This document shows, piece by piece, positions 1-64,000 of a DNA stretch of 64,000 nucleotides. Positions within the stretch are counted from its first letter, which is position 1. Every line of letters begins with the position of its first letter. This stretch comes from Microbotryum violaceum (taxonomy: Eukaryota), in the NCBI GenBank assembly GCA_001244265.2, contig CDLV01000019.1:372001-436000 (forward strand), in the 5' to 3' direction. Made by a program: the position numbers and the translations under genes. The notes beneath the pieces are model-generated. The model saw nothing but the letters and a program-made list of their open reading frames with translations. It was not told where the DNA came from and made no database searches.

Positions 1-983
1 TACCGAGTGACTTGCTCCGACCAGGCGGCGGAATAGCACTGGCTTTCCCGACGCGTGTCCCTCCCTCAGTCGGACTCGAAAAGATCAAAGGTGTGATCGC
101 TGGTTCACCCTTGATCGAGCAATCTCCTGGCGTCAGGGCCTCGGCGATCGTCGTCACGCTCGGTGGTCTGGTCGGCAAAGTGAGCGGATCGCTCACGATG
201 CCCGTTCAAGTCAAGCCGGAGGTGGGTCTATGCTCCATGCAGCGCCGAGGCGATGTTTCCTGCTGTACTGACGGAATGTAGCCCTTTAAAAGGATGTGTC
301 AAGGGATCCCGAGGTGGCCAAGTTGTATGCTGCTGATCCTCTCTGCAAGCAACAAGGATCGTTCAGGGGACTGTCGGATATGCTCAAAGGGGTTCGTCGC
401 AACTTCGCCTTGACGAGTGCGTACTTGCTTATCTGACGATGAGAACTTCAATACCATCTTTGATATGGACAGGGTGTAACGTTGTTGAACAAGGATTACA
501 AGAACTGGCCCAAGGACTTGCCTCTCTTGGTCATCCACGGTGAAGATGACAAGGTTGATCCCCCAATAATCGTAATTCTTGACTAATCAGCCGAGCTGAC
601 CCTGCACGGGTGAATGACTCTCTACAGGTCACTTGGTGCGAATCGAGCAAGAAGTTTGTCGAAAAGGTCCAGAAAGCAAGCGGAAACGCCGAGTACAAGG
701 GGTACCCAGGATTCTACGTAAGCCTCAGCCTCGATCGGCATGCGGTGAAGTCGAACAAATCTGACCCCCCCCCCCCCCCCCCGCGCGTCTCCCGATTCAC
801 GTATCGGGCTACTTCACACTGACGTAGCACGAGTTGCACAACGAGGTTAGTCTCTCATTTCAGCGACCTCCCAGGATGCTCGAACACTGATTCGGTCGCA
901 TGTCTTCTTGTGTTTCACAGCCCGGAGAAGACAAGTGGATCGTCGTGAAGGACGTGACCGATTGGATCAAGGCCAAGCTCTAG
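1..983 (+). CDS. Alpha/beta-hydrolase, acylglycerol lipase/lysophospholipase (Yju3/MGL-like); 5'-partial, multi-exon
   Basis: Spliced exons read GGGIALAF...GVIAGSPLI, DVSRDPEV...ADPL, LPLLVIHGEDDK-VT, YPGFY-HELHNE-PGEDKWIVVKDVTDWIKAKL*. These include the catalytic Asp and His motifs. Stop TAG at 981-983. Confidence 0.85.
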
Positions 984-1918
984 ATTCGAGGCACCACACT
1001 CAGAGCTTGCTTTCCTCGAGAGAGGTGTTCGTCTCAGTCTTTGAACGTATAATCCAACGCATGCTTATGTCCTGTGCTGCCTAGTCTACGACGCGAGTTG
1101 AAAGAGAGAGGGGAGGGGGCTGTATTTTGCATTATGTGTCTTTTTTATGCCACGAATCGTTTGTGCTTTACCAGAGTCCACGCTCGTATGAGAGGAAGAG
1201 ACGTATTTGCGATACCGCGGCATTTCGGAGAATTACTAAATCGGATGGACTGCAGCGGCACCTTGCGACCTGTTGTTGCCTTAACCCCGGACACCCCTGT
1301 CTCGAACTCGGACATGGCCGCTGTCTATCTCAGCCAACTTCCCAGTCACACGGTCTTGACGACCTCTTAATACAAGTCCAAAAGTGTTCATATGCTTTGT
1401 TTGTGTTCGAGTGGGAAAGGATTGTTTTTTCTAAGTCGTTTGCCCACAGCTTTACAGCCAGCCATCGACACCGACAAGATTTGCGCGTCCGCTCTCATCT
1501 CGCACGACACCGTTCTCGGAATTCTCCTCGCTGCGACCTGGCTAACGGTAAGCTTCCAAGAAACGATTTTGGCCGCTGGCCCTCGGTTGATTCTATTACG
1601 CGGGAAGCAACGGTCACGGTCAGAGGGTTTGTACGATATCTTTCATCCCATCTAAAGCGGCTGTTTAGGACTGGTCCTGACTTGAACAAGAGGTGATCAC
1701 AGTTCGATATTGGTTTATTTTCCTAGGACTACGGGGGTCCAGGTGGCCTATTCCCTCTCTATCAGGTTCTTCCCTTGATTCCCGGAGAGTAAGTTAGCTT
1801 CTCTGCTATAGTTTCCACATGTCAACAGTCGTCTCTACAATCCTCACCTCATACTAAAAGCATTCATTGCGGTACTTCCCTTTTCGCGTCACATTGCAAG
1901 ATCCCCCACCTTCCTAGC

Positions 1919-3978
1919 TCAAGAAGACGTCATCAACACCTTACGACTCCTCGTACCCTCGCCTGTCCCACTACACGTCGTTGCTTGCGCCGAAGGTGAG
2001 GTCTGATAAGGGCTATGCGAGGCGGTCCTCTTTCCCGGAGTGGTCGTCGTCGGTGTTGTTCTTTCTTCGAAAGGTTTCGAAGGGGCTGCTTCAATCCGAC
2101 TTGTTGGATAGGTCATATCGGGGGAAGAGGACGTCGAAGTTGGAGAGGTATTGTTGAAAAAGGTCATGTAAGAATCGATAGGTGTACCCGGAGGGAAATT
2201 GTTGTCCTCTCCTTCGATCACTCCCTCCCCGTCATCCAGCTCCTCATCACTCTCCCCCCGACTCTCAGCATCCACCGACATCCTCTCATTCCCCCTCCCC
2301 TCACTCCCTCATCATCCGGAGAAGTCGGCGTCATAACCACCACCTTCGCCGTACTCGCTTCCAAGCTCTTCAACAATTCCCTCGTAGCCGTATCCCCACC
2401 GTTCCCACAATCACCTGAGCCGGAGGTGGGTGATCCATCGACATCGTCGCTGACCTTACTGGACTAGGTAGGTTCGATGCGGTAGCTTTGCTTCTCTTAT
2501 CCTTTGGTGCGGGGATCAATGCAGGTGAAGGACCTACGACGGGTGCGTCGTATGAGGTAGATGAGGGAATGGAGTGGGAGGGATCGACTAAAGCGCTCGC
2601 TGCGGAGGCGGAACGCTCGTTAAGAAGATGTCGTGCGAGGCCTTGCGGTAGGAGGACCCTAGATGGTGCTGCGACAGAGGTTGAATCGACGGGGGATGGA
2701 GTGAGAGATGAGAGGGAGGCGGGGACGGTAGAAGAAGCTGCGGTGGTGGTGGTGGCGACGGAGGAAGGGATGGTCGAGTGGTCGATGGGTCGGAGGGGTG
2801 AGGACCCGTCTGGGTCCATTGGGGTAGGAACGATGGAGGAGTAGACACCACGGGATGAAGGGGCAGGAGAGTTGATCATGGGCGGTGATGTAGTTCCGTG
2901 TGAGGGAAGAGAAGTGGATGGCGGGGTCGAGCCTAATTGGACCGAGGCTTCATGTGCCGGTGTCGGTGTAGAGGCCATAGGTGTTGGTAAAGGTGACGCC
3001 AAGCGGTACTGTGGGTGCGAAGTGACGAGCGATGTGTAATAGTGCGCCAAGACGGTCCCCGTGGTCTGCTCATCATTTGAACAAGAGCCGAGCCCCCATC
3101 AGTCACGTGAGCGGGACCCCCCCTTGCAACGATCACCTCGATCCACCAAGCACACACGCACCGTTAACCGCCAATCGATGGCTTCACATAGTTCCTTCTC
3201 CAACAGGTTCATCTCGGCGATACCGACGCCACCCACGCGGGCATAGCGACCATTGGTGCAGAAACTGTCGCTGAGCGCTTTGGAACCGACGCTGACGCCG
3301 GCGATGATGAACCGATGCACTGTCAGGGACGAGATGGTGAAGGTCGTCATTCTCGCACAAACTGTGTATCAGAGAAAGACAAAAAAGAGGGGATATTCGG
3401 TATGAGCCTTTCGTACCAAAGTGACGAACATGGGAAGAAGGTTGCGGCTGCGTGCGCACCTTTATCGACGTAGGGTAACAGGATCAACAGACAGCACGGT
3501 TCAACATTGGTGTACCTGGCTATCCGCACGAGGTAGTCCTTGACGTTGATCGAAGGTGGGGCCCTCGAATGGAACCGCGTGAGCGAGGAAGGCGTCAACG
3601 GGATCCGGTCGTTGTGCTGGATCAGGCGGTCCAGCATGGAAGCTGTGGGGGACACTGCAGCATTAAAATCGAGGGGAAAAGAGGGGGGCAGCCTGAAGAA
3701 GACTGACCTATCAGACTGATGAGATCGTTGACCTGACAGAGCTCAAACAGATTAGGCACGACCCTGAGTCCGTCCGAATCGATGACGGTCGGCACGATCT
3801 TGGGCCCTCTACTGCTGCTGCTGGCCTTACTCTCGGGCGCAGTTGTGGTCGCTGTGGTGACCGCTGGATCGGAAGTTGTGGATACGGGCACAGGCACAGA
3901 TGCTGGGGTGGGTACATCGTCCTGCTGGGCGGGTAGGCGAGACGGACCTGCGACGGCATTCGCATTCGTCGGATCCAT
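1919..3978 (-). CDS. Pho80/Pcl-family (Pho85-type) cyclin with long low-complexity C-terminus
   Basis: Cyclin box TRFHSRAPPSINVKDYLVRIARYT, TISSLTVHRFII...VGSKALSDSFCTNGRYARVGGV...EMNLLEKE. ATG at 3978. The last exon requires a putative intron at 2537-2464. Confidence 0.85.
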
Positions 3979-4116
3979 GCCGGGCGTACAAGGTGCTGTC
4001 ACAGCGCAGACCAGACCGTATGACGATCCAGAGTGGTTGCGTCAAAATGCTCGTTTTTCAGACGACAACAAAGTCGTGTCAAAGCCAGCCTTGTCACCCC
4101 GATACCGAAAGAACGG

Positions 4117-4157
4117 ACGACGACGACGAACGACGACGAACGACGACGAACGACGAC
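4117..4157. repeat. Short (GACGACGAAC)-type tandem repeat upstream of the cyclin gene
   Basis: gacgacgacgacgaacgacgacgaacgacgacgaacgacgac seen directly. Confidence 0.7.
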
Positions 4158-4764
4158 TCGTGGTCGACTGATGTCCAACTCGGCCCAAGGCAACGGAGCG
4201 GGGAGCGGGCGGGGCGACGAGCAACGAGCGACGGGGATGGCGGTCGAGCGATGCACTGAAGCCCGTCTGGTATCAGTCGAGATGCACAAGGACTAGACGT
4301 TCGAGAGGCAGGCGAGCCCGAGTTTGAGCAGACCTGTCCCGTTGTGAGTGTGGGGCGTCAAGGCGGGATCGGTCGAGCGATTCGGAAGGCGCCGACATAA
4401 AGGGAGAGAGCGAGCAAGCGCGGGGGGAAGAGAGGTGCTCGGGGAAAGAGGTGCACGTCCCTAAAATTTTCATCCAGCCCCGAGGAGCTGCTGCTGCTGC
4501 GAGCACCCGCGAACTGCGGAAAGAGAAACGACCAGAGTTTACAGTATACTCCTCAGTGAATCAGACACAGAGAAAACTCGCAAGATTCCAATGGCTCAGA
4601 TCTTGAAGCAACATATCAGTTCGCCGAGGGGGGGTCATCTCGCCTGTCGACCTCAACAAAGGCCTCTCAAGTTATCGGACAAGACCAAATTGACGAATTG
4701 AACTGTACGGACTCGAGACCGGCCCACGCAGTCACCGACGACCCTATTCATTGCAAGCTCATCA

Positions 4765-5911
4765 TCACCCTTCTCGATGCAATAGAACTGCTCCTCCGAG
4801 GACTGTCAAATGTAGAGTATTTCGAGTGATCAGCTCAACTGATTCAATTGCTCAATGCAAACAGCTCGTCGACGATGACCTACTCGCAAGCAAGGCGTAC
4901 TTGAGCTTGGGAAAGTCGTTCTGCAGAACGCGAAACCACCACGATATTCCAGTCAGTTCAGTTCTGTATGAACGAGACAAACTAAATCTCCTCCGTACCA
5001 TCATGATCGTCACGTATCCGACATAAGGCACGTAGCTTTGTCGCACGAAAGAGACCCGCATCAGCACTCGCCCGACGACCTCAAAACGACAGCCATCCAG
5101 ACCGAGGACTGACCCTTGTACCTTCCCGACGATATGACTTCGTTGGAGGTACTTGATCCCATTGTATAGATCGACATCATCGGCCATGTTGTTGTCCCCT
5201 TTGGTCAGGATCCATTGCTCGGTCGTATTCCTCCTGCTCGGGATATCAAAAACTCCAGCATCGGTTATCCTCCCCCTTCTAGAACCCCATCGGTGGTGAA
5301 AAAGACTGACTGATCGTGCACCTCAATCACACGATGCACGATCGGGATCGGGGTTCCGGGAATTTTGTAGACGGTGATGTCGCCGAGCTTGAGCGGGGCT
5401 TTGCGTGGCATCGTCAGGAATAGGAGATCGCCTCGCTTTTTTGGGGGGAATGAGGTGTGTGCGCGGGGGGGATTGGGTGGTCAGGTCAGCATCGCTGAAA
5501 GGATCGTAGCTTGATTCGTTCCTTGGAAACACACCTGAATAGCCGGTTCCATAGATTCACTGAACACGCACACCGAATTCGAACGAAAGGCGAACACGTC
5601 AATCACCGACAAGCGCGGTCGCGGACGGGCCCTCTGTTCAACACTGACCTCAACACGACGACGATCGGACTTTCGGTATTGCAGATCACTCCCAAGCCTT
5701 TCCACATCATCAACGCCGTCGAGAGGACGGTGGCAAAGTTGAGGGCTTGGAGCAGGACCTGGCAGTGATGGACGAGAGGAAGTTCGTCCGTCGATCGGGC
5801 GAGGAGGGGAGTCAGTTCGATGTGCGCCCAGCGCATAGAGGTAGTTCGAGGGGTTAGACTCACATGTCGAAATCCCAGCCTCCGTAATGTGGCAATCTCA
5901 TCCGTGAACAT
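4765..5911 (-). CDS. SEC11: Signal peptidase complex catalytic subunit Sec11 (S26B)
   Basis: [19 protein letters not shown]...[22 protein letters not shown]...[29 protein letters not shown]; final exon ...[11 protein letters not shown]. Confidence 0.93.
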
Positions 5912-6347
5912 GGTGGTGGTTCAGGGCGCGAGACGAAAGCTTGAGCAACTGCGAGGGTGGACGTGTCGTGTCGTGTCGTATTCGTGTCGTGGCGTGAGAG
6001 AGCGGTGGCAGTGGTACCACAGTCGAGGCGACTAGGCAATTGATCTGAAGTGATAACAAAGACGTCTTGACGGTCAATCCAAACCTTGAAAGGGTTCCGA
6101 GGTGGTGCAGTGGAGCTTGCAGAGGTCCGAGGGCTGGGGTGGGGGCAGCCGGGCCGGAAGAAGGACTAGCTGGCCCGCGGCTGAAAGTCGGTCAACAGAG
6201 TCTCCAAGCTTAACTTTCATCGAGGCCCGTCAATGCGGGCTGACGGAATGCAAACGACGAGGAGTAGATTATATTACAAACGGATCGTTTCTATCACACG
6301 CCCCGTCCCGTGTACTATAGCTAACCTTCCTCCTCCGGATGTACGAG

Positions 6348-8363
6348 TCAGAATCGAGTGATACTCCTGCCGAAAATCCAGTTGGCGAACCAGTAGAACG
6401 CGAGCGTGCATCGATTACGCCACGACATGGCCTTGACCCAGTATGCACTCCGCCAAAGTAACCCTAAAACAGGAATGTCGTATAATCAGTCGGCATCCAA
6501 GATGAGCGATATCCTCAGTACCATTGAGGCCTTACAAGCAAAGCGACCGCCTTCTCTGAATCCGTCCTGGGTCGCACCGCTGCGATCGAATAACGCTTTC
6601 CAGTTGCCAATGTACGTCATGATACCTTGGTTGTGGAATTCGAACGGTCCGGGTAACGGTAGATCTCGTACTCGCGCATTGAGAATCTTGGCGAGATGAA
6701 CCGCTTCCTGCGAGCAGCTCGAAACGGGCCATTCGTCAGATATTTGCAACATCGTAAGTACCATCGAGAAGCTTTACAGACCTGGTTGGCTACTTGAGCT
6801 GTAGCGGGTAGCTTTTGGTCAAGCATGGCCGCATCACCGATCACGTAGACATCTTTAAGCTCCTTCCCGTCGACGGTTTTGGGGTTAAAGTGGCCGTTGA
6901 CTCGCAGACTGCGAATGAAGGAGGCGACGAGGGTCAACACAGGTGATCGGAACGCGATGAATCCCAGAGCGCGTACCTATGAGTCTTCTCATCATGTTCC
7001 AACTCCTTGAGGGATGCAATGAGCGGGTTGGGTGCGAGCCCGGTTGACCAGACGAGCATTCCGAATGGTACTGCAGGCCGAGCGAGATTCCAGTCAGGTC
7101 CTTCGGGTTGCAGGATATCAGGATCTAAAACGTACCGGTGCCGTCCTCTTTAATCTCGATATTGGCTTTGTTGACCTTGACGACATGTCGCTCCGTCTTG
7201 ATCTGTACACCCTGCCTCTGGAACTGCGTCATCGCATACTCGACCAGACTCTTGTCAAACGCGCCTAAAATGGTCGACGAGACATCATAGATGGTGATGC
7301 GACAGAACTTGGAGACGTGGGGATAATGCCGCTTCATGTCTTCTTCGATCAGATCGTGCAACTCTGCGGCGAACTCGATACCTGTTGGGCCACCACCGAC
7401 AACGACGAAATGAAGAAGGTTGGCTCGCTCGACGTCGGTCACGGTCGGGGAGGCTGCGAGCTCGAAGCACTCGAGGATTCGGGAACGGATCCTCCGGGCA
7501 TCCTTGACGTCCTTAAGGAAATGACCGAACTCCTTGACTCCGGGGGTGTTGAAAGTCTGCGAGTAGCATCCGACACTGATCGTGAGGATGTCGTAGTCCA
7601 GTGCAAAAGGCTTCACACCGGGGTACAGCGCCGAATGCTCAAAGTCCCGACTTGAGCCGACCTCGGTGCCCGGAGATTCTGATCCGTTCTTAAGCTTGCT
7701 AGCACTCCCTCCAACGGTAGGGAGACAGTTAATCTGAAAGTTTGAGGAGTAGATATTAACCGTCAGTAAATGTTAAAGATATCAACGGATAGGTTCTCGA
7801 CGTACGCTTTTGTTCTTGAGATCGATCGAAGTCGCTTGAGCCTGAAAACTGACGACCTGCGGGTATCGTCGGACGGGCTCAAGTGCACAGCGGAACTCGA
7901 TCGTACCCACTGCTGTCGAGGCTAAGAGAGGTGTCATAGCAAAATAGGTCTGACATGTCAAACAAGTGGTCAGTGGCACTTGGAGAGCTTGATATGGCTC
8001 AAGCCGGCTCTGGTACGACTCGGGGACCGAGGCCGGCGTTCGGACCTGCTTGGACTGACGTTCGGCGAGACCATCACGACGTCATAGCTGCGCTTGTCGA
8101 CTTTCCCTGGTAAGAAATGCAGGTGGAAGGGGCGTCAGCGTGAGATGGATCTTCCATACTATCTACCTTTAGCTTGTCAATTCACTCATAAGCTCGTAGC
8201 CTCCCCAACCCGAACCGAGGATCACGACGCGCTGCTTGGCCCATCGAGAGCTATGCGAGAACGATCGACGCGATCCGGCGAGACCGGGTGCAGCGACCTT
8301 AAACTTGGGGGCGACGGCGGTGGTACCGATTGTTGTGCTAGGTTTAAATCCATATCGAAACAT
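6348..8363 (-). CDS. Mitochondrial type II (alternative, Nde/Ndi-like) NADH dehydrogenase
   Basis: Arg/Ser-rich presequence; RVVILGSGWGGY; FAMTPLLASTAVGTIEFR; HFVVVGGGPTGIEFAAELHD; VYVIGDAA...LPATAQVANQ; C-terminal WRSAY...NWIFGRSITRF*. Confidence 0.92.
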
Positions 8364-10013
8364 GGCTGTGGATTATCCCCGTGTCCGGACCCTGTATTCC
8401 AGGTTCGGTGAGGCGGTTCGCGGTGGGAGGTCGAGCCATGACCGCGGCGCACCCTCCGAGCAAAAGCACTTCGCATAGCAAGAACCCATCTCCGCCGAGC
8501 TCCACACGGGCGTACCACACCGCACACCCATGGGTTGCGGGAGTTGGGGGGAGACTGGTATTTAGGCACATCGTGAGCTCAACAACTTCTGTTCCCATAC
8601 TCGCCCAATATGAAAACGCCGAGATAAGTCCTTTCTTCCGCATCGGACGCGCCATCAACCGTCTGCCCCGGGGGCCGGAGATGTACCTTCACCGGTCGCC
8701 GACTCGCCGGTCGGACGCGACAACCAATCAGCTCTTACTACGTAGCCTAGTAAACGTTCAGACCTATCGAGCTGTACCATATTCAACCTACCAACGCCCA
8801 GGTCTTCCCATAACATTGGGTTGAATCTTCTCACTAGGGACTCCGAGTCTCCGACCCCGTCGCGACTCGCCGCGAGACTCCCACAGACGCGCTTCACGGC
8901 GGCGGAGCTCCTCCGCCGTTAATAATTGATAGCCGCTCGGGCCTGAGAGGACATCGCAGATAAGTGGGTTGACACCTACTACCTTTCCTATTGATTTTCC
9001 CAAAACCTCTTTGGGCCCGAAGATAGAGCTGCCTAGGTACTATCTCTGCCGGGCGCTGGGTGACGGATTCCCCACCCACCACTAAAATTGAGTCGACGCA
9101 AAAGAGAAAAGGAAAAAATGTTTCGGTCTGCACGCTCGATGGTGGCTGTCGTGGTTCCGTCCTGTCCAGTCGACTTTGGTCAGCCCGAAGTACTTATAAA
9201 GTGCCGGCGTGACGCGCTCAATCAACATTCCGATCCTCGCCGCCCGGAGTCCGCGCCATCTTGCGCCATGGGATCGGCGAGCTAGACCGGCCGATCACGT
9301 ACCTGTACACGTCTTTTCGCCTCTTGCCATTCTCAAACATTTGAATACTTATATAGATCGATTCTTAGTGCTGCATTCAAGACTAATGCTTGGAATACTC
9401 TCACAATGGCTGACCGCAAAAAACTCGCCGAAAAGGGATTTTGGCAGCAGAGGCAGAAGAGTACGGTGGCCTATGGGTCTCTGCGGCAAGTCTCAAGGCA
9501 TGCATTTCTAGCGACTTGCGAGCCACCATTGTACGCCAGCCAATAGCGCGTGCCATGAGCTGGCGCAGTGGCGAGCGCAGACCGTGGCTCGCGCGGCGCC
9601 CTCCTGAAAATAAAGCGGTCGGGCATGCGACCAGCGCGGACCCTGTTGTTGTGGTGGTGCGTTCGCGTGCCAATTTGCAGCTAATGGCTTGGTGGGCGGG
9701 GCCAGTGCCCTTCACCTGAGGCCTTTGCTCTTTTTCTTCCTCCCTTGCCATCCCAATACCAACGTCTCACTGCCTCAAGCCCTAGGTTCGCCTTCCGGTC
9801 TTCCCTTCCGCTCCTTACCTTTTCGACGCCCTCAACGCCTCAACGCGACCGACGCGCCCTCGTCGACGAACCGGATCTCACTCAACTCCTTCCCGTCGCC
9901 CTCCGCCCGACCAACCATCGTCGATCGCCCCAAGGGTTTTTTTCTTCCCCGCCCTCCGCTTCGACCAATACCCGAGGCCGATCTCCAACCCAAATCCAAC
10001 CTAGTCCATCAAC

Positions 10014-11087
10014 ATGCGTTCTATCAGCTTGATCAGCCTTCTCCTCGCCGTCACTTCGGTGCTCGCGCTTTCCGCCGACTCCGCTGTCGAGTCTAGCCTC
10101 TTCGACCGATCAACGATCGAGGGCGCGCAATTCGATCGTCGCACCGGTATGCTCACGTGGGACGATGCAGAGGCACCGCTTTCCAAGCGTGATGGAGAGA
10201 TCTCCTTCATGGCGTCGTTCGCAGTGACGAAGCGTGACACGTCCGAAGCTGGTTCTAGCCTCGAGAAGCGTGGCCGTCGGTGAGTTGCCGACCAATAGGG
10301 GTCTCCTCGCCTGCGAAACAAAGAATATGCTGACTGACCCTCATTGTCTTGCAATTTCTGCATGTTTATCTTTCTCCTCAACAGAAACCACCACAAGAAG
10401 TCGAAAAGCAAGAAGACCAAGAAGTCGAGCAAGAAGAGCAAGAGCAAGAAGAAGAAGGCTTCGACGAGCTCGTCCGGCGGAGACGTGTAAGTATTCATGT
10501 CGAGTTTCTCTCGAATTGTTTGTTTGGTGTGATCGCAATCGTTTGCGGGCTGGTCCTGCAGGTGATTGACACCATACCACTCTTGTGGCATGTGCAAGAC
10601 TGCACGAGTTGGGGCCGCTCTGGCTGGCTGCCGTTTTCCAACTTCCAGAACGATGCTTTCCTTTCCCCTACAGTCAAGCTGACTTTAATCGCTCTCGTTG
10701 GTTCCCTTTCACAGTGCTACATGGTACACCAAGAAGGATTTGCTGAACCCCTCGTGTGGCCGCAAGTCGCACTGGACCCCCACCGACCGCTCGCTTGTCG
10801 TCGCCCCCACCGAGCGTTGGGCCCACCGCCCCGCGTGCGGCTCGTTCTTGCGCATCACCGCCCCCGGTAGCAACAAGTCCGTCGTCGTCCGAGTTTGGGA
10901 TACCTGCGGTGGCTGCGCGCCCAACGTGCCTCACGTCGACCTCACCATTGGTGCCTTCACCAAGCTCTGGCGCCAGGACGTCGGTTTGGTCAAGGGTGTT
11001 CACGTTCAGGTTCTTTCCGGCCCTCCTTTCAACCCCAACAAGTGGGACTCACACATGGTCGCCCTTTACGGTCCCAAAACCCAGTAA
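10014..11087 (+). CDS. Secreted RlpA-like double-psi beta-barrel (expansin/loosenin-like) protein
   Basis: Signal peptide MRSISLISLLLAVTSVLA; KR sites; Lys-rich linker; DPBB motifs ATWY...PSCG, CGSFLRIT, VVVRVWDTCGGC, HVDLTIGAFTKL. Three exons. Confidence 0.85.
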
Positions 11088-12335
11088 ATCAGTCTTTGGA
11101 GCTCGATAAGGGTGTTGCTACCCGTGGCCACCTTTTCTGAATCACCGACTGGAAAACCCCCTGTGTGGCGCTAGCGCTGTTAAACTGAACGCTCGATGCG
11201 TTTCTTCACTTTTCTCTCGTCTCTCCCTCTTCCAATTCGGCGTTTTCATTTTCCTCAAGTTTCGGAATGTTTTTATCATGATACCCCTTGAGGTCTCCCC
11301 GTTGGCGCTCGATGTTGATCCTCCCCGCTGCGTGACGGAGAGTGTGCAAGTATGCTCGAGCTTTTTTTTTGGCTCTCTATTATTACTAGCCCCTTTCTCG
11401 TAAAAGTTTCGTGGCCGAGTCTTGATATCTCTTCGTGGCAATTGCCTTCTTTGGGGAACGATGCGCGTCCTCACTTGTTTACATGCCCCCGAGTCATAAT
11501 TCGCCGAGAGAAGGGTTCTGCCACAGTGCGTGAGATCATGGTCTCTTAAAACTTGCCTGAGATGCCTAGTCCCATTGGACGAGCCATAAGCATGAAAGTG
11601 GCTTGGCTGGGGGATCGGCAAAAGCTCTTGGGGGCTCGGAGTCCACGCAGCCGGCCGGCTGCCCATTTCCCCGCAACGAGGTCCATGCGCCAAGCTTCGT
11701 TCATTTCATAGCCCCTTTTTTTCGCTGTTTCAGAGCTGGACTACTTTTCTGCTGGTCGGGTCAGCGTCGCCCCGCATGCTCACCTTGACAACAGCGGTAC
11801 TGTTATGGGTCTCGAATTCCCTCTGCTTACATGCCTCAAGAATGCAATGTTGCCAGAAGTGGCAGCGCTCTAATCTCAAACAGGGCGACAACGATGGCTT
11901 GCCTCTTTTGGCAGGGGTGTTCGCCCTCGGCATACGCTTTTTGGGGCGTGTTCGCACGGCAAGTGCGAGCGGCCCCGCAGCTTTCCGCGCGGCCGAAATT
12001 GTCTCGGCCGCGGGGGCCAAACCTTTTGAGACGATTGAGACGAGAGCCTCTTTCCCTCCTCACCCTCTCAGACCTCGGACACTGCAGTCACTGTCGTTCT
12101 CGCTCTTTCACCACTGCTGCTCGATCACTACTCTTTCTATCCACATTTTCGACTTGGCTGTCTAGTTCTTCGATTGTCTCGAGGCTACATCAATCGACTA
12201 TAAACTCGCATACACGCCCCTCCCGCGCCGGGACTGGTCACTCTTCGCATCCATCCCACTCAGCTCGTCTCACCACGCGGTAACGCCGCGCATAGCACAC
12301 ACGCACACGCATACGCACACGCGCACAGCACCATC

Positions 12336-13528
12336 ATGTCGTTCGGATCATCCGCTTTCAAGCGTGGACGTGATGAGGAGGCGACGGGCAACAAGCGAGC
12401 CAGGGTCAGTGTTCCTTCTCTGTGCTGCATCGGCCTCCGATTTCCGTTTCCGCGTGCCGTGGCCGTGCCCGCCGCCGGAAGTCGTTCGTCCAAGTCGCGT
12501 GCCCGAGTCGCGTCCCCTGTTCAGCCTTGGCCGACCGGACAGACCAAGAGCGCGTTTTCCGTCCGTTACGGCGCACAGCTGACTTTCGGAGCTCACTTCT
12601 GAAAGCAGACCGTCTTTGCCGCGTTCGGTGACTCGGAACTGAACCAACACATGATGCCGCAGCAGTGGCCGCCCGCCGCGCCGCAGCCAATGTCAATGCC
12701 CACCGCGTACCACACTCCTCAAGCAGCGTACGGCATGGAGATGGACATGGTCGATGACAACATGCTCGAGGACGAGGAAGATGAGGATGAGGAGTCCCCC
12801 GCGTGTGGCGCTGCTTTGGCCGCACGTTTGGCCGGCGACTATCGCGGGTCCGACTCGAACCCGGTTCATCCTTGGAACCAGAACGCACCGCGCATGGCGC
12901 ATCAACGTGAGTCTCTTGAATGGGAGTTATCGTACAACTCGCAAAAAATTGACTCCCGCGATCTTCCCAACATGCTCAGTTTCGGCCTCGTCGCTTTCGT
13001 CGGGAGCTTCTTCGGCTGCACCCGGCACGCCTCTCGACTTCCCCGATCAATACTGCGCCACCTTTGTGGATAGCAACGGCCAGAGTCGTCAGTTTGCGAG
13101 CTCAGCTCCGTCGACGTCTTCCTCGCTGTCCGTGTACCCCTCGATCCCCGCGCCCTCGGGTATGATGGACGAGAGCGCCGCTTTTGCCAACTACGCGATG
13201 CAGCACGGCTTTAACCACCCTTCGCAAAAGACCCAGATCGGGTCGATCCACATCTCGCAACCCGGCATGACCCAATTGAGCAGCGACGGGTCAGTCTTGT
13301 CCCCCTCCTCCTCCGCCTCGGTCGCGCATGCTCTTTGGATGAGCGAAAAGGCTGAAGCGATGAAACGGACTGAAGCTCATTTCCTGTGGTCCTCCTCCGC
13401 TTCCTCCACTTTCTCCCATCTCGCGTGAACTCTTGGATCATTCCGACAGACCTCGCACGCTCGACATCCCCAGCTTTGGGTGGGACGTCCCTAGTCAAAG
13501 CTCCCGCAACGGTTCTCATTTCGGCTGA
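12336..13528 (+). CDS. Hypothetical low-complexity protein (4 exons, basic N-terminal NLS-like segment)
   Basis: GT-AG splicing joins MSFGSSAFKRGRDEEATGNKRAR-TVFAAFGDSELNQHMMPQ...-...SSDG-PRTLDIPSFGWDVPSQSSRNGSHFG* in consistent phase. Confidence 0.6.
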
Positions 13529-13937
13529 GAAGGCCGGCCACACGTCCCTTCTTTTCAGTTTCACCAACTCCGGCAGTATTGTATCGACTATTCCTTCCCG
13601 AACCTGTACACTCTCTTAGTTCAATTCCGCTCCGTTCCAATCAAAAATCGAGGGCCGACCTCCCTCACCTGACTCCGGATCCAGTCACCCCTGCCATGAA
13701 CCCTTTTGTTGTACTCATACACCCTCTCTTGTAGAATCCGTTCATCGCCACCCAGGTCCATATAACTCTTGTAACTGATTATGTTTGTTCACCTAACCAT
13801 CTTCTGCGCCCTTGTACGGAGATGGGCGCTGGACTGTGGGCACCGAGGCACAAATAGATCGAACCGCTTCCTTTCCTCCATCCCCTCCTCCCCACATCAA
13901 CTACTCGACGACGATACATCCACCGACGGCATGCGGT

Positions 13938-16900
13938 TCATTTCCTAGGCATTCTGGGGCCAAAAAGGCCGAAGCCCAATCCTGCGGCCGTGAGTTTCTG
14001 TGGCTGTGGCGAAGGCGGAGGACTGGGTGGAGATCCCTCGGATGGGTTCTGCGTATCAACACGATAATATCAGCGTGCTGCAACACCCCCATTGAAAGGG
14101 ACTGGTCGACTCGACACGCACCTGCTTGTCCGGACTACTCGGCTCGAAAAGCTTGCCAGCCTTGCTCGTCGGCGCCATCGGTCTTGGACCCCAACTCATC
14201 GTCGAGGGATCGACGACTCCGAGACTTTGCTTGGCGTTGAAGGCCATCAGGTCGGCGATCTCACTTTGGAGGTTGCGTCTTTCGTCTCGGAGTTTCTCCA
14301 CCTTGGATTAGTGCTGGTGTGTCAGTTCGGTTCGACCTGTTCGGAGCAGGATGTGAGGACTTACCTCTTTAAGTATGCGCTGGACCTGTCGACGAATAGA
14401 GCAGAGTCAGTAGAGGGCAAAATTTGAGCAAGAAGCGCTTGACCTACCTCTTGCGTAAGCTCTCCCTTGACCTCCTGAATGTGCTCATCGACGCCCGCTT
14501 TGACCGAACTGCACTCGATAAAATTCGATCAGCTGGGCCTCGTCAGCTACGCCTCTTGGCAACGTACCCTAACAGCTTCTGCACTTCTTCTGTCAAAGCA
14601 GGATACATTGTCGTCGACTTGGTCGAGTGGATGTGCTTAACCATTTGAGTTAGCAGATTTTGCGTTTTCGCCTCGTTCGCCGCGAGCGTGTCGATCGCAT
14701 AACGAATGCCTACGCGAAGGATCGAAGCCTTCAATTACATCACTCTACGTCCCGATGATCGTAATAAATGGCACTCACTCTTGAACTCGTCAGCGGTCTT
14801 GACCCTATCCGCTTCGAACCGAGCCATTTCTGCCCGCTTGGACTGGATCTCATGGCGCTCTTTGGCCGTTAGACCTCCGTTGACTTGACGTTCGAGCTGA
14901 CGTTTGTGAGCCTCGCGAATCTCGCGGTTCTTCGTCTCGCGAACCATTTGTAGGAGCTCGAATATGGCGGCTAATTAAGAGGTTAGGTAAGGTCAGCATG
15001 TATTCAAACTCGGGAGAATCTCTTTTGTAAAAGCCGCTCACCCGAAACTGCGCCGTAATCAAAGTCGGGTTCTCGTGCAACAGCGCCCGCAAGCTGTTCC
15101 ACCGTCTGCGTGACATCCGCCGTCGTCCTGACCATTTCACCGGGAGCTGCCCTAGTTGCGATGAGATCAACAGGGCGAGTGTAGCCCTCGGTCTGCGGGG
15201 CGATCGTTCCTGGTGGTCGCGATGTGCCCCATCGCTGGGCGTGCATCGACTCGTCGGCTTTCACCACACCCCCTGTAACCGAAGAACGTCGTCAGCGTAC
15301 CCTAGGCCATCAATACGTGGCCAATCTTGATGACCACTGACCCCAAAACTTCTTCTTCTCCACGATCGGTCGAGGTGGTGTTGGAGTTCCAGGGTTCATT
15401 GAGCCATGATCCTTCGCACGCGCTTTGGCATACTCAACGAGTTTGCGATCGTTCTCAAGGAAGGCGTTGACTGGATTAGGCGCGAGCGGATCCGATCTCG
15501 CAGGCGAGTGATCGAAGGGAACCGGGTTGGTTGGGGATCCCCAGGTTACTTTAGGAGAAGCTTGTTTGTGGTCCGGGGTGTTGGAATTACGAGACGTAAG
15601 CCCATTCGCTAACACCGGCTGTACGGGCGATGATTTGTCGCGAACGGCGCGATCGGTGGGGGCAAAGTCTCCCATTCGGGTCACAAGAGGGCGTGCATCG
15701 TATTGGCCTCTGTGACCGCGTCCTATGATACAACTCGGAGTGCCTGGTTGAGTTTCCAACGGCGATGGCTGCATCGACCAATCGCTCCCGAACACCTCTG
15801 AGGGTTTGGACGCCTTCTTGACCAGGGGTTTGTCTCGTGCTGCGTTGATACCACGGAGGGGCGAGCTGGGGAGCTTGATGGCCGTAGTTGAAACTTTTGT
15901 AGGTGAGATATCCTTGCCTTTCATGTCCGTGTATATCTTGATATTGGTGGCCTTGACGGGCAACAGCGAAGCGTTGGGCAATTGATCAAGACGATCTTGA
16001 TCCAGAACGGCGAATTTGGACCTGGACGTTCGCGCGAATCGGGCTTCGTGAGAGCTGCGCACGGTTCCGAGAGGGTGCATGCACGCTTCGTACGCTCTAA
16101 AGTTCTTGGCTTCTTTCTGAAGAACGAAACAAACTTGTGTCAGCTAAGAATCTGCACGAACCTTCTGATCCGTATGTAGTCACCGAATACGCCTCCTTCG
16201 CCTGGTTCCACGCGAGGCGATCCGCGGGCGTTTCCATGGCATGACGAGTCGTCGTAGTTTGGTTGTCGTCATCCGCCATCTTTCCTTGTTCAGAGGGAAT
16301 GAGACGACGGCCGAACGCGTCGATATGGCTTATTCGCGAGTCATCAACGTTGGGTAAATTTTTGACAGCCTCAGGTTGAGGCCCTATCGGTGGAATTTGA
16401 AGCAAGATCTCGTAAGCAGATGGCGCGCGAAAGTCTTCTCCATTAATTACTCACGCTGTTGTGGATGTTCTCCCCGCAGTATGCGCTCAACCTCGGATCT
16501 GGTACAAAGCAGAACGCCAGTGGTCCCCGTCGAGCCCGAGTGGGACCGACGCCCCTGATTCCCCGCCACAGTGGCAGGCTCCGAGAGCTGACTCACATCA
16601 CTGCAGCTACCCACTCGATGACGTATCGATCCCGTCAAGGGCTTCATGGAGCCTAGAGACTCAGGTCGATGACTTCCGGTGGTCGAAGGAGCGATTACGG
16701 AATTCTCGTGTTGAGAAGCCGAGCGTACAGGGCCGTCGATAGGTTCGTCCTTCAACGACTTTTGCGAGCCGCCAAAGACGCCCCCTTTGTCTAGGAATGG
16801 GGTCGCTTGATATACGAATGACCTTTTCTTGGTGATGCCTGACGGAATCGATTTACCCGAGTCAGGCGAGGCGGGAGTGGGTTTCGTCGATCCAACTCGA

Positions 16901-18909
16901 GAACTTGGCGTGCTACGATCAGGGGACTTGATGGGTGACTCTCGAGATGATCGGGAGGGAGGGTCGATCCTGGATGGAGTTTTTGTAATCCGAAGTGGAA
17001 CCTGCGCTTGAAACGGAACGACGTTTGACGTTTCTTGGCGACTGGTTCCGGGAGAATGTTTTGCGACACTGGCGCCGGACGCAGCCACAGGTATTGTCCG
17101 AGGCGGAGTCTCAACCGTTTCCTCCAAGGGTCTTGACGAGCTGGGACCCCGAACAGGTGAAGCGGAAGGAGGAGTCGACAACGATTCGAAACGCGACATG
17201 CGAATTGCGAGTTCGGGTGAGACAGTACGCTTGGCCGGACTTGGACTGCGCGATTGAGCCTGGGAACCTTTGGGCGGATTGGCCAAGATCTCGCCCGAAG
17301 CAGGTCGACCTGTCGCCTTGAAGAGACTCTGGCCCCAGCTTGTGGAAAAAGGTGTTAGAGCTGGGATGACGGGAAGACCAGTAGAAGCAAGCTCCGTCGC
17401 TTCTTGCGGCGCGTCTTGGAGCGAAAGCGCTTTGCACTGTCGATCTGCTCTCTTCTGACCATCAACTTCCGAGCTGGGTTCGTCGAGATCGGAACTTTAG
17501 GGGAGGTGATCAATATTTAGGCTATCAATATAACATCATGTTGAAGGTCAGGCTCACCTTGTAAGTTCTTGAGATGACTGATACTCTTGCCTGATTCTTT
17601 GCGACTCGGTCATGCTTGCAGCTCGTTGAGGTTCTTTCTTTTTGTCAACGTTCTCTTGCGTCAAGTGAGCGGGAGATGGGGTCGGATCCTCGAACAAACA
17701 CGGATCGTCTCCTAGGAGTATTGCAATGTCTTGAGCAACCTTGCGATCCCTTTCGGAAGCGATTCGGCTGGCCGCGCTCGAGCTACTACTTGACGCCGCT
17801 TTTAGAGGAGGCTCCAGACGAGATGCCGTCACGATGGAGCCGGTACTACGAGCGAGCAACCGACCAGGGGTGACTGTTGGGTCCCAGTTGACAGAATCAG
17901 ACTTGACCAAAGGTGGACCGGTGTAAATTGGAGAGAGTCCCGTTGCGGATCTCGTTCGAGTCCTCCCCGAAGGAGTCTCGGGCAATTCGAAAATGTTGCG
18001 GCCGGTCGAGTCCTCTCGAGTCGGAGTGGTAGGCGTACTTCCACTGTGCCTTCCAGCTGCGGCGTTAACAGCCCGCATTTTGGCGAGTACCTCATCGTTC
18101 GACAGTCTTGGTCCCTTGTGGTCAGTGATCGAGAGCTTTTCGGCTGGGAGCGTTAATGTGGTGTCCCGCACGCCCGGTGTTTCGACGGGCGCCGATAAAG
18201 TCGATCCGCTTTTCGATGCCACTTCAACGATAGCAGCAGACCCGGTTGACTTGATTGACACCGACTTGTCCGACTTGACACTTGATCCTAAAGAGGACTC
18301 AATCGCTGCCCGCTTGGCAGCAAGTTGGGCCTGTAGTCGCAGCTTGACCGAGTTCTCCACGGGTAGAGCAGCTGGGACAGGCGACGATACGTCGCCGGAT
18401 GCTGTTCGATCTTGGAATTTCATCGAGCCAGCTTTGCCTTTTTCTAATTCTGAAACCGATGAGAAGCGAGGTCGAGCGGTCGAACGGGGGGTAGATCGAA
18501 TAATGCTCACTGGCGCATCTCGACTGGGCGTAGGGTCTGCGGTGTCCCAGACGTCGACTTCGAGCAGCCTAGATGGCGGATGTTTCGGTGAAGGCGAGGC
18601 AGGGGCTTCGTGCCAGCCATAAGGGGTGTCGAAAGAAGCCGAACCAGGGATGGGAGAGAGGACGCTAGTTTTCCACAGCTCAGTTACAGTCGCAGCCGGA
18701 GGGGGCAGATCCTGATGCGTCGGGGATGCGTCAACGAACTCGTCATCGTCATCGTCTGATTCGTGCGACGTGCCACTGGTCCTGCGATGAGCCTTCATCT
18801 TTGGAAGGAGTAGACTGTGTCGTTTCGATTTTCGTCCCTCCTTTTCGGTGGGAAGACGATGAGTGGCATCGTTGGTGGGCCCTTCGACTACGGTATCAGT
18901 CCCCGCCAT
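13938..18909 (-). CDS. Large Ser/Pro-rich hypothetical protein with C-terminal coiled-coil region; start uncertain
   Basis: Consecutive long minus-strand ORFs (17554-19056, 16447-17286, 15310-16080) linked by introns to coiled-coil exons (MEKLRDERRNLQSEIADLMAF). Last exon ...GLGFGLFGPRMPRK*. Confidence 0.6.
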
Positions 18910-19562
18910 GGCCGTGAACGAGCGAAGCAAATCATAAGTCGACACCGGCGGCGACGAGAAAGGTGTCGAGCGCGCCTCGACCTGATCGACAGCGGTCGTA
19001 GGAATGGTACGAAGATGTGCACCCATTCCAACCACAGGCTCGTAAGGGCACATCAAGGAAAGCGCTCACCGCCTACGGGCGAGGTGATGAATGGGCATGG
19101 GGGAACGAACAAAGGTGCGTTGAGTGATTTTTTCCGGATAGGGGGTTGTGGGGTCGGTGGCTGTTTCAGAGTTGGGAGGGGCGACTCAGCCAGTGACGCA
19201 GATCGCGCTAGTCCGAGTTGATACGACTAAGTTAGGGGCGGAAACACGTTTTACTTTGAGGCGGACGATAGCCGATCGAATTGCTCAGTCTACTTGATAC
19301 ACGCCATACATACATCACAGTGTGCCATTGATCGATGCAAGTCCGAGAAGGAGAGCCGGGTATTACTGCCCCCGTCTCGGATAGAGATGTTTCTTGGTAA
19401 TGGTGACTTGCGCCGATCTAACTGCAATTCACATATTGGGCGGCGCACCTGGTGCCGGCGCGCTCGCAAGCGCTTACTCCCTTTGATCCTCGCCGCACCC
19501 CACCCACAGCCACCCCATTCGACCCCCCCCCCCCCCCCTTTCTCTACGCCAACAACAAGACC

Positions 19563-20983
19563 ATGGCCGCCCGCCCGACTTTCGCCGAACTGACAGCTCG
19601 CTTCGTGCAGCAACGTGCCAAGGCTGGCTTCTCAGCTGGAGGAGGAGGAGGCGCTGGAGGGCCGGGACGCGGTGGCCCGAGCCTCGGTACAGCGCTCGGT
19701 GGAGCAGGTGGTATCCTCCTCTTGGCTGCGGCCGGCTTGACCGTCAACTCTGCTCTTTTCAACGGTGCGTTCATCGCTGTTGATCGGTCATGCGTCTCAA
19801 CGCCACAGCGCGGGGTCGACCGAGCGTTCACAGAGCCTGACATGGCCTTCTTCTTCCCTCCCTGGCCCCGTCCCCGTTACACCTCGTTCCTACAGTCGAT
19901 GGTGGTCACCGTGCGATCAAGTACACCCGTCTGAATGGTGTCACTTCCGAGGTCTACGCTGAAGGGACCCACTTCCTCGTACGTTTCATCCCGTTCTCTC
20001 CCCTTGCTCCCTCCTCGCGAATTATGCTTAACCATCCACTGATCGCTGCAGATCCCCTGGTTCGAGACCCCGATTTTGTACGACGTCCGAGCCAAGCCGA
20101 GAAACATCGCCTCTTTGACCGGGACCAAAGGTGAGTTCGGCACTCTTTGCTGAGGCGAGGCGCTGGTCAGGCGATGATGCACAGAGCTGACTCGGCCCCG
20201 GTCCCCTCTCGATCGAACTGCTGTCACCCCTCGTGCAGATCTTCAAATGGTCAATATCACCTGCCGTGTGCTGTGCCGACCCCGTGTCGATGCCTTGGCG
20301 ACCATCTACCGCGAGTTGGGCACCGACTACGATGAGCGAGTCTTGCCCTCGATCGTCAACGAGGTGCTCAAGAGTGTCGTTGCCCAATTCAACGCTAGGT
20401 TCGTCTGTACTCACCCTGCACCGTTCCTTGCGTACTTCAGCTGACCTGTTCTCCCCCTTTTTTTTTCTGCTCTCAGTCAATTGGTGACACAGCGAGAGAT
20501 GGTCTCCAAGCTCGTGCGCGACAACTTGCAACGCCGCGCCGCGCGCTTCAATCTCGTGCTCGACGATGTCTCCATCACGCACGTCACCTTCTCCCCCGCC
20601 TTCTCGGAAGCGGTCGAAGCCAAGCAGATTGCGCAACAGACGGCCCAACGAGCGGCCTATCTTGTCGACCAGGCCTTGCAGGAGAAGCAGAGCATCATCG
20701 TCAAGGCGCAAGGAGAGGCCCGTTCGGCCGAATTGATCGGTGAGGCCGTCAAGCAGAACAAGGGTTTCTTGCAGCTCAGGAAAATGGAGGCCGCGAGGGA
20801 GATTGCGCAAATGGTCGCCAACTCCAACAACAAGCTCATGCTCGACTCGGACAGTCTCCTTCTCGATGGTTAGTTTCTGGCCTCGTCCCTTTTGGCGTAT
20901 TGGCTGGCTGCGATAGGGTTGCTGACAAAGAAGATCGGGTCGTTGCTGCAGTGAACGAGCACTCTGAAAACAAGCGGGCGTAG
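19563..20983 (+). CDS. PHB2: Prohibitin-2
   Basis: [123 protein letters not shown]. Confidence 0.96.
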
Positions 20984-21261
20984 GATGGAAACGGTGATCT
21001 CTGACTTTGTGTAACGCATGTACGAGTACAACGAAAACTGTCTCCCAGTGACCTCAGGGATGCAATATCACTTTGACCCTCCTCTCATCCTTTAGAAGCG
21101 CGTTCATACGCTCGCGAGAAACGACGTCGACCCGGTCTTCGCAAAGATGAAATTTATGTATCATCCAAGAGTACGTGGGCGTACATGGTCACCATAAAGC
21201 TACACAATAATGAAACGACGACACCCTGAAAATTCAACTCGCCGTACTCCGACACCATCAC

Positions 21262-22134
21262 TCAGCGATTCCGCTTCCTGTTGTCCTTCCCACTCGATGA
21301 TGCTGCCGATCCACCTCCAGTCGCATCATCCCACATCTTCTTGGCCTGGTTCATCGCGAGCTTCATCACCCACCCGCCGGGAATGTCATTCGAAGGAGGG
21401 GAGGCTTGAGTCCGAGTCTTCGCCTTGGGCTTGGTCGACCGCTTGGTCTTGTCCTTCGAAGCCGATGGTGGTTCATTCGCTGAACCCATAAAAGAGAAGA
21501 GCGTATCCTTCGCCGTATTCCAAGCGTTCTCCCCCCTCTCGTCCGCTCCTCTTCGAGGAACGCCATATTCTTCACCCAAATCAACTTCGGCCGGATCGTC
21601 CCATCCACCCTCATCAGTCGTCGTAGCCCAAGTTCTCTTCCTTCCACTCGCACTTTTCCTCTTATTCTTCTTCCCGCCCGAATTCGCGTTAAACCTCTTC
21701 CTCGACCTTGATGTCGACCTTGACTCCTCCCCTTGACCGAACCACCATTGAGCGCCGGTCTTACCGACCCCCCAAGTCGTTTTAGCAAGGTCTTGCATCT
21801 TATCGAGTGATTGGGTCGTACCTGACCATCCATTCGTGTACGCGTTCCAACCTAGGGCGATCGCGCCGATCAAGGTTGACCATTTCGTGAGGAACCAGCT
21901 TAGACGGAACGCGAAACGGGTCGTGTTGTACATCGATAGGAAGGCGGTGTAGATGGCGAAGAGGGAGAGCAGGAGGGAGAGCAGGGACGTAGGGGAGGAG
22001 AGGAGGGAGGTCCAGGGGAGGGTGAGCAGTTGGTGTAGGGGTCGGAGGAGGGTGGAGGGGAGGTAGGTTTCGAGCACGTCTAGGATCGAGTCGATGAGGT
22101 TTCCGGCGGCCGAATCGTCTTGGTAGTAAGGCAT
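21262..22134 (-). CDS. Two-TM membrane protein, possibly Apq12-like (nuclear envelope)
   Basis: Intronless ORF from MPYYQDD with two hydrophobic helices (SLLSLLLSLFAIYTAFLSMY; WFLTKWSTLIGAIALGW) and a basic tail. Family assignment is by resemblance only. Confidence 0.55.
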   Translation of the reverse strand: MPYYQDDSAAGNLIDSILDVLETYLPSTLLRPLHQLLTLPWTSLLSSPTSLLSLLLSLFAIYTAFLSMYNTTRFAFRLSWFLTKWSTLIGAIALGWNAYTNGWSGTTQSLDKMQDLAKTTWGVGKTGAQWWFGQGEESRSTSRSRKRFNANSGGKKNKRKSASGRKRTWATTTDEGGWDDPAEVDLGEEYGVPRRGADERGENAWNTAKDTLFSFMGSANEPPSASKDKTKRSTKPKAKTRTQASPPSNDIPGGWVMKLAMNQAKKMWDDATGGGSAASSSGKDNRKRNR

Positions 22135-22936
22135 GATGCCGGATAAGAGGTGTGTTGAAGATGGGTCTTTTGGCGCTGGTTGGTGTGCTCGAGTCGGGGT
22201 GGACGTAGAAGGGGAAGAGGCGCAGACAACGAGCGCCGGCCCCCCCACTTCGACGTCATCACGCCACGCAAGCGCAACGAGACTGCACTGCACTGCAGTG
22301 ACGGCACTCGTCGCCGATGTAGGAAGAAGTAAATTCGAACGAGTCGACGCAAATAAACTCAAAATTCACGATTCACCAGGTACAATTTTCTGAAAGTTGC
22401 TTCGATGAACAAGAGACACCACATTGTTTTACGATTTGCTACTTCAATCTCACTAACCCATTTCTAATGACCTATTTGGACCTGCTTCCCAACGAACAAG
22501 ATCGACTTCGCAAGCGCTTCTCGAAACGGTTCTTGTCTCTTCTCCAGAAACTTTGCTAGCCGCACCAATACCAAGTCGAGCGAACGATTCCACTCCCACG
22601 TTCGTATATATACACCAAAAAAGGAAAGGGGGGGGGGGCTCGTAAAGCAACCACCTTTTTCCTTTTGTATATCACCTGACTCGACATGGAGGTCGGCCTA
22701 AATCGAATGTAGAATCAATTACCCTTTTAATAATCTCAGCAGTCGTCGTACCTTTCTAAGGACTGGTGGATTCGCTATGGGTCGACATTTCTTTTCTCTC
22801 TTTCTCCTCTTTGTTCTTTTGTTTTGTCGTAGCCTACTACCTACCTCTGTCCGAATTTCATCCTCTCTGTTCAAAAACTCATCCCACCAGAATCATATCA
22901 AGAGATCCCCTAAGACCGTGGTTCCCGTCAGACACG

Positions 22937-23615
22937 ATGACGACGACGCCCACGTACTCGCACCCCTTCACACTTTCGCAAGCGATTCAACTCGAACCAG
23001 CTTTGATCACACAAGGTCAGTACACTGAAACAAACAGTGCTCTTTCGTTCGAAGAAGCACCCTGTTGGCATCAAATCAACTCAACCCCCCCCTCCCTTCC
23101 CGCTCTACTAACCTCTACGCTCCTCGCTTCACAGAGATAACGAGGCTACAACATTCGATCCAACACCTCGAACGATCAAACTCAGAACTATCACAGTACC
23201 TCGAAGAAGAAGGTCCGGAAGAAGCGTTCGAATTGTCGATCAAGGAGAATGAACTGACCATGCAAGTAGTACCTTCTTCCTCTTTTCTCCTTCTCCTTCC
23301 TCATTATTAGAACTTTTCGAATCAAACTCAAAAAAAAAAAAAAAAAAGCTGATTAGGGTTCCCTCCCTTGAATTGGAGAATAGTGCTACTCAGAAGGAAA
23401 GGATTTCGATCCTTCGTCATGCGTTGCAAGAGCAAATCGGGGTCGATCGATCGAATGGGCATTATGAATTGGCCAGTGAGAGGTCAGATACTGGGACATT
23501 GGGGTCGGGTACAGGTTTGGTTTTGGAGGAAGGGGATACGAACGCGGTCGTCAGTGGAGCTGCAGCAACGGGCTCAGGGCAGGAGGACGAGGTGGTGGAA
23601 GGGGTATATCTGTAA
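22937..23615 (+). CDS. Small coiled-coil hypothetical protein (3 exons)
   Basis: MTTTPTYSHPFTLSQAIQLEPALITQ-EITRLQHSIQHLERSNSEL...IKENE-...QKERISILRHAL...EGVYL*. Confidence 0.65.
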
Positions 23616-23794
23616 TCTTTGTATTCGCCGGTTTGTATCACGCAGGTTGTTGTGCATCTTGTCATTCATACGTTTCTCTCGAACCCACGCAAGTAACCCA
23701 CTCCCAAGTCCCACAGAAGAACCGAGCCCGAACTTAATCGAGCAAAGTGGAAACTTGATATTGTCACCCCAGCAACAGACACTTAATACTCGTT

Positions 23795-25529
23795 CTACAA
23801 CTGCGCTACCCATTTATCAAGTGCCCTTACCCCCTTTTCTTGCCATTCAGCCTTGGAGATCCTGTTTTCTCCCCAACACCAATCATGATCAGCACTCGTC
23901 GGCAATCACCTCGCGATCCGGGAAAAAGGAAGGATGTGAGCCCGAACTGAACTTACCAGCGTACGTTCGACACGTCCTTCTCGTGCAAATCCTTGGCCAA
24001 CGAAGCACCTCCCACGAATACAGAGTGCTTACGTTCCGGTGGATCTTCGATTCGTAATTGGAAGTCCTGTCAAAAGTCACACCAAGTCAGTTCCCCCCCT
24101 TCGCCGAACGAGGCTTCGGACGACCTACATTCAAGCGCGCTGGGTTACCCATCAACTTTCTCGCCAAATACAACTGTTTCAATTCCTTGCCCAAACGACT
24201 CGGCAAACCAGGGTACATGGTCGAACCTCCGGAAAGAACGATATGTTTGAACAGGTCGGCACGATTATCGAGGGGTGCGGCTTGGATGGTGTTGTAGAGC
24301 ATTTCGGCGACGCCTTCTTGTTCTACGTCGACGAGGTGAGGTTGGAACATGCATTCCGGAGCTTCGTAGCGCTCCGAACCGACTTTGATGACGCGACCGT
24401 CGGGGAGCTGGGGGAAAAGGATTGGAGGGTAGGAGTCAGTTCGGAGTTTCGGAACGACGTGGAAGGACCCAATCGTGGGGAGGGACCGACGGTATAGTTC
24501 TCGATTAGCGTCGTTGTCTCGTCCGACAGCCGCTTGTCAAGGTCGAGATCATAGCTAAACACACGCGTGGCTACGAGCATCAGTCATGGAGGTGAAAAAT
24601 AATCGATAGGGCTGGCCCGGCTGCGCACCTGGTATAACAAAGCTTCTCTTTGATCTGTCGAACGGTTTCAAAGTCGGCAGTGCGGTTGAACGCGTACCCA
24701 CGCATGAGCAACAGTTTGATGAGGTAGCGCGTGACGTCTCGGCCGGCGACGTCGAGACGTTTCATCCAGTTGGGACTGATCGCGCCGTGGATGACGGCAA
24801 CGATGTGGGTCACTCCGTCACCCGAGTCGACGACGACTCCCGTGTCGAGACCTGCGGAAAAAAAGTAAAGTATAGCTCGGTGTCAGTGAGAGCAATGGAT
24901 TCGATTGCCCGACCGCGCAACAGAGCACGTGCCAAACTGACCCTTGGCATACAAAGTCAAGACGGCCTGAACGGAGATGTAGACCTTGTCGAATCCATAG
25001 TGATCAAACATGATCTCGCACATCTTTTCGCGGTTCTTGACCGGGTTCATCGGCGGATCGGTAAGCAGGATACTCTTCCCCCTCGGGTCGATCTGCAATT
25101 TGTCGTAAAAGGCATGGTCCCAGATGAGTTTCATGTCGTCCCAGTTGCGCACGATGCCGTGTTCCATTGGTTGGGTGAGTTGGAGGTAGGAGCGGTACTC
25201 GGACGCGGCGTCGCCGACCATGATGTCGGTGATGTTGGCCGTTTCGGTGGTCGAGCCGCGTTCCTCGGTACGGAGGATCGGTCGACCGATCAAGGATGGG
25301 AACGTGTGGGAGGGAAAGTCTGCGCGCGCGAGGAGGGACAGGCTCGGGTCGTGTGTTAGCTGGGGGAGGGGGCCGATCCGGATGGGGAGACTGACTCGAT
25401 CCTGCATAACCGCATTTAACAAACTGTGCAATATGACGACTCAGTGCGTCGTTATAGGGATCAAGCGGGGCGCTCCGAGCTCACTCCTGTTCCATTGTCG
25501 ATGACGATGGGAACGTCCGAGTCGGCCAT
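23795..25529 (-). CDS. ARP2: Actin-related protein 2 (locally divergent)
   Basis: [110 protein letters not shown]. Confidence 0.93.
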
Positions 25530-26334
25530 GGTCGACCGTCTATGATGGGCTGGTCAGATTTTGCTGTGCTGTGAAAGGTGTGTGATCTTGGGAGTTGAAT
25601 TAGCCGTGGAGCGCAGAATGAATAGGATGAAGGGCGAGTGTCGTGCCGCTGTGCGCTCGACCGAGGGGAGACAGAGGTAGGAGTATGCTGGCAGAGCAAC
25701 GGGTTCATTCAGCAGCTCGACCTTGCTCTGCCATGCGTTCGCATCCCTCCCAGCCAACCGACTTGGACGAGGACTTGGACTTGGACTTGGACGAGGACGA
25801 GGCGAACGATGTCGATGCCGACTCGGACAAGCTGCGCACGTCACCGCGCTTCGCTTCCGTTGCTGGAGCGCTGGAGAGATGGTAAAAGAGCGTGGCGGAA
25901 TGGGTCCAAGCAGGCTGAACAGATTTGCGTTCTAGTCAAAAGGTCGGAGCTGAGGAGGGGAGGAGGGGGTGGGGGGCGTGCTGCCAAACCGAGGCGGGGG
26001 GAGCGCCATGCGGGCCGCTGGTGCGTCCGGATGCACGAGTGGGTCGCGCTCACTGACCTTGTTGTAGCTTTGACCGTGTTGGCAAACGACGAGGGTGAGG
26101 TGTGCGATGCCGTTGCGGGTTTGGGTCAAGAGCGGGATCGGGATCGGGAGCGGGATCGCACCCACCGACGCGGGAGTGACCGCGGGGAGTAACGACAACA
26201 CTTGCCCATTAGCTGGCGAGTTTGTAATCTCGAAAGGAAAGCTGCATATATTACCGGCGCGCGGTCTCGGCCCAAGCTCGCTCGCTTCTTAGCCTGCACC
26301 GGTACGACCTCACCCAAAACAAACTCCCGACATC

Positions 26335-29300
26335 ATGTGAGTGCACGTGCAACTGTGCCTGTGCTCATCGAGTGCTGGTACTGACCCTGACCCTTTACCC
26401 CTTTACCTGATTGTTGCTTTCCCTAGGGATGACTATGGTAAGCCACTTGCATTGTCACGCCCCATCGGGAACGGACCGACTCCCACCCATCCGCACCTCC
26501 ACACCTCCCCACCCTACCCATACCCACACTCATACCTAAAGATCTGACCACATCCCCCCCCCCCCCCACAGATGAATTCGGAAACTACATCGGCGCCGAC
26601 CTCGATTCAGGCTCGGAATCCGGCTCTGATGCTGCCCCTCTCCACGACGACGACGAGCACTTACCGCCCCATTCAACAGAGGCCACCACTTGCGCACCGC
26701 TCAAGCCTTACGATGAGGATGAGCACGAGCCTTTACCGGCGATGGAAGTCGATGGTCAGTACTCGTTTGCTCTTGCTCTTGGGCCCTGGAATCAGCAACG
26801 GTCGCGACCGGCGGGCGCGTAAAGGCCCAGTGACCTTGGACATCTCACCACCGCCAGCTGGTCGTCGACCTCCATCCCTGAGCCCCTCACCGACCCTACA
26901 GCGATCCGTGTTCAAAGCTGCATAGCTGACACGCACCAACCTACCCCCGCTGCGTGCAGATATCCCCTCGTCGAACGCCGTCATTCTCCACGACGACAAG
27001 ACCTACTACCCCTCCGCATCGGCCATTTACGGCGAAGGCGTCGAAACCATGGTCCAGGAAGAAGATGCGCAGCCCTTGTCGAAGCCCATCATCGAGCCGA
27101 TCAAGATCCGAAACTTTCGCGCCGGCACCACCGAAGGACCCGAGCGGAGATGGGACGACGAGTCAGTACACCCTACCCGCTCATGTCCGTCTTTTCGAGA
27201 CTTTTTGAGGCTGAACCGAACGATACACTCTCCGACAGCTTCATGTTGATGCTCGCTTCCAACGCCGACATGATCCGCAACGTCGCCGTCGTCGGTCACC
27301 TCCACCACGGCAAAACCTCGCTCATCGACATGCTCGTCACCGAATCGCACAAGATCGACATCGAGGCCGACCGACCGTTGCGCTTCACCGACACCCACTC
27401 CTTGGCCGAGGCGAGGAACATCTCGATCAAATCCAGCCCCGTTTCGCTCGTCTTACCCAACTCGAGGGGCAAGCACTACCTCGTCAACCTGATCGATACC
27501 CCCGGCCATGTCAACTTCATCGACGAGGTCGCGAGTGGGATCAGGATCGCCGACGCCGCTGTCGTGGTCGTTGATGCGGTCGAGGGGGTCATGTTAACCA
27601 CCACGACCGCGGTGCAACACCTCGTCGCGGCCGGGGTACCCATCACGTGCGTCGTGCGCGTCCAGATCAAAGTTGACCTTTTGACCGAGCGAAAGCTGAC
27701 TCACCCCAAAACCGGCTTGCACAGTCTCGTCGTCAACAAGGTCGACCGACTGATCCTCGAACTGCGACTACCACCGGCTGACGCCTACTTCAAATTGAAG
27801 CAAACGATCGAAGAGGTCAACACCGTAATCAGCGAGATCAACCCGGATCCGAAACTACGCGTCTCGCCCGAATTGGGTAACGTTTCGTTCGCTTCTGCTC
27901 AGATGGCTTGGTGCTTCACCCTCAAATCGTTCGCCAAACTCTACGCCGATACCTATGGCCCCTTTGCATCGAAATCGACCGCGCCCGAAGAATCGTTCGA
28001 CCCGAGTCGACCCCCGCAAATTCCCTTTGATATGGATCAATTCGCGGCGCGTTTATGGGGCAATATTTTCTTTGACCCCGAAACACGAAAGTTTCATCGC
28101 CAGGCCGGGCGGGGTGAATCGAGGCGCGCGTTCGAGTATTTCATCCTCGAGCCTTTGTACAAACTCTATTCGCAGGTCTTGGGGGAGGACGTCGAGACTT
28201 TGAAGGCGACGTTGAAGGGCTTGGGGATCGTGTTGAAGGAGGCTGTGTACAAGATGGACGTGAGACCTTTGTTGAGGATGGTCATGAGTCAATTCTTTGG
28301 CAAGTCGACGGGCTTGGTTGATATGCTGGTCGATCATGTGCCGAGTCCGATCGAGGGGGCACGGCTAAAGGTGAGTGAGAAACGGACGCTTGGCTGTAGA
28401 TACGAGGCTGACAGATGTCGGTCATATGTCGTTGCACCAGGTCGAGACGACATACACAGGCTCGATCGAATCAACACTGGCCAAGGCCATGCTGACATGC
28501 GATCCCAAAGGCCCTCTGGCCATTCAGATCGTCAAACTGTACCCGACACCGGACGCGAGCGAGTTCCGAGCGTTCGGTCGCATCATGTCGGGCACGGTCA
28601 CATCGGGGATGGAGGTCAAAGTGCTTGGAGAAGGGTATTCACCCGAGGACGAAGAGGACATGGTCACGCAAAAAGTCTCGGGAGTCTACGTCTGCGAGTC
28701 GCGCTACGACATCCCCGTCGACGGGCTACCCGCCGGTAACTTCGTCTTGCTCTCTGGGGTCGACCATTCGATCACCAAGACGGCGACATTGGTGGAAGCC
28801 GACTCGAACGATGACGAGGTTCGCATCTTTGCGCCGATCAAACATCTCACTCAATCGGTCCTCAAAATCGCCGTCGAACCCATGGTCCCTTCCGAACTCC
28901 CTAAAATGCTCGACGGTCTACGCAAGATCAACAAGACGTACCCCTTGATCGAAACCCGTGTTGAAGAATCGGGCGAACACATCCTCTTGGGTACAGGTGA
29001 ACTGTACCTCGATTGCGTGATGCACGACTTGCGCAAGATCTTTGCCGAGATCGATATCAAGGTCTCGGACCCGGTCGTCAAGTTTTGCGAAACGGTCGTC
29101 GAAACCTCGGCGCTCAAATGCTATGCCGATACCCCCAACAAAAAGTAAGTGAGAGGGTTGATCATCCAGTTAGGTTTTCGCCGCTGGAGCTAATGGCTCG
29201 CGCACTCGACTCTTTTAACAGAAACAAAATTACCATGATCGCCGAGCCTTTGGAGAAGGGGATCGCGGAGGATATTGAATCGGGGCGGGTGTCGATCCGT

Positions 29301-30168
29301 ATGCCACCGAAGCAATTGGGCGCCCATTTCCAAAAAGAGTATGGGTGGGACTTGCTCGCCTCGCGCTCGATCTGGGCCTTTGGACCGGACGAACAAGGCC
29401 CCAACATCCTCATGGACGATACCTTGCCTTCGGACGTGGACAAGAAGCTCTTGTACAGCGTCAAGGAATCGATCAAGCAAGGTTTCCAATGGGGTTGTCG
29501 CGAGGGACCCTTGTGCGACGAACCGATAAGGAACGTCAAGTTTAGGTTGTTGGGAGCCGATTTGGCGCAGGAACCGATTTATCGAGGTGGGGGTCAGATC
29601 ATCCCTAGTGCGAGGAGGGTGTGCTATTCTTCTTTCTTGATGGCCACACCGAGGTTGCAGGAGGTGAGTTGTTCTCACTGGTCCTTCCTTTGAGCACAGC
29701 AACTGTGCTGAACTTTTCTCTCCTTGGTCCCTGCAGCCGGTTTACTTTGTCGAGATCCAAGCGCCACAAGACTGCGTCCCAGCGATCTACGAAGTCCTTG
29801 CGCGTCGTCGAGGCCACGTGACCAAGGACCTACCCAAACCCGGATCACCGCTCTACACCGTACAAGCCTACATCCCCGTCGTCGATGCGAACGGTTTCGA
29901 AACCGATTTACGAACCCATACGTTGGGTCAAGCGTTCTGTCTGCAAACGTTCGACCATTGGTCCGTTTGCCCCGGTGATCCATTGGACAAGACGATCGTT
30001 CTCAGACCTTTAGAACCGGCGCCACCTCAACACTTGGCGAGGGACTTTGTTCTGAAAACGAGACGTCGTAAAGGGTTGAACGATCAGATTTCGTTGACCA
30101 AATATTTGGAGAATGAGATGGTCGTCGCGTTGAGCGCTTCGGGCGTGTTGGATCCTTTGTTACTTTAA
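26335..30168 (+). CDS. SNU114: U5 snRNP GTPase Snu114/EFTUD2
   Basis: [115 protein letters not shown]. Confidence 0.97.
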
Positions 30169-30374
30169 AAAACTACTCCCCCCAAGAGGGAGCATTCGCT
30201 ATGAGGGGCGCTTGCTCGGTCCTTGGGAGCTTCGTGGAATGGAATCTGAAGCAGATTATTGCTGTATTTGTTGATTACCTTTGAACGCGAACGAAGCCCG
30301 GAACTCGGTGCCGAGGTTGGGAGAGAGGTCACGCAACCTATCCGGAGAAAAGAACGTCATGTTGTGGGTTGGTT

Positions 30375-30376
<2 letters not shown>

Positions 30377-30408
<32 letters not shown>
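30377..30408. repeat. Poly(T)32 tract between the convergent 3' ends of SNU114 and RidA
   Basis: Homopolymer seen directly. Confidence 0.9.
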
Positions 30409-30454
30409 CATTTCAGAAAAATCACTCCTCTTCCTGTTGATGATGAAAAGGTGG

Positions 30455-31435
30455 CTACTTGGAAACGACGGCGATCGCCTCGATCTCGAACAAGACGTCG
30501 AGAGGTAACCTTGCGACCTGGGGTTGGACACGAACGAACAGAAGGTCAGGTCAAAGATGAGCGAGGAGGAGGAGGGATGTGAAGGAAACGAACCTCGACG
30601 CAGGATCGGGCCGGTTTGTGATCACCGAAGTGAGCGGCATAGACGGCGTTGATCTGAGCGCGAGTAAGATAAAAGAGGAAAGGTCGTGAGTGGTCGATGG
30701 GGTTACAGAGTGAGTAGGGTACAAGTCGGAACGCACCTTGCCAAAGTCGTTCTGTGTGGGGTTGGGGACGGTGGAGTGGGGGGGGAGGGGGCCAATCAAG
30801 AGGGGGTCAGACTGTGAAATCATACCATGCAGACTGATTGTGAAGCTAGGTGTATTACTGACCATATCCTTGATGACTATTTGCTCAAAATCGACACCCC
30901 CCCACTCGAAGTCATCAGCGACAGCGATCTCCGAGTCTGACTCGGAGGACAGGACGGAGAGCTGCGGACTTACAAACGGTGGTCTTGACGATGCTCGTCA
31001 AAGGCACACCCGAAGCCTCAGCGACGGCACTCATGTTCTTCAAAGCTTGTTTCTACCCCAGTTCGAGCAAGACATACGTTCAGACGGGGAGAACATTAGC
31101 CCCTTTCCGTGCGCTCACCCCTCTCTCTTCGCCCGGAAGCTTGGAAGGAATCAGCAACTGACCGCTTGTTCCTCCACACCCCCGTCAACGACCTTTTTGG
31201 TCTCGGGATCGACGGGGATCGAACCGGAGAAGAAGACGAATTGTTCGGTCTTGATCGCTTGCGAGTAAGGGCCGACCGCGGCGGGCGCGTGCGGCGTCGA
31301 GACGGTGGTGAAGGACATCTTGCGACGGCTGAGCAGAGGGACTTGGGTTGACTGATGGATTTGAGAGGGGGGAAGGGTGAGTGAGGTATTAGTGAGATTG
31401 TTGGTTTGGATGGTGCTTACAACGCGGCGGAACAT
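30455..31435 (-). CDS. RidA/YjgF/YER057c/UK114 imine deaminase (Mmf1/Hmf1-like) with putative N-terminal presequence
   Basis: APAAVGPYSQAIK, FFSGSIPVDP, QALKNM, IVKTT, NDFGKV, HKPARSCVE, LPLDVLFEIEAIAVVSK*. In-frame ATGs at 31435 and 31318. Confidence 0.9.
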
Positions 31436-31909
31436 GCACGGTGCAGCGCAAGAGGCCAAGACGGTCCTCGTGTGGGGCCGCCCGGGAGCGCTCTCGGAGT
31501 TGCCAAACGAAAGAGGCTTAGGGGGCATCCTTTACTTCATCTACCTGACGAAAAGGATCTTGGGCGTCTCTAACAGGCTTCTGAGTAATTCTTTTTTTGA
31601 ATGCGATGTGCACCTCTGATGCTGTCACGTCGGGCATATATCGATCGCCGCACATTCAATCGCCCCGGAGTGACGAGATATCTTCCGGTGTTGAAAAGTC
31701 GGCGAGGTTTACCGAGCTTGATTAAGTAGTTATGATTATCCCTGAATACGCACAGACAATCTCTAGAAATCTTTAAACTCGTTCAAGTGCTCCCGGCCCT
31801 AGGACCGACTCGAACTCGTATCCACTGCTATTAGAAAACCTGGGCCCCCTCTTCTCGCAGATCCGGCGCAGCAACCGGTGGTGCGAGGGGGTGCTTTTCA
31901 CCAAGACTT

Positions 31910-33246
31910 TTAGTGAGAGTGACCCCCAGCAGCAGCCTCTTCGGCTTTGGCCTGCTCCATGGAGACCGTGCAGCCGTTAGGGGCAAAAGCGACGTCGCGA
32001 GCGTACGCGTCCAGAGCGCTGCGCAAAAAGTGAGTACAAGCGCGTCGAGTCAGTCTCTTGACCCTAGACGGAGGAATTTTGCGCAGTGTGGATGACTTAC
32101 AAGAATTGAAAAGTGTCAGAATTGAATGCAGCGAGGGAGTTGTTCGTCGAAGCTAGCCTGAGGCTTTCGGCGTAGCCCTCCGCTGAAGGATCGAGTTTGA
32201 GGAGGGTCGTGATTAGCCGAGCAAGGCCCGAACACGGGAGCTCCACTTTGCCTTCGGAGACTCACCAGTGTGGTCGACGTGGCCAAAGGTAACGGAAGGT
32301 ACATGGGTCAAGCGATGCACTGTGATCGTCAGAGTCTCAGGGAGCTCAGTGAGGCTCTCCCCATACCACAGCGATAAAAGACTGACTGAGGTCTGCACCG
32401 AGGTAATGGCTCGGGTTGCCACTGCCGATCAGCCTACCGTCCCAGCAGAGCTCGGAGAGGGAGACGCGATTCGACACGTTAACTTTTCAATCATACAGAT
32501 ACACTCGGAAGATCAGTACGGCCGAATGCACGGCGGTGCCAACGCTTCCAGACCGATGTGGAAGTACGCACAAGAAGGTGGGCAGATGACGGTTTCGTGC
32601 GACGCATTCTTTCCGCGGTAGTGACCGGCTGGCATTGCAAAAGAACCAAACCACAACGTCAGCTCTCGCACAGTCATGCTGAAGCTACTGAGAGGCGTCC
32701 TCTCTCACCCCAAGGTCCCTCAGCAGTACTCTGAGTGGCACAGTTTTTATCGGGGTCGTCGCAGCGCAAGATGACTCCTGCCTTGTTGCCGAGAGCGATT
32801 TGCGAATAATATCCAATCACCGAAGATGCAGGAGCGTTGCCGAAGTAGGTACTGTCCGACAGGAAAAGACAACTCTGAATTTTGTAAGCATTCGCAATAG
32901 CAATAGCGGGGAAGGGGATGAGACATATATAGACTTACACATAAAGTTCATCCGTCTCGCCCCTTTCCAACAACCTCTCCTTGGCATGATTCGCTAGCTC
33001 GAGCATCTCCTCCAATCCCTGACGCAAATGATGAGTCTGCGCGACCGAGCAACTTTCAAGAATCGTCACTTCCGTCGTGAAAGAAGTGCTGGTTGAGGTG
33101 TTTTGGGAAGAATGTTTGTCGGAAGTCGAGTGATGGGCGTGGCGCTTGAAGAAGGCCGGGGGAGGAGCTGGCGAGGCGGACCGGGCGGGAGCTCCACTCA
33201 CTCCCAGGGAGAGGAGGACGCTCGAGAGGAGGAATGAAAGACGCAT
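31910..33246 (-). CDS. Secreted Pra1/Aspf2/Zps1-family zinc-binding protein (HRXXH domain)
   Basis: Signal peptide; YFGNAP...IG; LRCDDPDKNC; AGHYRGKNASHETVIC; ADLMHRLTHVPSV...HVDH; NSDTFQFFALDAYARDVAFAPNGC...GHSH*. Confidence 0.9.
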
Positions 33247-33988
33247 TGCGGAGCAGAACGGGTTGAAAACCAAATATGAGCACAAAGCTAAAAGTGCGTT
33301 TAAGCGATGTACAGAAGATCAAGGAACCTTCCTTCTCCCACCATCGAGGTATCTCTCTGCGAAACTCGCGAGCTGAGGAGGCCCGTGAACCGAGCATCCA
33401 GCTCCAAAACATTTTTTGGGTCGTTCAACGTTGACCGCCAGGGTACTCGTGACGAGTATGTGTTTGGCCAAGACTTGCTCGGCCAGGGATCCATGTAAAG
33501 AGCTGAGGGGATTGGTCAATCGATGGGACCGGTCATGCGCTTCGAACATCAATCAGGAGGTAGGAGGACCTTCCTGGTCGCAGCTATGCGCTGAGTACTA
33601 GCGCTGAGTCGTACATCCGTTCGCCTCGTCGCCGGTTTGCGGGTCTCCAAGGGCAGATCTCAAGTCACTCGGCCTCGGGCCGCATGCAAAAAATAAATCA
33701 TTTTGCACCAACAAAGAACAAACTCAAATTGCTAGAACTAATATATATATATATACCTACTTGCACCTTCCACACCAATCACACGTATAGAAAGACAAAG
33801 CTGCAAGCTACAACTTGAAGGTGGTGGGAGTAAGAAAGAAAAGACCACACATATACACGCATAGTTGAAGTAGAAGTAGAAACAGCACCCAACACTGGAA
33901 CCTACAGAAAGGGTGTAGCTCGATGAGAAGATGGAAGAAAACAAGGAAAGACTGAAATGAAACACGACAACCGAACACCTTCCGCGAC

Positions 33989-36866
33989 TCAATACGGCTG
34001 CCCCCTCGCGCTTCTCTCCTCGACCCTCCCCAAAGCCCGACTCAGACTCCTACTCTGACTCCTCAGCCCTTCTCTACTCCCCGTCCGATTCCGACTCGAT
34101 TCCCTAACTCGACTTCTACCCCTCGCTCCAGCTCCACTCGTCCCCGTCGTATCGACGCTGGTCTCCCTCCCTCGACTCGCACTGCGCGAGGAACAGACAC
34201 TTCCATTCTGCGTTTGCGTCTGACTCTGACTCTGACTCTGTCGTCGTTCTTCCCTTCCTCGTTCCCACCTCAACTTCCGATCCTCCTTCTCGAGGTTTGA
34301 CCTCTCGACCGATCGCGTACGAGCCGAGATACCTAAATGCTTGACCGCCGCCGACGAACGACTGGACGATCTCGTCGCCTTCCTTACAGCCGAAGGTGAC
34401 CTCGATGAAGAGGACGTCGATTCCTGATCGGTCTTACCGAGGGGTAACAAACTTCTTCTCCCACTCTGTCGTCCTCTCGAAGGTGTAGGAGGAGGGTCGT
34501 AAAACGCTCGCAACCATCTCGATTCCCTGATCCTCCCGACGTCCCAACGTTGCGTAGGATCGAAACATAAACAACCTTGCAAGACTTCGATGACGTCCTC
34601 GTCCAATTTGGGGCTTGAAGGGGGTATTTCCCAAATCCCTTTCATGATCTTGCTTCTCAATCGAGGTTCATACTCATCGATGAAGGGGAGCGAGCCGAAG
34701 ACGAGGGCGTAGAGGACGCAGCCTAGGGCCCAAATATCGATCGAGGGGGAGAGGATCGGGGTTGGTGAGGCCATTTGTTCGGGTGAACAATATGGTAACG
34801 ATCCGGCGGGATGGAGGTGTTCGGCAATGGCGTCAAAGAGTGGGGCGGCTGCTCCATGGTTCAAGGAGGCCGATCGATCCGAGGCGTGGGCGTGATGATG
34901 GTGGTGATGATGATGATCGGGCCTCGAGACGGAGTTGGCACGAGACAGACTGGCGAGCGATTGTCCCGGCGTGATCGATCCATACCCATGCGTCGAAAGT
35001 CCCCCTCCTTTGGTAGGTGATGCTGGTCTAGGCGGTTCGGGTAAAGTCGCATAAGCCGAAAGCAGCGATTCGGCCAAGCCGAAATCCGCGATCTTCCAAG
35101 TTTGATCCTTTTCGTCGAACAAGATGTTCTCCAACTTGATGTCGCGGTGGAGCACGCGCGCATCGACGTGGAGGTAGTACAAGCCTTCGACGAGTTGCGC
35201 AAAGATGGGCAAGACGACACGTGGTAATAGACCGACTCGTGTCGGGGTAGTATCCTCGTTCTGTGCATCACCAAACCCTGGGCCGATCGATGATCTCGAC
35301 TTGGGCTTGTTGCGATCTCCCCTAAGCGCGGCAGTGACCCCTCCAGCATTCAAGTACTCTAACAGTGTCCCACCCTCACAGATTGGCATAAAGATGTATG
35401 TGAAATCGTCGGTCCTCGTCGTCGTCAACAAGTTGAGCAAATTCGGATGGCGTGCAAGTTGTTGCCACAGGTGAATTTCCCTCGCTAAGAGCGACTCGAT
35501 GAAAGAAGACTTCGGTTCCATCTCTGGCTCCGGGGTCGGTTTCGGTGAATCGTTCAGTTGGAGGGATGCGAAAGCCGATTGATTCGCTGCGCTTTGTTTA
35601 TCGGGGGAAGGGACCGGCGACGAGGTCGATCGATGACGTTCCCTTTCGAAATTGGACAACCTACGATCCCTAGCTGGGAGTCGATACCCACTCGCGCTTC
35701 TTCTCAAAGCCTCTCCGACGATCGACACCGGTTCCTGTACGAACGCTCCCGCCGACTGCGCATGCCCCAGCAACTGGTGTCGAATGATCTTGACGGCGAC
35801 TTTCTCGGGCTCGCCCGTACTCGACCCCTTGACGCGAGTCGCTTCACGAACGACGCCGAAAGCGCCTTGACCGAGTTGTCGTCCGAGCGTATAGCCACCA
35901 ATGACGAACCCTTCCTCGTCCCCCGCTCTGAGCATGCCGAAGCTCGTCGAAGGTCCATTGGCGGATCCGCTGGGTGAGAAGGACGAAAGCCAAGATGCAG
36001 CGGGAGAGACGGGTCCCGTGCCCGTCGTGGTCGTGGTCGAGGTCGAAGAGGCGCGGGATCGAGAGATGGGAATCCCACGTGCCCTCGCTGGGATGGCGAC
36101 CTCGGAAGAATGACCTGGCAGCGGTGACGTTTGGTTCGAGCTGATTTCAGCCGTAGTTGAAGGGGGAGCGGGTGCGCCCGATGATCCAACCCTAAGCCGA
36201 TTGAACGAGGCCTTGGTACGGGTCGTCGGATGAAGCGGGACTGATCGGGAGGACGATGCCCCTAGCTCTTCGCCCTGAGTGATGGTGATGAGTGCAGTAG
36301 GAGCTGGTGGCAAGGTAGTTGAATTAGGTGCGGAAGATGTGGAAGTCTGCGAGCCAAGCGTAGAATTGGCTCAGTGTACGGCCTCCCTCAAGTCACGTGC
36401 CCGAACCCCACGCCGAGTGACGAACCTGATGATCCTGCATCATGACATCCCCATCATCGTCCCTACCCGGACTGAAGCCCCTGCCGACAAACATCGAAGG
36501 AGGACTGGTGGCCATCACACTACTACTGCCCTGATCGACCAGGCTGCCTTCCCTGGACCTCTCGCTCGTGCCTTGACTACTTGCTCCCGTACTCGCCTTC
36601 CTCGTCCGGACCATCAAACCTCTGGGGTCGTACAGAGGAACGTCGTCATCGTTTTGGTGTAGTGGGTCGGGCATGTTGAAAAGCGGCTTCCTGCCTCCGC
36701 CTGTGGATCGACTGAGTTGGGAAGACGACGAAGCGGCGGAAGGGGACGAAGGCGGAGGTGGGGAGGAGAAGGCCGTGCGAGATGCCGAAGGTTCATGATG
36801 CTGGTTGTTGTTGTTGCTGCTGTTGTTGTTACGGAAGTAGACGGTCGACGTATCTTGCCATGCCAT
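33989..36866 (-). CDS. CAMK-group Ser/Thr protein kinase (Nnk1-like) with long inserts
   Basis: LGQGAFGVV, VAVKII, HRDIKLENIL, IADFGLA, GSLPYCSPE, DIWALGCVLYALVFGSLPF; RS-rich tail. The subfamily call is tentative. Confidence 0.85.
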
Positions 36867-37595
36867 GGACCCTGTGCGTGGCAAATGGAACTGCTGACCT
36901 CGAAGCTGTGGTCGTCGTAAGCGGCGGAGGTGGTGGGGTAAAGAGGAGAAGCGACCGGTGCGACCAGTTTCGGGGTCAGCTGACAATTGCCCGAAACGAG
37001 CCTAACGCGCTCTTTAAAACGCCAGCGAGCGCCGACCGGTGACGCGGTGACGGACGGACATAGCGCGATGACCGATGACCGGTCAGACTGGCCACTGCTG
37101 GTGGAGGTCAAGGTGATCGTGCTGCGGCAACTCACCTTCTGTCAGTAGGCTTGGCTTAGCAGGAACAAGAAGTTGGTAGCGGTGTAAAAGAAGCCGAACT
37201 TGGTCGCGTCAAACTGCTTGCAAGTGAAGTGGCACGGTCGAAGGTAGTGAAAGGCCTGAAAAGGGAGCTAAGGCGCACCGCTCCAGAGAGTCCGGGGGCG
37301 GAACAAAAGCTCCAAACCCGGAGCGATTGCGAGGGGATCATCATTACTGGGGAAGGTTAGCAAAGCTTACCTAGTCAGATGGAGAGGAGGGTTTTTTTTT
37401 TTTGACGTGGTCTGGATGACATTCCCAAGGGTGATTTCTGAGATATACCGAGGCTAGTGTCATCAATCATGACAAGGAGACCCCTCCTAGTCACTCCTTC
37501 GTGGGAAATTAGGTGGTACAGCGTTCCACCCCCGGGGTTCAATCCCAACTCCTCAATGCGTGGCACGATCCACTTGATTGCACCATCCTGGTACC

Positions 37596-40131
37596 CTATC
37601 CTAACGTCTTCATAGCCCATCTCATCAACAACCCCAAATCACCCGTCAGATCCAACACCTCTTTCGCCTTGCTCACGTCCACTTCCAAGCCTTCGAAACG
37701 GAGGTGATAACCCTCCTCCCCCTCTTCCGACGATGTGGACGATATATGAAGCGCCGTAGGTTTCGCCAGTTCGGCTGGACCAGAAGGGTGTGGGAACGAG
37801 AGTGAGAGAGAAGAGTCGCTTTTGATTTGAACAAAGATCGGCAAGGTCGATCGCGTTGATTCTTCGATGAGGCGGATGACAGAATGTGTTAGCATCTGTG
37901 CTCCATCCGTCAAGCTACACGCCTTCGTTCGATGACCTCACCCAAGACATCCTCCAACGTTATCGGAACCTCCACTTCGAGTTTCCTCCTCTTCGTTCGA
38001 AGGGCCCCATCCAACACTTCATTGTTCATCCCAGATTTCGGAACAAGGTACCGAGGATGGAAAACGCTCCGCACAAGCGCGTTGATCCTCGCCTGCGCTT
38101 GGATGATCTGCCGAAGGCGAGCGAAGTGGGGTTTTCAGTCCGTGCGCCTCGAAGAACAAAAACCAAGACCGACCAGATGGCTTACTTTGAGGGCTTTGAA
38201 CAGCTGCTCGGGCGCACGGAACCGGATACTCGTGAGGAGGTAACCGGGGACTCGGGTCGAGGTATCGAGAGCGTATTCTTGCACCATTGGGAGGTCGTCG
38301 AATGACTGTCATCACAAAAAAGAGAGAGAAATGGTATAAGGAGCAGAGAGGTGTACGCGAACGTTGACTGGGGGGACATACAACTTTGTACCGAGCACTA
38401 GGGTCAACGGCGTCCACTCGCTCCATGGGACGCTGCGACAGCTGCGCATCTCATCCTATCCACTCATCAGCTTTTTGCCTACCCTCAAACACGTCCCCCC
38501 CCCCAAACAACACTCACCAACACCGCATCAAGCGTACACGCCCCCTCCATCCCCAGTCCCTTCCCCTTCCCCGACCCCACTCCCACCCCAACCTCTCCAA
38601 GGACCTCCCTAAGCCTCCTCCCCACCTCTTTCGTAATCCCCACGCCTCCATCAAACCTCGCCACGAACCAAGGAGCCGTACATTTATCCAAGACTCTGTA
38701 TCTGATCTTCTTTACAGCAGGGGGATCGAACATCGTCGTCGTCGAATCCCCTTGCGTCTCCTCCTCGACGAGGTCGACGTAGGATGAGGGGATCAGGGTG
38801 GCCTTGTTGGGTTTCTCGAGGTGGATCGAGACGGTGCTGATACCGTCGAGGGAGAGGAGGTCGGAGAGGTCTTGTTCGAAGTTGCTCATCGATGCTTGGG
38901 TCCATGTGTTGGTCATTTGTACCAATGGTGTGGCGTGGTAGACCATGCGAGGGAGATGGTCTCGCGTTCGAGGGAGCAGGAGTCCTCTTCTTGTCGGATC
39001 AACAGGCTTTGATGTTGTTTGACTGCATGCTTGCCCAAGCGCATCAGCTAATCTTCTCCCCATATAACCCAGCAATCCATACCAACGAGATCAAACTACT
39101 CACCCCTCGGCTTGCCCCGGAGAAAGCACAAGCCTACAAGCCATCTCAATCCTCTCCACCGCCAAGAACGCATCCACCCCACTCTGTTCCGTCATCGTGT
39201 CCAAGCTCGTCAACTCCCTCAAGATCCTCCTACACCCCCTCAAACCTGCCTGTAAGGCCTTCCCCCCTGCTTCTTCGTGCGCGTCCCCCTCCTCGTCTCC
39301 GAGTAGTGACACACACTTCTGCAAGCTCCCCGCCACCTCCGTAAGATCGACTTGCCCCGCATCCATGACATAAGATACGTTGACCTTGTCGACGTTCCCT
39401 CGTTTGGTCGAGATGATAAAATCGACGACCATGACTTTGCCTCCCAAACTCAACGTCTCCGTCTCGGCCCTCGGCATCGTCATCGTCATCGCCAACTTTT
39501 CCCCTTCCTCCTGACCGCCTTCTCTAAACGAAACCAATCCCAAGCCTTTCGCAATCCCTTGAAGTACTTGCACAGTCCTTTCCAACCCAATCGATCCCAA
39601 CTCGTTCGGAATCGCAACGGGTACCGAATCCTCATTCGTATGAGCGTCTACTATGCGTTTAGCGATCTCGAGTTCGGTCGAGAGCCAATGATTCAAAGCG
39701 CCTTGATGCGTCGAAGCTTCTTTGAGCACGCTAAGGTATTTATCTAATTGAGCGTGCGGTTTAACCGTGTTGGATGCGTTCGGAGCCACGGCGGTTGCTT
39801 GGTTTGAGGTGGAATGGTCCGAGGTTGGGGTAGGTGGGGGTGGAAGGAGCGAATTGAACGATTCGATCGCTTGGCGTAGTTGCATTAGGGTTGTAGAGAC
39901 GTGCTGTCGAGTACTACTTAGCTGTTGGGGATCTAAGGGACCATAAGGATGGAGGAACCTAGTCGACGACGATGGCATGGAGGAGGAGGAGGAGGACGTG
40001 GACGAGCATACGCGGTCGAACGTCGCGCTGATCGACGTGGACAAGCTGTGCGCCAAGCTGAGGATCGTAGGCGGTGCGGAATCAACCCCATGCAACAAGT
40101 GTGATGCTGAGGCGAGAGGGGTGGAAACCAT
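37596..40131 (-). CDS. Mediator subunit Med1-like protein
   Basis: LERTVQVLQGIAKGLGL...TLSLGGKVMVVDF...VDKVNVSY resembles the fungal Med1 domain. The multi-exon reading ends ...DLGLLMRWAMKTLG*. Confidence 0.6.
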
Positions 40132-40334
40132 GTCGAAACGCAGTTGTAGACCAGTAAGCGGCCGAGCTGATGGGAGGTCACTCGAAACTACGTCGACAGG
40201 CGCGCACAAGTCGACCGGTATTAGTCCGACATCACGTGACGCAAGACGAGTTGAGCGGATAGACCAAGTTGAAACGAAGGGGGTATCTATTGCGGTGGAA
40301 CGTAGTAGTATCGACAAGTAGGCTCAACCCAGAA

Positions 40335-40430
40335 ACTGATAAAGCGAACGAAGAATGTCATTTGAAACTGACAAAACGAACCAAGATTGCCTTCTGGCAC
40401 TGATAAAACGAACGAAGACTGTCTTCCCGC
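40335..40430. repeat. Three imperfect 32-bp tandem repeats
   Basis: actgataaagcgaacgaagaatgtc / actgacaaaacgaaccaagattgcc / actgataaaacgaacgaagactgtc start at 40335, 40367 and 40399. Confidence 0.8.
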
Positions 40431-40532
40431 AGCGACTTAATGCAGAACGAAAAACGCCGATCCCGTGAAAGAACCGTCAGACCATACCCGTAACCTGCCC
40501 CAGAACCTTTCCAGAAGGCCCCATCTCCCCTC

Positions 40533-43004
40533 CTAAATCTGCTCCACCTCCCTTAACAAATCCTTCGTCAAAGTCTGCCTCGCACTCAACGCCCCATTCC
40601 CTCCCGGTCCCCGTCCCCCACCAGCAACAATTTTATTCGTCTTCCTCGTCTCCAGCAGCCTCTTGGTCCTGAACGGTTCATACTTGTCCAACCTCGTCGT
40701 TTCCTTTAATATCTTCATCTTGATAAAAATGGCTTCCTTCAAGGGAGTGAAGTCGCAATGCGACGGATCGAGGACGTTGAGGGAGCCGTATTTGAAACGA
40801 CGTTCGTAGGTCTCCACCGTGAGATCGTCGTCGCCCTCATTTCGTGACGGACCCTTCTTATCCCTCGTAGATTCCTCAGCAGCGACCACAGCGAAAGGTA
40901 GGAAATCATCAAAGGTCGGCGTCTCGATCGGTTCTTCGAATTTCGCAGTTTCGGCAGCGGCACTCATCCTCCTCCTCGAAGGGGGAAGAGTTGATAACCT
41001 TCCTCGGGCTATGCGGATCACCTTGACCGGCGCTTCATTTTCCGCGACTTTGCTCGCATCCGCCGCCCTTTCGGTCTTGACAGATCCACGTCGAGTTCTG
41101 GTATTCGGTGGCATAGACTCTCCCTCGTCATCTGTCTCCTCGTCGTTCTCATTCTCGTCATCATCCTCATCCAAGGACGAAGCGCTAGCCGACGAAAAAG
41201 CGCCAAACGAAACACCCGATCGAGTCAAATCGCGTCGTACAGCTTCCTTGACTTCCTCAAGTCGGCGAACAGTCAGTTCGTCCGCTCGAGCGATGATCTA
41301 TGAACAGGGCGCAAAGCGTAAAGTTCAATTTTTCCCTTTGACAGCGCGCTGATAGGCAAGAGAGAAAGAACATACGGGAAGGACGTGCACGCGCTGCGAA
41401 AGCTTCTTGATGCACTTGAGGTCCGTCTCCGTCAGCCCCATCTCATCATCGTACTCATCATCGTCGTCGGGAAACACATTCTGCTCATGCCCATTCATGG
41501 CAGCTCCTCGCTTTGCTTCCTCCGAGGTAGCTGTCGAATGTCCATTCGCCCTAACTTGAGGTCGGACCGAGTCGGGGTGGATGAAATAGAGGCACAGATG
41601 AAAGTGTGAATCCGGCGATCTTGCCGAGGGTCGAACAACTTGACTTTCCCTATGAGAATCAGCGCCTTTGAGCAACAATGAGTCTCCTTCTGATTCTAGA
41701 CTCCAGATCACTTTCTCTCGAGCCGCACTCACGCCTTGAGCGTCTCATCGAACCTCTCTTCGACGATCCTCAAAATCTTCCCCAACTGTCTCTCTACCTT
41801 CATCTCGTCCAAGGCGTTCCAACCTCTCGAAAGAGGTGACAACCCCTTCACCCCTTCTTCCTCATCCGATCGATCCAGAGCGACCGTATCGACGCAGGTT
41901 AAGGCGACCTTCTCATTGTGGGGACCGATCACTTCGATCGAGATCGTTTGCGTTTGCCTCGTCGGAACGATCTTTCCTTTCCTCTTTGCACCCTTTCGAG
42001 ATGCCGAATCACCGATTCCGAAATTCCTAATCGACTCGCGACTCTTTGGCGCATCAGATCCCAATTCAAGGTTACCCAAGAAGGTCCGAATCCAGCCCGT
42101 CTTGCCCGTTGATTTGGCACCTACGACGATCAGGTTCAAAGGTGGTGCGACACGATGACTCCTTCGAACGAAATTCGACGTGTTCGAACTTTTGGTCACA
42201 CGTGAACGAATGGGTGCAGCGAACCCAGCGCCGCCGCGGCCGTTCGGTCCGAGACCATTGGCGAGCGCTTGGGGTGTTTGGAGTAGAGTAAAGGAGTCAA
42301 AATCGACGCCGATGTTCGGGGAGGGGTACAAGGAGGCAATCGATTGGCGAGAGGCCGTTCCCCTTGCGATGTTTTGAGGAGAGGAATTAGATCGTGTCAT
42401 CGTCGTCTTTGTGGGAGAATCGCCATTGGCGAGAGACTTCGCTTTGGTTGCCGAGATCGGAAGTGGGGGTGGTTCGTCTTTCCGGTTGTACGACTTGGTC
42501 CTCGAATAAGTACTGGTCGGACGGGGGATAGGGACCATCGAGACCTTCTTTACGGGGACGGGAGGACTGGAAGGTTCGAAAGAAGCGTCCTCTTTCGACG
42601 TCGGTGAGACGGGTTTGCCCACCGACGACATCACCGAGGTGGGATCTGCGCCGAGTCCTGCTACAGCTCCGAGAAGTGCTGTTCCGGAGAAGAGGCCTCC
42701 ATTGGGAAGTGAGGGCTCGATCACTGTTTGGAGTTCACATCGAAATGTCAGCTCGACGAGATTGGAATGTTCAAGGATCGGCGCGACGGTTAAGATCAAA
42801 GCACGCTCTGAGGGGGTCCCGGCGCGTGATCGACTGCAAATGAACTTCGGCGAACGAGGGGGAGGATCCGTGTCACGGCGGCCCACAAGGGCTCGGCCCC
42901 ACACGTCAGAAGGAAGACCACTTACCGGGTAGGGTAAGTTCGACGGGCGATGCTGAAGGTTCGGGACGGGTTTTGGACGATGATTTACGCCGAAGGAAGG
43001 TCAT
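40533..43004 (-). CDS. Non-canonical septin-like P-loop GTPase
   Basis: LNLIVVGAKSTGKT; HLCLYFIHP; GLTETDLKCIKKLSQRVHVLP-IARADELT; LPFAVV; RRFKYGSLNVLDPSHCDFTPLK (septin unique element). Confidence 0.8.
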
Positions 43005-43668
43005 GGCGCTGATCGGTCCCGAGAGCTGCGTGCTGCGATTAGACAGTGCAGTGCGTGTCCCGCTCAGCGGTCGCGCGGCGGTAGAGGCTGGCTGGCAGAT
43101 GCTACGACCGGCAATGTGTCTCAGCGCTGGCGCGAAGGCGAGCTGAGCTGGTCGGGACCAGTGCGGTCACGATCGGGGCTGGTCGAGCTCGCACTGGGAG
43201 AAGACGAGTACAAGTATAAAGAAGGGATTCAACGTTTTAGAGGTTCGGGAAGGTAAGGGAGTGAGCAAGCGTCGAGCAACGACGATGGTGCACGGGCGCA
43301 ATTTATTAGCTGGCGACATCCGCCAAAGCGGTCTGTGCGGGGCGGGTGAGACGCGTGAGGCGCATCATTAGCCTCATGGGCTTTTTCCGCATCAAACGGT
43401 TTGCTATAAACCAATTCGGGGACCCAGCACCCACGCGTCGCTCCTCGCAAGCCGCCACAGAAGAGGTGTTCGCTCTCCTGTGTTGTTGCCAAACTTGCTG
43501 TTGTTTTTTGGGCTCTCTCTCTCTCGTTCTCACCTCGTGGTGCCCAGACGACGCCTCACAAGCTGCTGTACATCCGTTTTTACCGCGAGCCATCACTCCT
43601 TTGTCACCGACGCTGGCCCACCCCGACTTGCTTAACTCTGCCGGAACTTTTGACCAACGGATCACACC

Positions 43669-44737
43669 ATGTCAGCCGGAGCAAGGATGAAGCGTCTCAC
43701 ACGTGAAGTGTCGGACATCCACAAAGAATCCGTACGTACTCAATCTCGTCCTCGTTCTCCAACATTACAACTGACACATGTTCCTCCCCCTCTACCGATA
43801 TGCCGCCTGTCCAGTCCAAAAGCGGCATCACGGTCCGATCCCTTTCCCCCGATTCCTACGACCACCTTGTTGGTTCCTTTCCCGGGCCCACGGGGACACC
43901 CTATGAAGGAGGCGTGTTTGAGGTCGATATCCAACCTCCGCCGAATTACCCATTCGCACCGCTCAAAATGAAGTTCATTACAAAGGTACGCAGCCGGGGC
44001 GAGAACAGCTAAGAAAACAGTCATCACTGAAGAAAGCTAACTGTTTCTTTTTGTCTTCTTTATGCAGGTTTATCATCCCAGTAAGTCCTCCTCGAGGCAC
44101 GCCACGCTCACAACTTCACCGCTGACCACACCTCCCCCCACATTGCCACCCGCAGACGTCTCCAGCTCGACCGGTTTCATCTGCCTCGATATTCTCAAAA
44201 CGTCTTGGTCACCGTCAGTTTGTCGCCCGTACGACCTTGCGAGATCGATCATACTAACCCTCTGGTCCCCTCCCCTGGTGGGTTGTAGTGTCTACACGCT
44301 CCGGACCTGCCTGGTCTCTTTACAATCACTGCTGAGCACACCCGAGCCTAACGATCCTCAAGGTAAGAGCAAAAATGACGCTGCTCTCCTTGCCGGGCGA
44401 AGAACCCAAGCTCATCTTCATCTCCTACCCCTCTTCCTTAGACGCCGAAGTGGCGAAACACTACCTCTCCTCACGCACGAGTTTCGACTCGACCGCGCAA
44501 TACTGGACCCAGGTCTACGCCAAACCCAACACCAACACCTCCGCCCCCTCCATCCCGTCAAACGATCCGCAAACCCAAGCCACTTTAGCAGGTTTAGAAT
44601 GGTCCGATGTTCGACTGTTCGCGCAAATGGGTTTCGAAGAGAGGGACGTGATTGAGGTTCTTCAGAGGTTGAATTATCGTAGTGGGAATAAGGAGAATGT
44701 CGGTCACGAGGCGGTGTTGGAAAAGTTGTTCGTTTGA
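43669..44737 (+). CDS. UBC1: Ubiquitin-conjugating E2 with C-terminal UBA-like domain (Ubc1/UBE2K)
   Basis: [70 protein letters not shown]. Confidence 0.92.
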
Positions 44738-45145
44738 GTGGGTGAAAAGGATGGTGTGGTGTGTGGTGGTGGGATTTGGGGGTCAAAAGTGGAGTGTACT
44801 TTTTAGGCAATGCAGAAAATATCTTCGTTAACACTGGAAATCTCCCCGAGGCATGGTCAATTCGTATCGAGGTGGCAGAAAGTTTGAAAAGGTGATCTCC
44901 GACTTGTATATTTTTATACCCAAAAGTGGAAAAAAAAGAACGACGTGCAACCCTATGAGCAAAGACAAAGAGTCGAAAACTGGAGAGGAGAAACGTGTGC
45001 GCAACAGGAGAGGCGAAAAACAAAAGTTGGTGAGTGTGGTCGTGGGTGGCAGGGGTCGTGAAAGGAGATGAATGATCGGCGAGAGAGCGGATGCGCTACC
45101 GCTTCGCAGGGCATGCCAAGGTCGAGTTTACGCCGCGCCGCGAAT

Positions 45146-47504
45146 CTAAGCGTATCGGTTGATGAAATCCGACAACTGCACAATTCACAAAGCATCCGTC
45201 AGCATCCACATTTTTCCCTCCCCTCACCACTCTGTGCAAGCTCACCTTCGAAGCCCCCTGCCTCAACGCCAACTGCACATCATCCGCGCTTTCGATACCC
45301 GTCGTCTCCATAAAGTTGCGTACCGCATCCCGAGCACTTGCTTCCAAGCCTCCGAGTCCGTTGGCCTGTAGGATCGATTCCTCACCCTCGTTATCTTCGT
45401 CCTCGTTGCGACCGTAGTACATGCTGCGGGGAGATAGGAGACACGAAGGTGCGTCAATGGACTGTATCACGCCTCGGGCTCCCGTGAGAAGAAAAAAACT
45501 CACCTCGATGAAATCGCGGTCGCACCATTGAACTGCTGCAACCTCTCCTTCGCCTCCTTGGCCGAATTTGCATCATACGCCCCCGTCTGATGGTACATAT
45601 CCGACGAAATACCCTTTTGCGCGCCGAACGTCTTTCGCGCATAATTGTTGACCGGTTCTTGGTAATCATCGCCGAACCCGCGAGCCCTTCGTTCGGCGAG
45701 TTTCCTTTCCTTCTCGGCCAGCGCGGCCGCTTCGGATCCGGACATGCCCATCGTTTGACCGAAGCCGAGGCGTTTAATCCCCATTCCCAACCGTTCCGTA
45801 TCGACGCTCTCCTTCCTTTCCGCGGCCTTGGCACCAACCCCCGTACCGGACGTCGTTCCATTCCTCGACCCTCTCGTAGCGGCAGAAGAAGCGGCCGCAC
45901 TCGCCGCAGCGGCTTTTTGAGCCGCTTCAGCCTCGGCCCTCGAATCGTAACCCAATTGTTTGATCCTTTGTTCCTCTTCCCGGGCTTTGCGCTCCGCCTC
46001 TTCAAAGTTCACGGTCCCACCGACCTTTTTGACCCCTCCGAATTTGCCCTTGGCAGCACCACCGCCGAGACTGGACCCACCGGACAAACCGGAGGATGAG
46101 GTCGTTCGCGTTGCGCCGAGAGTTGTTCTCGGGCGAGACGCACCGGCCGCGGTCGCGCTCGTCGTACGTAATGCTGAAGAGGTCACCGTTCGTGGAGGAG
46201 CGGCAGCGGCAGGTGTGGCGCTCGCAGCTGGCGAGGTCCCCGAGGCAGGCGACCCAGTACGTAGCAGAGGTGTGCCCGAGCCTGAGCCGTTGCCAGCAGC
46301 GGTGACGGCGGGCGAGCCGGGACGAGAGTTAAGAGGGGTATTGCCAGGTGAGAGGCCAAAAGAGATGAGGTTGGGTTGCACGGGGGCCAAAGTCGCTTTC
46401 GGCTTCGGCTTGGCGTCCCACGTGTCAAAGAAATCATCGGCGGCCGCACCTCCGGCTTGAGCGCTCGCAGCGGCGTCGATGTTCGCGCCTTCGACGGTCA
46501 CGAGGTGGGGACCAAAGATCTGTTCGTCCTCGGCGGCCCGCTTGGCTAGCTCGTCCCTATACAGCGTTGCAGCGCGGGACGTGTACTTGGCGGTCGTGTC
46601 TTGAGAGTTCTGCACCGAACCGGGGTGACGCGCACAAAAGTCGTTAAAGGCGGCGTTGCCACCGACCTTCATCACCCGCAGTTGCTTCCATGACCATACA
46701 TCGAGGTTGGTAGATCTACGCCGGGACGTTCGCAAAAAAAAGTCAGATATTGACCGGTTCTTGTACGGAAGAGGCCACTCCGATCAAGGCGAAGGGCCGG
46801 CCTACGCACCGAACAAAAGTAACGTGTACACCGGCATTTCGGTGACCGCTGTAACCCGAAAAAGAGATGAAAAATGGGTGGTGTACATGCATGTAAATCA
46901 GCAAAAGTGTTGCTCGGCGTCGCGAAAGGACGCGATGCCCAGCTCGGGCAAGAAGCGCACCTAGAGCAGTCGAGGCAGATGTAGACGCCAAAGGTGACGG
47001 ATGACCAAGTCGGATTCTGTATTTGGGTGAGAAGACGGCGTAGCGCATCATCAGCCATCGCCAAGGCAAGGAGAGGCGGGAGGCGCGTCGGTCGTCGAGG
47101 CACGCCACGGGGTCGGACTGGACGGACAGCCCTCGCGCGCTGCGCTCGGACACGTACCTTGGCACGACAGTCGGCGCACATCTGAGTGGGCGAACCGGAG
47201 AGAGCGCCGACGAGGAATGATGGCGTCGCGTGACAGGTGAGCACGACATCCAATCCAATCCGATCGAACGATCATCGACGAAGGCACGGTCGAGGCCGAC
47301 AGGCACAGCGCGAGGAGGAGAGAGAACACGGGTGTCAGCGAACGTTGTCGTGACAGATGTTATCCCACCATCCTCGACAACTAGGTCACGACATAAACCC
47401 TCCTCTATGACCTCGTCACCAACAGTACGTACCTTGTTGGCCTTTTGGGCACGCAAGACGGCAAAGATGCTGTCGCGTTCTTTTGACGTGGCGCTCATCG
47501 ACAT
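45146..47504 (-). CDS. GLO3: ArfGAP Glo3/ARFGAP2-3
   Basis: [63 protein letters not shown]; Glo3 motifs ERLGMG, FGAQKGISSD, FNGATAISS. Confidence 0.94.
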
Positions 47505-47514
47505 GGCGGCGGCG

Positions 47515-47626
47515 GGCTGACGGCTGACGGCTGACGGCTGACGGCTGACGGCTGACGGCTGACGGCTGACGGCTGACGGCTGACGGCTGACGGCTGACGG
47601 CTGACGGCTGACGGCTGACGGCTAAC
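47515..47626. repeat. Heptamer minisatellite (GGCTGAC)15 plus one GGCTAAC unit
   Basis: Perfect 7-bp units from 47515 to 47619 and a variant unit at 47620-47626. Confidence 0.97.
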
Positions 47627-48910
47627 GCGCTGACGGGGGATGCGCTGGTGGGGGAGGTGACTACGAGTCGAGTGGGGGGTGTCCAGGTGTTGGTGGGTAT
47701 TCGTGCTCAAATCTTGTCTCCAATCAATTGACTGCGTGTGGTCGCGTGGACGATGACGAAGACAGCGACGAGGGCGAGGCGCGACAGTGCAGCCTGAGAG
47801 GCATACCCCGAGTCGACGTGCCCAGCGGCAAGAGCTCGCTCGACCCAGCAGCGATGTGGGCTTGTGCCCGGCGACTCGTGCGAGTGAGAGATCCTTTTAG
47901 GCCAGGCCACATTCCCGAGCTCCCTGCGACAGTTTGTTTCTTATCATTCCTTCGTAGCTTAATGAACACACTTCACCTAGAGTTCCAGCAGTTTGGGACA
48001 AATATTGGACCGGCTGATTGGCAGCTGGTTCGGCCGACAATTCGGTTAATCTGCTCGGGCGAGAACGAACGAGTGCCCCATTGAAGGGCTGGCGCTGCGC
48101 ACAATCAGCTGACGTCTCTTTCTCCCACTGCTTTGCCCTCTCGTAGAAGCTCCACATTTACGACCAAGTCGGGAATAACGAACCCCCCACGCGAAGCCCT
48201 GGTCAAGGACAACATCACCGTCCACACCTCCTGTAAGTTATCCCCCGTATAAGTTTCTCGCCTTTATTCCGCTCGGCCCAAGATCACCCTCATCAGTCTC
48301 ATCCGGCCGGCGTTGATACCCATTGATCGCTAGGGGTCGTTCACTTTCCTTGCGCCCTCTGCTTTGGCTGCATCGACTCGACGAACTTTGCACGGTCGTC
48401 TCTCGCCTTTTTGAGCTTGTGATCCATACCATTGCCAGCAGGCTACACCAATTCCTAGCCGCACGGACATGAAAATTTCGCATCATCATAAATCCTGCAA
48501 TACACATGCTACCATATGGTCCTTGCAGATTACAAGTGAGTATACCAGCACCGAGATTACATAATTCAGTCGTGCATTGATCCGAGATCAAGTGCAAGGA
48601 CATGTCCGTTCATCTATGTAAGCCGCGCGGCCAGCCGCTGTTCGGATGCGCCATCGGCTACAGCCCGGTGGCAATTGATCACTCGGCCGGTGGGGCTCGG
48701 AGTCCGACAAGATTACGAGAGCTACAAAGAGTAGCCGGCCCCTGCAAATCATTTTCAGCTCATTAACTTACTTGAGAACTATGAAGGCACCAACCCATTG
48801 GACAGAGCTCAGCTCGGTGTCCAAGACAGCTTTTTCAGTGACTCGGGCCATGATCGACTTTAGCGAGCTCAAAATGGCCCAACATGGGCGGTCAGTGACT
48901 GCCAGATGCG

Positions 48911-48916
48911 CACGTG
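48911..48916. promoter_or_regulatory. CACGTG bHLH/Pho4-type box upstream of PPN1
   Basis: gCACGTGc about 140 bp before the PPN1 ATG; function inferred. Confidence 0.35.
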
Positions 48917-49056
48917 CACACTGGGAGCGACCTCAACCACCTCCGCCTGCTACATCCGTCCCTCGCTAGTCAGCGAACCGTCACACGACCAGGCGGCTCA
49001 AGGGCGTGGTGTCTTTGGATCATCCCAACTCGACCCTGATTCTGCGGAGAACGCAG

Positions 49057-51518
49057 ATGGCTTCCCCGGAAGGCTCACAACATAGACGAGGACGTCGATC
49101 GCAGTCTCGTCCTCGTCGTCAGGCGATCACTATCGCCGCCCTGGCGCCTCTGCTGCTCTCGTCTTGGTTCCTTTCGACCCATGCCTCACCAACACCAGCG
49201 CCCTCAACACCATTCACGTCCGAACCGATGCCTTTGGAGGGCCCCGTAGTCAAACTGCATGGCCGCTTCCTGCATCTGACCGACATGCATCCGGACCCGT
49301 TCTACTTGTTCAACTCGTCCGAAGCTACGAGCTGTCACACTCATGCACTCTCCAAGGGAAGCAGAGCTGGATACTGGGGAACGAGTGTTAGGTAAGCTAA
49401 CCTTCGATCCTCGTACTTGACGAGTATGTGATGGCGACTATAGCGGCTCCGCAAAGCTGGCTGAGTGACGAAGTGGGGGGTTCTCTAACGCCGAGCGGAG
49501 CGGCTGCAAATTGACGCACCATGACCGCACTGACTGGTGATTAAGAACCTTTCAGTGACTGCGATGCCCCCTTGACTTTGCTCAACTCGACCTTTGATTG
49601 GCTCGAACAACATTTCAAGGGCAAGGTCGACTTTGTTGTATGGACCGGGGATAATGCACGCCATGGTTCGTAAATATAGCCCCCACAAGATACGAGAGAC
49701 GAAATTCTGAATTAATGCTCTGTTCAAATTGTCATTTAATCAGACATCGATACTCGATTCCCTAGGTCTATGCCCGAGATTTACGAATTGAATCGATATA
49801 TTAGTTCGCGGATGCGTCAAACTTTTGGCAACAAAGTGCCGATTGTAACAAGCTTTGGCAACAACGGTCAATCACTCTCCAGGCCTCTCTTCTTCACCTT
49901 CGCAGAGCTGACCCCTTGCGACCCATCCGTAGACATCTTTCCGCACAACATCATGTTCGGCGGCCCCAGCGCCATAACGAGCGAGTTCCTCAAGTTGTGG
50001 AAGCACTACATCCCCGAAGAGCATCTGCACACCTTTGCTCGAGGCGGCTACTACTCGGTCGAGGCGATCCCGAACCAACTCGTGCTCGTCTCGCTCAACA
50101 CGCTCTACTTTTACGAGAACAATAAAGGCGTCGACGGCTGTCCTTCGTTCTCGCTCAGGTCTTCCTCATCGTCTTCTTTCAAGCGAAAGAAGGATGATGA
50201 TCCGGGGACAGAGGAACTGTTGTGGCTGGAACAGCAACTGTTGCTCGCTAGGATGAGGGGCATGCAGGTTTGGCTGACGGGTCATGTCCCGCCGACGCAA
50301 TCGAATTACTACGAGGGTTGCTATTCGAGGTATGGGGAGTTGATGTTGGCGTATCAGGATACCATCTTGGGGTGGGTGCTTTTATTCACTGCTTCCTCAC
50401 CCTTTGTCAAACACGCGCTCAATTCGCGGACCCGATCTCTCCACAGGGGCCTGTTCGGCCACATGAACGTCGACCACTTTTCCCTAATACAAGCCGACGA
50501 TGTCTTACCGCCCCCACGCAAGTCCAAGCAGCACAAGAAGACGAAGAAGCAAGATCGAGTCTTACACACCACGGGAAGTTCCACGACACTTGTCAACAAT
50601 TTGCTGCAACAGTTTCAGGGCTTGCCGAAGAGAAAGCACCTCAAGGAGAAGGATTATAGCGTCGTTCATATCAATCCGAGCGTCATCCCGACGTATTTAC
50701 CGACTTTTCGGGTTTGGGAGTTCAACACGACAGTTGGGGAGGGCAGTTTCCGGCCGACAGAATGGGCTACAGATGGTGTTAATGAATTCAGCAGCCGGAC
50801 GGACGAGGACGAGGACGTCGAGGACAAAGACGAGGACGAAGACGAATTGACGTGGGAAGGAGAGGAACGGGACGCCGTCCCGACGATTCCGCGGCTACTC
50901 GAAGTCGTCGCGTCACAGCTCAGAATCGGGTACAAGTTCTTCCGACGGTCGATGTCATCCGACGCCTCCCTTCCCGACATGGATATCACCAGGAAGAAGA
51001 AGACGAAGCACCGCAAACAACAACCCCGGCGACGCCTGCCGCGGTACTCGTCTCCCAACGCCCCAGGTCGATCGAACCGATTCCTCACTCCTCTCGGTTT
51101 CACTCAATACTACCTCGAACTGGATAAGGCGAACGAGTTTGAAGGATTTGGGTCCGAGGCGGCTTGGCAGAAGGGGGGGGATCGACCGCGGCCGGTGTGG
51201 AATGTCGAATACGTCACGATGCCGGCCGAGACCGTAGCGAGACGGTTGATGGAAAAGGGAGGAGACAGCGAAGAGACGGGTTTGGACCCCTTCGTCAGTT
51301 CGGCCGTTTGGCCAGCCGAGGTCTTGAACGCCACCCAGTCTGGCGGAAGCGTCGAGGATGTCGTCCAGATGCTTCGACAGTTGGATTTGACCCCTTACGA
51401 GCTGGACGACCTGACCCTTGGCTCTTGGCTCGGTCTGGCTCGTCGGATCGCCAAAGGGGGCAAGGCGTGGAAGAACTTTAGCAAGCGTATGTTTGTCAGT
51501 TCGGGAGCGGAGCCGTAG
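49057..51518 (+). CDS. PPN1: Endopolyphosphatase Ppn1 (calcineurin-like metallophosphoesterase)
   Basis: N-terminal hydrophobic anchor; [77 protein letters not shown]. Confidence 0.93.
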
Positions 51519-52310
51519 TAGCATTGTTGTCAAGCTCGTTCTTGTTGTAGCCTATTGTTGTATGTATATTTTAATTTATCGTGGGCTGAAGGACGCTCGA
51601 TCCTCCCCGGACCCGCCATTGAAAGTGTTCGTCATGACGCCGGAACAGCCAGGAATATTTGTCAGAAAAGGGGCAGCCGAGGGAAATCGGCCCATGTAAT
51701 GCTGCTTGAACTACTGCTTGAGTATCCACCAACTCCAAGCATGTTACCGGAGGTTTGAGGTTATGGGAGTCTTGACTGGGCGACACTCGGAGCAAGTTGG
51801 GCCGAGAAAGTGGAGCAAAATCACGTGATATGCTTCGCAAATGTGCATCTCGACTTGGCACAGCGACACGTCAAACGTCGCACCCAACTGGGCTTCCTCT
51901 CAATCTGGGTCCCGGATTCGTCGCCTCGTCACACCCGCAACATTGAATTTGTGAGTTATACTACTGAATGAGAAGGTAAAGAATCTCCTCAAATGTGCTC
52001 TTACCTGTTAATAAAGTATATAGTGGACTGTTCATCGTTCTCCCCTTTTAATAGACTGAAAAAGGGGAGGCAATATGTTAAACAAATAATCCTTCTTTTA
52101 ACATTGTGGGTTATGATTAATTAATTTCATTATGAGATAAAGTATTGACTATTCTTAATACCGTTTACAAATAAATTTGTAATTTTTCGTCATTAACTAT
52201 AGTTAATATTACATTAATTCTAGCTAACTTATATATCAGAAGTAAACTTGTCTATCGAAGATAAATTGTCAGCACTAATGCTTAATTCAGAGAACATTAG
52301 GTTATGAACA

Positions 52311-52409
52311 GTATTAGCCGAAACTAATCGTACACCATTTGATTTACCTGAAGCGGAATCTGAATTAGTAGCAGGATTCTTTCCTGAGCATTATTACCAT
52401 TTGTCTTTT
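52311..52409 (+). pseudogene. nad1: Mitochondrial nad1 fragment
   Basis: Translates [27 protein letters not shown], then LPFVF in a shifted frame. This is the conserved ND1 signature. Confidence 0.9.
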
Positions 52410-52458
52410 CTATGTTTTTATTTGGACTGTTCCCTAATATTATTTTGACGGATCTGCA

Positions 52459-52714
52459 CTATTCTGATGACTTTGATTATAGAGATTTAATTAAAGATGA
52501 CTATACTGATGACTTTGATTATAGAGATTTAATTAAAGATGACTATACTGATGATTTAATGCGTGTAGTCGTTGAGGATTCTTTATAATCAATTTCCTAA
52601 CTTTACAGATAAGGAATAGAATACATAAGTTCCCTGCTAACCATAGTAAGGACTTGGGTTATAGAGATTTAATTAATGATGACTATACTGATGACTTTGA
52701 TTATAGAGATTTAA
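52459..52714. repeat. 42-bp repeat (ctatactgatgactttgattatagagatttaattaaagatga), tandem and dispersed copies
   Basis: Copies at 52459-52500, 52501-52542, partial 52543-52554, and again at 52659-52714. Confidence 0.9.
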
Positions 52715-53028
52715 CGTCTCGTAAATAAACACAAGTTAGAACTACAAATACATATGCCTGACCGCCTCATATGTGCCCATTTTTTATTTTTTATTTTTTT
52801 GCTGCCATAGAGGATTGTGATTGTGACATCTTTTAGAATATAAAATGAATAAGTATGAGGCAAATGTAAATAAAAGAATTGTAAAAACTGCCGCAAAAAG
52901 ACCTAAATTAATTAAAGGTGTTTTTAAAAAAGGGCGCTTCTCTACAAGAAAATAAAAAAAAAGGGGCGAGTCGGGACTTTGCTCTCGTTCGAGAACATCG
53001 TTCTGCTCTTTCATCCAAGGTAGTGATC

Positions 53029-54339
53029 ATGTCCTCCTACCTCACGAACTGCTTGATCGTGTCGCTGTCGCCGGAGACGATTCACGAGGCGACCGAATGG
53101 CGCGTGATCCCTTGCCCTCCAAACTCCTCAGCGATCTATGATTCCTACTTCCTCGATAGATTTACCCTCGGCTGGGGTGGGACTACAAGACGACTCCATG
53201 CCACGAATCTGCGTGGGGTCGACGGCACGGCAATCAACTTCGTCGATATTAGCAACGCCCAGATTAACTTGCTCTGCTCGGTCCGCATTGATATGATGAG
53301 CATCGACCTCAGCCAGTCGTTCCTCTCCCATCAGTTTGGTTTTGCAGATAGCCCTGACTCGGACAAGACCATGGTGTGGACACCCGTACTGGATTCGCTC
53401 GTCAATGATGTGCAGTCGCGGCCAGGCTTGTCCCGCTACTTCGTCTTTGTTTCGTTTCATCCTATGCTGGGCTTCAACCCCGCTCTAGATGTGGCAACAC
53501 TTGCACGTGCAACCGTCATGGCTTCCAAGACCCACACTGCACTGACTTTAAAGGAATGGCAAGGGCTGCACAACTCCAAGCATCCTTACGACGTCAAATT
53601 CAGCTTCGGCTCGAGCTCGAACGAGCTCTGGGAGACGGCCGAATTCCTGCAGTCCAAGTCGTCGTACTGGGCCGATCTTTTCTCCTCTGGGTTTTCCGAA
53701 AGCGTCAAAAAACTTGATCTGAATGGACAAGAGCAAGTCACGAGCGATGTCGGGGTCGAAACTACCAAAAATGAGACCAACATCAGCAACTTCAACAAAG
53801 GCGGGTCCAAGTCGGATCAACCCCCTTCCTCGCAGAGCCAATGCACGACTTCGATCCACACCATTTCGATCGAGGATGAAGAGCTGTATCACCCCTATCG
53901 AATCATTTTATGCTGGCTCCGAACGGGTGAGATCAAGTTCCAATCTCTCGTCATCGACTGCCATCCGTCCGACGAAGGACGCGCCGACGCCGAACCCGAG
54001 TCGAAAGCCGCCTCGGATGTGCTCGGCTTCGACCCCGTCTGCCCCAAAGCAATCTACCGCCTAGCCCATTTCCTCGAACTGGAACAACTACAAACTCTGG
54101 CGTTAAGATCGATCGTCTCGCAGATCAAGGTCGAAAATGTCGCGTTGGAGCTGTTCGGCCAGCTCTCGACGGACTTTGACGAGATTCACAAGCGCGAGTT
54201 TGATTTCGCGATTCGGAATTGGGCAGTCGTCAAGAAGACGGCGGGGATGCAGTCGGTGCAGCAGTGGGTCAAAGAGAGAAGATTGCCCAATGCTTTACAG
54301 ACTCTTTTGGATGTGTCGCTTGCGTTGTCGAGCGCCTGA
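53029..54339 (+). CDS. Intronless BTB/POZ-domain protein
   Basis: PYDVKFSF...LWETAEFLQSKSSYWADLFSSGFSES; ILCWLRTGEIKF; CPKAIYRLAHFLELEQLQTLAL; ENVALELF. Confidence 0.8.
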   Translation: MSSYLTNCLIVSLSPETIHEATEWRVIPCPPNSSAIYDSYFLDRFTLGWGGTTRRLHATNLRGVDGTAINFVDISNAQINLLCSVRIDMMSIDLSQSFLSHQFGFADSPDSDKTMVWTPVLDSLVNDVQSRPGLSRYFVFVSFHPMLGFNPALDVATLARATVMASKTHTALTLKEWQGLHNSKHPYDVKFSFGSSSNELWETAEFLQSKSSYWADLFSSGFSESVKKLDLNGQEQVTSDVGVETTKNETNISNFNKGGSKSDQPPSSQSQCTTSIHTISIEDEELYHPYRIILCWLRTGEIKFQSLVIDCHPSDEGRADAEPESKAASDVLGFDPVCPKAIYRLAHFLELEQLQTLALRSIVSQIKVENVALELFGQLSTDFDEIHKREFDFAIRNWAVVKKTAGMQSVQQWVKERRLPNALQTLLDVSLALSSA

Positions 54340-54617
54340 AATCACTTCTTTGGTTCGCGATGGTGATGTATAGGGGCCTGTATCGTGACCGAGCTGGTGC
54401 CGCCGGGCGAGGCTCCTTCCGACCGTTGAGCGCTTGGCATATTTTTAGCCCTCAGTTCGAGAAGTATGAGGAGAAAAATTGACTTGACAATATGTGCCAA
54501 CTGAAGTAACACCCACAAGTACAATCTATGTGCTCATTGACACTATCTATCGTCAATAATGGCCCGCGGAAGCGCACGCGTCCGAAAACTGTCATTCATT
54601 TTGAAAAGCAGGAGCCG

Positions 54618-54623
54618 CACGTG
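54618..54623. promoter_or_regulatory. CACGTG bHLH/Pho4-type box upstream of the Ppx1-like gene
   Basis: gCACGTGc about 90 bp before ATG 54709; function inferred. Confidence 0.35.
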
Positions 54624-54708
54624 CCTGAACCCGGGTCTCGCTTTCGCTTTCGCCTTCGCTGATCATTGCTCTCCGTTCAGCCCGCGCACGCCTCCCGGGA
54701 CTGCAAAC

Positions 54709-56758
54709 ATGGTCGGCCCAAGTAGCCTGCTACAGGTTCTGGTCTCGTTGACCTTTCTCCCCGCACTTCTCGCGCTGCCCTCGCCGACTGCAGCGCCACA
54801 ACAACTGGTGCTTGTCCCCGACGAGGCGCGCCAAGCCCCCCCGACGATGCCGATGCCGGGCAAGAACGAGTCGGGCCATGGTCATTTCAGCAAATGGTCA
54901 CGTAAGACCAAGAAGCAGTTCCTCTACGATCTGTCGTATGCACCGGCCAAGGCACAGGATTGGGTCATCGTGATGGGTCCGTCTCTCTTCTTTCGAGTCG
55001 TGGCTCGTGCTTTGTCGTGTTCGGCTCCTTCGGGAGTCCGCGAGTTGACGAATGTGTGCTTTGCGCTGGGGGCTACAGGGAACGAAGCGGGCGATTTGGA
55101 CTCGATGGTCTCGGCTTTGGCCGTGTCGTATACGATGATGCATCTCAAGAAACCTGTCAAGGCTGTTGCACTCCTGCAGACAGAGCAAGGTACGTCACCG
55201 ATCAACGATCAACGCGACGCTGTTTCGCACGTTTGTACGGATCGGACATGACAAAGGTTCAGGTCAGCTGACCTCGAGGCGGAAATCTCTGCTTCTTCGA
55301 TCTGATATCCACTAGACGCGCTTTACCTTCGACCCGAGGTAAGTCAAATACAAGTCGCAGTCTTTCAAGTCTTTCAGTAGACTGATAATTTTGTGATATC
55401 CCTCACAGAACTCGTTGGCCCTTCACAAGGCGCGCATGGCTTCCCATCACCGGGATCTACTCACGATCGACGAATTGCTGATCAAGCCTCAAGACATGTG
55501 GCATCGCATCAAGGGGATCGCACTAGTCGATCATAACGTCCCAACTTCGGTCTGGGGTAACACGACCGTCGTCTCCATCATTGATCATCACACCGATCGC
55601 GGAGTAGCTCCCCACGCCTCGCCACGCATCGTTGAAGTGACGGCCAGTTGCACCTCGCTCGTCGCCAAGTGGATGCTCGACCTGTTCGACTCGGGCAAAG
55701 CGCAGGCCAAGAACGATCATTTGCCCCATGAGCTGATCGAGATCATGTTGAGGACGATCGCGATCGATTCATCGGGGTTGAAGAAGGCTACACCTATTGA
55801 TGAGGAAGCGACATTGGGCCTGTGGGCCAAATCCAAATGGAGCAAGCACCACTTTGAGCCACTCGAACCTTTCGTACGATCTCAGGCCGCCGGAGATGTC
55901 AAGGCAATCGATGAAGAAATCAAGAACCGTATGAAGGCGATCGACGACGAGCTTTCGCAAGCCAAAAAGAACCTCACCGGTCTCGATGTACGAGCCTTGC
56001 TCCGAAGGGACTGGAAGGGAGGAGTCCTCACCACCAAATCGGAGAAATACCCCCACCTCTCCCTCGGATTCGCTTCGGCCCCTGTGTCATTGGCCGAACA
56101 AATCGAACGAACGCCCGAAGGTTTCCCGCAAGAATGGTTCGCGATCGAGCGGGCTTGGACGGCCGAGATTGGTGCCGACGTCTCGGTTTGCTTGACTTCG
56201 TTCAAAGACGAGAAGGGCAAGAAGACGCGCGAGTTGGCGCTTGTCGTGGCGCACGGGTTCGGAAAGAGGTTGCACGAACATGCCGCTGATTCGTTGTTCC
56301 AGGTAAGAGGCTGGACTCGTCAATGAAAACTCTGCTCGAAGGGGTCGTCGGGTTTTTGTTCTGACGCGCGGCTGTTGCCCATATCAGACCCTCAAGAGAT
56401 CCATCGAGAACGCCGGGGTCGAAGATTTGCAAGTATGGGAGCGCCCAGACGGTATGTGCCCCTCGTTGCCCCACTTTTTACGGGTACTTGCTCACGTTTA
56501 ATCACCCCGTTCCACAGGCAAACCCCTATTGCCGCGAAGAGCCGTCTACCGACACCACGACAGCACCGCGTCGAGGAAGATGTGGCGACCAGGTTCGTGT
56601 TGGAAGATCTGCAGCTACAGAGACAGGCTGGCACACTGATTTTTTGCTCTTTCTGGTTACGTGCAGTGATTGAGAAGGCCGCGATGGAATGGACGGGCGA
56701 TGATGTCGATGACGATGACCCGTATCAACGTCGACACAAGCACCACGATCTGCTTTGA
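54709..56758 (+). CDS. DHH/DHHA2-family exopolyphosphatase (Ppx1/prune-like) with N-terminal signal peptide
   Basis: VM-GNEAGDLDS, LRPE-N, LVDHN, IIDHH, ASCTSLV, IAIDS, LLRRDWK; N-terminus MVGPSSLLQVLVSLTFLPALLALP. Confidence 0.88.
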
Positions 56759-57141
56759 GGGTCTCCGAGAGGAGACCCCTCGGCGTCGGACCCCTGCTTT
56801 TCTTTTCTTCCAATCTCTTTCGTTGCATCACGTCATGCTCTTTGCTCCAAACTCTACCATCATCCGTCTATGTTTCCCGTACAACTCTCTTGCTTCCTTG
56901 TTGCAACACCGCATTCTGTATCCGCTTCGGGAGATCGTACTCAGGCTGGGTCAGTATGGCTCTCCAAGTGATAGCCAAAGTAGGTAAATATGAGATCTTC
57001 ATCGTGTGTCCATTTTGTTGCAGTACAGAAAGAAAAGAGAAGACGATCAGAAAAGATTTGATAGATCAAAGAACGAAACCGAGAATAGAAGAAAGGGTAG
57101 ACTAAGAGGAGTGCAAAAGGCGATCTAAAGACGTCAGAAAT

Positions 57142-60100
57142 CTAGTTCGCCGGCGTGGTCGCGTTGTTCTGACCCGTTAAAGAGGTCAAGAAATAGTGGA
57201 AGTCGATCGGGGAGTTGTTTAAGCCATAAGTGTAGATGAACCTCGAGGCCAAGAAACTGGAAAAGATTGAGTGCGCGTAGGTAGGGGGTAATCGAGCGGT
57301 GAGGGGTTCGAGACCGACTTGATCGACGAGAACCTTGGGTAAAGCTCGAGCCATGACGGCTTGACGGAGGTGCGCGTCATCGTAGAGGGAGGATTCTTCG
57401 AGCTCATTCTGCAACTTGATGAGCGATTGCGAGAGTTGATCTGAGAGGAGCGTGTAGGGCGTTCCGGTGCGTTCATGTTCGGCCCAGATGGTGTTGAATT
57501 CCGCGGTGGCGTTCGCCGAGATGGTTTGTTGGATCGAGCGCGTGTAGTTGAGGTAGAAGTCGCTGAAGCCGGAGCCGTTGGGCGATGTCATCAAGTCGAT
57601 GAAGGAGGCGTCGTCGAGTGACATGCCCGCCAAGACTTCGAGCGAAGACGAGGTGACACCACCCTTGTTCGCCGACGAATCACGGAACAAGATGACACCC
57701 TTCTTCTCGAGTTGCAAGCGTGCTGATTGGGTGACGAACAGGTTCGCACCTTCGACGAGGTACTTAAAATTGGGCACACCTTCGGAATCCCACAGCTTGG
57801 ACACGTTATTGACGTTGACGGACTCGGGTCGACCACCGCAGGGAACGAGGATGTCGGCCTTGTAGCGCAGGTGAGCACCGTTTCGGAAGTCCGTGCCATC
57901 GGCCACGACCTCGCCAGAGGGCAGGGTGATGTCCCGGTCGTCGACGAGGATGCGGTAACCGTCTTTGCTGAGCTTAGACACGTCAAAGTTGGAGATCATT
58001 TGACGCGCACGGGCGAGGCGGATCAACTCGGCGCGGTCGAGACCCTGAGGGTCATGGATTGTACCACTGCCGTCGATGATGGTGATCGTCTTGTCCTTGC
58101 TGAGCAAGATCTCGTCTGGTAAAGGTAAGATAAGCGGAATGGCAGGTCAGCATACGCTCGATGGAGAACACACCGCACGAAAGTTCACAACTCACTCGAT
58201 CCGAGATCACCATCGGGCCCACCAGTCTGGACCTTGGTGACTTCCTCCTCCTTGAGGCCAAGTTTTCTATAGATGCCGGTTGTGTACGCCCTTACGGAGA
58301 GCGAGGTCATACCGAACGCATCGTGTGGAATACCACCAAGCGTCGCTGCCGTCTTTCCAGTCGAAAACGATTTCCACCAAGGCGCTCCACGTTGTCGAGC
58401 ATGGTTCGCGGTCCAGTCCATCATATCGGCCGTGCCTTCATCAGGACCGAAGAAGAGGATCTCGGGCTTCTTGTACAAATCGACGACGGTCTCCTTGATA
58501 CCGGGGGATTGACCAGGCAAGAGCAAGTCGATGATGGCGTCGACGTATTTCTCGAAGCACGCTCGAGGATTTGCCCCAATGTCGGGCAAGATCGTTCCCT
58601 TGGATCCACCTTCGGGGATATCCTTGTTCTTGAGCGCTTGCGTCGTCGCGAGACCGTAGTTCTCGTCGAAGAGGTTGCGCTGGTTGATCGAGTAGGCTTC
58701 TCGGTTGCGCGACATGACGAGACGAATACCACCTCGGGCGACGTCCTTCATGCGCAAGTGGAATCCACGGAAACCGTCACCGACGACAAGGAAGAGACCG
58801 TAGGCCGGGGTAGGGTATTCCGAAGCAGGCAAGAAGCTAGGGTCGAGTCGGAACGAGATGGCGACCTTGGTCGGCGTGAAGAAGTTGGTCTTAAGGATCG
58901 CGTTGTTGAAAGTAACGAACGACTCGAGGATCTGCGCGTCATGTTTGTTGAGCACGTTCTTCTTGATATGGACGAGGAGCTCGTCGCTGGTCAAGACGGT
59001 GCCGGTCTTCAATCGGGCGTACGAAAGCGTGGGCATGACCTGGTTCGGGGTGTGCACGCTGTAGTAGTGCGTCATCGCGAACGAGATGTAGAGCAAACGA
59101 ATGATCTCGGGGTAGGCTTGCAGGGTCTCGAGGATCGATGCTCGTGTGAAGGTTTCTTGACGGAAGCGGGCTCGAATGTCGGACAAGACTGCGGCTTGGG
59201 CCGAATCGTTCTCGTCGAGCAGGTCCTTGAGCGCGGCGTATGAGGGCCCGAGGCGGTTGAGGAAGTGCTGCGCAAAGATCCAGCCAGAGTAGGCGTAGGC
59301 GGCCTCTTGGACCGCGAGCTTCGAGTGGGCCTCAAATAGGGGGTTGTTGGGGAGTACATCTGCCAACGTACATCGCCACGATCAGCACGGGGAGAGCCCT
59401 GAGCAATCAAGGTGTGATGGACGCTCACAGATGAGCGAAGCCTCCTTTGTGATTTGCAAGATACTGGCCTCGACGGGAGGACCGGAGAGAGGGCTCAGGT
59501 AGAGCGAGATGATGGTGACACCGTTAGAGAAGCTCTCTATAGTACGGGATCAAGGGACCAAGAATCAGTTTCTTCAGACGAAGTCTCTGGATCGCCAATC
59601 TCGCACCTACCGACGTATTTGCGCGTGGAGTAAAAGTTGTACGAATGGTATAAGTCGGACAGGGCCGAGAAGAAGGATCGGGTTCCTCCCATCTTGTAGG
59701 CAATCACGATACGGCGCTCGCGAGAGGCCTCGACTTCGTAAGCGGCCACCACGGGTCCCATTCTGTCATTGAAAAGAGTCGACGTCAGTTCCACGCATTG
59801 AACGATAAAGGGTCGAAGAAGTTACTAACCTCCTAAGAGCCTCGTCCATCGCCTGTTGGTAGATCTCGAGCGTGTAAGGCGTGGCCTTGTCCAAAAAGCT
59901 CTTGTCGGATACGCGCTTGATGTCAAGCTTGCTCTTGGCCTCTTCCTCGGTCGGGATCGGTTCGGCGAACTCGCATTTGGACATGAAGTAGCAACGCAAT
60001 TGTTGGGCGACGGTCGCGGTTGAAGAGACGTTCCCCGCGGCGCGGTAGGATTCGAGACGCCATGCGGACGAGGCGGTGGACTTGTCGAGGTAGTCTCGGT

Positions 60101-61177
60101 CGATGCGTTGTTCGTACTGCGGACCATCGACAATGGAGATACCCGGAGGAGAGGTGTAGATGAAGGTGGCGTTGCTCTGCAGAAAGGCGGAGTTGAGTCA
60201 GCTCATGGCGCTCTCAAATCTAGGCGCGACCCGTGACCCGTCCGCCTCGTGACCTGGCCCCTGGGGAGGCCGATCCTTTTCCAGCCCGAGCGGGGGGTTC
60301 GGTCTTGTGGTACCGGCATCCGAAAACTCACCTCTGATTCCTTCTCAAGCTTGATTTCGAGGTAGTCCTGGTGAGCGGCGTGGGCTTGGACTTTGGCACC
60401 GTAGAGAGACTGTGGTGGGGAGATGAGCGAGCGTCGAGGAGGACGGCGAAGCGGGGAGCGAGGTGGGGCCGCCGGAACACGAGGTTGAGACAAATCGATC
60501 ACGTGGACAAGTGAAAAGCGCGTTTGAGGCAATGTCAGTGAAGCTGCTCAAAGACTGATAATAGGGCTTTGTGATGCATGGTCGAAACACCGCCAATGTT
60601 GAAGTTACAACGCGTGGGAACGGCTCGGTCATCGTTAACAGGGGGCAAAGGCCCCCCCTCCCCCCTCCCCACTTGCGGAAACTATAATCGCACCAATCCC
60701 CATCGCGGCACGGAAGAGAACGAAAGCAAGTCGCGGAAGTACTGACCTCGACGTGATCCGCGCACGTCTCGGGCGACTCCTTCATAAAGTAGCCATTCTC
60801 GATGCCGAGGGAGGTGTAGAACCACGCGACCTCGCCTTCGACGAGCGGCTCGGGGATGAAGCCGTTCTCGCGGCAGATGGCGAGCACCTGCTGGCGCTGT
60901 TGGTCCTTGCCTTCAAAGATGACCTGCGGGGATATGAAGACGTTTCAAGAGTCAGTTCGAATGAGTTTTAGGTGGTGCCCAGCCCTGCGCGTGAGGCACG
61001 TGATACGGTTAAAGGCCCCTTGTGGCCCCATTTGAGGGGGGACGGTCACCTGATGATGAACGAACGGACCTTTGAATAGCCTGGTTCATCGCGCGAGATG
61101 GTATGGCTAGACGGCGACGGCGTGCGCGTGATGTCGAGCGAGGCAGCAAGGTGGGCCAAGGGGCTAAGTCCCGTCAT
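57142..61177 (-). CDS. GDH2: NAD-specific glutamate dehydrogenase (large type)
   Basis: GFIPEPLVEGEVAWFY; TNFFTPTKVAISFRL; FRGFHLR...ARGGIR; KNKDIPEGGSKG; FFGPDEGTA; GMTSLSVR; QTGGPDGDLGS; VPCGGRPES; VEGANLF; ANKGGVTSSSLEV. Confidence 0.96.
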
Positions 61178-61997
61178 GATAGGTGTAAAGTAGCGGTAGG
61201 GGGAAAGTGGTGTTGGGGTAGGGGCTAGTACCTGGGAAAAAGGGAGGGAAGCGGAGAGGGGAGAGGCAATTTATGAAAGCATCGATGAGCTTCGACTTGA
61301 CCCGACGAGAGCGGTGCCCTGCCGCTTGACGTGGCCTCTTTGGGGCTTCGGAGAAGTCTCGCGCGCGCCGTGGGGGTGCCAGCGGAAACTCACCTCGAAA
61401 AGTCAGAAAAGGGCTGTTGCGCCAACCAAGAGGAGAGAGGTATTCCACGACGGCCTTCGAAAAAAAATTGGTCAACAAAAAAGAGGAGAAGAAGAGACGA
61501 AAGTTTGCAAGGTTAGGCCTTCGTGCTCTTCGTTCGCCGAGCGGAAAAAAAAAGGCGGGGTTGGATGCAGCTTGGTGCGGCGTCGCAAACGAAGTCCTCG
61601 TGACGTGCTTGCTGAGTGGGGTGCCACCACTCGAGCCATACTCCGAAGCAGTCCCCCGCGCGCTGCTCGGCAAAGTACGGGCGGCGGCCGGGGCCGATCG
61701 GCGCGATAGAAGCCTCAACGAACCGAGCCTCGCCGAAAACTGGGCTCGTCTAGTTTTCGTCCTCCAAGCAAATCGTGTCAGATTAGGTTTGTTGAGCAGG
61801 TCAGCAGACCACCCTGCGAGGCTGAGCATTTGCCAGCCACAAATGCTCCGTTTCGGATGGGTTGGCCGGCGAGGAGTGTATGCCCCAAAATTAGCCCTGT
61901 CCCCCGCAGACAGCACCGGGCGTCGCGTCGCGTCGCAGGCGTTCACTGTCTTACCATTACAGAGCTCGCAAGACAGCTCTCCTCGCACGCCCACGTC

Positions 61998-63001
61998 ATG
62001 TCCAAGACAGCTCTAGTCGTTGGTGGATCGCGGTGAGATGAACCTTGAAAAAGTTCCATCTCCCATCCTCCGATGACTGACTGTAGATCCGTGTTTTCCC
62101 GGTGGAGCTCAGCGGTCTCGGATTGTCCCTCCTCGAGCACCTCCATTCCGAAGGCTACGAAGTCGTGACGACCGTCCGTTCCCTCCCCGAGTCCCCTCTC
62201 GAATCCATTCGATACATCCCCAACGTCGACCTATCCCTTCCCGGCGCATCCGCCTCCACGCTCACCTCCGCCCTGCGCCCTTCAACCGAGTTCGATCTCG
62301 TCATCGTCTCCGCTGGCTACTTTAAGGATGATACCTTGCAGACGTTGGATTGGGAAGAGATGAACAAGATGTTTCAGATTTGTGCGATTGCTCCGGCGTT
62401 CATCGTGGGCGAGTTGGTGAAGCAGGGGTCGATTCGTCAAGGGGGAAAGGTTGTGCTAGTGACGACTGAGGGAGGATCGATTAGACTTAGGACCAGGGAG
62501 GAAGGCGGAGGCAATTACGGTCATCATGCTTCCAAGGTGAGCTAAAGGAACCCTCTTTATCTCAGCTGAGAATCGTGCTCACGGCCCACGACCCACCCGC
62601 CCTCTCTCAACCCAAAAGGCCGCCGCCAACATGGTTGGCAAACTCCTCTCGATCGACCTAGCCAAGCAAGGCATCACCCTCGTCAACATCCATCCAGGAT
62701 TCATGAAGACCGAAATGACTGCCAACATTGGGTACGACAAGTTCTACGACGAAGGTGGGGCCGTTGAACCGGAGGAAGCGGCAAAAAGCTTGATCGAATT
62801 TGTCGAGAAGCATGTTGATGACTCCAAGAATGGCTCGTTTTGGGCGCCGAGGGGACCAAGGTGAGCTTCGTACATCTTTTCCGAGGGAGCAAGAGTGTGA
62901 ACTGACTTGTGCTTTCTGTCGTGGCCCGACGAAGGGACGTGGGTGAAGCTGAACGAGTGCTCGGAAAGGATCTGCCCACTCCACTCGAACTTCCCTGGTA
63001 G
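61998..63001 (+). CDS. Short-chain dehydrogenase/reductase, CsgA/C-factor-like
   Basis: TALVVGGSR-GLGL; VIVSAG; NYGHHASK-AAANMVGKLLSIDL; IHPGFMKTEMT; C-terminal LELPW*. Confidence 0.88.
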
Positions 63002-63251
63002 CAAGTGGCCCTTCAATCATGCAGTACCCTCTGCAACTCTACGAACGTGTTCCTGCTTTTTCTTCGCCCTACAAGTCTGTATCCAAAGCCGGTCCTCACA
63101 TCAAGTGTTGCCATATCATTGCCATATCATACACCGTCAAATTCCTTCGTACGCGACCAGCTTTAGTTTCCCTTGAGAGCGAATCATCACACCGTTCCCG
63201 ATCATTACCAATCTACACGCTTCCAATCCAATCCTCGGACACAAAGCTACA

Positions 63252-64000
63252 TTACTTCTTTCTTTCCTCATTCTCCATAACCGTAGCTCCCGCTGGCCCA
63301 CCCCCACCCGTCGCCTGAGCCATCGCCAACGCCTCCCTCTGAGCCCTCCTCGCCTTCTTGGACTCATACTCATGCCATTCCCCTTTGACCAACCTCAACA
63401 CATCCGGGAATTCAGCCCTCGGTTCTTCGGTTGTGAAATACCTCATCTCCAACGCTTCCTCGGCAGTAGGTCTTGTCGAAGGGTTGAGACTCAATAGTCC
63501 TTCGGCCAATTCGAAAGCTCCTTCCGTGAGATGATGAGAAGCGAAGGTTTCACGAAGCGTAGAGGGTAGTGTTTGGGAGGGCTTTACGAGTTCGTACCAG
63601 GAAAGTTCTTGGACTTGGGGCCAGAGTGTGGGGGAGGGGGTGCCGAGGATGGAGAATATTGCTTCGAGTTGATGGATCTCGTCTTGGCCTTGGAAGACGG
63701 GACGGCGGGCGAAGAGCTCGAGGAAGATGCATCTGAAGGGGGTTGGAAAGCAAGAGATTAGCCTCAGAAGCATGTGTAGATCAAAGTAGCACCTTGACAG
63801 GACCGATCACTTACCCTGCAGACCATACATCGACCTCCGCACCATAAATAGTCGCACCAAATAGCAATTCAGGCGGTTTGTACCACTGCGTAATGACCCG
63901 ATTCGTATAATCGTTGCCCCTCCCTTGGGCATAGAACCTCGCGAGTCCGAAATCGGCAATCTTGAGCTCGCCATCTTTGCTGATGAGCAAGTTGGAGCCT
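63252..64000 (-). CDS. CTK1: CTD kinase Ctk1/CDK12-like; 5' part outside window
   Basis: GSNLLISKDGELKIADFGLARFY...DYTNRVITQWYKPPELLFGAT.YG.EVDVWSAG-CIFLELF...FQGQDEIHQL. Confidence 0.85.

What the first reader, a model, noticed from the sequence alone, without database searches (positions are those of the whole stretch)
48900..56758. Candidate polyphosphate-catabolism locus: PPN1 plus a Ppx1-like exopolyphosphatase, co-oriented, each with a GCACGTGC box
Seen: two unrelated polyP-hydrolase folds (metallophosphoesterase Ppn1 and DHH-family Ppx1-like) lie ~3.2 kb apart on the same strand. Only a NUMT and an intronless BTB gene separate them. Both have GCACGTGC 90-140 bp upstream of the ATG, and a further CACGTG lies at 51822. 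Known: in S. cerevisiae PPN1 and PPX1 are unlinked, and CACGTG is the Pho4 site. Inference: an endo- and an exo-acting enzyme, both entering the secretory pathway, may form a co-regulated polyP-mobilisation module that later insertions interrupted.
Basis: partly seen in the sequence, partly recalled or inferred. Interest (0 to 1): 0.75.

Follow-up and report, generated by a model that had tools for sequence, protein, structure and literature searches.

The report
Secretory exopolyphosphatase paralogue beside fungal PPN1
An anther-smut fungus has two real polyphosphate-degrading genes side by side, probably by chance rearrangement, and one of them is a little-studied Ppx1-like enzyme with an export signal that the yeast enzyme lacks.

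Summary
In a Microbotryum genome, PPN1 (692 aa) and a DHH/DHHA2 Ppx1-like gene (508 aa) are co-oriented 3.19 kb apart and spliced as modelled. GCACGTGC lies 139 and 84 bp before their ATGs, and a mosaic NUMT and a BTB-like gene lie between them. The 'conserved module later interrupted' is not supported. Near-adjacency was seen only in M. intermedium (5 locus tags apart). Of 18 other Microbotryomycetes, 14 have the genes on different contigs and 4 on one contig, 70 to about 200 genes apart where readable. In phosphate-limited Rhodotorula toruloides, PPN1 rises 1.4-fold and the probable orthologue of the DHH gene 1.1-fold (not significant), against 55-fold for PHO84. The box has some support: 2 of 3 related metagenome loci carry CACGTG 81–89 nt before the DHH start. 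The more interesting result is that the DHH gene is not the cytosolic Ppx1 orthologue. It belongs to a separate clade with signal-peptide-like N-termini and intact catalytic motifs, found in Microbotryomycetes, rusts, smuts and filamentous ascomycetes. It is probably a vacuolar-lumen or secreted exopolyphosphatase. My searches found no paper characterising this clade.

The parts
48910..48917 (.). GCACGTGC box, 139 bp before the PPN1 ATG and about 35 bp before the 5' end of the RNA contig (48953)
   Evidence: no variant listed in DNA runs X11 and X15; conservation in other species untested
49057..51518 (+). PPN1 polyphosphatase, 692 aa. Exons 49057-49391, 49556-49665, 49744-49866, 49933-50371, 50447-51518. 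Basic then hydrophobic N-terminus; metallophosphoesterase motifs DxH76, GD143, GNxD187, GH306, GHxN340
   Evidence: Pfam Metallophos on orthologues P0124 and P0125
51822..51827 (.). CACGTG with TCACGTGA flanks, 300 bp after the PPN1 stop; about 200 bp before the BTB ATG if the NUMT is subtracted; no evidence of function
51950..52960 (.). Mosaic NUMT made of short mitochondrial pieces, including a nad1 fragment (52290-52394) and a 42-nt repeat
53029..54339 (+). Intronless 436-aa BTB-like gene, covered by an RNA-like contig; contains a GCACGTGC at 53503
   Evidence: no Pfam hit
54617..54624 (.). GCACGTGC box, 84 bp before the DHH ATG; CACGTG sits at a similar distance in loci L035 and L037
54709..56758 (+). 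Signal-peptide DHH/DHHA2 Ppx1-like phosphoesterase, 508 aa. Exons 54709-54976, 55079-55189, 55316-55338, 55409-56302, 56388-56451, 56518-56592, 56667-56758. Motifs GNEAGDLDS90, VDHN174, DHH193, AIDS252, RRDWK333, SRK472

Best explanation
These are two independent, expressed genes of polyphosphate turnover that came close together in the Microbotryum lineage by reshuffling within a chromosome they already shared. They are not a conserved cluster. PPN1 is the ordinary secretory-pathway (vacuolar-type) polyphosphatase. The DHH gene is a paralogue of cytosolic Ppx1 that gained a signal peptide. It most likely enters the ER and removes terminal phosphate from polyP with the Ppx1 metal centre, in the vacuole lumen or at the cell surface, so it could finish off the short chains made by Ppn1. 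Each gene has its own proximal CACGTG box, probably read by a Pho4-type bHLH factor, with at most modest induction. SHOWN: gene structure, splicing, fold, catalytic motifs, separate clade, no adjacency outside Microbotryum. INFERRED: signal-peptide function, compartment, substrate, identity of the transcription factor, and the history of the rearrangement.
For: Splicing: 10 of 10 modelled introns seen. Fold: best Foldseek match is yeast Ppx1 2qb6 (E 3.6e-21, target TM 0.75, 21% identity), well ahead of family II pyrophosphatases (E about 3e-10); the motifs align with yeast Ppx1. Clade: 44 of 88 rows form a long-stemmed group with 100% support; 17 of 23 rows at 100/100 in IQ-TREE. An uncharged hydrophobic N-terminal stretch is present in 98 of 120 near homologues against 8 of 44 rows outside the clade (threshold 1.6; 69 and 5 at 2.0). 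R. toruloides has two 'exopolyphosphatase' genes, and the 1,488-nt one equals the 495-aa clade member in length. Synteny: M. intermedium tags 6118 and 6123. Four other Microbotryomycetes have both genes on one contig but far apart: NB124-2 128 tags, R. pacifica 70 tags, R. toruloides scaffold S09 e07624 and e03026; R. kratochvilovae has no readable tag. Fourteen have them on contigs of different length. Box: CACGTG 81 and 89 nt before the ATG in 2 of 3 Microbotryomycete-like loci, against 91 in the window (binomial p 0.008 within 200 nt).
Against: No dedicated signal-peptide predictor was available; the call rests on hydropathy and inspection. No localisation or activity data. Many assemblies are fragmented, and synteny was read from locus tags and contig lengths, not DNA. 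Box conservation rests on 3 loci, one of which (L039) lacks it, and was not tested for PPN1. The R. toruloides RNA change for the probable orthologue is 1.10-fold (FDR 0.34), which argues against strong PHO control. The gene match there is by length only, and that promoter was not seen. Selection for the linkage within Microbotryum is not excluded.
Confidence: 0.62

Rival explanations
1. One reading: an old, co-regulated PPN1 + exopolyphosphatase module that the BTB gene and the NUMT later interrupted.
For: Co-orientation, the same 8-mer in both proximal promoters, linkage kept in M. intermedium, and a shared contig in 4 other Microbotryomycetes and in 2 of 6 smut species. The NUMT looks young (nearly identical to high-depth contigs).
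Against: No adjacent pair in 17 readable non-Microbotryum assemblies. 0 of 42 loci hold PPN1, though only 16 have 4 kb or more upstream and only 1 of those is Microbotryomycete-like (positive control 120 of 120 queries hit the window). M. intermedium has 4 tags between the genes. The conserved neighbour found lies on the 3' side: a kinase at window 63.4-64 kb that directly follows the DHH gene in L039 and L040.
Confidence: 0.07
2. The linkage is recent but selected: in Microbotryum the two genes were brought together and are co-induced under low phosphate or in the host.
For: The linkage persists between this genome and M. intermedium (about 91% and 83% identical proteins). Both promoters carry an identical GCACGTGC.
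Against: Each gene has its own promoter, so linkage is not needed. The interval tolerates an unrelated transcribed gene and a NUMT. Gene order decays slowly within a genus. No co-expression data are in hand.
Confidence: 0.14
3. The boxes are not Pho4 sites: they are read by another bHLH factor or are incidental, and both genes are nearly constitutive. This concerns regulation only and can hold together with the best explanation.
For: 3 of 5 GCACGTGC sites in the window are in ORFs or an intron. R. toruloides changes are 1.43-fold and 1.10-fold against 55-fold (PHO84) and 275-fold (PHO89). Yeast Ppx1 is expressed irrespective of Pi (PMC7381174).
Against: Positional conservation in L035 and L037. 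G/C flanks match the yeast Pho4 preference (recalled). VTC genes and PHO81 also rise only 1.9-2.6-fold in the same data set. Yeast PPN1 is PHO-controlled.
Confidence: 0.35
4. The DHH protein is an extracellular enzyme with another phosphoanhydride substrate (pyrophosphate, tripolyphosphate, nucleotides or inositol pyrophosphates), used for scavenging or at the plant interface. This concerns substrate and place only.
For: The named clade members include many plant-associated fungi. No KDEL/HDEL-like ending in 0 of 122 near homologues. An 'Exopolyphosphatase' class is listed among predicted Puccinia effector classes (PMC9370660 Table 3; not shown to be this clade). Only 21% identity to yeast Ppx1.
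Against: The fold is much closer to Ppx1 than to family II pyrophosphatases, and the basic RRDWK and SRK motifs of the second domain are each kept in 118 of 122. The clade is also present in free-living yeasts. The probable R. toruloides orthologue is seen in the proteome table at 26% coverage.
Confidence: 0.25

Closest known systems
S. cerevisiae Ppx1 (DHH/DHHA2 exopolyphosphatase, PDB 2qb6-8) and C. neoformans Xpp1
   Same: Two-domain DHH + DHHA2 fold; aligned GNE..D.DS, VD, DHH, I.D, K/R-D.K motifs.
   Different: Ppx1 is soluble, outside the vacuole and Pi-independent (PMC7381174). This protein has a signal-peptide-like N-terminus and a pro-like linker, 21% identity, and falls in a separate clade; R. 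toruloides has a second, shorter exopolyphosphatase gene.
S. cerevisiae Ppn1/Phm5 and C. neoformans Epp1 (calcineurin-like vacuolar polyphosphatase)
   Same: Metallophosphoesterase motifs, likeness to acid sphingomyelinase, hydrophobic N-terminus, homologues annotated as endopolyphosphatase.
   Different: Nothing substantial seen; localisation and processing were not tested.
PHO regulon genes with Pho4 CACGTG sites
   Same: CACGTG in the proximal promoter; yeast PPN1 is PHO-controlled (PMC7381174).
   Different: Binding is untested; induction in a relative is weak or absent.
Fungal primary-metabolic gene clusters such as GAL, DAL or nitrate clusters (recalled)
   Same: Functionally related, unrelated folds lying close together.
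   Different: Two genes only, unrelated genes between them, and adjacency not seen outside one genus.

Membership tests
Ppx1/Prune DHH exopolyphosphatases | DHH plus DHHA2 domain architecture and fold | tested here: met
   Pfam DHH 34.7 bits and DHHA2 36.3 bits, both above cut-off, for P0001; Foldseek top hit 2qb6
Ppx1/Prune DHH exopolyphosphatases | Metal and catalytic motifs (N..D.D, D, DHH, D) and basic second-domain motifs | tested here: met
   Aligned to 2qb6. Among 122 near homologues: DxDS 122, DHH 122, IxxD 113, RRDWK 118, S/GRK 118; the strict second-motif pattern matched 89
Ppx1/Prune DHH exopolyphosphatases | Processive Pi release from polyP, no activity on PPi or ATP | not testable with these tools
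   Needs an enzyme assay
Cytosolic Ppx1 orthologues | No signal peptide; branches with the canonical fungal Ppx1 proteins | tested here: not met
   Hydrophobic N-terminus and separate clade; yeast Ppx1 itself was not in the trees and the outgroup rows are unnamed
Ppn1 endopolyphosphatases | Calcineurin-like motifs and full-length homology to annotated Ppn1 | tested here: met
Ppn1 endopolyphosphatases | Vacuolar localisation and endopolyphosphatase activity | not testable with these tools
   Only an N-terminal hydrophobic segment is seen
Conserved metabolic gene cluster | Adjacency conserved across related genera | tested here: not met
   0 of 17 readable non-Microbotryum assemblies adjacent; 0 of 42 loci with PPN1
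PHO regulon | Conserved CACGTG in the promoter | tested here: inconclusive
   DHH gene: 2 of 3 Microbotryomycete-like loci and 3 of 14 other loci within 200 nt; PPN1 not tested
PHO regulon | Induction by phosphate limitation | tested here: inconclusive
   Relative only: PPN1 1.43-fold (FDR 1.2e-5), probable DHH orthologue 1.10-fold (FDR 0.34)
PHO regulon | Pho4 binding or dependence | not testable with these tools
   Needs ChIP, DAP-seq or a deletion mutant
NUMT | Mitochondrial sequence embedded in a nuclear contig | tested here: met
   nad1 fragment; high-depth pieces; nuclear-depth contigs run into both edges

The most novel reading that the evidence does not exclude
Many fungi have an unrecognised secretory-pathway exopolyphosphatase: a Ppx1 paralogue with a signal peptide that supplies the exo-activity for vacuolar or extracellular polyP, is under a conserved CACGTG box in Microbotryomycetes, passed horizontally from a smut-like donor to filamentous ascomycetes, and in Microbotryum has been joined with PPN1 into a nascent two-gene phosphate-mobilising locus.
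Probability: 0.2. Interest if true: 0.65.

Novelty: new variant of a known kind. Interest (0 to 1): 0.36.

Why it matters
As a gene cluster the finding is probably incidental. The DHH protein matters more. In the yeast model, Ppx1 lies outside the vacuole where polyP is stored, and its loss does not change polyP (PMC7381174). A Ppx1-type enzyme routed into the secretory pathway would give many fungi a direct exo-activity on luminal or extracellular polyP. It can be tested in R. toruloides, which appears to have both paralogues. Annotation that calls both genes 'exopolyphosphatase/PPX1' hides the difference; the text of PMC5968551 names the other paralogue as PPX1.

Tried and rejected
No whole genome is held for this window, so there is no genome-wide survey of the box in known PHO promoters and no check for a cytosolic Ppx1 in this genome. 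The cluster-member look-up could not be made, so missing locus tags (R. kratochvilovae PPN1, Melanopsichium, M. saponariae DHH gene) stayed unread. Metagenome records could not be searched beyond the fetched flanks. No RNA holder is on record; X19 is 'RNA?' by guess, but its contigs skip GT..AG introns. Contig depth cannot rank expression and was not used for that. X17 covers the stretch in short unspliced pieces and was not used. tblastx with sum statistics gave spurious neighbour hits and was repeated without them. The first IQ-TREE run timed out. A regex for variants of the second motif failed. N-glycosylation sequon counts barely separate the clades (1.84 against 1.45 per protein). Five look-ups in earlier scan findings returned nothing. 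Rejected: an assembly artefact for the NUMT (nuclear-depth contigs enter both edges); the DHH gene as the cytosolic Ppx1 orthologue; the 51822 box as part of a PPN1/DHH module. No complex prediction was run, because no binding is claimed.

Full report
1. The observation. The window is from a Microbotryum: the DHH model matches BQ5605_C018g08650 of M. silenes-dioicae at 504 of 508 positions. Spliced models give PPN1 of 692 aa in five exons (49057-51518) and a DHH protein of 508 aa in seven exons (54709-56758), 3,190 bp apart on the + strand. I laid 4 of the 24 listed runs. Contigs of run X19, a diverged relative, skip all 10 modelled introns and cover the BTB ORF from 53253 with no intron-like joint listed. 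GCACGTGC lies 139 and 84 bp before the two ATGs, just upstream of where the X19 contigs begin (48953 and about 54676; contig ends are not mapped starts). CACGTG is not enriched in the window (19 against 16.75). GCACGTGC is (5 against 1.0), but three of the five sit in an ORF, an intron and the BTB ORF. The NUMT is real and mosaic: G+C about 0.30, a nad1 fragment, many short high-depth pieces, and nuclear-depth contigs of X11 and X15 running into its edges. The BTB name rests on ESM Atlas neighbours (0.96; BTB on 13-53% of members), not on Pfam.

2. Synteny. I paired hits by species (best 120 listed of 446 and of 282). Nineteen Microbotryomycetes had both genes listed. M. intermedium has them five tags apart (BQ2448_6118 and 6123), so four annotated genes lie between. 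Fourteen have them on contigs of different length, and in the nine of these with both tags the gap exceeds 400. Among six smut species with both genes, Testicularia (ids 79 apart) and Melanopsichium share a contig length and four do not. This is indirect evidence from tags and lengths, and many assemblies are fragmented. None of 42 metagenome loci around DHH homologues holds a PPN1 match, while 120 of 120 PPN1 queries hit the window. Only 16 loci have 4 kb or more upstream, and one of those is Microbotryomycete-like. The one shared neighbour found is a kinase, directly downstream in L039 and L040 and at 63.4-64 kb in the window. The pattern fits an old shared chromosome with internal reshuffling, and near-adjacency limited to Microbotryum.

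3. The box and regulation. I could place an ATG with upstream DNA in 17 of 42 loci; six duplicates, L007, and short or cDNA-like loci were dropped. Two of three Microbotryomycete-like loci have CACGTG at 81 (L035, GCACGTGC) and 89 nt (L037) before the ATG, against 91 in the window; L039 has none. The chance of 2 of 3 within 200 nt is 0.008. Of 14 other loci, 3 have one within 200 nt (p 0.03). The PPN1 box could not be tested across species. Against strong co-induction: in phosphate-limited R. toruloides (PMC5968551; passages and supplementary rows read), RHTO_03914 (PPN1, 2,154 nt, equal to the 717-aa hit) rises 1.43-fold. RHTO_07799 (1,488 nt, equal to the 495-aa clade member) rises 1.10-fold with FDR 0.34, and RHTO_07023 1.15-fold. 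PHO84 rises 55-fold, PHO89 275-fold, VTC genes and PHO81 1.9-2.6-fold. The proteome row for RHTO_07799 suggests 1.9-fold at p 0.10; I did not see that sheet's sub-headings. The match is by length only, and the RNA table holds one count column per condition.

4. The DHH protein. The only solved sequence match is yeast Ppx1 (E 1.5e-12). The AlphaFold model (pTM 0.77) matches it best by fold (E 3.6e-21), ahead of family II pyrophosphatases. The catalytic and basic motifs are kept. The N-terminus reads as a signal peptide followed by a disordered linker. By a hydropathy rule, 98 of 120 near homologues have such a stretch against 8 of 44 rows outside the clade (69 and 5 at a stricter threshold); the first motif lies at a median position of 82 against 43. 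The near homologues form a long-stemmed clade with named members in Microbotryomycetes, rusts, smuts and filamentous ascomycetes; no Agaricomycotina name appears among the 120 listed. In a 23-row tree the ascomycete rows nest among smut rows. A single basidiomycete clade is rejected (p-AU 0.0025) and a single smut clade is marginal (0.044). This used LG+G4 without mixture, few rows, an unnamed distant outgroup, and groups tested after I had seen a first tree, so horizontal transfer is only a lead; hidden paralogy is possible.

5. How it most likely works. Ppn1 cuts long polyP inside the secretory or vacuolar lumen (established for yeast; PMC7381174, passages read). The DHH enzyme enters the ER and trims terminal phosphates with a Ppx1-type metal centre, either in the same lumen or outside the cell (inferred). 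Each gene is driven from its own promoter, probably with a bHLH input at CACGTG (inferred), so physical linkage is not needed. The rivals and their odds are listed in their field; they address different aspects and do not sum to one.

6. Literature. Ten searches were run. Those aimed at a secreted or paralogous fungal Ppx1 (21, 48, 54, 55) and at Microbotryum polyP (49) listed no paper that characterises this clade or this locus, judged from listings and abstract starts. PMC9370660 lists an 'Exopolyphosphatase' class among predicted Puccinia effectors (table passage). PMC11977306 and PMC7445287 (passages) treat Cryptococcus Xpp1 and Epp1; the latter calls yeast Ppx1 the cytosolic orthologue of Xpp1. 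PMC5713455 (one passage) was not relevant. The library lacks most subscription papers. That yeast PPN1 and PPX1 are unlinked and that Pho4 prefers G/C flanks is recalled.

7. Verdict. The cluster is probably incidental. The signal-peptide Ppx1 paralogue is a new variant of a known kind and deserves a biochemical test. Interest 0.36.

Noticed in passing
P0056, P0063, P0066, P0070, P0104, P0115: Ascomycete members of the signal-peptide Ppx1 clade nest among Ustilaginomycotina sequences; basidiomycete monophyly is rejected at p-AU 0.0025 under a simple model. Possible horizontal transfer.
   Followed up: partly
window 51950-52960: The NUMT is a patchwork of 60-90-nt pieces from different mitochondrial places, with a 42-nt repeat; it may separate the BTB gene from a TCACGTGA site at 51821.
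   Followed up: partly
window 47517-47625: Tandem run of a 7-nt unit (about 15 copies) just upstream of the ArfGAP-like gene on the minus strand.
   Followed up: no
window 57142-60200 and 63400-64000 (minus strand); L039, L040: An NAD-glutamate dehydrogenase gene follows the DHH gene tail to tail; a kinase further on is the direct downstream neighbour of the DHH gene in two related loci.
   Followed up: partly
window 55850-55915: The Microbotryum DHH proteins carry a 22-residue insertion before the second domain that the other 28 aligned Microbotryomycetes lack, and an acidic/His-rich C-terminal tail.
   Followed up: no
P0265, P0267, P0304, P0307, P0339: Some Ppx1-like proteins outside the clade have their own N-terminal membrane-anchor-like segments, suggesting repeated retargeting of this family.
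   Followed up: no
window 24925, 26343, 53503: Three further GCACGTGC sites, in an actin-related ORF, in a likely first intron of an EF-2/Snu114-like gene, and in the BTB ORF.
   Followed up: partly
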